IMG/VR virus record: IMGVR_UViG_3300047403_000032
Coordinates: 1-35,112 of that record
Reading direction: 5' to 3' (one strand)
Source: a virus
Taxonomy: Duplodnaviria; Caudoviricetes
Length of the DNA stretch: 35,112 bases
The translations under genes and the position numbers were made by a program. The notes beneath the pieces were generated by a model. It was not told the DNA's origin and did not search any database. It saw nothing but the letters and a program-made list of their open reading frames with translations. Below, in pieces: positions 1 through 35,112 of the stretch (within the stretch, counting starts at the first letter, position 1; the number at the start of each line of letters is the position of its first letter).

Positions 1-204
1 TCCTATAGGGGGGGGTCCGACACCGATCCGGTCCACCCACTAGGTTAAAAAAATTTTAGACAGCCGCCCATTGGAATGAGTGCCTTCCTAGGAACACACT
101 CATAAGTTTGGTATTAGGGGACGGGGGAAAGGGGTGAAAAGTTACAACGAAAGTGAATTATTTTCCATATTGACATATTTTAATAGGGCCTAGATGGGTT
201 GCTA

Positions 205-747
205 ATGGAACAACCAAGCCAGCGGGAGGAGGTGAAGAAGGAGATGCTCAAGGCCATTGTCGCCGCTGGGGAGAACAAGCGTAGGCTGGAGGCCATCAAT
301 CCCGAGAAGACGGCTAGGATATTGGAGATGATGTCGGAGGGTAGGAGCTGGAAGTCCATCATGCGGGATGAGAAGGTGGATTGGTACACGCTGGTGGGGC
401 TTCGGGCTAGGCACAAGGAGCTGCTGGACAAGCGCAGGGAGATAGTGGCGCAGGATGCAATGGAGTTGATTGAGGGAGCTAGGCTGTTGCAGCAGGAGAA
501 GATGAAGATGCTGGCTGAGGATGAGAGTGCGCTAAAGCGTCTTAACATCAGGGATTTGGCCATGAGCTATGGCATTTATGCCGACAAGTTCTTCATGGCT
601 ACGGATGGGAATAAGGTGGTGGTGGAGCACAAGACGGCTGCTCCCAGCCTTGAGGATGCCGTTAAGGCCATTGAGGAGGCCAAGGCCAAGCTAAAGGCCT
701 CCAGCGTGGATGTCTTGGTTAAACCTGTGGAACCAGCCCATGACTGA
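205..747 (+). CDS. terS: putative terminase small subunit
   Basis: Helical, charged ~180-aa ORF with an HTH-like segment (ILEMMSEGRSWKSIMRDEKVDWYTLVGLR) upstream of the large terminase; ATG at 205 preferred over TTG at 199. Mainly positional. Confidence 0.6.
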   Translation: MEQPSQREEVKKEMLKAIVAAGENKRRLEAINPEKTARILEMMSEGRSWKSIMRDEKVDWYTLVGLRARHKELLDKRREIVAQDAMELIEGARLLQQEKMKMLAEDESALKRLNIRDLAMSYGIYADKFFMATDGNKVVVEHKTAAPSLEDAVKAIEEAKAKLKASSVDVLVKPVEPAHD

Positions 748-1099
748 CAGGGAATGGCTAAACATGAGGGCTCTTGAGATTGGCCGCAACATGCAGCATG
801 AGCCTGAGCGCAAGCGCCTATTAAGGTCTGATTTCAAGGCCAATTCCAAGCTGCGTTGGATGTTTGGCCGGTCTGAATGGCGGGGACAGCCCTATCAGCT
901 TATTCCCAACATTCGTCTGTCCGTTGGCCGCAGTTACAACCACCACGCCTCATGCCTGTACGAGATGTATGGACTTCAGGAACTAACCATCAGGACATCA
1001 GTTGAGTTCTTCAACAGAGGCTACGAATGGAGCCTGACAATCGGCAGACGCCACAAGTCGTGGACATCCGATGTTGGAAAGCCGAATGGAAATCTGTAA
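740..1099 (+). CDS. hypothetical protein
   Basis: ATG at 740 overlaps the end of terS; 119 aa (MTDREWLNMRALEIG...). Confidence 0.55.
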   Translation: MTDREWLNMRALEIGRNMQHEPERKRLLRSDFKANSKLRWMFGRSEWRGQPYQLIPNIRLSVGRSYNHHASCLYEMYGLQELTIRTSVEFFNRGYEWSLTIGRRHKSWTSDVGKPNGNL

Positions 1100-1140
1100 G
1101 AAAAAGAGGTGCGTTTTCCTTACAAAAACAAACAAGTGGA

Positions 1141-1356
1141 ATGAAAAAGAAACCTGTTAAGAAAGCCCAGCCCGTTAAGGGTCTAAATGACGGCCAGCTC
1201 AATGGAGTGCTAATGGCCTTGCATGACTCATGCAATGACCTAGCCGACGTTGGCAGCTTGCTTCAGGCCCAAATCTCCATGCTGGAGAGTCGGATTGAGG
1301 AGCTTGAGAAGCGTCCGCCGTTTGGAAGCGTGCAGACGTTCACCTACAGCCGCTAA
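1141..1356 (+). CDS. small coiled-coil hypothetical protein
   Basis: ATG at 1141 after an A-rich leader; heptad pattern LQAQISMLESRIEELEKR; stop lies 2 nt before terL. Confidence 0.6.
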   Translation: MKKKPVKKAQPVKGLNDGQLNGVLMALHDSCNDLADVGSLLQAQISMLESRIEELEKRPPFGSVQTFTYSR

Positions 1357-1358
1357 GG

Positions 1359-2972
1359 ATGGCTCTCCTCTGGGAAAAGCATGCGGTGTTAAAGCCGCCC
1401 ACGGATGCGGAGATGGCCCTCATGGAGGCTGCGGAGCTCATCAAGCTCCACAAGCTCTACCATGAGGCCATAGCCAACGCCAAGCGCGACCCGTACAGGT
1501 ATGGGTGGGTGCTTGCCCATTGGAAGAGGGCGGAGGAGATGCTGGAGCGTTGCAGGACGCTCCTCCTGCTGGGGGCGAACAGGTCTGGCAAGACAACGTA
1601 TGGGGCTAGGTCCGTTGTGAAGGCGGCAGTGGAGAATGACAGCGCCCTCATCTATTGCTTCAGCCAGAATCAGGAGACGAGCGTCTTGGTGCAGCAGAGT
1701 GCCGTTTATGAGTATTTGCCGGTGGAGCTGAAGAAGAAGGCCACGGAAGAGACGCACTACATCAGCTATTCCATGCAGAATGGCTTTGCTGGAAACAGCC
1801 TAGTGTTCCCGAACAAGAGCCGCATCCTGTTCAAGACGTACACGCAATACCAGCAGAACCAGAGCATCCTTGAGGGCATGGAGCTGGGTTCGCTCTCCTG
1901 CAAGTGGATTAATGTTGGTTCTTGGTGTGATGAATACCTGATGGGGATGGAGATGCTTGATCGTCTCTATCTGCGTCTTGCCACTCGCAATGCCAAGCTG
2001 CTCCTGACGTTCACGCCCAAGGATGGGATGACGGAGACGGTGCGCTACTACTTGGACGGGGCAAAGACTGAGGAAAGCCGTCAGGCTGAGCTGCTGGGCG
2101 GCAGGGAGGTGCCCTACATCCAGTCTAATGCCGTCAAGAATACGGGCATTGTCTATTTCCACAGCAAGGACAATCCTTGGAGTGGGTATGAGAGCATTGC
2201 CGAGCAATGCAGGGCCAAGGGGGATGAGGCCTACACGCTGACGGCTGCTTACGGTGTTCCCACCAAGACGTACACCAGCCGCTTCCCCAACTTCTCCGTG
2301 GAGGTGAATGTCGTTCCGCACGACAAGATGCCCAACAGGGATGTGACGAAGTATATGATTCTTGATCCTGCTGGCAGGAAGAATTGGTTCATGGCTTGGA
2401 TTGCCGTGGATCAGACGGACACATGGTGGGTGTACAGGGAATGGCCTGACGTGTCCTATGGCGATTGGGCCGAGATGCGTGGAGGCAAATGGGGACAGGG
2501 TGCTGGATGCAAGGGGCTTGGCTACGGCATCCGCGACTACGTTGACCTCATCACCGGCCTTGAGGATGAGACGGCTGACAATCCATTTGAACGCCTCATT
2601 GACCCGCGCCTTGGCAGTCAGAAATACCAGACACAGAGCGGGGCTTCTTCCATCATAGAAGACCTGAGCGACGCTGGCTTGATATTCCTACCAGCCCCCG
2701 GCTTGGACATTGAGGACGGGCTACAGGCATTGCAGACAAAGATGGCCTACAATCGCAAGGCCCCGATGGATAGCCTCAATCGTCCCCACTTCTACGTTTC
2801 CGAACGCTGCCAGAACATCATTACGGCCATTCAGGAGTACACGGCTGAAGGCGGCTTGGACGAGGCGTGGAAGGACCCCATCGACGTTCTACGCTATGCA
2901 GCCATTGCCGACATTCGTTACATCAATCCAGCAGACATGGCCGTAAAGCGGTCTGCCAATCAAGCCTACTAA
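1359..2972 (+). CDS. terL: terminase large subunit
   Basis: Walker A GANRSGKT, Walker B-like WCDE, coupling motif LLLTFTP, RNase H-like nuclease motifs ILDPAG and DPIDVLRY; 537 aa. Confidence 0.93.
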   Translation: MALLWEKHAVLKPPTDAEMALMEAAELIKLHKLYHEAIANAKRDPYRYGWVLAHWKRAEEMLERCRTLLLLGANRSGKTTYGARSVVKAAVENDSALIYCFSQNQETSVLVQQSAVYEYLPVELKKKATEETHYISYSMQNGFAGNSLVFPNKSRILFKTYTQYQQNQSILEGMELGSLSCKWINVGSWCDEYLMGMEMLDRLYLRLATRNAKLLLTFTPKDGMTETVRYYLDGAKTEESRQAELLGGREVPYIQSNAVKNTGIVYFHSKDNPWSGYESIAEQCRAKGDEAYTLTAAYGVPTKTYTSRFPNFSVEVNVVPHDKMPNRDVTKYMILDPAGRKNWFMAWIAVDQTDTWWVYREWPDVSYGDWAEMRGGKWGQGAGCKGLGYGIRDYVDLITGLEDETADNPFERLIDPRLGSQKYQTQSGASSIIEDLSDAGLIFLPAPGLDIEDGLQALQTKMAYNRKAPMDSLNRPHFYVSERCQNIITAIQEYTAEGGLDEAWKDPIDVLRYAAIADIRYINPADMAVKRSANQAY

Positions 2973-3352
2973 TGCACATATCATTCAAGCAAATGGCCGC
3001 TGAGCTCGGCCTCAAGAACCACCAGCTTCTAAAGCTCCGTAAGGAGAAGCTGTCTGAAGATGAATGGGGAAAGGATGAGAACGGGGCTTGGTTTACGGAG
3101 CAAGGGGCCGAGAAGCTGCGCCTATACAAGGAAGTTCCGCTGGCTGTGCCTACGCGGATGCAGGTGAAGGTGATTAGACGCGCCCCCAATCCACATTGGG
3201 TGTATGCCTTTTTTGGCAAGGACATACCACTCAAACCCGTAGCCATAAGACCGAGCTGGTGTGATAGGCTTATTGGCAAAACAATCTACGTCAACATCAT
3301 CAAGGACGCGAACGGCGGAACTACCTATCGGCATGAGGCGCTCGGAAAGTGA
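2972..3352 (+). CDS. hypothetical protein, possible N-terminal HTH
   Basis: TAATG stop/start overlap with terL; begins ISFKQMAAELGLKNHQLLKLRK. Confidence 0.65.
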   Translation: MHISFKQMAAELGLKNHQLLKLRKEKLSEDEWGKDENGAWFTEQGAEKLRLYKEVPLAVPTRMQVKVIRRAPNPHWVYAFFGKDIPLKPVAIRPSWCDRLIGKTIYVNIIKDANGGTTYRHEALGK

Positions 3353-3554
3353 CATTACATTGTCTCCCGAGTGGCAAGCCGAGCAGATGGACCGCCTTCT
3401 CGGATTTGAGATTTTGACCAGAGCCTTGACGGCCCGCTACCACCCCATTCCTCCAGAGCTTCTGGCGGACAAGGTGGGGGCCAACAAGGGACTTACCAAT
3501 TCCATCATCGTCAAAATCCAGCGCAACCTGAATGAAAAGCAACGACCAGATTGA
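3333..3554 (+). CDS. hypothetical protein
   Basis: Fills the gap before the portal and overlaps both neighbours; start uncertain (3333 or 3387). Confidence 0.5.
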   Translation: MRRSESDITLSPEWQAEQMDRLLGFEILTRALTARYHPIPPELLADKVGANKGLTNSIIVKIQRNLNEKQRPD

Positions 3555-5607
3555 GTCCCTGACATTTGTGCAGGGAAAGCCTGATGTGCCCGCGCTGAAG
3601 AACGCCTACGACCGCACCATCGGGGACCTCGACTGGTATTTGCAGAGCACCCGCGATTCGTTCGACTATCGCCGCAACATCTGGCCGGGAAAGTCGAAGG
3701 ACCTTCGCAAGCATGGCGCTGACGCCTTCCCGTTTGAAGGGGCTTCGGATACGGAGGTGGGGTTGATTGACGAGCGCATCAACACCTACGTCTCGTTATG
3801 CATTGAGGCGATGGAACGGGCCAACATCCGTGCCTATCCGGTGGAGATTGGAGATATGTCGCGTGCCCGCGTCACGTCCGCCTTCCTGAAGTGGATGAAG
3901 GCGTCCTACATCAAGGACTTCAGGCGTCAGATGGAGCTGGGCTGCAACTACCTGTTTGAGCGCGGCATCATGGTGACATACGTTGGCTGGCGCAAGGAGG
4001 ACCGCACCTTCCTTCAGAAGCTCGACTTGCAGCAGATTGCCCAGATTAGTCCAGACTTGGCTCGTCTGATTCAGGACGGGAAGGTGGACGAGCAGATTGC
4101 CGAACTCCTGAAGCAGCAGTTTAAGGGCGTTACGGATGCCCGTGCGAAGAAGGCCATCAAGCAGCTCCGAAAGGAGGGCATGGCCGAACTACCTGTGGTT
4201 AGGCAATCGGTGAACGCGCCGAACGTATGTTCACTGGCTCCGGATGGCGACGTATTCTTCCCTGCCTACACCACAGATTATCAAAAGGCTCCCTATTGCT
4301 TCTGGCGCGTCCTGATGACGGCTCAGGAGTTGAAGAACAAGGTGAGCACGGAGGGTTGGGATGAGGAGTGGGTGGATGAAATCATCAGCCGTTACGCCAC
4401 GTCCATCAACCTTTCCGACCCACGCACCAACACCGAGACGGCCCGCATGCCGTCCGAACAGACGGAGGAGCTGTTTGAGATAGTGTATGCCTATCAGCGG
4501 CTCATTTCACCCGAGGACAACTCCGAGGGCATCTACTGCACAGTGTTCCATCCGACGTTTTACGGCACCACGGATGATCCGCGCTACGCCAAGCATGAGC
4601 TTTTGAACGGGTATGATGACTATCCGTTCGTTGTCACCAAGCTGAGCGAGGACAACAAGCGCCTGTACGAGCTGGCCACGGTGCCAGAGCAGCTTCGCGG
4701 GTTGCAGTGGGGAGTGAAGGCCGAGCGTGATAGCCGCACCGACCGCAATAGCATGGCCACGCTGCCTCCCATCATGCACCCCGTTGGGCTTCCGCCCACG
4801 GATTGGGGTCCAGGTGCCCGTGTCCCCTATCGCCGCCCCGGCGAGATTCAGTTTGGCCCTGTTCCACCGTACAACCCCGGCTCAGTGGAGCTGGAACGGA
4901 CGATGATGGATCAGGCCGACCGCATCATGGGATTGGATCATAACAACCCCATGTCGCGTATTCGTCAGCAGCACTACGTTGACAAGTTCTTGGGCCACGT
5001 TCGTGACGTGCTGAAGCTGTCTTTCAAGTGCTATCAGCGTTTTGGCCCTGAGCAGGTGTTCTTCCGTGTCACGGGAACGTCCGATCCCATCCGCTACGAC
5101 CGTGGAGACCCGAATGAGGACTTCGACATCAGCATCAGCTTTGATGTCCTCAACACCGATCCTGAAACCCTAGAAGCCCAGCTTCAGCGGTTTGTCAGCC
5201 TCGTCCAGCTCGACCGCAACGGCAGGATGAACATGGACATGCTGCTTGAGGCCTTGGCTGTTTCAGTGAATCCTGCATTGGCTGATGCTGTTTTGCAGCC
5301 CGCTGGTGAGGCGCAGCAGCAGATTGTGAAGCAGGTGACGGACGACCTGTCGAAGATTTACGCTGGTATCGAGGTGGGTGCGCGGCCCAACGGTGCTCAG
5401 ATTGCATTGCAGGTGATGCAACAGTATGCCCAACAGCCTGACGTGATGCAGCGCTTGCAGCAGGACGAGGCCTTCAAGGCGCGCATTGAGAAGTACGCCC
5501 AGCAGTATCAGTTCCAGATGCAACAGGCCCAGAACGCCCAGATTGGGCGTCTAGGCACTGCTCCTGCCCAAATGGGGCAGGTGAACACTCAGGCCATGAT
5601 GACCTGA
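3532..5607 (+). CDS. portal protein
   Basis: 691 aa downstream of terL; features typical of P22/podovirus-like portals (DAFPFEGASD, GIMVTYVGW, YPFVV, Q-rich C-terminal region). Confidence 0.88.
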   Translation: MKSNDQIESLTFVQGKPDVPALKNAYDRTIGDLDWYLQSTRDSFDYRRNIWPGKSKDLRKHGADAFPFEGASDTEVGLIDERINTYVSLCIEAMERANIRAYPVEIGDMSRARVTSAFLKWMKASYIKDFRRQMELGCNYLFERGIMVTYVGWRKEDRTFLQKLDLQQIAQISPDLARLIQDGKVDEQIAELLKQQFKGVTDARAKKAIKQLRKEGMAELPVVRQSVNAPNVCSLAPDGDVFFPAYTTDYQKAPYCFWRVLMTAQELKNKVSTEGWDEEWVDEIISRYATSINLSDPRTNTETARMPSEQTEELFEIVYAYQRLISPEDNSEGIYCTVFHPTFYGTTDDPRYAKHELLNGYDDYPFVVTKLSEDNKRLYELATVPEQLRGLQWGVKAERDSRTDRNSMATLPPIMHPVGLPPTDWGPGARVPYRRPGEIQFGPVPPYNPGSVELERTMMDQADRIMGLDHNNPMSRIRQQHYVDKFLGHVRDVLKLSFKCYQRFGPEQVFFRVTGTSDPIRYDRGDPNEDFDISISFDVLNTDPETLEAQLQRFVSLVQLDRNGRMNMDMLLEALAVSVNPALADAVLQPAGEAQQQIVKQVTDDLSKIYAGIEVGARPNGAQIALQVMQQYAQQPDVMQRLQQDEAFKARIEKYAQQYQFQMQQAQNAQIGRLGTAPAQMGQVNTQAMMT

Positions 5608-5829
5608 CTAGCGTCGTAGGTCACTAAACCGCCCCTTCAGCTCCTTGTGCTTCCCAACGGACAGCACCTCGTCCAAGGCGAGGATGCGTCCGCTGAGCTG
5701 TTGGAGGCGGTCGGTGCCCACGTCGTGCATCTGACTGATGCACCATTCGCGGCTTTCCGCGATGTAGTTGAGGAAAGCGAGGAAGTCTTCGCTGTTATGC
5801 AGACGCTCTAGTGCCTTTTCTTCGATCAT
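5608..5829 (-). CDS. small helical protein resembling the usual post-portal protein (Bbp19-like), here on the opposite strand
   Basis: 73 aa (LHNSEDFLAFLNYIAESREWCISQMH...LQQLSGRILALDEVL); its stop abuts the portal stop. Family resemblance is from recall only. Confidence 0.7.
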   Translation of the reverse strand: MIEEKALERLHNSEDFLAFLNYIAESREWCISQMHDVGTDRLQQLSGRILALDEVLSVGKHKELKGRFSDLRR

Positions 5830-5833
5830 AGGA

Positions 5834-5973
5834 TGGAGGGGTCATAAGCAGGACTCCAACCTGCATTTCCGCCTCACCCCCGATTGGCCTTTCCACGGCA
5901 TGGCAGCCGTGATTCCGGTGGGCCGCTAACGTCTTAGCTGGCGGCGTGCTCTGCTTTGCACCATTATGATCCC
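5834..5973 (-). ncRNA. tRNA-like RNA with extended acceptor stem and expanded anticodon arm
   Basis: Minus strand: GGGAUCAUAA/UUAUGACCCC stem then U-CCA; U8G9; D-arm GUGC-AAAGCAGA-GCAC; CCGCC/GGCGG stem around a 66-nt insert; variable AAAU; T-arm GCAGG-UUGGAGU-CCUGC. Confidence 0.8.
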
Positions 5974-5978
5974 ATGTA

Positions 5979-6010
5979 ATTATCGCATAGTATTGGGATG
6001 GAACGGTCAA
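5979..6010 (-). promoter_or_regulatory. putative promoter for the tRNA-like RNA and small gene
   Basis: TG-C-GATAAT extended -10 ends 5 nt before the first G of the RNA; TTGACC lies 20 nt further upstream (non-optimal spacing). Confidence 0.5.
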
Positions 6011-6025
6011 GCACCAAACTGAATA

Positions 6026-6034
6026 TGCTAGGAT
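6026..6034 (+). promoter_or_regulatory. putative extended -10 promoter for the scaffold/capsid operon
   Basis: TGCTAGGAT about 50 nt upstream of the scaffold ATG; the motif recurs elsewhere in the window. Confidence 0.55.
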
Positions 6035-6083
6035 GCGCCTAACGCAGACGCCGATGGCGAAAAGACGGCGGAATACATCCCTT

Positions 6084-7151
6084 ATGTCAGAAGACGCTAC
6101 GTCCAGCGCGGCAGACGTTAAACCAGCCGTGGAAAACAAGTCGATGTCGGACAAGGACTTCCTGTCCAACCGCATCGCCAAGCTATCCGCCAAGGCCCAA
6201 CCGGCTGAGGCCAAGAAGCCTGAATCGGCTCCAGCAGGAGAAGCTCCCAAGGCGGAACCTCCCTCACAGGAGGGCGAATCCCAACCGAAGGAAGCCGATC
6301 CCAAGGAGGTTCTTTCAAAAGACGTTGGTGAACTAACCGATGAAGAGATTGCCGAGCTTGCCCAACGCGGCAAGAGCGGACTGTTGAAGCGTATTGCTGA
6401 ACTTACGGCCAAGCGAAAGCTGGCCGAGGAGAAGGCATCTGCCCTTGAGGCTGCGATTCAACAGGCTCAACAGCAACTCCCTGAGGCGAAGATTGAGAAT
6501 AATCCTTATTCCTCAATCGCCACCGAAGAGGAGCTGGCAAAGGAGAAGGCCGAGGTGGATTCCTTCGTGGAATTTGCCGAGGACGTGCTCTTCAGGTCAG
6601 AGGACCTTGGTGCTGATGATGTCGCCTACGAAAGCGATGGAAAGCAGTATTCCAAGGCAGCGGTTAGGGAAATGCTCCGAAATGCCCGCAGACGCCAGAC
6701 GAAGTTCATTCCAGCTCAATTCAAGGAGCTGCAAGAACGTCAGAAGCGTTCGCTCATGGAGGAGAATTTCAAGAAGCTGGCCAAGCAGGAGCTCTCTTGG
6801 ATGGACGGTGAGGACAATGACACCCGTAAGCGTTTTGAGGCGATGGTGAATGACCCTCGTCTCAAGAAGATGAAGGAGTCAGTGCCCGAAATCGCGCCTC
6901 AGATTGAGTATCTGGTAGCGCATGCGGCTAATTCCATCTACGGGCGCAAGCTCATCAGCATGGACGACAAGCCAAAGGCTCCCGCCATCAATCCTCCATC
7001 CAGCCCCAACGCCGTCGCTGCTGCTCCTGAACGCACGGAATCCCGTGCCGAAAAGAGCATCAAGGACATTGAAAGCCGATTTAAGCAAACAGGAAGCTCT
7101 AGCGACTTCATCGCCCTCCGTGCAGCTCAAATCTCCAAACGTAAAACCTAA
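6084..7151 (+). CDS. capsid scaffolding protein
   Basis: Acidic and proline-rich N-terminus, coiled coil KRIAELTAKRKLAEEK, directly before the MCP; ATG at 6084. Confidence 0.8.
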   Translation: MSEDATSSAADVKPAVENKSMSDKDFLSNRIAKLSAKAQPAEAKKPESAPAGEAPKAEPPSQEGESQPKEADPKEVLSKDVGELTDEEIAELAQRGKSGLLKRIAELTAKRKLAEEKASALEAAIQQAQQQLPEAKIENNPYSSIATEEELAKEKAEVDSFVEFAEDVLFRSEDLGADDVAYESDGKQYSKAAVREMLRNARRRQTKFIPAQFKELQERQKRSLMEENFKKLAKQELSWMDGEDNDTRKRFEAMVNDPRLKKMKESVPEIAPQIEYLVAHAANSIYGRKLISMDDKPKAPAINPPSSPNAVAAAPERTESRAEKSIKDIESRFKQTGSSSDFIALRAAQISKRKT

Positions 7152-7157
7152 TTAGTT

Positions 7158-8138
7158 ATGTCGTTCTCAAATACCTACGATACTACCTCCCCCGGTAGCG
7201 CGGCCCTCAATCGTGAGGACCTTCAGGACGCTATGTCCATGCTGGCTCCGTCTGAGACCCCCGTTCTCAGCTCGGCTGATAAGTTCAAGTGCTCCGCCAC
7301 CTTCGTGGAGTGGGGCGTTGACAAGCTCTCCACCCCGTCGTCCACGGCGGTGAGCGAGGGTGCTGATGTCACCGACTTCGATGACAAGTTTGAGTCGGTG
7401 GCGCGTCTGGGCAATTATGTCCAGAAGCTCCGTCGTTCCTATCGCGTGTCCGACCTCCAGCAGGCTGTTTCCTCGGTTGGTCCGCAGGACATCGCCCGCG
7501 CTGAGATGAAGGCCGTGAAGGAACTGAAGCGTGACGTGGAGAAGACCCTCCTCGGCACTCAGGACCGTGCGGCTGAGAATGGTGGCGGCACCGCCTACAC
7601 CATGCGCGGCATTGGCGATTGGATTGACTCGGCTGGCCCGGCGGATGTCCCCTCGGACTACCGCACGCCCGCTGGCTCCATCCATGCGTCTGGCACCTTC
7701 AGCGAGACCGTTCTGAATAACCTCATCACGTCGATCTATCGCGTGTCGGGTGTGACGAACAGCCTCACGCTGGTGGCGGACACCGCCCTTCGTCGGGTCA
7801 TCAGCGACTTTGCTCGCGCTGACTCCTCGACTGGCCCGATCCGCCAGTTCACCGCCCCGCAGGGCTCCAGCCTCATCAAGCTGTCGGTTGGGCAGTATCA
7901 GTCGGATCACGGCATTGTCACCATCGTTGACATGAACCCCGACTGCGCTCCTGACACCACGAACAAGGACACGGGTTATCTCGTCAATCCTGAGTATTAC
8001 GCGGTTGGCGAGCTCATCCCGCTCGGCAGCACCCGCCTCCCGAACCTCGGTGGTGGTGAGCGTGGCTATGTTGACTGGACCGGCACCCTCAAGGTGGCGC
8101 ATCCGGGCGCGCATGGCAAGATCACGACCCTGACCTGA
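7158..8138 (+). CDS. major capsid protein (DUF5309/SU10-like HK97 fold)
   Basis: NREDL...PSETP...EW.VD.L...EGAD...RLGNYVQ...ELKRDVE motifs; strong C/G-ending codon bias; 326 aa. Confidence 0.9.
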   Translation: MSFSNTYDTTSPGSAALNREDLQDAMSMLAPSETPVLSSADKFKCSATFVEWGVDKLSTPSSTAVSEGADVTDFDDKFESVARLGNYVQKLRRSYRVSDLQQAVSSVGPQDIARAEMKAVKELKRDVEKTLLGTQDRAAENGGGTAYTMRGIGDWIDSAGPADVPSDYRTPAGSIHASGTFSETVLNNLITSIYRVSGVTNSLTLVADTALRRVISDFARADSSTGPIRQFTAPQGSSLIKLSVGQYQSDHGIVTIVDMNPDCAPDTTNKDTGYLVNPEYYAVGELIPLGSTRLPNLGGGERGYVDWTGTLKVAHPGAHGKITTLT

Positions 8139-8162
8139 ACCTGAACCAAGGAGGACAATACA

Positions 8163-8609
8163 ATGGCTAAAGTTGCTGTAAACGAACTCGGCTCCTTCAC
8201 GGATGTCGTCAAGCTGGACTTCAATGACCTGATTGCTATCGGTAACGGTGGTACTCGCGTCATTGCGAAGATTCCCGCTCACGGTGCGGTGGAACTGGTT
8301 GGTGTCGCCAATACGGTGGACATCGCTGGCTCTTCCTCGCTGGTAATTGACGTTGGCACCACGCTGGCTGATCCCGACGAGTTCATCAATGCGCTCGACG
8401 TGGACGCCATGACGGTTCCTGCGTTCAACACGGGCGACCAGTACACGGCTGGCACCACGGTGAGCACCACTGGCCTGTCTCAGGCCGTGAAGCCGGTTGC
8501 CTCGGAAACCGACGTGTACATCAAGGTGACGGATTCGGCTATCGCCTCCCTGACGGCTGGCGAAATCGTCATCGGTCTGCGTATCATTGATCTGGCGAAG
8601 TTCGCCTGA
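8163..8609 (+). CDS. putative capsid decoration/cement protein
   Basis: Beta-rich 148 aa after the MCP, strong SD AAGGAGG, followed by a terminator. Confidence 0.7.
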   Translation: MAKVAVNELGSFTDVVKLDFNDLIAIGNGGTRVIAKIPAHGAVELVGVANTVDIAGSSSLVIDVGTTLADPDEFINALDVDAMTVPAFNTGDQYTAGTTVSTTGLSQAVKPVASETDVYIKVTDSAIASLTAGEIVIGLRIIDLAKFA

Positions 8610-8633
8610 TCTACCACGATACGCTGCTAGAAT

Positions 8634-8667
8634 GGGGGCGCACCTTATGGGTGCGCTCCCTTTTTTT
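8634..8667 (+). terminator. Rho-independent terminator after the capsid genes
   Basis: GGGGGCGCACC-TTATG-GGTGCGCTCCC stem followed by T7. Confidence 0.85.
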
Positions 8668-8970
8668 ATGCATATCATCACCAGCCTCCCCGGTGAAGGG
8701 GCCGTGAAAGACGCCCTCATCCGAGAGATAAGGACAGGGTTTGAGCTCATCAAGGCCAACGAGAAGAAGGAGGAAATCGTAGCTGCCCATGAGGCCCAGA
8801 AGTGGAAGGGCCATAAGACGATTCCCGGCCTAGGAAAGGCTGTAGCCTTCTATCCCGCTGATGAGTATTTCCGTCTTATCCGTAAGTTTGGGAGGCACGA
8901 GGTGAACAGCAAGGAGTTCATCAAGTACCATCAGAAGAAGTTTCCCCATTTGGCTCCTAACAAGATTTGA
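8668..8970 (+). CDS. hypothetical head-module protein
   Basis: ATG directly after the terminator T-tract; 100 aa; TGATG overlap with the next gene. Confidence 0.7.
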   Translation: MHIITSLPGEGAVKDALIREIRTGFELIKANEKKEEIVAAHEAQKWKGHKTIPGLGKAVAFYPADEYFRLIRKFGRHEVNSKEFIKYHQKKFPHLAPNKI

Positions 8971-9581
8971 TGCAAACCGACACCTACAGCAATCTCCTGT
9001 CCTTGGTTAAGGGGCTGTCGGGTAACACTACCCTGACGGACGCTGAAACCACGTTGGTGGGTAGCTTCATCAATCGGCGTGCCTACAATGCCTATCGGCG
9101 TAATGCCTATTGGCCGCGTTATCTGGTGTTAGGCGAGGCTAGGGCTGCGTCCTCCAGTGTTATTCCCTTCACGCAGTCCACCCTCAATTCCATTGATACG
9201 TTCCTTCGTATCTACGATGAGGCTCCCTACGTTACCAATAGCGTGGACGAGTTTGAGTTTGTGGTTACGAATGATGGAGCCAAGGTGATTAGCAACACGG
9301 ATAGCCTCACCACCTTCTACGTCGATTACAAGAAGCGTTGGGATGGGGACTATAATTCCACGACCAATCAGAACGTACCCCTTGAGTTCTTCCATTACGC
9401 TGCTCATGGGGCGTTTGCCGACTTTCTGAGGTATGATGGGCAGAATGAGAAGGCTGCGGCTGAGGAAGCCTATGCGGAGAGCCTTCTTGTGCTAGAATTG
9501 GAGAACGCAATGAATCAACGCAATGCCAACAAGGCGGCAGGGCGTTTCCGCAGTCATTCCACCTCTCAATCCCGTTTTTAA
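8970..9581 (+). CDS. head-tail adaptor (tail tubular protein A-like)
   Basis: ~203 aa in the adaptor position; N-terminal helices and a VPLEFFHYAAHGAFADFLR C-terminal helix. Confidence 0.65.
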   Translation: MQTDTYSNLLSLVKGLSGNTTLTDAETTLVGSFINRRAYNAYRRNAYWPRYLVLGEARAASSSVIPFTQSTLNSIDTFLRIYDEAPYVTNSVDEFEFVVTNDGAKVISNTDSLTTFYVDYKKRWDGDYNSTTNQNVPLEFFHYAAHGAFADFLRYDGQNEKAAAEEAYAESLLVLELENAMNQRNANKAAGRFRSHSTSQSRF

Positions 9582-9583
9582 TC

Positions 9584-9910
9584 ATGGCTAACTCCCGCAT
9601 CGTCAACACCCCGTCTCAGGCTATCCCGCAGAATGGGGCTACGCACAAGCAGAACACGATTAGCAGCACTGCTGAGGACATCATTGATTTCACCCTCCAG
9701 AGTGACACTACCCATGTGTTTGTGCAGTTTACGGGAGCCAATGCCCGTGTGACGCTGGATGGCTCTACGAGTCCCACGACGAGCCTTGGGTTCCAATATC
9801 CCGATGGTTCCACGGCTTATTGGACCCGTACTCAGGCCTTGAAGGCTAAAGCCATCCGTGATGATTCGACGGATGTGGTGGTTGAGATTCAGGAGCTTAA
9901 CTACCTGTAA
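9584..9910 (+). CDS. small beta-rich virion protein
   Basis: 108 aa with the motif RVTLDGSTSPTTSLG; position in the structural module. Confidence 0.6.
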   Translation: MANSRIVNTPSQAIPQNGATHKQNTISSTAEDIIDFTLQSDTTHVFVQFTGANARVTLDGSTSPTTSLGFQYPDGSTAYWTRTQALKAKAIRDDSTDVVVEIQELNYL

Positions 9911-10020
9911 TGTTTTTGGATGCCCCAATTCTTGTCCGTCCATTTTCACCAAGCAATGGAATAACTCCATTACTTTGTGACAGGGAGTTCTGGGTGGATG
10001 TCTTGATGTCGCGTCCTTGA
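9910..10020 (+). CDS. 36-aa protein, paralog of the N-terminus of the next gene
   Basis: TAATG-coupled ORF MFLDAPILVRPFSPSNGITPLLCDREFWVDVLMSRP, absent from the ORF track; 22/36 identical to the next protein. Confidence 0.7.
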   Translation: MFLDAPILVRPFSPSNGITPLLCDREFWVDVLMSRP

Positions 10021-10021
10021 T

Positions 10022-10225
10022 ATGCAGTTTGACGTTCCAATCCTTGTCAGACCGTTCACGTCCAATAAGGGCGTAACTCCGCTTAATGCCGATAGGGAGC
10101 TTTGGAGCGATGTCATTCTAAGCCGCCCACAGACGGTTGATCCTGACATCATTTACAGCCTAGTCACTGATAGCGGAGATCGTTTAGTTGACGACTTGTC
10201 CAATCCTTTAATTGCCGTAACCTAA
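10022..10225 (+). CDS. small virion/tail-fibre-associated protein
   Basis: 67 aa ending in LVTDSGDRLVDDLSNPLIA, a type of motif I recall directly before podovirus fibre genes. Confidence 0.7.
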   Translation: MQFDVPILVRPFTSNKGVTPLNADRELWSDVILSRPQTVDPDIIYSLVTDSGDRLVDDLSNPLIAVT

Positions 10226-10226
10226 C

Positions 10227-12131
10227 ATGGCCGACATTCGCATCAATTCCCTCCCGTCCACTGCTACGTCCACGGCTTCTGACGATTTCTTCGCCATTGA
10301 CGGCACGACGAACGGCACCCGCAAGATGGCGGCTAGGACGCCTGTGTTCAACAGCGTCACGGGTAACACCACCACCGACCTCACCCTCTCCGGTGGCAGC
10401 AGCGGCGCGAGTCTGGTGCTGGGGCAGGGGGCGAGTGGGAGCGCTACGGTAAATCGACGACTAGTATTTAGCGCCGATACGTCGGGGTATGACAAGGATG
10501 CCAACATATCTAATTACTCGGCATCAAACGGTGTCTATCTGAATGGAAATGCCGGTGGCTGGTTGCAGATTGCGGGCGATGGAACGCGCTATTCGACAAT
10601 TCGGATTAATGGTGGGGCAACAGGAGCAATTGAGTTTAATTACGCCAATAGTCCCGTTGCCAAACTTACAACCAACCTCCTCATCGGCGGCACGACCGAC
10701 ATCACCGGCAGCGGCGGGCTGAAGGTTTACGGCACCACGGCGGCTAGTTCCTCGACCACGGGAGCCTTGCAGATTGGCGGGGCTACGGCAGCAACTGGCG
10801 TGGGGATTGGCGGGGGGAACATTTACGCCGGTAGCAAAATTGTTCTATCAGCGGGAACCGATAACACGACGGCACTGTGGTGGGGAACGGAACTAGCCCT
10901 TTACCGTTCGACAAACAATACACTTAATCTTCAAGTTTCTGGTCGGCCAAACCTTATTCTTGAGGCTACATCTAATGCCGGTGCAAGTTTGTTTTTAAAA
11001 GCGTATTCTGGAGCTGGCTCAAGACGCACATGGTCATTTCAAACTGACGTTACAGTTGCATCGGATTTTGCGTTGCAGCAGTCAACGGCGGAAGGTGGTT
11101 CCACTTACACGAACGCGCTTTATTTCGATGCTTCGCGCAACGCCACTATTGGCGGCAACCTGACGGTGAGCGGGACGGGGACGAGCAGCTTTGCGGGTAA
11201 ACTGACCGCGACGAACAGCCCAGCCGCCAACACCGATGCCACGGCCATCGTTGGCACCCTTGGTTCAATTACTGGAGACCTCAATAAGACCTACATTGGA
11301 GTTTCAGTAGGTAACATTTCGGGCAGCGCGACTGATCTTCGACAGGACATTCGCGGTATTGATGTCGGCACCATCACGACGAGTGCCAGCGGTCAGTATG
11401 TCGGAACGCAAGGCGCGATTGTCCAAGGCATTAAGGTTGGTCAGATTACCGGCAGCGGCACCGTTGTTCCCAATGGCTATCCCGCCTACGGAATTAACGT
11501 CGTCGGCATCAGCTCCCCCGGTGCGAACATCGGTCTTAACGTCGGAACGATTACCGGCGGAACAAGCAACATCTCAATCAAGACGGGAAGTGGTGTTGTT
11601 TCGATCGGAGACACCACCGACACCACCGGAGAAGGCAGCGGCGCGTTGCAGGTGGCGGGCGGGGCGTTTGTGAAGAAGGCGATTTACGGCGGAACCAAAC
11701 TAGTCCTTACTGACACCAGCGGCACCAGCGCGGGCGGGATTGGGTTTGGGACGGATACGAGTTTTTATCGTTCTGCCGCAGGTATTCTTACGCTCGACAC
11801 GTCTGGAGGATTCCAAGGTTTTGAGGCTCGGAAGAATGGCACCCTAAACTTGGCGGTTTACAATAATTCCGCGAATACGTTCATCAGTTATTTGAGTACG
11901 GGAACGCTGACGATCCAGACCACTACAGGCACCGCTGCACTCACGCTGGATACTTCGCAGAACGCGACATTTGCGGGAACAGTAAAGACCGTGGCCCCGA
12001 CCAGCGGCACCGCGAAAGCGTGGAAGCTCGGTGAGGCAGCTACCGTTTCACCCACGTCCCCGAACCGCACCATCCGCGTCGAAATCGACGGCACCGTTTA
12101 CTACATCGCGGCCAAGACCACCAACGACTAA
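10227..12131 (+). CDS. tail fibre / receptor-binding protein
   Basis: 634 aa, G/T/S-rich; N-terminal MADIRINSLP anchor; two related internal modules; C-terminal IRVEIDGTVYYIAA. Confidence 0.85.
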   Translation: MADIRINSLPSTATSTASDDFFAIDGTTNGTRKMAARTPVFNSVTGNTTTDLTLSGGSSGASLVLGQGASGSATVNRRLVFSADTSGYDKDANISNYSASNGVYLNGNAGGWLQIAGDGTRYSTIRINGGATGAIEFNYANSPVAKLTTNLLIGGTTDITGSGGLKVYGTTAASSSTTGALQIGGATAATGVGIGGGNIYAGSKIVLSAGTDNTTALWWGTELALYRSTNNTLNLQVSGRPNLILEATSNAGASLFLKAYSGAGSRRTWSFQTDVTVASDFALQQSTAEGGSTYTNALYFDASRNATIGGNLTVSGTGTSSFAGKLTATNSPAANTDATAIVGTLGSITGDLNKTYIGVSVGNISGSATDLRQDIRGIDVGTITTSASGQYVGTQGAIVQGIKVGQITGSGTVVPNGYPAYGINVVGISSPGANIGLNVGTITGGTSNISIKTGSGVVSIGDTTDTTGEGSGALQVAGGAFVKKAIYGGTKLVLTDTSGTSAGGIGFGTDTSFYRSAAGILTLDTSGGFQGFEARKNGTLNLAVYNNSANTFISYLSTGTLTIQTTTGTAALTLDTSQNATFAGTVKTVAPTSGTAKAWKLGEAATVSPTSPNRTIRVEIDGTVYYIAAKTTND

Positions 12132-12143
12132 CTCTAACCACCT

Positions 12144-12410
12144 ATGAATCCTAACCTCATCGTCATTGATCCCGTCACCCTCTGGACGCCCACCGGCACC
12201 AAAACCGCCGTTGGTTTTAACGTGCGTTACGTCAATTACCAGAACGGTCCCGCCGTGGCCGACTGCCAACTTCTCGACGCCTCTGGTGCCGAGGTGAGCA
12301 GCCAACTGGTCAACGCCACCGCCGAGCAGACTGCGGCGTGGAATGGTGATGACGATGTGCCGTTCTATCGCGTGCTGGCAGAGAACGCTGGCCTCACTCC
12401 GGTTGTTTGA
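12144..12410 (+). CDS. putative tail fibre assembly chaperone
   Basis: 88 aa directly after the fibre, ending W.GDDD...LAENAGLT. Confidence 0.55.
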   Translation: MNPNLIVIDPVTLWTPTGTKTAVGFNVRYVNYQNGPAVADCQLLDASGAEVSSQLVNATAEQTAAWNGDDDVPFYRVLAENAGLTPVV

Positions 12411-12868
12411 TGCGTGAGCAGCTAAAGGCTGCTTTCACCAGTTGGCCCCATTGCATTGCCACCTATGTGGCCTTGCTTGGGGCCGCTTGGCTTTTGGCCT
12501 TTGGATGGAAGCCTGTTAAGGTAGACTTCCCCATTTATGTGGTGGATAGTCCTGATGTGGCCGCGACCCAGAAGGCTAAGGAGATTGGCGGCAAAACATG
12601 GGCTGTGGGGTTTACGGGGTCAATGAAGCCCCTGCTTCAGGGCGGGGAAGTAGTCGTCACCCAGCATAACTTTGATAACTTGAAAGTGGGTGAGGTGGTG
12701 GTTTACACGGCTACTTACCACGATAAGCCCATCATCCATAGAACCGCCCAGAAGGATAGCTATGGGTGGTTGATGTCGGGCGATTCATCCCCTGTGTCAG
12801 AAAGCTGGGCTAGGGTGACAAAGGACAACTACTTGGGTACGGCTGTGGTAGGCTATAGGTCCAAATGA
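12410..12868 (+). CDS. signal peptidase I-like protein (S26, Ser-His type)
   Basis: N-terminal TM helix; TGSMKPLLQGGEVVV (catalytic Ser), VGEVVVY, PIIHR (His), MSGDSS. Confidence 0.75.
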   Translation: MREQLKAAFTSWPHCIATYVALLGAAWLLAFGWKPVKVDFPIYVVDSPDVAATQKAKEIGGKTWAVGFTGSMKPLLQGGEVVVTQHNFDNLKVGEVVVYTATYHDKPIIHRTAQKDSYGWLMSGDSSPVSESWARVTKDNYLGTAVVGYRSK

Positions 12869-13209
12869 CGCCTAAGTCTGAAAGCGCACGCGAGGCTACA
12901 GCCCGCGCCATTGGCAAGCACGGGTTGATTTACATCACCCTCATCATCCTTATTGGGGTGGGGGCTTCTGCCTTCCTATCTGAGTCTGCCATCACAGCCG
13001 TTATGACGATGGTGGGCGGGGCTTTGGTGGCCCTGATTAACATGATGCAAGGCATTACTGGGACGAAGGATAAGGAAGACAAACCCGAGTTCCAAATCAT
13101 TGGCGAACTCATCCAGAGGTTGGAGGCCAGCAATGAGCCTATGTCCGTCACGGTGGATGGGAATAAGGTGGTTGTAAGCAAGGGAACCTCTACGTTTACC
13201 AGCAAATGA
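12865..13209 (+). CDS. two-TM membrane protein (holin-like)
   Basis: Two hydrophobic helices followed by a charged tail. Confidence 0.6.
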   Translation: MTPKSESAREATARAIGKHGLIYITLIILIGVGASAFLSESAITAVMTMVGGALVALINMMQGITGTKDKEDKPEFQIIGELIQRLEASNEPMSVTVDGNKVVVSKGTSTFTSK

Positions 13210-13379
13210 AATCAACGGTGAATAGTGCGGGTGTATACACAAAACCTACCTTGCGGAAGAACCTCTTTCGTCGCATCCTCCTAGGGGATAAGGGTGGCAG
13301 GTCTGGCCAATGGTCAGCCCGTAAAGCCCAATTCCTAGCCTCTGCCTACAAGAAGGCTGGAGGAGGGTATAAGTCGTGA
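13206..13379 (+). CDS. small basic protein (DUF5872-like, N-terminal half)
   Basis: 57 aa, absent from the track: ...GDKGGRSGQWSARKAQFLASAYKKAGGGYKS; ATGA overlap. Confidence 0.75.
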   Translation: MKSTVNSAGVYTKPTLRKNLFRRILLGDKGGRSGQWSARKAQFLASAYKKAGGGYKS

Positions 13380-13609
13380 AAGCCCAGCAGCGATCATTGG
13401 TTGATTGGACCCGTCAGGAATGGCGCACATTGAGTGGCAAGCCTTCCTTGAAGACGGGGGAACGCTATTTGCCAGCCAAGGCTTGGGCCTCCCTGTCTGC
13501 TGGGGAGCGTGCCGCCACCAATGCCGCCAAGCGTAAGGCTATGAAGGCTGGGAAGCAGTTTTCCAAGCAGCCTAAGCGGATTGCCGAGAAGACGAGTAGA
13601 TTCCGTTAA
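13376..13609 (+). CDS. small basic protein (DUF5872-like, C-terminal half)
   Basis: QRSLVDWTRQEWRT...ERYLPAKAW...GKQFSKQP; GTGA overlap. Confidence 0.75.
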   Translation: MKAQQRSLVDWTRQEWRTLSGKPSLKTGERYLPAKAWASLSAGERAATNAAKRKAMKAGKQFSKQPKRIAEKTSRFR

Positions 13610-13647
13610 TTGCTTGCCAATCTAAGCATTTCTTTCAAAGGAAGGAT

Positions 13648-13803
13648 ATGGACCATAACCAAGCCCTCAATGCCCTGTACAATGCGGCGCGTCTTGCGCC
13701 CCTTAACGCTGCCGACCATGAGCTTGTCCGCAAGTGCGCGGAACAGCTTATGGAGGCTTTGAAGATCAAGGCCGTACCCTCGGAAGGCGACAAAACGCCT
13801 TAA
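13648..13803 (+). CDS. hypothetical helical protein
   Basis: 51 aa MDHNQALNALYNAARLAPLNAADHELVRKCAEQL..., preceded by AAGGAAGG; absent from the track. Confidence 0.65.
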   Translation: MDHNQALNALYNAARLAPLNAADHELVRKCAEQLMEALKIKAVPSEGDKTP

Positions 13804-13839
13804 AACGCAAGGAAACGCCCTTTCTGGGCATTTTAGAAC

Positions 13840-14301
13840 ATGGACCTAAGCACCCTCTTAGCTGGCCCCGTTGGGGGTATTCTCGGCCTAGGGGGTGCCA
13901 TTTTCCAGAAATGGATGTCCATGAAGGAGGCCAAGGACAACCATCAGATGAAGATGGAGGAGCTGAAGCTAGCCTCCCAGATTGACCTTCAGAAGGCAGA
14001 TATTGCGTTACGGCAGACTACGGAGGAGAAGAACGCCGAGTCGTTCACGGAGGCTGTGAAGGCTCAGGGCAACCTGAAAACCTCGTCAGGCATTGTCACA
14101 GACATCATTGCTCTCTTTAGACCGGGCCTCACCGTAGCCCTTTGGATTAGCTCAATTACGATGGCCATATGGTATCGTAATGACAATCCAGAGCTTATGG
14201 GCTTCATCATCACTTCCACCTTTGGGATGTTCTCCATCTCAGTTGGCTATTGGTTTGGTGTTCGTACCGAACAGAAGATGGCTGTGAGGGCTGTTAAATG
14301 A
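13840..14301 (+). CDS. holin-like protein (GTA 3TM holin-like)
   Basis: Gly-rich N-terminal helix, coiled coil, RP motif before the TM helices, GYWFG.R ending. Confidence 0.65.
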   Translation: MDLSTLLAGPVGGILGLGGAIFQKWMSMKEAKDNHQMKMEELKLASQIDLQKADIALRQTTEEKNAESFTEAVKAQGNLKTSSGIVTDIIALFRPGLTVALWISSITMAIWYRNDNPELMGFIITSTFGMFSISVGYWFGVRTEQKMAVRAVK

Positions 14302-14471
14302 ACATCCCTAGCCGTCAAATTGGAAGTGATGTCTTGGCGATGATTAGTGCCACTAGCTCCATTGCCGCATGGCAGGAACAGCTTGATTGGGCCTTGCGGA
14401 TTTTAGCCTCGCTCCTAGCCATTGCGGCTGGTGTCTATTCGATTGTGGTACGCTATCGTCGTAAGCGATGA
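14298..14471 (+). CDS. small membrane protein (holin-like)
   Basis: 57 aa ending WALRILASLLAIAAGVYSIVVRYRRKR; ATGA overlaps at both ends; absent from the track. Confidence 0.7.
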   Translation: MNIPSRQIGSDVLAMISATSSIAAWQEQLDWALRILASLLAIAAGVYSIVVRYRRKR

Positions 14472-14728
14472 ACAAGAAGTCAAAGGACGAGATGCCATGC
14501 AACCAACCGATGAAGAGTTGGAGGGCTGGAAAGAAGAAGGTGGTGAAGGCTTGTGCGAATGGGCAGGAGAGGATTGTCCATTTCGGTGATAGTTCCATGC
14601 AGGACTACACCCAGCATAAGAGCAAAGCCCGCAGGAAGTCCTATTGCGCTAGGTCTGGCGGGATTAAGGGCGGAGAAGGAAAGCTTTCAGCCAACTATTG
14701 GGCTAGGAAGGTGCTTTGGTCCTGCTAG
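14468..14728 (+). CDS. small basic protein (DUF5754/DUF6321-like)
   Basis: HFGDSSMQDYTQHK...RRKSYCAR...SANYWARKVLW motif. Confidence 0.7.
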   Translation: MNKKSKDEMPCNQPMKSWRAGKKKVVKACANGQERIVHFGDSSMQDYTQHKSKARRKSYCARSGGIKGGEGKLSANYWARKVLWSC

Positions 14729-14785
14729 CTGCCTCCCCTAGCGGGGAGGTGGAGGGGGAAACGACTTTCTGTCAACACCAAACTT

Positions 14786-14923
14786 ATGAGCAAATCAGGC
14801 GAACGCTACAAAACGAAGGCGCAGATGAAGCGTCACGAAATGTCCGAGTCCAAGAAGGACCGCATGATGGAGTATGGCTCCATGAAGACCAAGAATCATG
14901 GCACTAAGCGAAAGATGTGCTAA
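14786..14923 (+). CDS. small basic protein
   Basis: 45 aa MSKSGERYKTKAQMKRHEMSESKKDRMMEYG...; absent from the track. Confidence 0.6.
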   Translation: MSKSGERYKTKAQMKRHEMSESKKDRMMEYGSMKTKNHGTKRKMC

Positions 14924-14925
14924 CC

Positions 14926-15066
14926 ATGCCCCTCACCAAGAAAGGTAAGAAGATTATGGCCGCGATGCAGGAGGAGTACGGCAAGGAGCGCGGTCAGCGT
15001 GTGTTTTACGCCTCTGCCAACAAGGGCAAAATCAAGGGCGTAGATTTCAAGCGCAAGCGGCGTTAA
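14926..15066 (+). CDS. small basic protein
   Basis: 46 aa MPLTKKGKKIMAAMQEEYGKERGQRVFYASANKGKIKGV..., a phage peptide type I recognise as widespread; absent from the track. Confidence 0.7.
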   Translation: MPLTKKGKKIMAAMQEEYGKERGQRVFYASANKGKIKGVDFKRKRR

Positions 15067-15082
15067 ATGGTAGGATAGGCGT

Positions 15083-15886
15083 ATGCCTGTCCTTTCCACA
15101 TTTGGCGCGGCTAGTGTTCGCGCCTTTGGAGCTTTTGGCCTTCAAGGTTCCGCAGCTTCATTCATCGCAGCTACGGGTGGCACTGTAACTACGTCTGGTA
15201 ATTACAAGTATCACACTTTCACGTCAGATGATAACTTCGTAGTTACGGCTGCTCCTGCTGGGAAGTACATCGACGTACTGCTTGTTGGTGGCGGTGGTGC
15301 TTCTGGTGGCAACTACAGTGGCGGCGGCGGTGGCGGTGTCATCATCAGGGAAGGCGAAGAAATTGGAGTTGGGTCTTACTCCGTCACCATTGGTGCAGCC
15401 GGTAATGGTGCTGGTGTGAATGGTGGAAATACCATTGGCTTTGGACTTACTGCTCTTGGTGGTGGTGGTGGTGGTATCAGTGGTTATCCCGACAATTATG
15501 TCGCCGGTAAGTCTGGAGGAAGCGGCGGTGGTGCTGCTGCTATTTTTGGTGGCACTTCTGGCCCTCCCGTATCCAGTGCTGCTGGTGCTGGTCTTCAGCC
15601 CACTTCTTCCAGTGGCGGGTTTGGTAATGCTGGTGGAACTGCTGTTGCCATTAGTATTCCCGGTGGAACATCGATGGTAGGAGCCGCAGGTGGTGGTGCT
15701 GGTGGTGCAGCCTCAGGAAACACTGCTGGTATTGGCAAGTCTGGCTCTCCGCTAAGCAGTAGCCTCTATGGTGCTGGCGCTGCTGCATCCACTCAGGCCA
15801 GTCAATATGGCGGTGGTGGTGGCGATCCTGCTTTTGGCGGATACGCCCTAGGGGGCATCGTCATCGTTCGTTATCTCTACCAATAA
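15083..15886 (+). CDS. glycine-rich virion protein
   Basis: ATGGTVTTSGNYKYHTFT, LLVGGGG, GGIVIVRY: glycine-rich domain. Confidence 0.8.
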   Translation: MPVLSTFGAASVRAFGAFGLQGSAASFIAATGGTVTTSGNYKYHTFTSDDNFVVTAAPAGKYIDVLLVGGGGASGGNYSGGGGGGVIIREGEEIGVGSYSVTIGAAGNGAGVNGGNTIGFGLTALGGGGGGISGYPDNYVAGKSGGSGGGAAAIFGGTSGPPVSSAAGAGLQPTSSSGGFGNAGGTAVAISIPGGTSMVGAAGGGAGGAASGNTAGIGKSGSPLSSSLYGAGAAASTQASQYGGGGGDPAFGGYALGGIVIVRYLYQ

Positions 15887-18081
15887 TGGCCCGCTATTCC
15901 AAATACGGGGCGATTGACACGCCCATTGCCACGGATGGAGACACTGGGTTCCTGCGGATGAACAATCGTCTGCGGCCTGACCAGCTAAAGCCTACGGATG
16001 TAGCCTACAGCAGTAATGGCCGCATGGACTTGGATGGTGCTTGGCAGGTGCGTAAGGGTATTGACAGCTTTGGTCCTACCCTCACTTCAAACACCGAGTC
16101 TATCCAACTTTTAGCCAGTCCCACTTGGAAGCTTTACAGTGGTACAGTGACGATTAGTTCCGCGAGTCGTAGCACGACTACGGTGACGGTAGATACGTCT
16201 GGAGCACATAGCTACAGTAGCAATACGTTGGTTTACATCTCTGGGCTTACGGGTACGGTTGATCCCAACGGCAATCGTCTAATCACTGTTACCAGCAGCA
16301 CTCAATTCACCTTCACGATTACGGGAGCTACGGGAAACGAAACCTACTCTGGGAGTGGTACGAGCAAGCCCGCAGCCTTGTCTGCAACGGCTGTTACGGG
16401 AGTGTTTGGATCATGTCTCTTCAGCAATCCGAATACGGCGAACGACAATTACATCGTTCTAGCTACCAACCTGAACGCTCAAGCTATCAGGCTTTCAACG
16501 GGTGTAGCTACGACGATTGCCTACCCTACTGGCGTCACCATCACGTCTCAGGTGAACCTCCTTCAGGCGTTCGACAAGGTGTTCATCTTCCGAGATGGCC
16601 TTCAAGCATTGGAATGGAATGGGTCGTTGTCAGGAACTCCCGCTTTCACTAAGGTGACGGGAGGAGCGTACACCAATCCGGTGTACATGGATGCGTCGAA
16701 TAACACGACGGTTGCTGACGGTATTGCCACTGTTACAGCCACGGCACATGGTCTTTCCGTTGGAGATAGGGTGTATGTCGTGGATAAGGGTGCTGGAAAT
16801 CTGACTGAAGATGGCAATGGGTATGTCGTAGCTACCGTACCTTCAGTTGATAGCTTCACTTTCTACACCCAGACTCCTGACGATGCGACGCATAAGGCTG
16901 TTTATGCCAAGCGTCAGAGTCAAAGCCTAGGGCTCATGCATATGCCGTCCCCTGCTTGGGGCGTACATCATCAGAGGCGTCTTTGGATTCCGTATTCCTA
17001 TGAGCCGGGTGGCACTTCAGGTTCCCCAACCTACACGGATAGGAACATTTTGGATGAGCTTGTCGCGTCTGACATCCTAGACAGCGACACCTACGACAAG
17101 ATTGAGGCGCAATACCGAATCACTGGAGGTACGGCTGATTCCTTGGTAGGAGTGGAACCATTTGCAGAAGACAACCTGCTTGTCTTCATGCGGCACTCCA
17201 TCCACCTGATTAAGGGCATATCAGGCTCACTACTGGACACATCAGTGAACCTAATCACCAAGGAGGTTGGATGTGTATCACGCAAGTCCATCGTCCAGAT
17301 TGGCAATCAGGTGTTGTTCCTGTCTGACAATGGTGTCTATGCCGCAGCGTTTGGCGACCTCTACAACCTTCGTGGAGTGGGGGTTCCCCTGTCTGAGCCG
17401 ATCAATGCCACCATTGGTCAGATCAACCGTAACTATGCCCAGAACGCCGTAGCGGCCTATTACAACAACCGCTACTACATCGCTGTTCCCTTGGGTACGT
17501 CCGTGAAAAACAACACCATTTTGGTGTACAACCTGTTGAATCAGGGGTGGGAATCCGTAGATACGATTAATTCAACGGGATGGGATGTTCAGGATATGAT
17601 TGTGGGGGATATTGGGGGGCTTTCCAAGCTCTACGTCGTTGGAAGCAGCGGGTCAGTTCACATCATTGATTCCCGCGATGACGCCACGGATAGACTATCC
17701 CTGTACGCTGGGGTGTCAGCTTCCAATTACACGATTCCGTCCTACGTTACTACCCGCCAGTACACGATGGGAACCATAGATCGTAAGAAGTTCTCCTCTT
17801 ACGAGATTCATGTCGAATCCTCGGCTAGTGAGGCGTCAAACGCCAGCATTAGCTTTGAAACGGAGAATCTGGACTCAACTGAAGCCCTAACCAGCATCTA
17901 CGCCTTGTTGGACAATGCCAATCTCCCAGTGGGTGAAGATGCTTCCTTGCGTGGTAGGATTGGTAATAAACGAGGATATGGAGCGCAGCTAACTCTCACC
18001 CCTACGGTTGGGCGTCCCAAGCTGCGAGCCGTCAATCTTAATGCAGCCCTAACCAATCTAGGCGTAACTCAAGCCACCTAA
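15886..18081 (+). CDS. tail nozzle / tubular protein B-like protein with FCCH-like insertions
   Basis: 731 aa, beta-propeller-like, with VGCVSRKSI, FLSDNGVY and LSEPI motifs; inserted ATVTATAHGLSVGDRVYV-type domains. Confidence 0.75.
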   Translation: MARYSKYGAIDTPIATDGDTGFLRMNNRLRPDQLKPTDVAYSSNGRMDLDGAWQVRKGIDSFGPTLTSNTESIQLLASPTWKLYSGTVTISSASRSTTTVTVDTSGAHSYSSNTLVYISGLTGTVDPNGNRLITVTSSTQFTFTITGATGNETYSGSGTSKPAALSATAVTGVFGSCLFSNPNTANDNYIVLATNLNAQAIRLSTGVATTIAYPTGVTITSQVNLLQAFDKVFIFRDGLQALEWNGSLSGTPAFTKVTGGAYTNPVYMDASNNTTVADGIATVTATAHGLSVGDRVYVVDKGAGNLTEDGNGYVVATVPSVDSFTFYTQTPDDATHKAVYAKRQSQSLGLMHMPSPAWGVHHQRRLWIPYSYEPGGTSGSPTYTDRNILDELVASDILDSDTYDKIEAQYRITGGTADSLVGVEPFAEDNLLVFMRHSIHLIKGISGSLLDTSVNLITKEVGCVSRKSIVQIGNQVLFLSDNGVYAAAFGDLYNLRGVGVPLSEPINATIGQINRNYAQNAVAAYYNNRYYIAVPLGTSVKNNTILVYNLLNQGWESVDTINSTGWDVQDMIVGDIGGLSKLYVVGSSGSVHIIDSRDDATDRLSLYAGVSASNYTIPSYVTTRQYTMGTIDRKKFSSYEIHVESSASEASNASISFETENLDSTEALTSIYALLDNANLPVGEDASLRGRIGNKRGYGAQLTLTPTVGRPKLRAVNLNAALTNLGVTQAT

Positions 18082-18082
18082 T

Positions 18083-18778
18083 ATGGCCATTCTAGCTACA
18101 GGAAATACATTTGCGACTGGGGATAGCGTCACGGCGACGATGCTAAATAATGCCGTGAACAATGCCACCTTTGACACTGGATCGGTTGATAGTTCTACTA
18201 CCCAGCTTTCTGGTGGGGCTATCATTGTTAAGGATGGCGGGATTACGGCTTCAAAGCTGAGTACGGGAGGCCCGACTTGGACTTCTGGAGGGGCTTTGAC
18301 GGCTACCTCCATCCAGAACAGCCCTATTGGCTCTTCTACCCCTGCTTCTGGGGCTTTTACGAGCCTTTCTGCCACTGGAACTACCTCCATCTACGAAGCC
18401 ATTGAGAAGGCAGCTATTAGCGGCAGTGCGCTCACTGGCACCGTAAACTATAATTTCTTGGATGGGGCTGTGGTTTATTACACGACCAATGCTTCAGCCA
18501 ACTGGACGCTGAATGTGCGCGGAGATGGGTCCACCACCCTGAACTCCGTCATGGCCACCAATGACTCGGCTAGCATTGTTGTCATGGCTACGCAGGGAAC
18601 GACGGCCTACTATCAGTCGGCTATGACCATTGATGGTAATGCCGTAACTCCCAAGTGGGCTGGTGGAACGGCTCCCACGGCTGGCAATGCTTCCAGTGTG
18701 GACATCTACACCTTCACCATCATAAAGACGGCGAGTGCAACCTTCACCGTCTTCGCTACTCAAACCAAGTTTGCCTAA
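18083..18778 (+). CDS. tail/virion structural protein
   Basis: N-terminal TFATGDSVTATMLNNAV; C-terminal PKWAGGTAPTAGNASSVDIYTF beta domain. Confidence 0.7.
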   Translation: MAILATGNTFATGDSVTATMLNNAVNNATFDTGSVDSSTTQLSGGAIIVKDGGITASKLSTGGPTWTSGGALTATSIQNSPIGSSTPASGAFTSLSATGTTSIYEAIEKAAISGSALTGTVNYNFLDGAVVYYTTNASANWTLNVRGDGSTTLNSVMATNDSASIVVMATQGTTAYYQSAMTIDGNAVTPKWAGGTAPTAGNASSVDIYTFTIIKTASATFTVFATQTKFA

Positions 18779-19142
18779 GGCCATTGAGCAAGCTCTGGCC
18801 ATCTATGGGCCTGAGTTTGCCAAGATTCATGGCCATTACACGTTAAACGGATATTGCTATTCCCAGCCTGACGTACTCCTCCTGTTTAGGCCATGCAGGA
18901 AGGACAGGCTATGGGAGTGGAATCCTGAGGATGCAGACTGCTGGTGGGCAGAACTGGCAATAGGACATAAAGCACCGTCCATCTTTGCTAGAATCCTGCC
19001 GTGGTCGTTGCCTTATGTTGGCTGGCAGCGTGGGGTTAGAAACGACCTTAAGCCACGATTCTTCCCCTTTAACAAAGCACTAGCCATCTATGAGTTTTTC
19101 AACGAAAGTAGCGGCTCCTCCTCCTGCTCCCGCCCCTGTTAA
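18771..19142 (+). CDS. hypothetical protein (position of the GNAT-like internal virion protein)
   Basis: TTG at 18771 overlaps the upstream stop; aromatic-rich; directly before the ejection proteins. Confidence 0.55.
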   Translation: MPKAIEQALAIYGPEFAKIHGHYTLNGYCYSQPDVLLLFRPCRKDRLWEWNPEDADCWWAELAIGHKAPSIFARILPWSLPYVGWQRGVRNDLKPRFFPFNKALAIYEFFNESSGSSSCSRPC

Positions 19143-20994
19143 TGCTGGGGAGTCTGCTTCTCAGTTCATTAGCCAGATGGCGAGTCCTGAGTTTCAGCAG
19201 CTTTTGCTGAGCGCAGAATCTACCTACCGTCCGCAATACACGGCTCTTCAGCAGCGCGACCTTCAGAACACTCTCCTTGGTGTAGCCCCCGGTACGGCTG
19301 AAGGATTTTATGGCACGTTGGATTTGGCGGCAATGTCCGCCCAGCGTCAGGCTGCTCTTCAGCAGCAGCTTCAAACTCAAGCTACGGAATATGGCCTAGC
19401 TCAGCTTGGGGCGTATGCCCCTCAAGCCCGTGAGGCTTATCTTGCGGCCAATCCTGAGATGGCAGCAGCCCTTGGTCAGGCTGCACAGCTTGGCGGTCGC
19501 CAAATGAGCGGCTATCTGAATCAGATGGGTCAGATGGCGATGCAAGCTCCTCAGGCTCAAGCCATCTCTCCTGAGCGTTTGACGGCTCCCACTGGCTTCA
19601 CTCCCCAGCAGGTGGCTGCTCAACAGCTTCAAGTGGCTGGAACGCTTACGCCAGAGCGTGTGGCGGCTGAGCGTGTAGCCGCTGGTCAGGTGTCTGCTGA
19701 GCGTGTTGGTGCTGGAGCCCTTGGTGAGTCTCTCTATCAACAGGCTCTTCGCAATCAGCAGCTTTCTCCGCTCAGTCAGGCCCTTCAGGCTCAGGGTTTG
19801 GCTAGGGCTGCTGCCCCCGGTCAACTTACAGCTCAGGAGCTTCGTGCTGCTACGCAAGGAGCTCGTGAGATGGCTGCTAGCACAGGTCGCTTGGAAAGTG
19901 CCACTGGAATCACGGGAGAGGCCTTGGCCCGTGCTGGTGCTGCCCGTCAGCGCACGGCTGAAGACATTGCGATGGCTCAGCAGATTAACCAACAGCTTCT
20001 TGGAGCCCAACAAGCTGGTCAGGCGCTTTCCACTGACGTGCTTCGTGCGGACATTGCCCGTCAACAGGCTAACGCTGCTGCGGCTCTTCAGGCTGGTCAG
20101 TTCAATGTCGGCACTGGTCTTGAGGCTTCTAGGGCCAATCAACAGGCCATGCTTCAGGCTGCTTTGGCTAATCAACAGGCTGGGATGCAAGCTGGTCAAT
20201 TCAACATCACGAACGCTCAGGATGTGGCCCGTCTCAATCAGCAAGCCAATCTTCAGGCTGCGCTGGCTAATCAGGCTGCTGGACAGCGTGCGTTTGAATT
20301 TGGCGCTGGCCAGAGCATGGCTGCTCAGGAGCTTAACGCCCGTCTTGGCCTATCTGCGGCTGAGGCCAATCGTGCCTATCAGGCGCAGCAAGCTCAGCAG
20401 CAGTTTGCCAATCTTGGAGCAGTGCTGGGTGCTGAGCAAGGTATGCTTGGTGCGGATCGGGCCTACGCCCTTCAACAGGCTCAGCAGCAGGGAAATGTCA
20501 CGGCTGCTAGCCTTGGCCTGATTGGATTTGGCCAGACTCCTGCCGCTTTGGGTCTTGGGGCTCAGCAGCAGGGCATTAGTCAGGGTCAGATGAGCATGGG
20601 TCCGCAGTTGTTTGACCCATCTGCTGGCATCAATCTGGGCCTACAGAACGCGGCCAACCTCGCCAACTATCAGGCCTCCACTTATGGCGCTAGGGCTGGA
20701 GCTCAGGGCCAAATTGCTGGCGCAACTATTGGAGCCATTGGCAATGTTGCAGGATCGCTCTTAGGCAATCCATCACTCTTCAAGACGTGCTGGGTGGCTC
20801 GTGAGATATACGGAGTTGAGAACCCGAAGTGGCTTATGTTCCGTGAATGGCTGCTTGAAGATGCCCCGTCTTGGTTCTATAAACTCTACGTCAAACATGG
20901 TGAACGGTTTGCCAAGTTCATCAGTAATAAGCCAAAGCTGAAGTCCTTCATCCGTTCTTGGATGGACAGCCGCATCAACTACAAATTCGCTTAA
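19090..20994 (+). CDS. internal virion / DNA ejection protein with Q/A repeats and a C-terminal CWVARE domain
   Basis: 634 aa, Q/A/G-rich with QAALANQ repeats and a hydrophobic Gly-rich helix, then a distinct 68-aa domain. Confidence 0.75.
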   Translation: MSFSTKVAAPPPAPAPVNAGESASQFISQMASPEFQQLLLSAESTYRPQYTALQQRDLQNTLLGVAPGTAEGFYGTLDLAAMSAQRQAALQQQLQTQATEYGLAQLGAYAPQAREAYLAANPEMAAALGQAAQLGGRQMSGYLNQMGQMAMQAPQAQAISPERLTAPTGFTPQQVAAQQLQVAGTLTPERVAAERVAAGQVSAERVGAGALGESLYQQALRNQQLSPLSQALQAQGLARAAAPGQLTAQELRAATQGAREMAASTGRLESATGITGEALARAGAARQRTAEDIAMAQQINQQLLGAQQAGQALSTDVLRADIARQQANAAAALQAGQFNVGTGLEASRANQQAMLQAALANQQAGMQAGQFNITNAQDVARLNQQANLQAALANQAAGQRAFEFGAGQSMAAQELNARLGLSAAEANRAYQAQQAQQQFANLGAVLGAEQGMLGADRAYALQQAQQQGNVTAASLGLIGFGQTPAALGLGAQQQGISQGQMSMGPQLFDPSAGINLGLQNAANLANYQASTYGARAGAQGQIAGATIGAIGNVAGSLLGNPSLFKTCWVAREIYGVENPKWLMFREWLLEDAPSWFYKLYVKHGERFAKFISNKPKLKSFIRSWMDSRINYKFA

Positions 20995-20995
20995 T

Positions 20996-23221
20996 ATGGC
21001 CATCATTGGACAAGGCGTACAGGCTGGTCTTGGACGGGTGGACTACACCCCCTATCTTCAGGGGGCAATGGCTGGAGCGCAGGGTATTGCTCAAGGCATT
21101 GCTGGCGTAGGAAAGTCCGCCGCTGATGCCATTCAGGAGTATCAGAAGAATAAATTAGCTAATGATGTTCTTCAGGGCAGGAATGTCAGAATGTTGGCAA
21201 TTCTTTCAAAGAACCCAAACTACGCTGACTTTGCTCCAGAAAAGGACACTATTGCAAAGCTTTCAGAAAAGCTGACTAAGGGAGGTCTAAGTCTAAGCGA
21301 CAATAAGAAGCTAAATGCTGAGCTAACTACTGCATTTGAAATCGGTGGTGAGATTATTAAGGTTCAGCAGCAAGAGCGCTACGCCAAGGCGGCTGAGGCT
21401 CAGGCTAATGCTGCTGCTTTTGAGCTTGATCGTAAGAAGAAGGAGTCCGCTGCCATTGACCTATTTGGTCAGGAGCTAGCTAAAGCCTCTTCTGCGGCTG
21501 GAGGTAAACCGCTTGATGCTGACACAATCATCAAGATAGGAGTTGGTGCTCAAGCTCCTTTTAATGTCATTAATGCTGCCGCTGGTGGGTCTATTGAAGC
21601 TGATCGCATCAATTTGGCCAAGTCACAGTTTGAAACAGATAAAAAGTTAGCTGGGCTGAAGGCGCGTGGGATGGAAATTGAGAACGAGGAAAAAACCAGA
21701 ATTGCTGGCATCCTCAAGTCGATGGGAACGGAGGCAAAGATTGAGTCAGTTGATGTAAACGGAACTCCGTTTGTAAGGATTTTTGATCCGGTTTCTGGAA
21801 AGAGCCAATTTGAACAGGTAAAGCTGGCCAAGGTTAATCCAGACAGGGCTCAGCAAATACAGAACTTTGCGCTCAGATATCTTGAGGCAGAGGCCAGCGG
21901 GAATCAGGCCGGAATGACTGGTGCGCTTGGCGACTTTGCCGTCGCCATGAAGTACCCCGGCGGATTCACGCTTAGTGCCGTCATGGACGACTTCAAGCCC
22001 GTCCTTGATAACGCTAGGCAGAACCTTGCTGCCGGTCGAGTTCCGTCTGTTCCGCTTGGTCAGGGCGCTCCTGCTGGCGCAACGAGTATTCGCAGGGTAG
22101 ATGCCACGCCTCAAGGGCAAACGCCCCAGAAAGCTGCACCAACGCCAGCGCAGTCTTCCAATGTTCAAGCAGTTAGAACCTCAACTGGGGTGGTTGCCCA
22201 GAACAACCTTCCGCCCAAGCTGCCCACTGCAAATACGGAGCAGCTTGGGGCTAGTGGAAATGCCGATCTTCAGGCGTTCTTGGCTAACGCTAGTGTATTT
22301 CCCAGCGTAAACGACACCCAGCTCACTCAAGCTGTCATTGCTGCTGCTCCTCAGGCTCCTGTTGTTGACACCAATATTGAGCCATCACGTCTGGCTTACA
22401 TTCCGCGTAGTCCTGCTGGGGCTCCGCAATATGGAACCATTGAACAGGAGCGCAGGTTTAACTTCCCCGCAATGTCCATTGCTGGAGCTGCCGAGCGTTC
22501 TGCGGCTGGGGCAGAAGGGATGGCCGCTTATGGGATGGCCCCTCGTTCTGAGTTTGGAACACCTGATTTTGGCAAGTTTCTAGGGCTTCCGCTCCGTGGA
22601 GCTGAGGCGCTTGCGAGGGGTATTGCTGTTGGTGACTACACGGTGCCTGAACAGTCGTTTCTCACTAGGGCTGGAGAAGGCATTGGCACCATGCTTTCTG
22701 GAAGCAATTCCATTGGTGAAACCGCTAGGGCATTTACTGTTCCATTTGGAGGTGTTCCAGAAGGAGTAGGTGAAGCAGTATTTGACCGCCCATCCAACGC
22801 AATTCAGGCGACAATGGAAGCGCTGTCGTCCGGAATGAGGCCAGGTGGTGGGCGTCAACAGACCAGTGAAGCCGCTGCCCCACGTCCCATGCAGAGCGCT
22901 GAGATTCCTAGGATTGAGTTGTCCAAGGATGCTAAGCGTATTGCTGACCTTTTGCTTCAGGAGTACGAGAACACCAAGGGAGGAAAGCCCCCCACCTTCA
23001 CCATCACGGCATCACGTCCGGGCGGAGGAGAAACCACGGTGAAGCTGCGTAACCCTGAGATTCTGGCCATCATGTCCAATCCAACCAACTTTGGCGGATT
23101 GATTCGTGGCAATGTCAATCAGTTCCAGCAGCAAAACGCCCAGATGAACCGTATTCTGGAGCAAATGCTTGCTGAACGTCAGGCTGCTCAGGCTGCTCGC
23201 AGGGCCAATCGGGCTCGCTAA
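20996..23221 (+). CDS. internal virion protein
   Basis: 741 aa, second of three large ORFs after the tail genes. Confidence 0.65.
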   Translation: MAIIGQGVQAGLGRVDYTPYLQGAMAGAQGIAQGIAGVGKSAADAIQEYQKNKLANDVLQGRNVRMLAILSKNPNYADFAPEKDTIAKLSEKLTKGGLSLSDNKKLNAELTTAFEIGGEIIKVQQQERYAKAAEAQANAAAFELDRKKKESAAIDLFGQELAKASSAAGGKPLDADTIIKIGVGAQAPFNVINAAAGGSIEADRINLAKSQFETDKKLAGLKARGMEIENEEKTRIAGILKSMGTEAKIESVDVNGTPFVRIFDPVSGKSQFEQVKLAKVNPDRAQQIQNFALRYLEAEASGNQAGMTGALGDFAVAMKYPGGFTLSAVMDDFKPVLDNARQNLAAGRVPSVPLGQGAPAGATSIRRVDATPQGQTPQKAAPTPAQSSNVQAVRTSTGVVAQNNLPPKLPTANTEQLGASGNADLQAFLANASVFPSVNDTQLTQAVIAAAPQAPVVDTNIEPSRLAYIPRSPAGAPQYGTIEQERRFNFPAMSIAGAAERSAAGAEGMAAYGMAPRSEFGTPDFGKFLGLPLRGAEALARGIAVGDYTVPEQSFLTRAGEGIGTMLSGSNSIGETARAFTVPFGGVPEGVGEAVFDRPSNAIQATMEALSSGMRPGGGRQQTSEAAAPRPMQSAEIPRIELSKDAKRIADLLLQEYENTKGGKPPTFTITASRPGGGETTVKLRNPEILAIMSNPTNFGGLIRGNVNQFQQQNAQMNRILEQMLAERQAAQAARRANRAR

Positions 23222-23262
23222 CAAGCCCCTAGCGCTGGGTAAATGCGCTATGATAGTGGGGC

Positions 23263-26200
23263 ATGCCCAAGTACATCATCAATACCAGCAAGGGGGATTT
23301 TGAAGTAGAGGCCGAAAGGCAACCCTCTAGGGAAGAGGGAGAGCAGTTGGTTGCTGGTATGCCTGAAACTCGCCAGCCAGAGCCGCAAGCCAAAGCGCCT
23401 CAGGCCAAGGATGAACCGCAGGAGTACACGAAAGTACCTGTCCGTGAGCAAACGATGGGTGAATTGGCCCGTGGCGTTGCAATGGAGATTGGTGGAACGC
23501 TTGCCAGCACGGCTGCTGGGGCTGCTGTTCTTGGTCCTGTTGGTGCTGTAGCTGGAGCAGTTGGGGGAGGCTCGTTTTTCAACTGGCTTAGGCAAAAGGT
23601 GGAGCAGGAAGAGGGCACTAGGGCTGACATCAGCAAGGGCGAGATTGCGGCTAGTGGCGTGATGGGCTTCATCCCAGCATCCTTTGGACTGAAAGCCATC
23701 CGCTCATCCACTGGCTTCGTTAAGCCAGCCGTCATCAGGGCAACGCAGGGTGGTGCCACGGCCATGACGGCTGAGTCGGTGAAGGGCATGATTGACAAGG
23801 GTGAACTTCCTGAATGGCAGGAGTTGGCTGTTGCTGGAGGCGTTGGCGCGGCTACGGGAGGCGTCCTTGGTGCCGTTGAGAAGCGCTATCAGATGGCTGG
23901 CAACCTCATTGCCAGTCCTGCCATAGCTCAGGCCACTCAAGCTGGGGCTGGAATTGGAGTTGGTGCCTACGTTTACAACGACGCCATTGAGAAGGGCGAT
24001 CCTAATGCCCTGCCAAAGGCCTTTCTGTATGGAGTTGCAACGTATGGAGCAACCCATGCTCCATCTGTTCTTTTTAAGACCAAGGGAATTGAGGATAAGT
24101 TTTCATCCGCCATTGTTGGTCCAGAAGCTAAGCTGGGGAAAGAAGCCATTGGCGGTATTGAAACTTACATGAACGGCCTTAAGGCCAATCAAACCGAAGC
24201 CTACAACATAGGTATTTCGGTGAAGAAGGAGATAGGGAAGTCGTCCAATCCGTCCCAGTTGACGGCAGATGTGACATCGGTGTTGGACGGTAATGCTTCC
24301 CCAAATATCCTCCCTCCCAGCATACGTCCATACCTCGAAAGGTTCAATGTTCTGCGTGCTGAAAATTCAGACATCATCGCGCAGATGCCGATTGATCCAG
24401 CGCAGAAGAACGCAATTCTTAACAACAAGACAAGCTACATCAGAAGGGCATACGCAGCACACGATCCGCGTGCCAAAAGAGAAGTTGACTTTGATACACC
24501 CGTTACTCGTCAGGCCTACAAGGACGAGCTTGTGAATGAGTTCATGGCCAACTCTGGCGTATCCCAAGCCGAGGCTGAAAAAATCGCAGATAGGCAGATG
24601 ACCAGAATGTTGGATGATATTGGCTACCTGTGGAGCGCCAACTTTGCTGGAGGCCCTACGAATGGTCCAACGTCTCCGTTGATGCGTAGGCATGAGCTAA
24701 GCGACAAAGCTAGGGCTTGGCTTGGCGAGGTGGTTGAGCCGGGAGCCCGTATTGCCAACACGCTAAATGCTCAAGCTCGTCTTGTTTTGCACGAGAGTCA
24801 TGACGAGTTCATGAAGAACTTTCTCATAAACTCAGGTATTGGTTCGTACACGAAACGCGCAGGAGATGTATTGTTGGTTGCTGCCGAAAGCCCAACGCTT
24901 CACAGCAAGTTGAAGGATATTTACGTTCCTGAGGCGTGGAATAACGCTTACAAGGAAATGCTTTCTCCAAACCTATTTGGAGACGGGACAATGGCTAAGC
25001 ATTGGATGTCCTTGCAGGGATTCTCCAAGGCCATGAAGACTGTTGGAAACTTGCCTGAAGCCGTAATGCCTCAGGTCCTTGGAGACATGGCTATTGCCGC
25101 AGCCTCGTTCAAAATTAACCCTGCTGATTTAGTAGGAGCAGCAAGGGAAGTTGGAAGAATTTACGGATTTGGAACGAAAGGAATGACGGCTCAAGATAAG
25201 GTGGACATGTTCAAGCGCTTCAAGAAACTTGAAAGCCTTGGCATTGTCCAGAGTGGCGCCGAGGCGCAGGAACTCAGCACCCTAATAGAGCAATCCTCCT
25301 TTGCGAAGAAGCCAAAGGAAGTGCTGGATAAGTTTAGTCGAGCATATGGATTTCCAGACTCATTTGTCAGACTTGCCATTTTTGAGCAGAACGTAAGGGA
25401 GATACAGAGCTACTCGCCCAACCTAGGGATGGACGAGATAATGAAGCGTGCGGCTAATCTCACAAATGATACGTTCCCTACCCACAGCAGAATTGCCAGA
25501 CGCTTTAGGCAGCTAACTGCCATTGGTGCTGCTAATGCATTTGGATCGTTTGAGTATGAGGTGGTAAGGACTAGCGTTAATAACGTAAAGCACATCTCGT
25601 ATTTGATGCGTGAGGGATATCGGCTTGGAACGTCCCAAAATCCGGTAGATCGTCAGATTGGGCAAAAGATGATTGCCGTAGCCGCCAAGCGCAGCCTTGC
25701 CCTTGCCAGCGTTGCAGGAATGACCACTGGCTTAGCTGCTTGGGGAAGCCGCGTCCTTGGCTCCAGCGATCAGGATGTTAAGGATACGGACAAGATTGCA
25801 CCAACCTTCGACACGGATAAGGCCAAGATTGTTAAGGTGAATAGGGATGGCACCTACTCATACGCGCCCATCAATTACATGATGCCGTATGCGAACATGG
25901 CCACGACGTTGGGCAAGGCGCTGAATGGCGAGAATCCACTGCCCTATCTGAAAACGACGTTCCTTGGCGATGACCTTGGCCCGCTGCTTACGTCCACCAC
26001 GGAGGCCATCACCAACACCTACTACGGAACGAAAGTATCGGTTACAGAGCCTAGGGATAACCAGCTCCTTTTTGAGCGGGTTCTTTCCCGTGCCTTCCTT
26101 CCGCAATTCATCACGGGAACCCTATCCCGCATTGAGAAGGCTGCGCGTGGAGAAACCAACAAGCTGGGTACCAAATATACGTTTGAGGACCAGCTCTTGC

Positions 26201-26937
26201 GCTTTGGTGGCTATCGCAGCAATACGATGGACATCCTAGGATCGGCTGCTGTCCGCATCCGAGACATTGCCCAGCCGCTTGGTGAGGAACTTTCTGGCTA
26301 CAAGCGCATCATCAAGAATAAGATTGATCCCGTCACTGGCCAGTATGTCGGCATCAATGAGGATGCCATCTATCGTGAACGCGCTGCTCGCTATCTGGCT
26401 GGTCAGGAGCAGCTAGCCGAGACATACAGGGCTATCAAGCGTCTTGCTGCCAAGACAGACACCATCACGGACGACAAAATCATCAATGCCTTCCGTGCTG
26501 CTGGCGTTCCCAATAGGCTGATTGTTGGCGCTATTTTTGGCCATAAAGTACCCATGCCTCGCGGCATGGATGAAAGCGACACTCAGATAGTGGAGGAAGT
26601 TATGGCCGACCCAGAGAAGCGAAAGGACTACAAAAACCAGCTCAAGGCTAAGTCTGGGGGTAATCCTATTCACTATCAACGCCTGTTGAGGGCTCATGGT
26701 GAGTACAAGAAGAACGAAGCCCTAAAGGTGGACGGTATTACCAAGTTGTTTGGTGGTTTGGGCATTGAGGATGGAGAGCGGGCCAAGAACATCCGCTGGG
26801 CCATGAACCAACTACCCGATCAAAACGACCGCAAAGCCTTCCTGAACAAGCTATTACGCACAGGCGTAGCTACAGGAGAAGTGATGCGCCAAATCTACGA
26901 CTTGGAGCGTCAGGCTAAACGTCAGCAGGGTCAGTGA
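23263..26937 (+). CDS. large internal virion / ejection protein
   Basis: 1224 aa with Gly/Ala-rich membrane-like segments; last gene of the late arm. Confidence 0.7.
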   Translation: MPKYIINTSKGDFEVEAERQPSREEGEQLVAGMPETRQPEPQAKAPQAKDEPQEYTKVPVREQTMGELARGVAMEIGGTLASTAAGAAVLGPVGAVAGAVGGGSFFNWLRQKVEQEEGTRADISKGEIAASGVMGFIPASFGLKAIRSSTGFVKPAVIRATQGGATAMTAESVKGMIDKGELPEWQELAVAGGVGAATGGVLGAVEKRYQMAGNLIASPAIAQATQAGAGIGVGAYVYNDAIEKGDPNALPKAFLYGVATYGATHAPSVLFKTKGIEDKFSSAIVGPEAKLGKEAIGGIETYMNGLKANQTEAYNIGISVKKEIGKSSNPSQLTADVTSVLDGNASPNILPPSIRPYLERFNVLRAENSDIIAQMPIDPAQKNAILNNKTSYIRRAYAAHDPRAKREVDFDTPVTRQAYKDELVNEFMANSGVSQAEAEKIADRQMTRMLDDIGYLWSANFAGGPTNGPTSPLMRRHELSDKARAWLGEVVEPGARIANTLNAQARLVLHESHDEFMKNFLINSGIGSYTKRAGDVLLVAAESPTLHSKLKDIYVPEAWNNAYKEMLSPNLFGDGTMAKHWMSLQGFSKAMKTVGNLPEAVMPQVLGDMAIAAASFKINPADLVGAAREVGRIYGFGTKGMTAQDKVDMFKRFKKLESLGIVQSGAEAQELSTLIEQSSFAKKPKEVLDKFSRAYGFPDSFVRLAIFEQNVREIQSYSPNLGMDEIMKRAANLTNDTFPTHSRIARRFRQLTAIGAANAFGSFEYEVVRTSVNNVKHISYLMREGYRLGTSQNPVDRQIGQKMIAVAAKRSLALASVAGMTTGLAAWGSRVLGSSDQDVKDTDKIAPTFDTDKAKIVKVNRDGTYSYAPINYMMPYANMATTLGKALNGENPLPYLKTTFLGDDLGPLLTSTTEAITNTYYGTKVSVTEPRDNQLLFERVLSRAFLPQFITGTLSRIEKAARGETNKLGTKYTFEDQLLRFGGYRSNTMDILGSAAVRIRDIAQPLGEELSGYKRIIKNKIDPVTGQYVGINEDAIYRERAARYLAGQEQLAETYRAIKRLAAKTDTITDDKIINAFRAAGVPNRLIVGAIFGHKVPMPRGMDESDTQIVEEVMADPEKRKDYKNQLKAKSGGNPIHYQRLLRAHGEYKKNEALKVDGITKLFGGLGIEDGERAKNIRWAMNQLPDQNDRKAFLNKLLRTGVATGEVMRQIYDLERQAKRQQGQ

Positions 26938-27199
26938 TAAGTGCCCAAGCCTCAGCGCTTTGTGCATAATTGTAAGGGATGGCAAACTTGCCCCCGTCTA
27001 GGGAGCCCCCCACCCATTCGCACAACACATGGGGAATAGCCCCCAGCATGATGGGCTGGTCCTGAACCACCACAAAGGTCATTCTTTTCGTTTTAACGGG
27101 CACTATGCCGCCATCTGGTAGCAGACCAGCCACCTTCTCCAGATGCTCTGTAAAGCGAAATAAAGGCCTAAAGCGGCGCTTTTCGTCAGGAGGTGCCAC
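26915..27199 (-). CDS. hypothetical protein
   Basis: GTG-start 94-aa ORF filling the convergence gap; short overlaps with both neighbours. Confidence 0.35.
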   Translation of the reverse strand: MAPPDEKRRFRPLFRFTEHLEKVAGLLPDGGIVPVKTKRMTFVVVQDQPIMLGAIPHVLCEWVGGSLDGGKFAIPYNYAQSAEAWALITDPADV

Positions 27200-28055
27200 G
27201 GATGGACATCTCTACGCGATTGGAGCCGTCCTGCCTCACCAGACGTGGGGTGATTTCAAACTCAATCCAGCCCAAAGCGCAGGGGGAGCGCCCTGCATCC
27301 ACGTTGTAGGAGGCCTTCCCGTCCTCGTAAGCCTTCAGGAAGCTGCCTGTACGGCCCAGCCAAGGGGTGCGCTCCCTCACCACCACCTTGTTGCCAGCCC
27401 TCACCAGCCGCAAACGAGGGCTGTCTGGGAGGCATCCCTTCCCGTGGGTGTGGCCCATCAGGTAGATGTCAGCCTCAGCCGTCTTGGCCATCTTCTCAAT
27501 GCTGTTGAATTGCCCGCCTACGGTGGCTCCAGAGCCCTTCCCGTGGTGGCCAAAGATGTCCAGCGAGGCCCCCGTATCCTTGCCCTTGAAGGAAAAGGAC
27601 AGCCTTATCAGCGACGAAACACCCAGCCAACGAGCCCCGAGAGCATTAGCCAGAACATGGTCAGTAGTGCTCCCATCGCCAAAGTCATAATAGTGATTAC
27701 CACCAAGCAAACCAACAACCCTGCCGCGCATAAATCCAAGCTCGTTGACCAGAGTGCGTGTAACACCCTTGTAAACGTCAGCGATGGTTTTCTTGGTGGT
27801 GTCATGTAGGTGTCCATCGGATAGGGTGATTCGTTCTGAGGTGGAGATGCCGTCCGTGTAGTCGCCCATGCCTAGGAAGAGGACGTTGCCCTCCTTGCGC
27901 TTGGCCTGAGCATATCCCAAAAACTGCTCCCACTTCGTGTTGCTGAACATATCACTGTCACGATGGATATCCCCAAATGGGATAAGCGTGATGGGCTTGT
28001 CGAACTCTGCCTCTACCTTGAGGCAATGGGAGGTGAACACGCCGCTAGTCTTCAT
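27186..28055 (-). CDS. calcineurin-like metallophosphoesterase
   Basis: Motifs GDIH, MGDYTD, GNH, HHG and GHTH in canonical order. Confidence 0.88.
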   Translation of the reverse strand: MKTSGVFTSHCLKVEAEFDKPITLIPFGDIHRDSDMFSNTKWEQFLGYAQAKRKEGNVLFLGMGDYTDGISTSERITLSDGHLHDTTKKTIADVYKGVTRTLVNELGFMRGRVVGLLGGNHYYDFGDGSTTDHVLANALGARWLGVSSLIRLSFSFKGKDTGASLDIFGHHGKGSGATVGGQFNSIEKMAKTAEADIYLMGHTHGKGCLPDSPRLRLVRAGNKVVVRERTPWLGRTGSFLKAYEDGKASYNVDAGRSPCALGWIEFEITPRLVRQDGSNRVEMSIRGTS

Positions 28056-28215
28056 TGATGATGTAGGTGGTGTAGAGCCCTTGTTTGGTGATGCGGCAAG
28101 GCTGTGGGCGCGTCAGCATTTGCTCCGTGGCAGACAGCCATACTTTGGCTGGTTGTTCAATCACTTTTCTAGTTTCCGGAAGCAGGGAAACGGCGGGCCT
28201 TGCCGCTTCAAACAT
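28045..28215 (-). CDS. hypothetical protein
   Basis: ATG 1 nt after the HNH stop; 56 aa. Confidence 0.45.
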   Translation of the reverse strand: MFEAARPAVSLLPETRKVIEQPAKVWLSATEQMLTRPQPCRITKQGLYTTYIINED

Positions 28216-28216
28216 G

Positions 28217-28597
28217 TCAAGCTGGACGGCTTCTCTTTGCACGTTCCTCCTTGGTGACGGACAGGTGGCACGGCTTGCACAGGACGCGAAGACCGTCAGC
28301 CTCGCAGAACAATCGCTCAACGAACCCGCTCACGTCGCTCAGATTTCTCAACTGCCCACACGGGTTTGTGTGGTCTAACTGTGTCGCTTTCATGGGAAAC
28401 CATCCGCTGCACATCGCGCACTTGTATTCCCATTTCTGTAGCTTGGAAGGCCCGCAATACGGCCTCCTTGCGGCGTTTCTTGCCTGATAGTTTGCGGGCC
28501 AACGTATGAAGGAACGTCTTAATGTGCTTCGTAAGAAGCCCCAGAAGCGTGCCTCGGTCCATGTTCCACCTGCCCTAGTCTTTGCGGGCTTTGGCAT
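28217..28597 (-). CDS. HNH endonuclease
   Basis: CAMC...LDH..P...LRVLCKPCH zinc/HNH motifs. Confidence 0.85.
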   Translation of the reverse strand: MPKPAKTRAGGTWTEARFWGFLRSTLRRSFIRWPANYQARNAARRPYCGPSKLQKWEYKCAMCSGWFPMKATQLDHTNPCGQLRNLSDVSGFVERLFCEADGLRVLCKPCHLSVTKEERAKRSRPA

Positions 28598-28838
28598 GCA
28601 TGTGGCCGTTCTTGAACCAAGCCTTGATGGCCTCGTAGTCGTCAGGGCGATTGGCGTAGCTGCCCTTCTTGCGGACGATGTTGCTCACCGTGGTGGGCGA
28701 CAGGTTGGTGAGCTTGGCCACGTCCTTGTTGCGCCTTCCTTCAGCCGACAGCTTCAGCACCTTTATGATGAGGGCTGATGTCATAAACCCGTAGGGCTTG
28801 GGCTCCTTCTCCACCGTCACGGTTGCCGTTGCTGACAT
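28575..28838 (-). CDS. HTH DNA-binding protein
   Basis: LSAEGRRNKDVAKLTNLSPTTVSNIVR; start uncertain. Confidence 0.65.
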   Translation of the reverse strand: MSATATVTVEKEPKPYGFMTSALIIKVLKLSAEGRRNKDVAKLTNLSPTTVSNIVRKKGSYANRPDDYEAIKAWFKNGHMHAKARKD

Positions 28839-28995
28839 GTCCACGTCCTTGACGTGCTTCTCCATCAACCAGCGGATGCTTCGCATCGTGTCCGATACGT
28901 TGTACCCGAACATTGTTCCTGAATATGGTGTCATAGTTGTTGCGATAGGCTTCTGAAAAACAGTTACGAGGTGCGTCTCCTTTTCCTGCTGACAT
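28741..28995 (-). CDS. small phage protein (GKGD.PR...NYD.IF motif)
   Basis: N-terminus MSAGKGDAPRNCFSEAYRNNYDTIF; its tail overlaps the HTH gene. Confidence 0.55.
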   Translation of the reverse strand: MSAGKGDAPRNCFSEAYRNNYDTIFRNNVRVQRIGHDAKHPLVDGEARQGRGHVSNGNRDGGEGAQALRVYDISPHHKGAEAVG

Positions 28996-29122
28996 GCTTC
29001 TTCTTGGGTTGAGGTTGATGGGATTCTAATATGTTCTTTATGCAAGCAGACAGAAAATATTCTAGGTGCTCCACGCGCTTGCGTAGGCGATCAATCTCTA
29101 CGGATGCAATGTCTGCGCTCAT
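28964..29122 (-). CDS. hypothetical coiled-coil protein
   Basis: ATGA overlap; EIDRLRKRVEHLE. Confidence 0.55.
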   Translation of the reverse strand: MSADIASVEIDRLRKRVEHLEYFLSACIKNILESHQPQPKKKHVSRKRRRTS

Positions 29123-29400
29123 GTCTTGGTGGGTTGGACGCCTGTCTTTGCCCACTCGTAGCAGAGCAGGTAGCCGTGGGCGTCGATGATGTTGTCATCC
29201 TTGTGGCAATGGGACTCTCGGGACAGCTTCAGGCCCACCATCATCAGGATGGCCTCCTCTGCCGTGATGTCGTCCTTCAGCTTGTTGGCTAGGATGCCTG
29301 ACCAAATCTTGGCCGTGCGTGTGTAGTCGTCCTTGGGATTGCCATAGGAGGCGTTCCTGTCGCCAAGGACGAGGTTGATGGCTGTATCGGCGTGGTTCAT
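29119..29400 (-). CDS. DUF6378-like protein
   Basis: GDRNASYGNP...IWS...MMVGLKLSR...DNIIDAHGY. Confidence 0.8.
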   Translation of the reverse strand: MNHADTAINLVLGDRNASYGNPKDDYTRTAKIWSGILANKLKDDITAEEAILMMVGLKLSRESHCHKDDNIIDAHGYLLCYEWAKTGVQPTKT

Positions 29401-29618
29401 TCGTTCACCTTTGAAAGGACATCCGAGAGATAGTCACGCCTAATCATCTGGGCTAGTTCCTCCACTGTCTTGGGGTGGCCTTCGTTCGGCCCATGTTTAA
29501 TCATGTTGCGTAGCTCGGCATCCAAGTCGTACAGCGTGCACCAAGCGTCACCTGCATTGGATGCTCGTTGAAACTCCCACTTCTCTTCAGGAAGGTTGAA
29601 TTCAAGGACGGCTTTCAT
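29397..29618 (-). CDS. hypothetical protein
   Basis: MKAVLEFNLPEE N-terminus, common in phage ORFs; overlap coupling. Confidence 0.7.
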   Translation of the reverse strand: MKAVLEFNLPEEKWEFQRASNAGDAWCTLYDLDAELRNMIKHGPNEGHPKTVEELAQMIRRDYLSDVLSKVNE

Positions 29619-29763
29619 TGGTTACGGTTAATTCGTTTATGGTTTTAAGGGCAGCGTCAAGTTCACGCTCAAGCTGTCTAGCAAATTCGGCCTTCACCTT
29701 GTAGTGCTGTCCGCTTTGCAGGACATCAAGGATTGCTGCGTCAGTTCTCGGCGTTTGGATCAT
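29602..29763 (-). CDS. hypothetical protein
   Basis: TPRTDA...FARQLEREL motif. Confidence 0.6.
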   Translation of the reverse strand: MIQTPRTDAAILDVLQSGQHYKVKAEFARQLERELDAALKTINELTVTNESRP

Positions 29764-29947
29764 GTTGAATATCCGTGTCTGTTTTTTCAACGAGGTAGCA
29801 GTCTAGTGTTTTTGGTGATGAGAACTGGCTGATGGGTAGTCCGATTCGTGCCGCCCGCGCCTCCACTTCTGGCGTCAAGGCCCTGAAGCATTTGTCAAAC
29901 TGGACACACCCATCACCAGAACAGAAGGTCATGTCCTTGTAGGTCAT
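29741..29947 (-). CDS. small Cys-rich protein
   Basis: ATGA overlap; DMTFCSGDGC...CFRA. Confidence 0.65.
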   Translation of the reverse strand: MTYKDMTFCSGDGCVQFDKCFRALTPEVEARAARIGLPISQFSSPKTLDCYLVEKTDTDIQHDPNAEN

Positions 29948-30225
29948 ACAGCATCCTTGCTCACATCCAACACGTTTTGCCACTCTTCAATCAATGGCAG
30001 GGGTTGACCTAGACGGCTATTAGTTTTCGCAAACTCCTCTTCGATGTCACGCTTGATTATGTCGCGCACACGTTCGTCAATGAATGGCCAGACAAAGGCC
30101 AGTCTTTGGGCAAAGGCAGATGCGTGAATAGAACGTCTGCCTAGGAAGTAGCGGAAGGACCAGAACACTAGGTCGCTAGGAGTCTCGCCTATGTTTTCCA
30201 GCAGGTGTTTGTCTTTCTTTGTCAT
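29944..30225 (-). CDS. hypothetical protein
   Basis: 93 aa with FRYFLGRRS motif; overlap coupling. Confidence 0.65.
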   Translation of the reverse strand: MTKKDKHLLENIGETPSDLVFWSFRYFLGRRSIHASAFAQRLAFVWPFIDERVRDIIKRDIEEEFAKTNSRLGQPLPLIEEWQNVLDVSKDAV

Positions 30226-30398
30226 GGCTGCTCCTTCCTCGCCGCATCAAGTGCAGCCCGCAGAGCGGCGTTCTCGTTCTCTAATTCCTCCACACGCTCA
30301 TTGAGCCTACCAGCATACATCGCAACGCGCAGTCCTGTCTTATATGTCGGACGTTCTGCTGGCTTAGTGTCAGACTTATCGGACGTTTCAGTTTTCAT
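30222..30398 (-). CDS. hypothetical coiled-coil protein
   Basis: 58 aa ending VEELENENAALRAALDAARKEQP; absent from the track. Confidence 0.6.
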   Translation of the reverse strand: MKTETSDKSDTKPAERPTYKTGLRVAMYAGRLNERVEELENENAALRAALDAARKEQP

Positions 30399-30480
30399 CG
30401 AACAGATTGTCTAGGCTCACGGCCCGTTCGTGTAGGTAGTCGAAGAACGAATCAACGTAGGCCTGTTCTTCCGCACTCAT
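30388..30480 (-). CDS. 30-aa peptide
   Basis: MSAEEQAYVDSFFDYLHERAVSLDNLFDEN, preceded by GGAGG; ATGA overlap. Confidence 0.45.
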   Translation of the reverse strand: MSAEEQAYVDSFFDYLHERAVSLDNLFDEN

Positions 30481-30647
30481 TCTCCCTCCTCCTTGGTGTG
30501 AGCCGTGATTGCCAGCGTGATGAGCATGAATCCCGTCACCGACCAGCCAACTATGGTGTCGTATTTGAACGCACCAACGCACACGCATATCAGTCCGATG
30601 TAAAAGAAGGCGATGATGAGCGCCTTCTTGATGAGCTTCTCGTCCAT
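30477..30647 (-). CDS. small two-TM membrane protein
   Basis: MDEKLIKKALIIAFFYIGLICVCVG...; two hydrophobic segments. Confidence 0.6.
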   Translation of the reverse strand: MDEKLIKKALIIAFFYIGLICVCVGAFKYDTIVGWSVTGFMLITLAITAHTKEEGE

Positions 30648-30648
30648 G

Positions 30649-30846
30649 TTATTTGCCCTCCACGCATGCCGTGATGCGCTTGAGTGCTTCCTTTTCCGAG
30701 GACGAAAGCTGCTTGGAGCTGAGTATGTGGACGGCATCCCTGCATGCCGCTTTCAGTTTTGATGTCTCTGACATGAGGGACGTGGCCTTCTCCATGTAAA
30801 AGACAGCCATCTCTTGGTCTATTCCATCGTGTTCCATTGCCTTCAT
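30649..30846 (-). CDS. hypothetical protein
   Basis: 65 aa; overlap coupling. Confidence 0.6.
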   Translation of the reverse strand: MKAMEHDGIDQEMAVFYMEKATSLMSETSKLKAACRDAVHILSSKQLSSSEKEALKRITACVEGK

Positions 30847-31115
30847 TTCTTGCCTCCGTTCAGTTCGATGGCGTTGATGGTGCGGGTGCCGTTGTTCTTC
30901 AGCTTCATGTAGAGGTCAACGCTTATTACTGCCATCGCAAGCAGCATGAAGATGCTTACAATGATGAGCATGCCCTTGAAGGCAATGTCATCCAGCTTCC
31001 TGCTCTTCTGTGCAATAAGCCTGTCCTGTTCGGACCAAGCGTCCACTTGTGCTTCCATGTCGCGTCGGCTCTGAATCATTGCTGCGTACATCCTGTCGTT
31101 GTCTTTTTTGTTCAT
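30843..31115 (-). CDS. single-TM membrane protein
   Basis: GMLIIVSIFMLLAMAVISV helix. Confidence 0.6.
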   Translation of the reverse strand: MNKKDNDRMYAAMIQSRRDMEAQVDAWSEQDRLIAQKSRKLDDIAFKGMLIIVSIFMLLAMAVISVDLYMKLKNNGTRTINAIELNGGKK

Positions 31116-32455
31116 GTTGGTTGGTAGGGTAGGAACTTCGTGATGGGCCTGTCAAACATCATCCCGCATCGTCCCGTGCCATCGCTGCGGCCCTTGGCTT
31201 GGATGGCATCGACATAGATAAACCGCATGTCATTGTCCGTGAGCTGCTGCATCGTGCCGTCGGGCCGATGATCGGGAGCGTTGAGGAAGATGATGCGGTC
31301 GGCATCCTGCTCAAGGTTGCCGCTCTCACGCAGGTCGGACATGCGTGGCTCGCGGTTTTCACGTTCCACGGAGCGGCCAAGCTGGGCCAGTAGGATGATG
31401 GGAATCTCCAGCTCAATGGCTAGGTCCTTCATGGCCATTGTGAACCTGCCCAGCGCCATGTCCCGCGTCTCACCCCGTTCCTGCTGCGCGTCGTAGCGTT
31501 GCAGGTAGTCGATGGCGATGGCCTTGGGCTTGGTGATTTGGGCATATGCCTTGGCGCGTGTAACGATGTGTGAGAGCGTGCGGTCGCGGTCGTACACGTC
31601 AACACCAAGCCCCTTGATGTTCTTCAGTTCATCCGCAAACGAGGCCATGTCGGCATGGCTGACACGCTGGTTGAGGATTTCCCGCCATGAAATGCCCGTG
31701 TTGGATTGGGCAAAGAGCGGAGCAATCTGCTTCACGGTCATCTCGCGGGAGAAGAGCAACACCTTCCCATCCTTGGCCCAGTGCTGGATGATTTGGCGGC
31801 AGCATGAACTCTTGCCCATTCCTGGCCTCGCCGCAATGATGATGAGCTCTCCCGCCTTGGCTAGGCCGAAGCGCTTGTCCCAGTCGGGCCAAGGGAAACC
31901 GATGCCAACGTCCTTTGTGCTGTAGGTGCCATCTTGGATGCGTGCCAGCAGCGCATTGGCCTCGTCCGCAGCCTCAGCCACCGTCTCCTGCCTGACGCCA
32001 GCATGATGCTTGGAGATGAGGTTGTTCACTTCCGTGGCAAACTCCTCCACGCTGCCTGAGCGGGTGGCAATCTTCTCCTTCATCTTCACGCAGGAGAGGT
32101 ACACCTCCCGCATGACGTAATGGTGCCTCACCGTCTCAATCCAATAGCCCAGCTTGGCGGTGGTGAGAGCTTGCTCGCTCATCTCAACGAGGCCAGCCAG
32201 CCCGCCCACCTCCTCCAGTTTGTTCATGCGCTTCAGCTCTTCAGCCAAGGCATACAGTTCAAGCGGCTTGTTGTTCTTGTGCTGCCATTGCAGGGCACGC
32301 CACATCTTCCGATGCTGCGGAACATGGAAGCAGTCCTCAGTTATTTTGCCCTCCATCGCCTTGTTGAGCGAGGCAACGCCGTCCATGAGGACACAGGCGA
32401 TGATGATGCGTTCGCCCTCGTCTGAGTAGGGCAGGTTTTCAACTATTGATGTCAT
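31112..32455 (-). CDS. dnaB: replicative DNA helicase (DnaB family)
   Basis: N-terminal DnaB domain, ARPGMGKS, FSREM, IDYLQ, LAQLGR, LRESGNLEQDAD. Confidence 0.95.
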   Translation of the reverse strand: MTSIVENLPYSDEGERIIIACVLMDGVASLNKAMEGKITEDCFHVPQHRKMWRALQWQHKNNKPLELYALAEELKRMNKLEEVGGLAGLVEMSEQALTTAKLGYWIETVRHHYVMREVYLSCVKMKEKIATRSGSVEEFATEVNNLISKHHAGVRQETVAEAADEANALLARIQDGTYSTKDVGIGFPWPDWDKRFGLAKAGELIIIAARPGMGKSSCCRQIIQHWAKDGKVLLFSREMTVKQIAPLFAQSNTGISWREILNQRVSHADMASFADELKNIKGLGVDVYDRDRTLSHIVTRAKAYAQITKPKAIAIDYLQRYDAQQERGETRDMALGRFTMAMKDLAIELEIPIILLAQLGRSVERENREPRMSDLRESGNLEQDADRIIFLNAPDHRPDGTMQQLTDNDMRFIYVDAIQAKGRSDGTGRCGMMFDRPITKFLPYQPT

Positions 32456-33261
32456 GTTGTGCGCGGGTCGTATTCGTAACGATGACGCCAGATGGCACAG
32501 GCATGCAGGAACATGTCGAGCTCCTTCTTCAGCGTGTTGTGGTCATACTCCACCACGTCAATGCGGCCAGCCTCAGTGGTGCTGACGTAGATGTTCATGC
32601 CGAAGTGGAACTCCAGCGGAACGCCACCGCTCAGCCAATGCGAAGACAGGTAGGCGGCAATCTGCGCGGCATGCCCCTGCTTGGGGATGATGGGTTCATC
32701 CTCTTTCGTCTTCGTGCTCTTGAAGTCAACGATGCCGTATTGCATCTGCCCATCCTTGACGCGGGTAACAACAAGGTCGGTGGTGCCAGCGAAGCCATGC
32801 TTCTTGCACACCGTCGTCAGCTCCGTGTTCTGAATCGCCAAGCCCAGCTCATTCACCCTGTCTGATGCGGACATGGCGCATTGCAGCGCCGTCGCATTGC
32901 TTGCCTCAATGGGCTTGCTTGAAAGGAGCTGCTCAATGTTGGCATGTATCTGCGTGCCCAAGTCGGCGGCATCACTCACCTCATCGAACGCCTTGCCCAA
33001 GATGGCATGGACATACTCGTCCATCTTCTCATCCGCAATGGGCGGCTGCTTGAAGCAAGCCTCGGCCACCTTGCTCATCTTCCAGCGGTCAAGGGCTGGG
33101 TTGGACAGCACCTTCAGGATGCTGCTCACGGATGGGAAGAGCTTCTGCTCCCGCGCATCCTTGATGTTCGTGGCCCGTGTCGCGTTCTTCGCACCCTTCT
33201 TCGTGGGCTGCGTGTGCGCGGGCTTCCCGCTTACGTCATACCAATGCAAACTCTCATTCAT
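32452..33261 (-). CDS. PD-(D/E)XK exonuclease
   Basis: PSVSSIL, GTQIH, FAGTTDL, DFKS, QIAAY; ATG at 33261 lies after the terminator. Confidence 0.85.
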   Translation of the reverse strand: MNESLHWYDVSGKPAHTQPTKKGAKNATRATNIKDAREQKLFPSVSSILKVLSNPALDRWKMSKVAEACFKQPPIADEKMDEYVHAILGKAFDEVSDAADLGTQIHANIEQLLSSKPIEASNATALQCAMSASDRVNELGLAIQNTELTTVCKKHGFAGTTDLVVTRVKDGQMQYGIVDFKSTKTKEDEPIIPKQGHAAQIAAYLSSHWLSGGVPLEFHFGMNIYVSTTEAGRIDVVEYDHNTLKKELDMFLHACAIWRHRYEYDPRTT

Positions 33262-33293
33262 GTCGTGTCCTTTCCTAGCTTGGCGTAGTTTTG

Positions 33294-33331
33294 AAAAAAG
33301 GGGGCGAGGCTTACGCCCACCCCGCCCCCTT
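33294..33331 (-). terminator. Rho-independent terminator after the SSB-like gene
   Basis: GGGGGCG...GGC-GTAA-GCC...CGCCCCC followed by T6 on the - strand. Confidence 0.8.
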
Positions 33332-33346
33332 ATCCACATGGCTAAA

Positions 33347-33967
33347 TCAGAACGGACCTGAGGAAGTGTCCTCGTCCGGTGCGGCTGTCAAGGCCTCAGT
33401 GATGTTTCCACCAGAGCGTGCCTTGTATTCCTCCGAGGAAACAATCTTCGCACCAATCCACTCGGGGATGCCCTGCGGGATGGTGATGGCACCCTCATCC
33501 GGAATCGTCCAATGGATGGTGTCAGCGGACGGCTTCAAGGGCTGCATCCCCTTCACCAGAGGAACAACACCTTGGATGCGGGCATACACCTTGGACGGGT
33601 CAGCCTTGCCCTGCTTGTGCACGATGTTGAGCTGGCAATTCGCCCCGATGATGTTCTTCAGGTCGAAGCCGTTGAGCTCCTCATTCGTGAAGGGCTTGCC
33701 CCGCCAGCTCTCAAGGACGGCACGGAGCGTGGCCTTCTTGCCAATGCTGGCCGTGTATTCCGAAGAGATGACACGCGGCTTGGGGCCTTCTCCCGTGTTG
33801 ATGGTTTCATGGGGCAGTTCCCAAAGAATCATCACCTTCCGCGAGGGGCGGAACGTGGGATTGCCGGGGTCCTGCGTGCCAATGTCAATGACGGCATAAC
33901 AAACGGCATGGTGGACACCAGCCGGTACGGGATCACTCTGTTTGCTTGAACCAGCGTTTACTTTCAT
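33347..33967 (-). CDS. SSB-like / phage replication protein
   Basis: AVCYAVIDIGTQ...LRAVLESWRG...IIGANCQL OB-like core; acidic tail ending PF. Confidence 0.7.
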   Translation of the reverse strand: MKVNAGSSKQSDPVPAGVHHAVCYAVIDIGTQDPGNPTFRPSRKVMILWELPHETINTGEGPKPRVISSEYTASIGKKATLRAVLESWRGKPFTNEELNGFDLKNIIGANCQLNIVHKQGKADPSKVYARIQGVVPLVKGMQPLKPSADTIHWTIPDEGAITIPQGIPEWIGAKIVSSEEYKARSGGNITEALTAAPDEDTSSGPF

Positions 33968-34013
33968 GGGTTGTTTTGGTTTTGGTTTGGTTGCTCCCCA
34001 GACGAGGGGAAAA

Positions 34014-34295
34014 TTAGTTGTTCTCGGCCTTCATCATGGCCATCGCTTGCTTGGTGGCCTTCTGTGCCGAGTTGAATGAGTCCATCCAACGCTTGGCCTT
34101 GTCCACCACTTCCTGCTGTTCAGCGCAAGTGGGTTGTTCAAAACGGGAGAGGAATCCCTCGATGATGCTGCTTGCCGCAACAAGACAGCTTCTCACTCCC
34201 GTCACCATTTCAAGAGGCATAGCAACGTATGCCTCGCATGACTCAAACTCAGCTTTCCTAGTGTTGTCTTTCATACGGGACGGAGCTTGGCTCAT
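34014..34295 (-). CDS. hypothetical protein
   Basis: 93-aa helical ORF; start uncertain. Confidence 0.55.
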   Translation of the reverse strand: MSQAPSRMKDNTRKAEFESCEAYVAMPLEMVTGVRSCLVAASSIIEGFLSRFEQPTCAEQQEVVDKAKRWMDSFNSAQKATKQAMAMMKAENN

Positions 34296-34335
34296 TCAGG
34301 CTCCGCTTGCAAGATTTATTTTCAGATTTCTTTTG

Positions 34336-34632
34336 GCCCTCATTCCAAGACGCTGGTGATGATGCAGGAACACGGGGGCACAGTTCACCCATTGCTGGGT
34401 GAAGCTGCTTTCCAAACGCTGTCTGATGAGAGGCGAGGTAGCCGGTAAGCACTGCCGCCACGCTGGTAGGCCATTGCCCGTGGTTGTTCGGCATCGTTCA
34501 CTCCCGAAGGAGCGCACATTAAGGAAGGCTGGTGTTTGTCGTCAGGCCTTCCGCCAGAATGAGCAATCACCCCCTTGCACAGGTGGGTGCCGCTCTCCGT
34601 GCGCTATGTACCAGCCAAGCACGGCAATGGCC
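34336..34632 (-). ncRNA. candidate large structured non-coding RNA
   Basis: Long-range stem, 7-bp pseudoknot, and C(UUCG)G and GCAA tetraloop hairpins reading on the - strand; no convincing ORF. Confidence 0.55.
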
Positions 34633-34645
34633 TTTGCTTGCAATT

Positions 34646-34852
34646 CTACAGGGCCTTATGCCTTGGGAGCACCATCTTCACCACATCGTATGGGAACACC
34701 CTCAAATGGGCTGCAATGGCCTGTTCCGCTGTCCTTGCATTGGACCAATAGTAGCCCTCACAGGGCATGCGTGGTCCGTTCTTCTGCTTCCTGAAAATCC
34801 TGTTGCCGCTGATGAGGCGACCCATCCAATGCACTTGGAAGTTGTGGTTCAT
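34646..34852 (-). CDS. hypothetical basic protein
   Basis: 68 aa, ATG start. Confidence 0.5.
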   Translation of the reverse strand: MNHNFQVHWMGRLISGNRIFRKQKNGPRMPCEGYYWSNARTAEQAIAAHLRVFPYDVVKMVLPRHKAL

Positions 34853-34886
34853 GACCCCACCGAAGCCCCGTGCTGCCCCTTGTCAA

Positions 34887-34929
34887 GCAGAAAGCCCTCC
34901 CCCGAGAGTTCCCAGAGGAGGGCTTCTGC
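34887..34929 (-). terminator. strong hairpin / possible terminator or attenuator
   Basis: GCAGAAGCCCTCC...GGAGGGCTTTCTGC on the - strand; weak U tract. Confidence 0.5.
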
Positions 34930-34984
34930 GCCGAGGGGACACATCCTCGGACAGGTATGAACACGACAACAACAGACAGCGCGA

Positions 34985-35011
34985 ATGTTATCACGGCTTG
35001 GGGTTTGTCAA
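34985..35011 (-). promoter_or_regulatory. putative early promoter
   Basis: TTGACA-N15-TAACAT with a TG extension; the spacer is short. Confidence 0.4.
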
Positions 35012-35100
35012 GCGGGTGTTTGGAAAAAAATACCCGTGCCCTCGGCTGAGTGTGGGACGTTGCCTGTCTCGGCTTGGGGTGTGACGATGGCGGCTTGGGG
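34994..35100. repeat. CGGCTTGGGG decamer repeats
   Basis: Exact copies at 34994, 35070 and 35091; degenerate CGGCTGAGTG at 35043. Confidence 0.7.
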
Positions 35101-35112
35101 TGAGACGTTGGG

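Follow-up and report, generated by a model that had tools for sequence, protein, structure and literature searches.

Relation to described tRNA-like RNAs

In tmRNA, a tRNA-like domain carries a large insert at the anticodon position. The pRNA of phage phi29 is a packaging RNA, and phage antisense RNAs of the C4/CI type have complementary targets in the same genome. The Lak megaphages possess intron-bearing tRNA genes, which sit among about 30 tRNAs, have an assigned isotype, and exist in intron-less versions as well (PMC6784885, accessible sections). YrlA Y RNA, known from bacteria and phages, mimics a tRNA without decoding and combines D and T arms with a second domain; its acceptor stem is closed by a loop, it contains a GNCGAAN0-1G motif, and its gene lies beside Ro60 (PMC4201824, accessible sections). 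Engineered tRNA scaffolds keep the acceptor, D, and T arms of a tRNA and carry a cargo that replaces the anticodon stem-loop (PMC3753655, accessible sections). Finally, the T4 species 1 and 2 RNAs (rnaC, 139 nt, and rnaD, 119 nt; AF158101) are small stable phage RNAs.

The stretch of viral DNA analysed here (the window; 35,112 nucleotides) is a 35-kb phage genome, 95% complete, that encodes a terminase, a portal, and an SU10-type capsid. Between its portal and scaffold genes, on the minus strand and thus antisense to the head operon, lies a gene for a tRNA-shaped RNA (5834-5973; family core 5842-5969, corresponding to tRNA positions 2-71). It belongs to a real, selected RNA family of 39 distinct cores in phage contigs, a kind of phage tRNA mimic that is apparently undescribed. 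The RNA resembles the engineered scaffold, the Lak tRNA introns, YrlA, tmRNA, and T4 rnaC and rnaD, and departs from each of them in a defining feature. As in decoding tRNAs, D and T arms with the residues for tertiary contacts are present, but the 7-nt anticodon loop with U33 is replaced by an insert of 45-67 nt, with G33 in 39/39 cores, so that the RNA cannot decode.

Unlike tmRNA, the family has a D stem (100% paired), its insert is only 45-67 nt long, position 3:70 is C:G or G:C in 39/39 cores instead of G3:U70, and no ARAGORN or Rfam call was obtained. Unlike in YrlA, the RNA ends form the acceptor, and the GNCGAAN0-1G motif occurs in only 9/39 cores, where, judged by eye, it overlaps the anticodon stem and the variable loop. 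A TROVE (Ro60/Rsr) gene was found in 0/5 carrier genomes, the control being positive in 2/14. The original prediction that this is not a tmRNA, a YrlA-type Y RNA, or a group I intron was thus borne out by the D stem, the absence of G3:U70, the free ends, and the lack of Rfam and ARAGORN matches. The latter had also been foreseen: ARAGORN called no tRNA and no tmRNA in the window, and Rfam searches with the whole window and with three alleles alone gave nothing near the gathering score. The T4 RNAs are of similar size and rnaC has a tRNA-type T arm too; they differ from the family by a standard T loop and by their location in a tRNA cluster. Comparison of the family model R1 with rnaC and rnaD gave no match at E values up to 10, and four T4 tRNAs were matched. 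The engineered scaffold is artificial, of which the family represents a natural counterpart with its own covarying cargo (PMC3753655, accessible sections). An antisense RNA of the C4/CI type was considered and rejected, as the longest exact matches (10-14 nt) fell within the shuffled range (10-15 nt) and no Rfam match was found. In five own genomes, no antisense targets above chance were retrieved, in a search that would miss short split sites.

What the family shares with the Lak genes is a tRNA body encoded by a phage and interrupted by an insert that is long, conserved, and of unknown handling (PMC6784885, accessible sections). Unlike those genes, the family has no anticodon loop that can be rebuilt, no insert-less allele was found among the loci examined, and the scanned carriers lack tRNA genes. 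Indeed, removal of the insert in the manner of a Lak-type, group I, or bulge-helix-bulge intron restores no canonical loop with a single anticodon. It is therefore very unlikely that this is a tRNA gene with an unusual intron, spliced to a working tRNA, although the body is intact, the insert sits exactly at the anticodon loop, and phage tRNA introns have been reported in Lak phages (PMC6784885, accessible sections). The G33 in 39/39 cores, the different anticodons that the last six insert bases imply between alleles, and the variable acceptor end all speak against splicing. Moreover, scans of the window and of 13 loci, among them the RNA-minus genome G005, called no insert-less tRNA, RtcB was absent from 5/5 carrier genomes, and no splice joint was seen in eight RNA runs, of which the contigs show presence only and cannot show absence.

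Structure of the RNA and of its insert

The window copy scores 126.5 bits with R1, the window being among the training sequences of this model. All cloverleaf elements claimed for 5834-5973 on the minus strand in the original prediction are present, and the minimum free energy (MFE) fold is the cloverleaf. The acceptor 5' strand (5964-5973) comprises the conserved 6 bp (5969-5964), a mismatched A1 (5970), and a window-specific GGG extension (5973-5971). It is followed by the D arm (5946-5961; loop AAAGCAGA with G18 at 5954, C19 at 5953, and A20), which is 100% paired with double changes in 2/4 pairs, and by the anticodon-position stem (5' strand 5940-5944, partner 5869-5873), which is 100% paired with double changes in 3/5 pairs. 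This stem encloses a 66-nt insert domain of allele A (5874-5939), which forms a three-way junction in place of the anticodon loop. A variable loop of 4 nt, the T arm (5848-5864; loop UUGGAGU with G56 at 5857; 100% paired, double changes in 2/5 pairs), and the acceptor 3' strand (5834-5847), with C72, a window-specific CCC, and U-CCA, complete the molecule. Within the insert, hairpin 1 (5925-5938; 5 bp) has a loop that starts with GA in 35/35 aligned sequences and double changes in 4/5 pairs. The insert stem (5876-5923) consists of two helices split by a bulged purine and encloses hairpin 2 (5893-5912) and an unpaired GG-containing segment (5884-5892). Both hairpins noted originally were thus found, but their list was incomplete, as further helices (GCCC/GGGU and CCGG/UCGG) close the three-way junction. 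A likeness of hairpin 2 to CRISPR repeat hairpins was dropped, as the Rfam searches gave no CRISPR family match.

The MFE fold of the window RNA (-55.9 kcal/mol, z -2.09) was equalled by 5/200 shuffles. Taken alone, this single-sequence folding energy is modest support; it is the comparative evidence that excludes chance. Single-sequence folding returned the cloverleaf for L007 and L119 and not for six other family sequences, so that the structure rests on covariation. In alignment A1, made of the 35 distinct family sequences in hand at that time, 95.4% of the cells pair under the proposed structure (slid controls, 34-49%), with double-sided changes in 23/41 pairs. The D, anticodon-position, and T stems are 100% paired across A1, and the insert helices covary as well. 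Since the proposed structure was derived from these same, related sequences, a separate comparison was made between the window and its nearest relative L014. Their 15 stem substitutions amount to seven double changes and one single change, without any broken pair, an outcome reproduced by random placement in 4/200,000 trials. Selection thus maintains pairing in the cloverleaf body as well as in the insert domain, and the selected L-shaped fold proposed originally is confirmed by the covariation in A1 and by the unbroken pairs between the window and L014.

The insert is 63-67 nt long in 37/39 cores and 45 nt in 2/39, the short allele (L008 and L255) lacking hairpin 2. The insert alleles A, B, and C agree in length and architecture, and the variation between them may be neutral. 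No loop-loop complementarity shared by all of them was apparent by eye in the alignment. An alternative explanation is that the body is a stability chassis only and that the insert is active as an aptamer or antitoxin-like RNA for a protein that normally does not bind tRNA. This is unlikely; it finds a basis in the conserved length and architecture across alleles, in the unconstrained acceptor end, and in a layout that equals that of engineered tRNA scaffolds (PMC3753655, accessible sections), but the insert alone resembles no Rfam family, the insert motif was seen only inside this body (18/18 contigs with the motif were already family members), and the short allele does without hairpin 2.

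The 10-bp acceptor and the encoded U-CCA, which the original prediction described for this RNA, turned out to be properties of the window copy. Its relatives keep pairs 2-7 (6 bp), the GGG/CCC extension and the U-CCA are window-specific, and CCA at 74-76 is encoded in only 3/69 instances. Pair 1:72 is unpaired in 16/35 aligned sequences and all four bases occur at discriminator position 73 across the family, which thus lacks the conserved 7-bp acceptor and discriminator of a decoding tRNA. The variable 1:72 pair and the rarely encoded CCA weaken the earlier idea of a synthetase ligand, the acceptor end appearing too variable for a synthetase substrate. In the window, the GGG/CCC and U-CCA extension may still form, given a predicted transcription start at 5973-5976. 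In the sister copies L014:1858-1993 and L015:3147-3282, a 3-bp acceptor extension is possible across a CC bulge, without terminal CCA.

The swapped elbow in phage tRNAs

The compensatory swap of the elbow pair to C19:G56, noted originally as a peculiarity of this RNA, is real but not special to it, being common in ordinary phage tRNAs. A scan with a pattern that included an encoded CCA yielded 107 loci with tRNA-like ends carrying G56. Of 70 distinct ARAGORN tRNAs with G56, 64 had GC in the D loop, either alone (59) or together with GG (5); in the others, the D loop contained GG alone (1) or neither dinucleotide (5). In contrast, of the 105 neighbouring tRNAs with C56, 76 had GG alone, 26 had both dinucleotides, 2 had GC alone, and 1 had neither. 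These counts exclude 11 tRNAs without a parsed T loop and nine with A or T at position 56. C19:G56 is thus a recurrent compensatory change in ordinary phage tRNAs, encompassing at least 14 isotypes, and no description of it in phage tRNAs was found in the literature searched. Dozens of such tRNAs were encountered (L285-L391; for example L238:1445-1530, L288, L356, L381, and L391), several in some contigs, the commonest isotypes being Leu(UAA), Arg, and Ser(UGA). The tRNA-Gly of Caulobacter phage phiCbK, a blastn match, was rejected as a swapped-elbow case because of its standard T loop.

The C19:G56 tRNAs (Arg, Leu, Ser, Gly, Glu, and others) share with the family a cloverleaf body, U8, A14, the D-loop GC, and the T-loop G56. 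For instance, tRNA-Arg(CCU) of L288 has D loop AAAGCACA, the same as several family members. Unlike the family, they have a 7-nt anticodon loop and an encoded CCA, the latter being part of the search pattern. Given this recurrence in ordinary phage tRNAs, the tRNA-shaped RNA likely descends from a swapped-elbow phage tRNA gene. R1 gave swapped-elbow phage tRNA bodies at most 46.7 bits, compared with 115-148 bits for family members, and these scores singled out no parent isotype.

Distribution, gene contexts, and mobility

The carriers are a group of freshwater bacterial viruses. A capsid search retrieved 80 loci, in which the small gene next to the RNA was inverted as in the window in 65, on the plus strand in eight, and without small-gene or scaffold match in seven. 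In 32 of the 65 inverted loci, the RNA lies between the small gene and the scaffold gene; in the other 33, only 42-61 nt are found there. These 32 carriers, found by neighbourhood and not by motif, all possess the D-loop GC and the T-loop UUGGAG (32/32). Motif scans brought the total to 50 viral contigs; 18/18 metagenome matches, some from the same assemblies, belonged to the family, and non-family loci made up 49/99 and 24/74 in two scans. Wider search patterns gave no more distant members, the strict pattern had 0 matches in 185,579 prokaryotic (bacterial and archaeal) genomes, and blastn of the RNA region against annotated phages and plasmids gave no match or short pieces only. As to the host, the nearest isolate, C75C1, has no listed host, the sole genome match was an 8-kb MAG contig, and the DnaB relatives came without organism. 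The literature searched contained no description of this RNA, nor did the readable tables of PMC10690425 hold a match; the RNA may be among the 8,495 unnamed candidates of that viral catalogue and thus have been detected automatically before.

In the window, the portal gene (3532-5607, plus strand; phrog_1216, E 1.3e-5) is separated from the RNA by a conserved phage gene coding for 73 amino acids (5608-5829, minus strand), which was missing from the original prediction. This small gene lies directly 3' of the RNA, begins 4 nt past the CCA, and is opposed to the head operon; its protein matched no Pfam, PHROG, or PADLOC family, and these searches assigned no function. On the other side, a putative scaffold gene (6033-7151, plus strand; named by position, without family match) precedes the major capsid gene (7158-8138). 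The real scaffold start is likely 6084, as many relatives align only from about residue 18. An extended -10-like motif (TG-C-TAGGAT), of which relatives have a similar version, lies at 6026-6034 and extends into the scaffold ATG called at 6033. The 73-aa gene is inverted relative to the head operon in the clade of the window and lies on the operon strand in the distant relatives L063, L064, L070, L071, L074, L075, L078, and L079. Insertions of about 560-700 nt separate the portal gene from the small gene in L017, L032, L074, L078, and L080.

The RNA was found in four gene contexts, of which two (C and D) lack a same-strand downstream gene. Context A is the arrangement of the window, namely small gene, RNA, and scaffold. 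Context B belongs to a distant relative, of which the portal is 35% identical; there, the RNA lies upstream of a 65-aa ORF and of the terminase-portal genes. The downstream genes of contexts A and B show no tblastn similarity to each other. Context C was found in a 50-kb integrase-bearing phage, which gave no protein match to the 32 window proteins tested; here, the RNA comes after a stop codon and before a terminator-like hairpin. In context D, the RNA is antisense among late genes, and a convergent stop codon comes after it; a comparable pair of divergent promoters is present, but the small gene is not. The context D copies are inserted just after the counterparts of two short basic ORFs, which in the window are located at 14788-14922 and 14927-15067, between a DUF5754 gene and a glycine-rich gene, and fall below the 60-aa cut-off.

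In a quick scaffold tree of 53 rows, RNA presence changes five times, at least four of these changes being forced by well-supported branches. On the phage tree, alleles A, B, and C do not cluster, values as low being reached by 89, 165, and 500 out of 500 shuffles, respectively. L045 and L062 have identical scaffold proteins and different insert alleles, and both T-stem variants co-occur with alleles A, B, and C. The RNA gene is thus gained, lost, and exchanged between phages and, occurring in multiple contexts, behaves as a dispensable, recombining accessory unit. It is missing from seven relatives that are 91-100% complete (G005 and G007-G012), R1 detecting it in the carriers searched.

A packaging-associated RNA had been suggested originally, and the position between portal and scaffold as well as the three-way junction would suit a packaging or virion-assembly RNA similar to phi29 pRNA. 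This role is disfavoured by the absence from the seven relatives, at odds with an RNA needed in all phages with this motor, and by the occurrence at three other kinds of locus. Furthermore, the RNA is transcribed against the head operon in the window, is present in an unrelated phage, and shows by eye no loop-loop complementarity common to its alleles, making this the most improbable of the explanations. The four contexts, two of them without a downstream gene, and the absence from seven relatives argue against obligatory cis roles as well. Being dispensable, moving between loci, and inserting at promoter start sites, the RNA could also be a selfish or neutral hitchhiker that keeps its fold only for processing and harmlessness. 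However, this is improbable, as the insert helices covary too, a single copy per genome was found in 7/7 carrier records searched with R1, and no mobility gene was noted beside the RNA.

Predicted promoter and expression

The predicted promoter of the RNA contains a -35-like element (CTTGAC; 6006-6011, minus strand). A CTTG(A/C)Y-type hexamer occurs 29-32 nt upstream of position 2 in 28/34 distinct upstream regions; elsewhere, the spacing is 35-36 nt in the clade of the window (three regions; 36 nt in the window) or 45 nt with an extra hairpin (two), or the hexamer is absent (one). This count leaves out one row at a contig end and includes two hexamer variants that were admitted once contexts C and D had been seen. 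A scan for a consensus sigma-70 promoter and terminator gave 0 sites. L039, L043, L257, and L259 have an additional hairpin of 14 nt after the promoter slot and ahead of the RNA, and hence a 5' leader that RNase P could remove; at L009:2332-2581, part of the promoter region preceding the RNA occurs as a tandem duplication. At RNA-minus loci, 19/21 distinct regions have this hexamer at a distance of 29-33 nt from an ATG of the small gene, indicating that the RNA sits where a gene that is probably leaderless would have its start site. The 73-aa gene appears leaderless where the RNA is missing.

Expression was examined in 8 of the 24 metatranscriptome runs listed for the relative L089, as assembled contigs, of which the depths cannot rank expression. 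Runs X1 and X3 have a contig that terminates at L089:1617-1619, where the 6-bp stem has its first base, in letters that we take to be sequencing adapter; the contig stops at L089:1619 and two adapter letters coincide with 1618-1619, hence the range. Both runs concern a strain that is 7% different over 720 bases and come from two 2018 river studies, maybe of one campaign. This gives only a hint, in 2/8 metatranscriptomes of one relative, that the 5' end of the RNA is at the first base of the acceptor stem. The six other runs gave no support for this end: pieces span the promoter in X2 and X12, cover the 3' part only in X11, and lie on the scaffold side only in X8, X9, and X13. The X1 and X3 contigs continue from the RNA into the small gene, and no free 3' end or CCA addition was seen in them.

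These bridging contigs would be expected if the RNA were a cis-acting 5' element that stabilises or gates the message 3' of it, be it a gene or an antisense transcript, via tRNA-type processing. Likewise, an AUG follows the acceptor stem by 5-11 nt in contexts A and B, a U-rich run precedes the AUG in relatives, and the RNA is located at the presumed start site of a gene that, in relatives without the RNA, looks leaderless (19/21 regions). Yet contexts C and D, in which a terminator-like hairpin and a convergent stop codon come next, offer no downstream gene, 33/65 loci keep the same small gene without the RNA, and the downstream genes of contexts A and B lack tblastn similarity, so that a cis-acting element is not a likely explanation.

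Proposed function

An RNA that is not needed for assembly, is not tied to one downstream gene, gave no antisense target in the five genomes searched, and keeps an L-shaped body plus a fixed-size domain at the anticodon end is best explained as a trans-acting, protein-binding tRNA mimic. With intermediate confidence, we consider it a mobile accessory phage gene for a tRNA-shaped RNA devoid of an anticodon loop, which probably works in trans through binding of a host protein that handles tRNAs, most likely as a decoy or inhibitor that counters a tRNA-targeting defence of the host. Among the roles suggested originally, the decoy is thus the favoured one, as a guess. The patchy distribution and the allele exchange are the reasons for which we infer this counter-defence role, with a host tRNA-binding protein as predicted partner; the searches made identified neither a partner nor a host or a defence system. 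A faithful decoy would be expected to copy the standard host elbow, which fits poorly with the swapped elbow seen here.

According to the mechanism proposed, a host-type promoter would start the transcript at or just before the 6-bp acceptor stem, and the 3'-processing of tRNAs by the host would set free a stable RNA, some 125-140 nt long. In two contexts, this processing may also yield a nearly leaderless mRNA of the next gene. The L-shaped body would be a chassis, as in engineered tRNA scaffolds, and the rigid domain of 63-67 nt at the anticodon end would keep the RNA off the ribosome, make it uncleavable by anticodon nucleases, and present a binding surface. The C19:G56 elbow, likely inherited from a swapped-elbow phage tRNA, may evade a host factor that reads the standard elbow. 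A more elaborate version, possible though doubtful, is a natural tRNA scaffold, of which the swapped-elbow body, shielded from an undescribed elbow-reading host nuclease, would display interchangeable folded RNA cassettes that neutralise different alleles of a tRNA-targeting defence, making it an RNA-only and modular counter-defence gene.

Defences that cut tRNAs are a major front of the conflict between phages and bacteria, and the phage answers known to us are replacement tRNAs and proteins. If the tRNA-mimic reading holds, phages would have a different answer in a small, mobile mimic that does not decode and whose cargo can be swapped. As the RNA gene is only about 125 nt long, its synthesis and testing against panels of defence systems are feasible. 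Separately testable is the C19:G56 elbow, whose occurrence across many tRNA isotypes points to an unexplained selection on the tRNA elbow. Other tRNA-like genes with a swapped T loop and with inserts or odd arms (a long variable arm, a D-loop insert, an 8-nt loop, or a duplicated segment) were encountered in L304, L320, L336, L347, L289, and L352.

Follow-up and report, generated by a model that had tools for sequence, protein, structure and literature searches.

A conserved structured element, probably a noncoding RNA, beside the replication genes of one Caudoviricetes phage clade

Comparison with described RNA families

Noncoding RNAs as large and complex as the element described here are rare in bacteria and phages, and several of them have proved to be ribozymes or RNA-only assemblies. 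In the accessible portions of two papers (PMC5737381, PMC12286853), ROOL RNAs average 581 nt and many GOLLD RNAs exceed 800 nt. The element resembles both in being phage-borne, multi-helix, optional and located in tRNA-carrying regions (accessible portions of PMC5737381 and PMC12286853), whereas it reaches only about half to a third of their length and occurs in one phage clade only. ARRPOF, GEBRO, PAGEV and raiA are similar to it in size (223-349 nt for the plasmid motifs) and in the complexity of their fold, and the plasmid motifs adjoin replication regions, as the element also lies near replication genes (accessible portion of PMC5737381). In contrast to these four, the element is carried by a phage, not by a plasmid or chromosome, and has no Rfam match. 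As far as the accessible text of PMC5737381, PMC12286853, PMC12990946 and bioRxiv 10.64898/2026.07.01.735769 goes, ROOL and GOLLD are its nearest counterparts in kind and ARRPOF its nearest in size, but the element belongs to none of these families.

The element was found in the 35,112-nt Caudoviricetes record IMGVR_UViG_3300047403_000032 (95% complete), the whole of which is called the window below. It measures about 280-300 nt:

34332..34633, minus strand: whole conserved element (covariance-model match), with a core at about 34597-34350

A comparison with Rfam, proposed in the original prediction, gave 0 matches for the window at gathering thresholds (Rfam 15); at E values up to 10 the best score was 19.4 bits, far below gathering and at chance level. 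The same search of 12 homolog loci detected tRNAs only, and ARAGORN found 0 tRNA or tmRNA genes in the window. Among the GOLLD, ROOL and MISL motifs named at the outset, membership of GOLLD or ROOL was rejected, as the span of about 300 nt lies below their 580 to >800 nt and no Rfam match exists; for MISL there was no match among 4227 Rfam models, whose inclusion of MISL is unconfirmed. Short words of the element may resemble tRNA 3' ends, group I R/S/Q elements, TPP, SAM-I and FMN riboswitches and 23S rRNA, with no Rfam support for any of these.

Two further kinds of RNA invite comparison. CsrB/RsmZ-type sponges and phage decoys such as pseudo-ToxI repeat a short motif in several loops, and so does the element. 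Its motif is ACCA(G), however, not the GGA of CsrB/RsmZ, and the three copies stand in unlike structural settings; it has no tandem repeats, and the partner protein of a decoy would be only putative. The P1 c4 and P4 CI antisense RNAs and the HK022 put RNA are phage early-region RNAs that follow early promoters. The element shares with them a conserved bulge in a hairpin and the placement after early promoters, but is much larger and has no Rfam match.

The literature found contains no prior description of the element, although a fragment may be listed in the supplements of PMC10690425, a paper that, in its accessible portion, reports 10,006 viral RNA candidates (8,495 from IMG/VR, 29-151 nt); the searched part of its supplement files holds no match for six motifs or six contig ids. 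The element is a new family of structured phage noncoding RNA, and ornate phage noncoding RNAs of unknown function are already a known kind.

Distribution and genomic setting

A first search with a 17-nt pattern returned 23 viral loci, four of them chance matches, and the homolog set was extended by further patterns and a metagenome scan (39 loci). A profile search over 506 loci gave 136 matches above 25 bits, many of which duplicate a contig already in the set, and 38 distinct versions of the element including the window's own, all from one phage clade. Thirty-five full-length versions, window included, were aligned, leaving out three truncated ones; the mean column identity is 76% and about four lineages can be distinguished.

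Among 37 loci collected via the neighbouring SSB-like protein, the element lies beside the gene in 24 of 25 assessable close relatives (67-81% identity) and in none of 11 distant loci; one locus begins inside the gene, and presence of the element was not judged there. The exception, L326/L003, is a close relative with a 73% identical SSB-like gene, whose record is 64% complete but includes the syntenic slot. The covariance model likewise found the L003 record to be without the element, and one copy per genome in three long relatives. Since it is absent from L003 and from all distant loci, the element is clade-limited and optional. Run over 39 other sources, the covariance model gave no full match, and the weak matches there are seed-pattern loci, which match by construction. 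A fifth pattern led to three new contigs, all chance matches; one further pattern over 15 of 64 parts of the collection gave no new member, and a genome-contig scan with a loose pattern over 1 of 64 parts gave no true match. By its capsid protein the nearest named phage is C75C1 (57%), for which no host is recorded.

Terminase, portal, major head and virion genes occupy the plus strand of the window, and the minus strand encodes a DnaB helicase, a PD-(D/E)XK exonuclease and a 206-aa phrog_862 protein. The element, on the minus strand close to the right end, is flanked by a 68-aa ORF on its 5' side and a small conserved ORF on its 3' side. The latter precedes the SSB-like gene, and the element heads the SSB-like/exonuclease/DnaB block. 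In the direction of transcription, the neighbouring features are:

34886..35011, minus strand: a small-RNA unit distinct from the element, comprising a promoter, a GU-rich 5' part, a hairpin and a terminator
34646..34852, minus strand: 68-aa ORF with a promoter-like TTGACA of its own (34886-34881)
34643..34648, minus strand: TAGAAT, a -10-like hexamer that shares bases with the stop codon of the 68-aa ORF, with no -35 box seen
34284..34325, minus strand: putative promoter-like block of the downstream gene, 3' of the element
34014..34274, minus strand: small conserved downstream ORF, likely start at 34274, apparently leaderless
33347..33967, minus strand: SSB-like protein of 206 aa, phrog_862 (PHROG match)

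The phrog_862 protein would be SSB-like judging by its position and an acidic tail that ends in Phe; its structure model is poor (pLDDT 46) and gave no fold match. No PHROG, Pfam or Atlas match was obtained for the small downstream ORF. The upstream neighbour of the element varies by lineage, and the 68-aa ORF is confined to the lineages of the window and L001.

Several minor features of this region were observed. The small-RNA unit is conserved in 11/11 aligned loci, including L003, which lacks the element. In most relatives it begins with GCCAG, complementary to the invariant CUGGC of the element; in the window a 12-nt stretch of the unit pairs with 34428-34417 of the element instead. Its 5' part looks complementary to CA-rich phage gene starts in relatives (e.g. 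the downstream ORF of L010), and no target of this part was found in the window. Early genes with apparently leaderless starts (34274 and 34852 in the window, and homologs) carry -10-like hexamers 6-9 nt before the ATG, which may hint at the host group. An inverted repeat at 34281-34305 overlaps the spacer of the downstream promoter-like block and is a possible operator.

The slot also takes up other RNA genes. L002 has a tRNA-Asp in the region of the element and L003 a tRNA-Thr(UGU) (4642-4714, plus strand), which directly follows its SSB-like gene. As L002 carries both, mutual exclusion of the element and tRNA genes was ruled out. Where the element would stand, L003 carries another kind of unit made of a promoter and hairpins (3470-3550, plus strand). 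A second optional stem-rich unit follows a TAGAAT hexamer in L001 (3378-3505, plus strand) and L002 (3706-3830, plus strand), in the latter directly upstream of the tRNA-Asp; its stems differ between the two yet still pair, it has no Rfam match, and it is absent from the window.

Secondary structure of the element

The original prediction was of a pseudoknotted fold in which an outer helix (34632-34616 with 34486-34469) is followed by a 7-bp pseudoknot (34615-34609 with 34468-34462), with further helices nested inside and a second, 3' domain. All of the complementarities it listed are present in the window, among them an 11-nt perfect inverted repeat (34623-34633 / 34468-34478). Across the 35 versions, however, the outer helix is paired in 57.7% of cells, the pseudoknot in 54.9%, the GCGCAC/GUGCGC helix in 42.9% and the closing helix of the 3' domain in 54.3%. 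Together these four are paired in 53.9%, compared with 54.3% when shuffled, and 418 of 500 shuffles reach the observed value. The 5' arms concerned are:

34609..34632, minus strand: 5' arms of the first proposed fold; only in this genome do they complement 34486-34462

The first 10 nt of these arms occur in 3/35 versions and the pseudoknot arm in 1/35, the window alone, differing even in its two closest relatives L483 and L484. On geometric grounds the 17-bp and 7-bp helices, joined by zero-length linkers, could not both form fully. The 35 aligned versions gave no sign of selection for this arm pairing, which could be an alternative fold in the window's lineage; this is conceivable because folding the window or L484 as a single sequence gives it as the minimum-energy structure.

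The inner helices at 34595-34561 and 34552-34523, the hairpin 34513-34500 and the GCAA hairpin 34403-34384 were all confirmed. They belong to a revised core of seven helices (P1, P2, P3, P5/P6, P7, P9), in which P5/P6 replaces the outer helix. These helices and the other parts of the element are:

34597..34624, minus strand: P0, a lineage-limited 5' hairpin recognised by inspection, CCGUGC/GCACGG here and CCGUCC/GGACGG in the L001 lineage
34561..34595, minus strand: P1, a long irregular, G-U rich hairpin with an invariant CCU/AGG cap; 10/14 pairs changed on both sides
34552..34557, minus strand: linker CUGGCG, invariant in the alignment
34523..34552, minus strand: P2, 94% paired, 4/7 pairs changed on both sides; the loop holds ACCA site 1 (34533-34530)
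34500..34513, minus strand: P3 hairpin, from covariation analysis, with a UUCG loop here
34458..34483, minus strand: P5/P6 hairpin with the 6-nt bulge UACCAG; ACCA site 2 at 34467-34464
34404..34452, minus strand: P7 arm, a short covarying stem around the nearly invariant 34446-34417
34384..34403, minus strand: P9 hairpin with an invariant GCAA (GNRA) tetraloop; closing pair A-U in 32/35 and G-C in 3/35
34342..34376, minus strand: 3' conserved segment with ACCA site 3 (34357-34354)

In this core 89.4% of cells are paired and double changes occur at 17 of the 44 pairs, values that 0 of 500 shuffles reach, and controls with slid helices are 41-54% paired. Both the 89.4% and the 17 pairs overstate the support: the alignment used was adjusted to this very structure, its sequences share ancestry, and, with the versions falling into about four lineages, cells overcount independent events. 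RNAalifold, applied to an unfitted MAFFT alignment of 18 sequences, recovered 8 double-change pairs, in P2, P5 and P9. P2 changes within lineages as well as between them, two adjacent pairs of P5/P6 change on both sides in 13/35 versions, and one pair of P7 is U-A in 18 and C-G in 9, with the register misaligned in two lineages. Covariation is thus present for the revised core and absent for the scheme of outer helix and pseudoknot. The folding check on shuffled sequences also came out in favour of structure: 34330-34640 on the minus strand has z = -2.44 (1/100 shuffles as stable), the core 34345-34600 has z = -1.83 on the minus strand versus -0.92 on the plus strand, and three homologs have z = -2.44, -1.43 and -2.04. 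The element is very probably a real conserved structured element.

Of the two tetraloops that had been read on the minus strand, GCAA is invariant (35/35), whereas UUCG is found in only 13/35 versions; the P3 loop elsewhere is UUUG (19/35) or, once each, CUUG, UUAG and UUUU. ACCA is invariant at all three sites (35/35), of which the first is in a hairpin loop, the second in a 6-nt bulge and the third in a 3' loop, and the neighbouring stems vary. A G follows ACCA throughout, except at site 1, where A stands in 12/35. The supported helices are predicted to leave the three sites unpaired.

Long-range pairings are candidates only, since the partner sequences are invariant. They comprise CUGG with CCGG or CCAG, an 8-bp pairing of 34505-34498 with 34436-34428 that competes with P3 and is intact in 99.6%, GCCG with either neighbour, and a 3-bp helix closing the second junction. 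For the CUGGCG linker, candidate partners are one CCAG, CCGG, or the GCC at 34492-34490, and several mutually exclusive pairings, some pseudoknotted, are possible for the stretch 34446-34417. Pseudoknots are therefore plausible, but not the one first proposed. Evidence for a hairpin that closes the 3' segment is weak, and its register differs between lineages. Two homolog folds favour one junction around P2/P3 and a second around P7/P9, and the strands after P3 and after P9 resemble each other, which suggests that the fold contains a pair of similar junction modules, both with hairpin-GAAC-UGC at their end. The versions in L483, L479 and L478 resemble recombinants between lineages, e.g. a window-type 5' half joined to an L010-type 3' half; this suggests that halves of the element are interchangeable.

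No reading frame is conserved across the homologs. Starting from the same ATG, translation would pass through the invariant GCAA hairpin in a different frame in the window, in L006 and in L001/L019, and indels of 1, 2 and 4 nt separate aligned versions. The overlapping ORFs have no PHROG matches and are broken by frame-breaking changes among homologs, in agreement with the earlier view that they are not proteins. Protein coding, including a short ORF through P1-P2, was rejected because frames and starts are not kept. Covariation and the lack of coding back the original interpretation as a large structured phage noncoding RNA.

Strand, transcription and possible roles

In P1, a G-U is kept at one pair in 34/35 versions and at the neighbouring pair in 24/35. 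These pairs would be A-C mismatches on the plus strand, which points to the minus strand. G-T pairs are poorly tolerated in DNA. The many G-U pairs and the invariant GNRA loop lead us to favour an element that works as RNA, not as ssDNA. A single-stranded DNA structure acting as a primase or helicase loading signal seems highly improbable: folding with DNA parameters is modestly better than for shuffles (z = -1.89), and comparative methods cannot reliably separate ssDNA from RNA (accessible portion of PMC5737381), but the G-U pairs kept in P1 speak against it.

TAGAAT at 34643-34648 is a possible promoter of the element, and TAGAAT or TAAGAT stands in the same place in L484 and L002. Two lineages have the element directly after the terminator of the small-RNA unit, preceded by a TAGGGT-like hexamer such as these phages employ as a -10 box; the other two have it after the 68-aa ORF and the TAGAAT/TAAGAT hexamer. 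As neither arrangement shows a clear -35 box, read-through is equally possible. The downstream block consists of an A-tract, TTGCAA (34312-34307), a 17-nt spacer and a weak -10, and is aligned at the same place in 10/10 sequences; the spacer from the element to the downstream gene varies in sequence and length. A consensus promoter scan of the window picked up none of these putative promoters. No terminator follows the element in the window, and it may thus be read through into the downstream genes. The element is covered by contigs of two aquatic RNA libraries, both from a single study (299 nt with 12 differences and 302 nt with 9). Similarly shallow coverage is scattered over the whole genome, and the contigs may thus stem from DNA carry-over; parts lacking coverage carry no weight.

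The missing terminator would suit a cis-acting leader of the early replication operon, riboswitch-like or put-like, that switches folds and changes elongation, read-through or processing of the downstream genes. In every locus examined the element precedes the same two genes, P3 and its 8-bp competitor are mutually exclusive, and the window and L311-L325 have a terminator behind the SSB-like gene. This terminator is lacking in nine carriers (L327-L335), however, so that a strict link between element and terminator was rejected; the downstream gene has its own promoter-like block, no conserved expression platform (terminator or SD-blocking hairpin) was seen, and L003 retains the genes without the element. 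We consider a cis-acting leader unlikely.

The downstream promoter-like block and the close relative without the element argue instead for an accessory, trans-acting noncoding RNA, which is probably what occupies this slot alongside other small RNA genes. A role in trans is also favoured because no conserved ACCA targets were found and because relatives carry tRNA genes and a further stem-rich unit in this region. Conserved complementary targets were sought in the flanks and, for site 2, in five relative genomes, with none found, and a c4/CI-type antisense RNA was rejected on this ground. The complement of ACCAG occurs 34 times genome-wide versus 11.7 expected; antisense targets or a Chi-like role for it were rejected, as a control heptamer (21 versus 11.6) is enriched too, probably through codons.

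Our preferred reading, held tentatively and at somewhat less than even confidence, is an early accessory RNA that acts as a decoy for a host RNA-binding protein or nuclease. The RNA would be transcribed early, driven either by the upstream promoters or by a -10-like hexamer immediately before P1, and would act in trans; the three ACCA(G) motifs, predicted to be held unpaired, could serve as repeated binding sites and might titrate the host protein. Repeated loop motifs as protein sites are the pattern of CsrB/RsmZ. Against a decoy counts that the ACCAG motifs could pair internally with the invariant CUGG, as RNAalifold does for site 3, and that A replaces the G after site 1 in 12/35 versions. 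If true, the decoy would give phages an additional RNA-based route to handle host defence; if not, the element would remain a fresh example on which the function of ornate phage RNAs can be studied. Only about 280 nt long, with natural compensatory variants and a relative that lacks it, the element is open to direct in vitro probing and imaging.

The same invariant motifs might instead serve a protein-free RNA that self-assembles like ARRPOF, ROOL and GOLLD, with ACCAG, CUGG, the palindromic CCGG and GCAA contacts building dimers or larger particles. ARRPOF, with 255 nt, dimerises via kissing loops (accessible portion of PMC12990946), and ROOL and GOLLD often lie, like the element, where tRNA genes are also taken up (accessible portion of PMC12286853). 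Long invariant stretches with several short complementary partners and the invariant GNRA loop would fit such contacts; being all invariant, however, none of them covaries, no high abundance is evident in the two RNA libraries (whose contigs cannot rank expression), and Rfam shows no match to the three families. Self-assembly is therefore quite unlikely in our judgement. Less credible still is a protein-free, maybe self-assembling counter-defence RNA whose three CCA sites mimic tRNA 3' ends and decoy tRNA-end enzymes or toxins, or a ribozyme that releases such ends.

The position at the head of the SSB-like/exonuclease/DnaB block would suit the origin or primer RNA proposed earlier, a replication primer like ColE1 RNA II or ARRPOF whose R-loop would let DnaB load. 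Of 34 proteins compared with PHROGs and 23 with Pfam, none was recognisable as a primase, polymerase or initiator; these sets do not include every small ORF, and an initiator may have escaped recognition. For motifs of 223-349 nt, a connection with the replication of plasmids has been described (accessible portion of PMC5737381). The location near replication genes stands, but the idea is weakened by the relative that has the same neighbouring genes, the 73% identical SSB-like gene among them, and the syntenic slot without the element, which argues against a required role in replication; the element also contains no iterons, AT-rich unwinding region or long G-run. We regard a primer function as very unlikely.

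A ribozyme of an undescribed class that would cleave or process the early transcript is similarly doubtful. Many invariant junction nucleotides and the two similar junction modules would fit a compact tertiary core, but no Rfam family matches even at E up to 10, and the element is larger than the known self-cleaving classes. The hammerhead consensus has an invariant CUGANGA, then stem II and GAAA, in a three-way junction. A hammerhead was rejected, as the similar heptamer of the element (34545-34539) lies in the P2 hairpin loop, varies in two lineages, has no matching architecture around it and no Rfam match.

Two minor observations concern the window at large. An octamer that we take to be the E. 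coli Chi sequence occurs 8 times versus 2.1 expected, with 7 copies on the plus strand, probably a codon effect. Imperfect direct repeats of 21 nt, four copies in all, occupy 34994-35111 at the record's right end and may be operators or terminal repeats.
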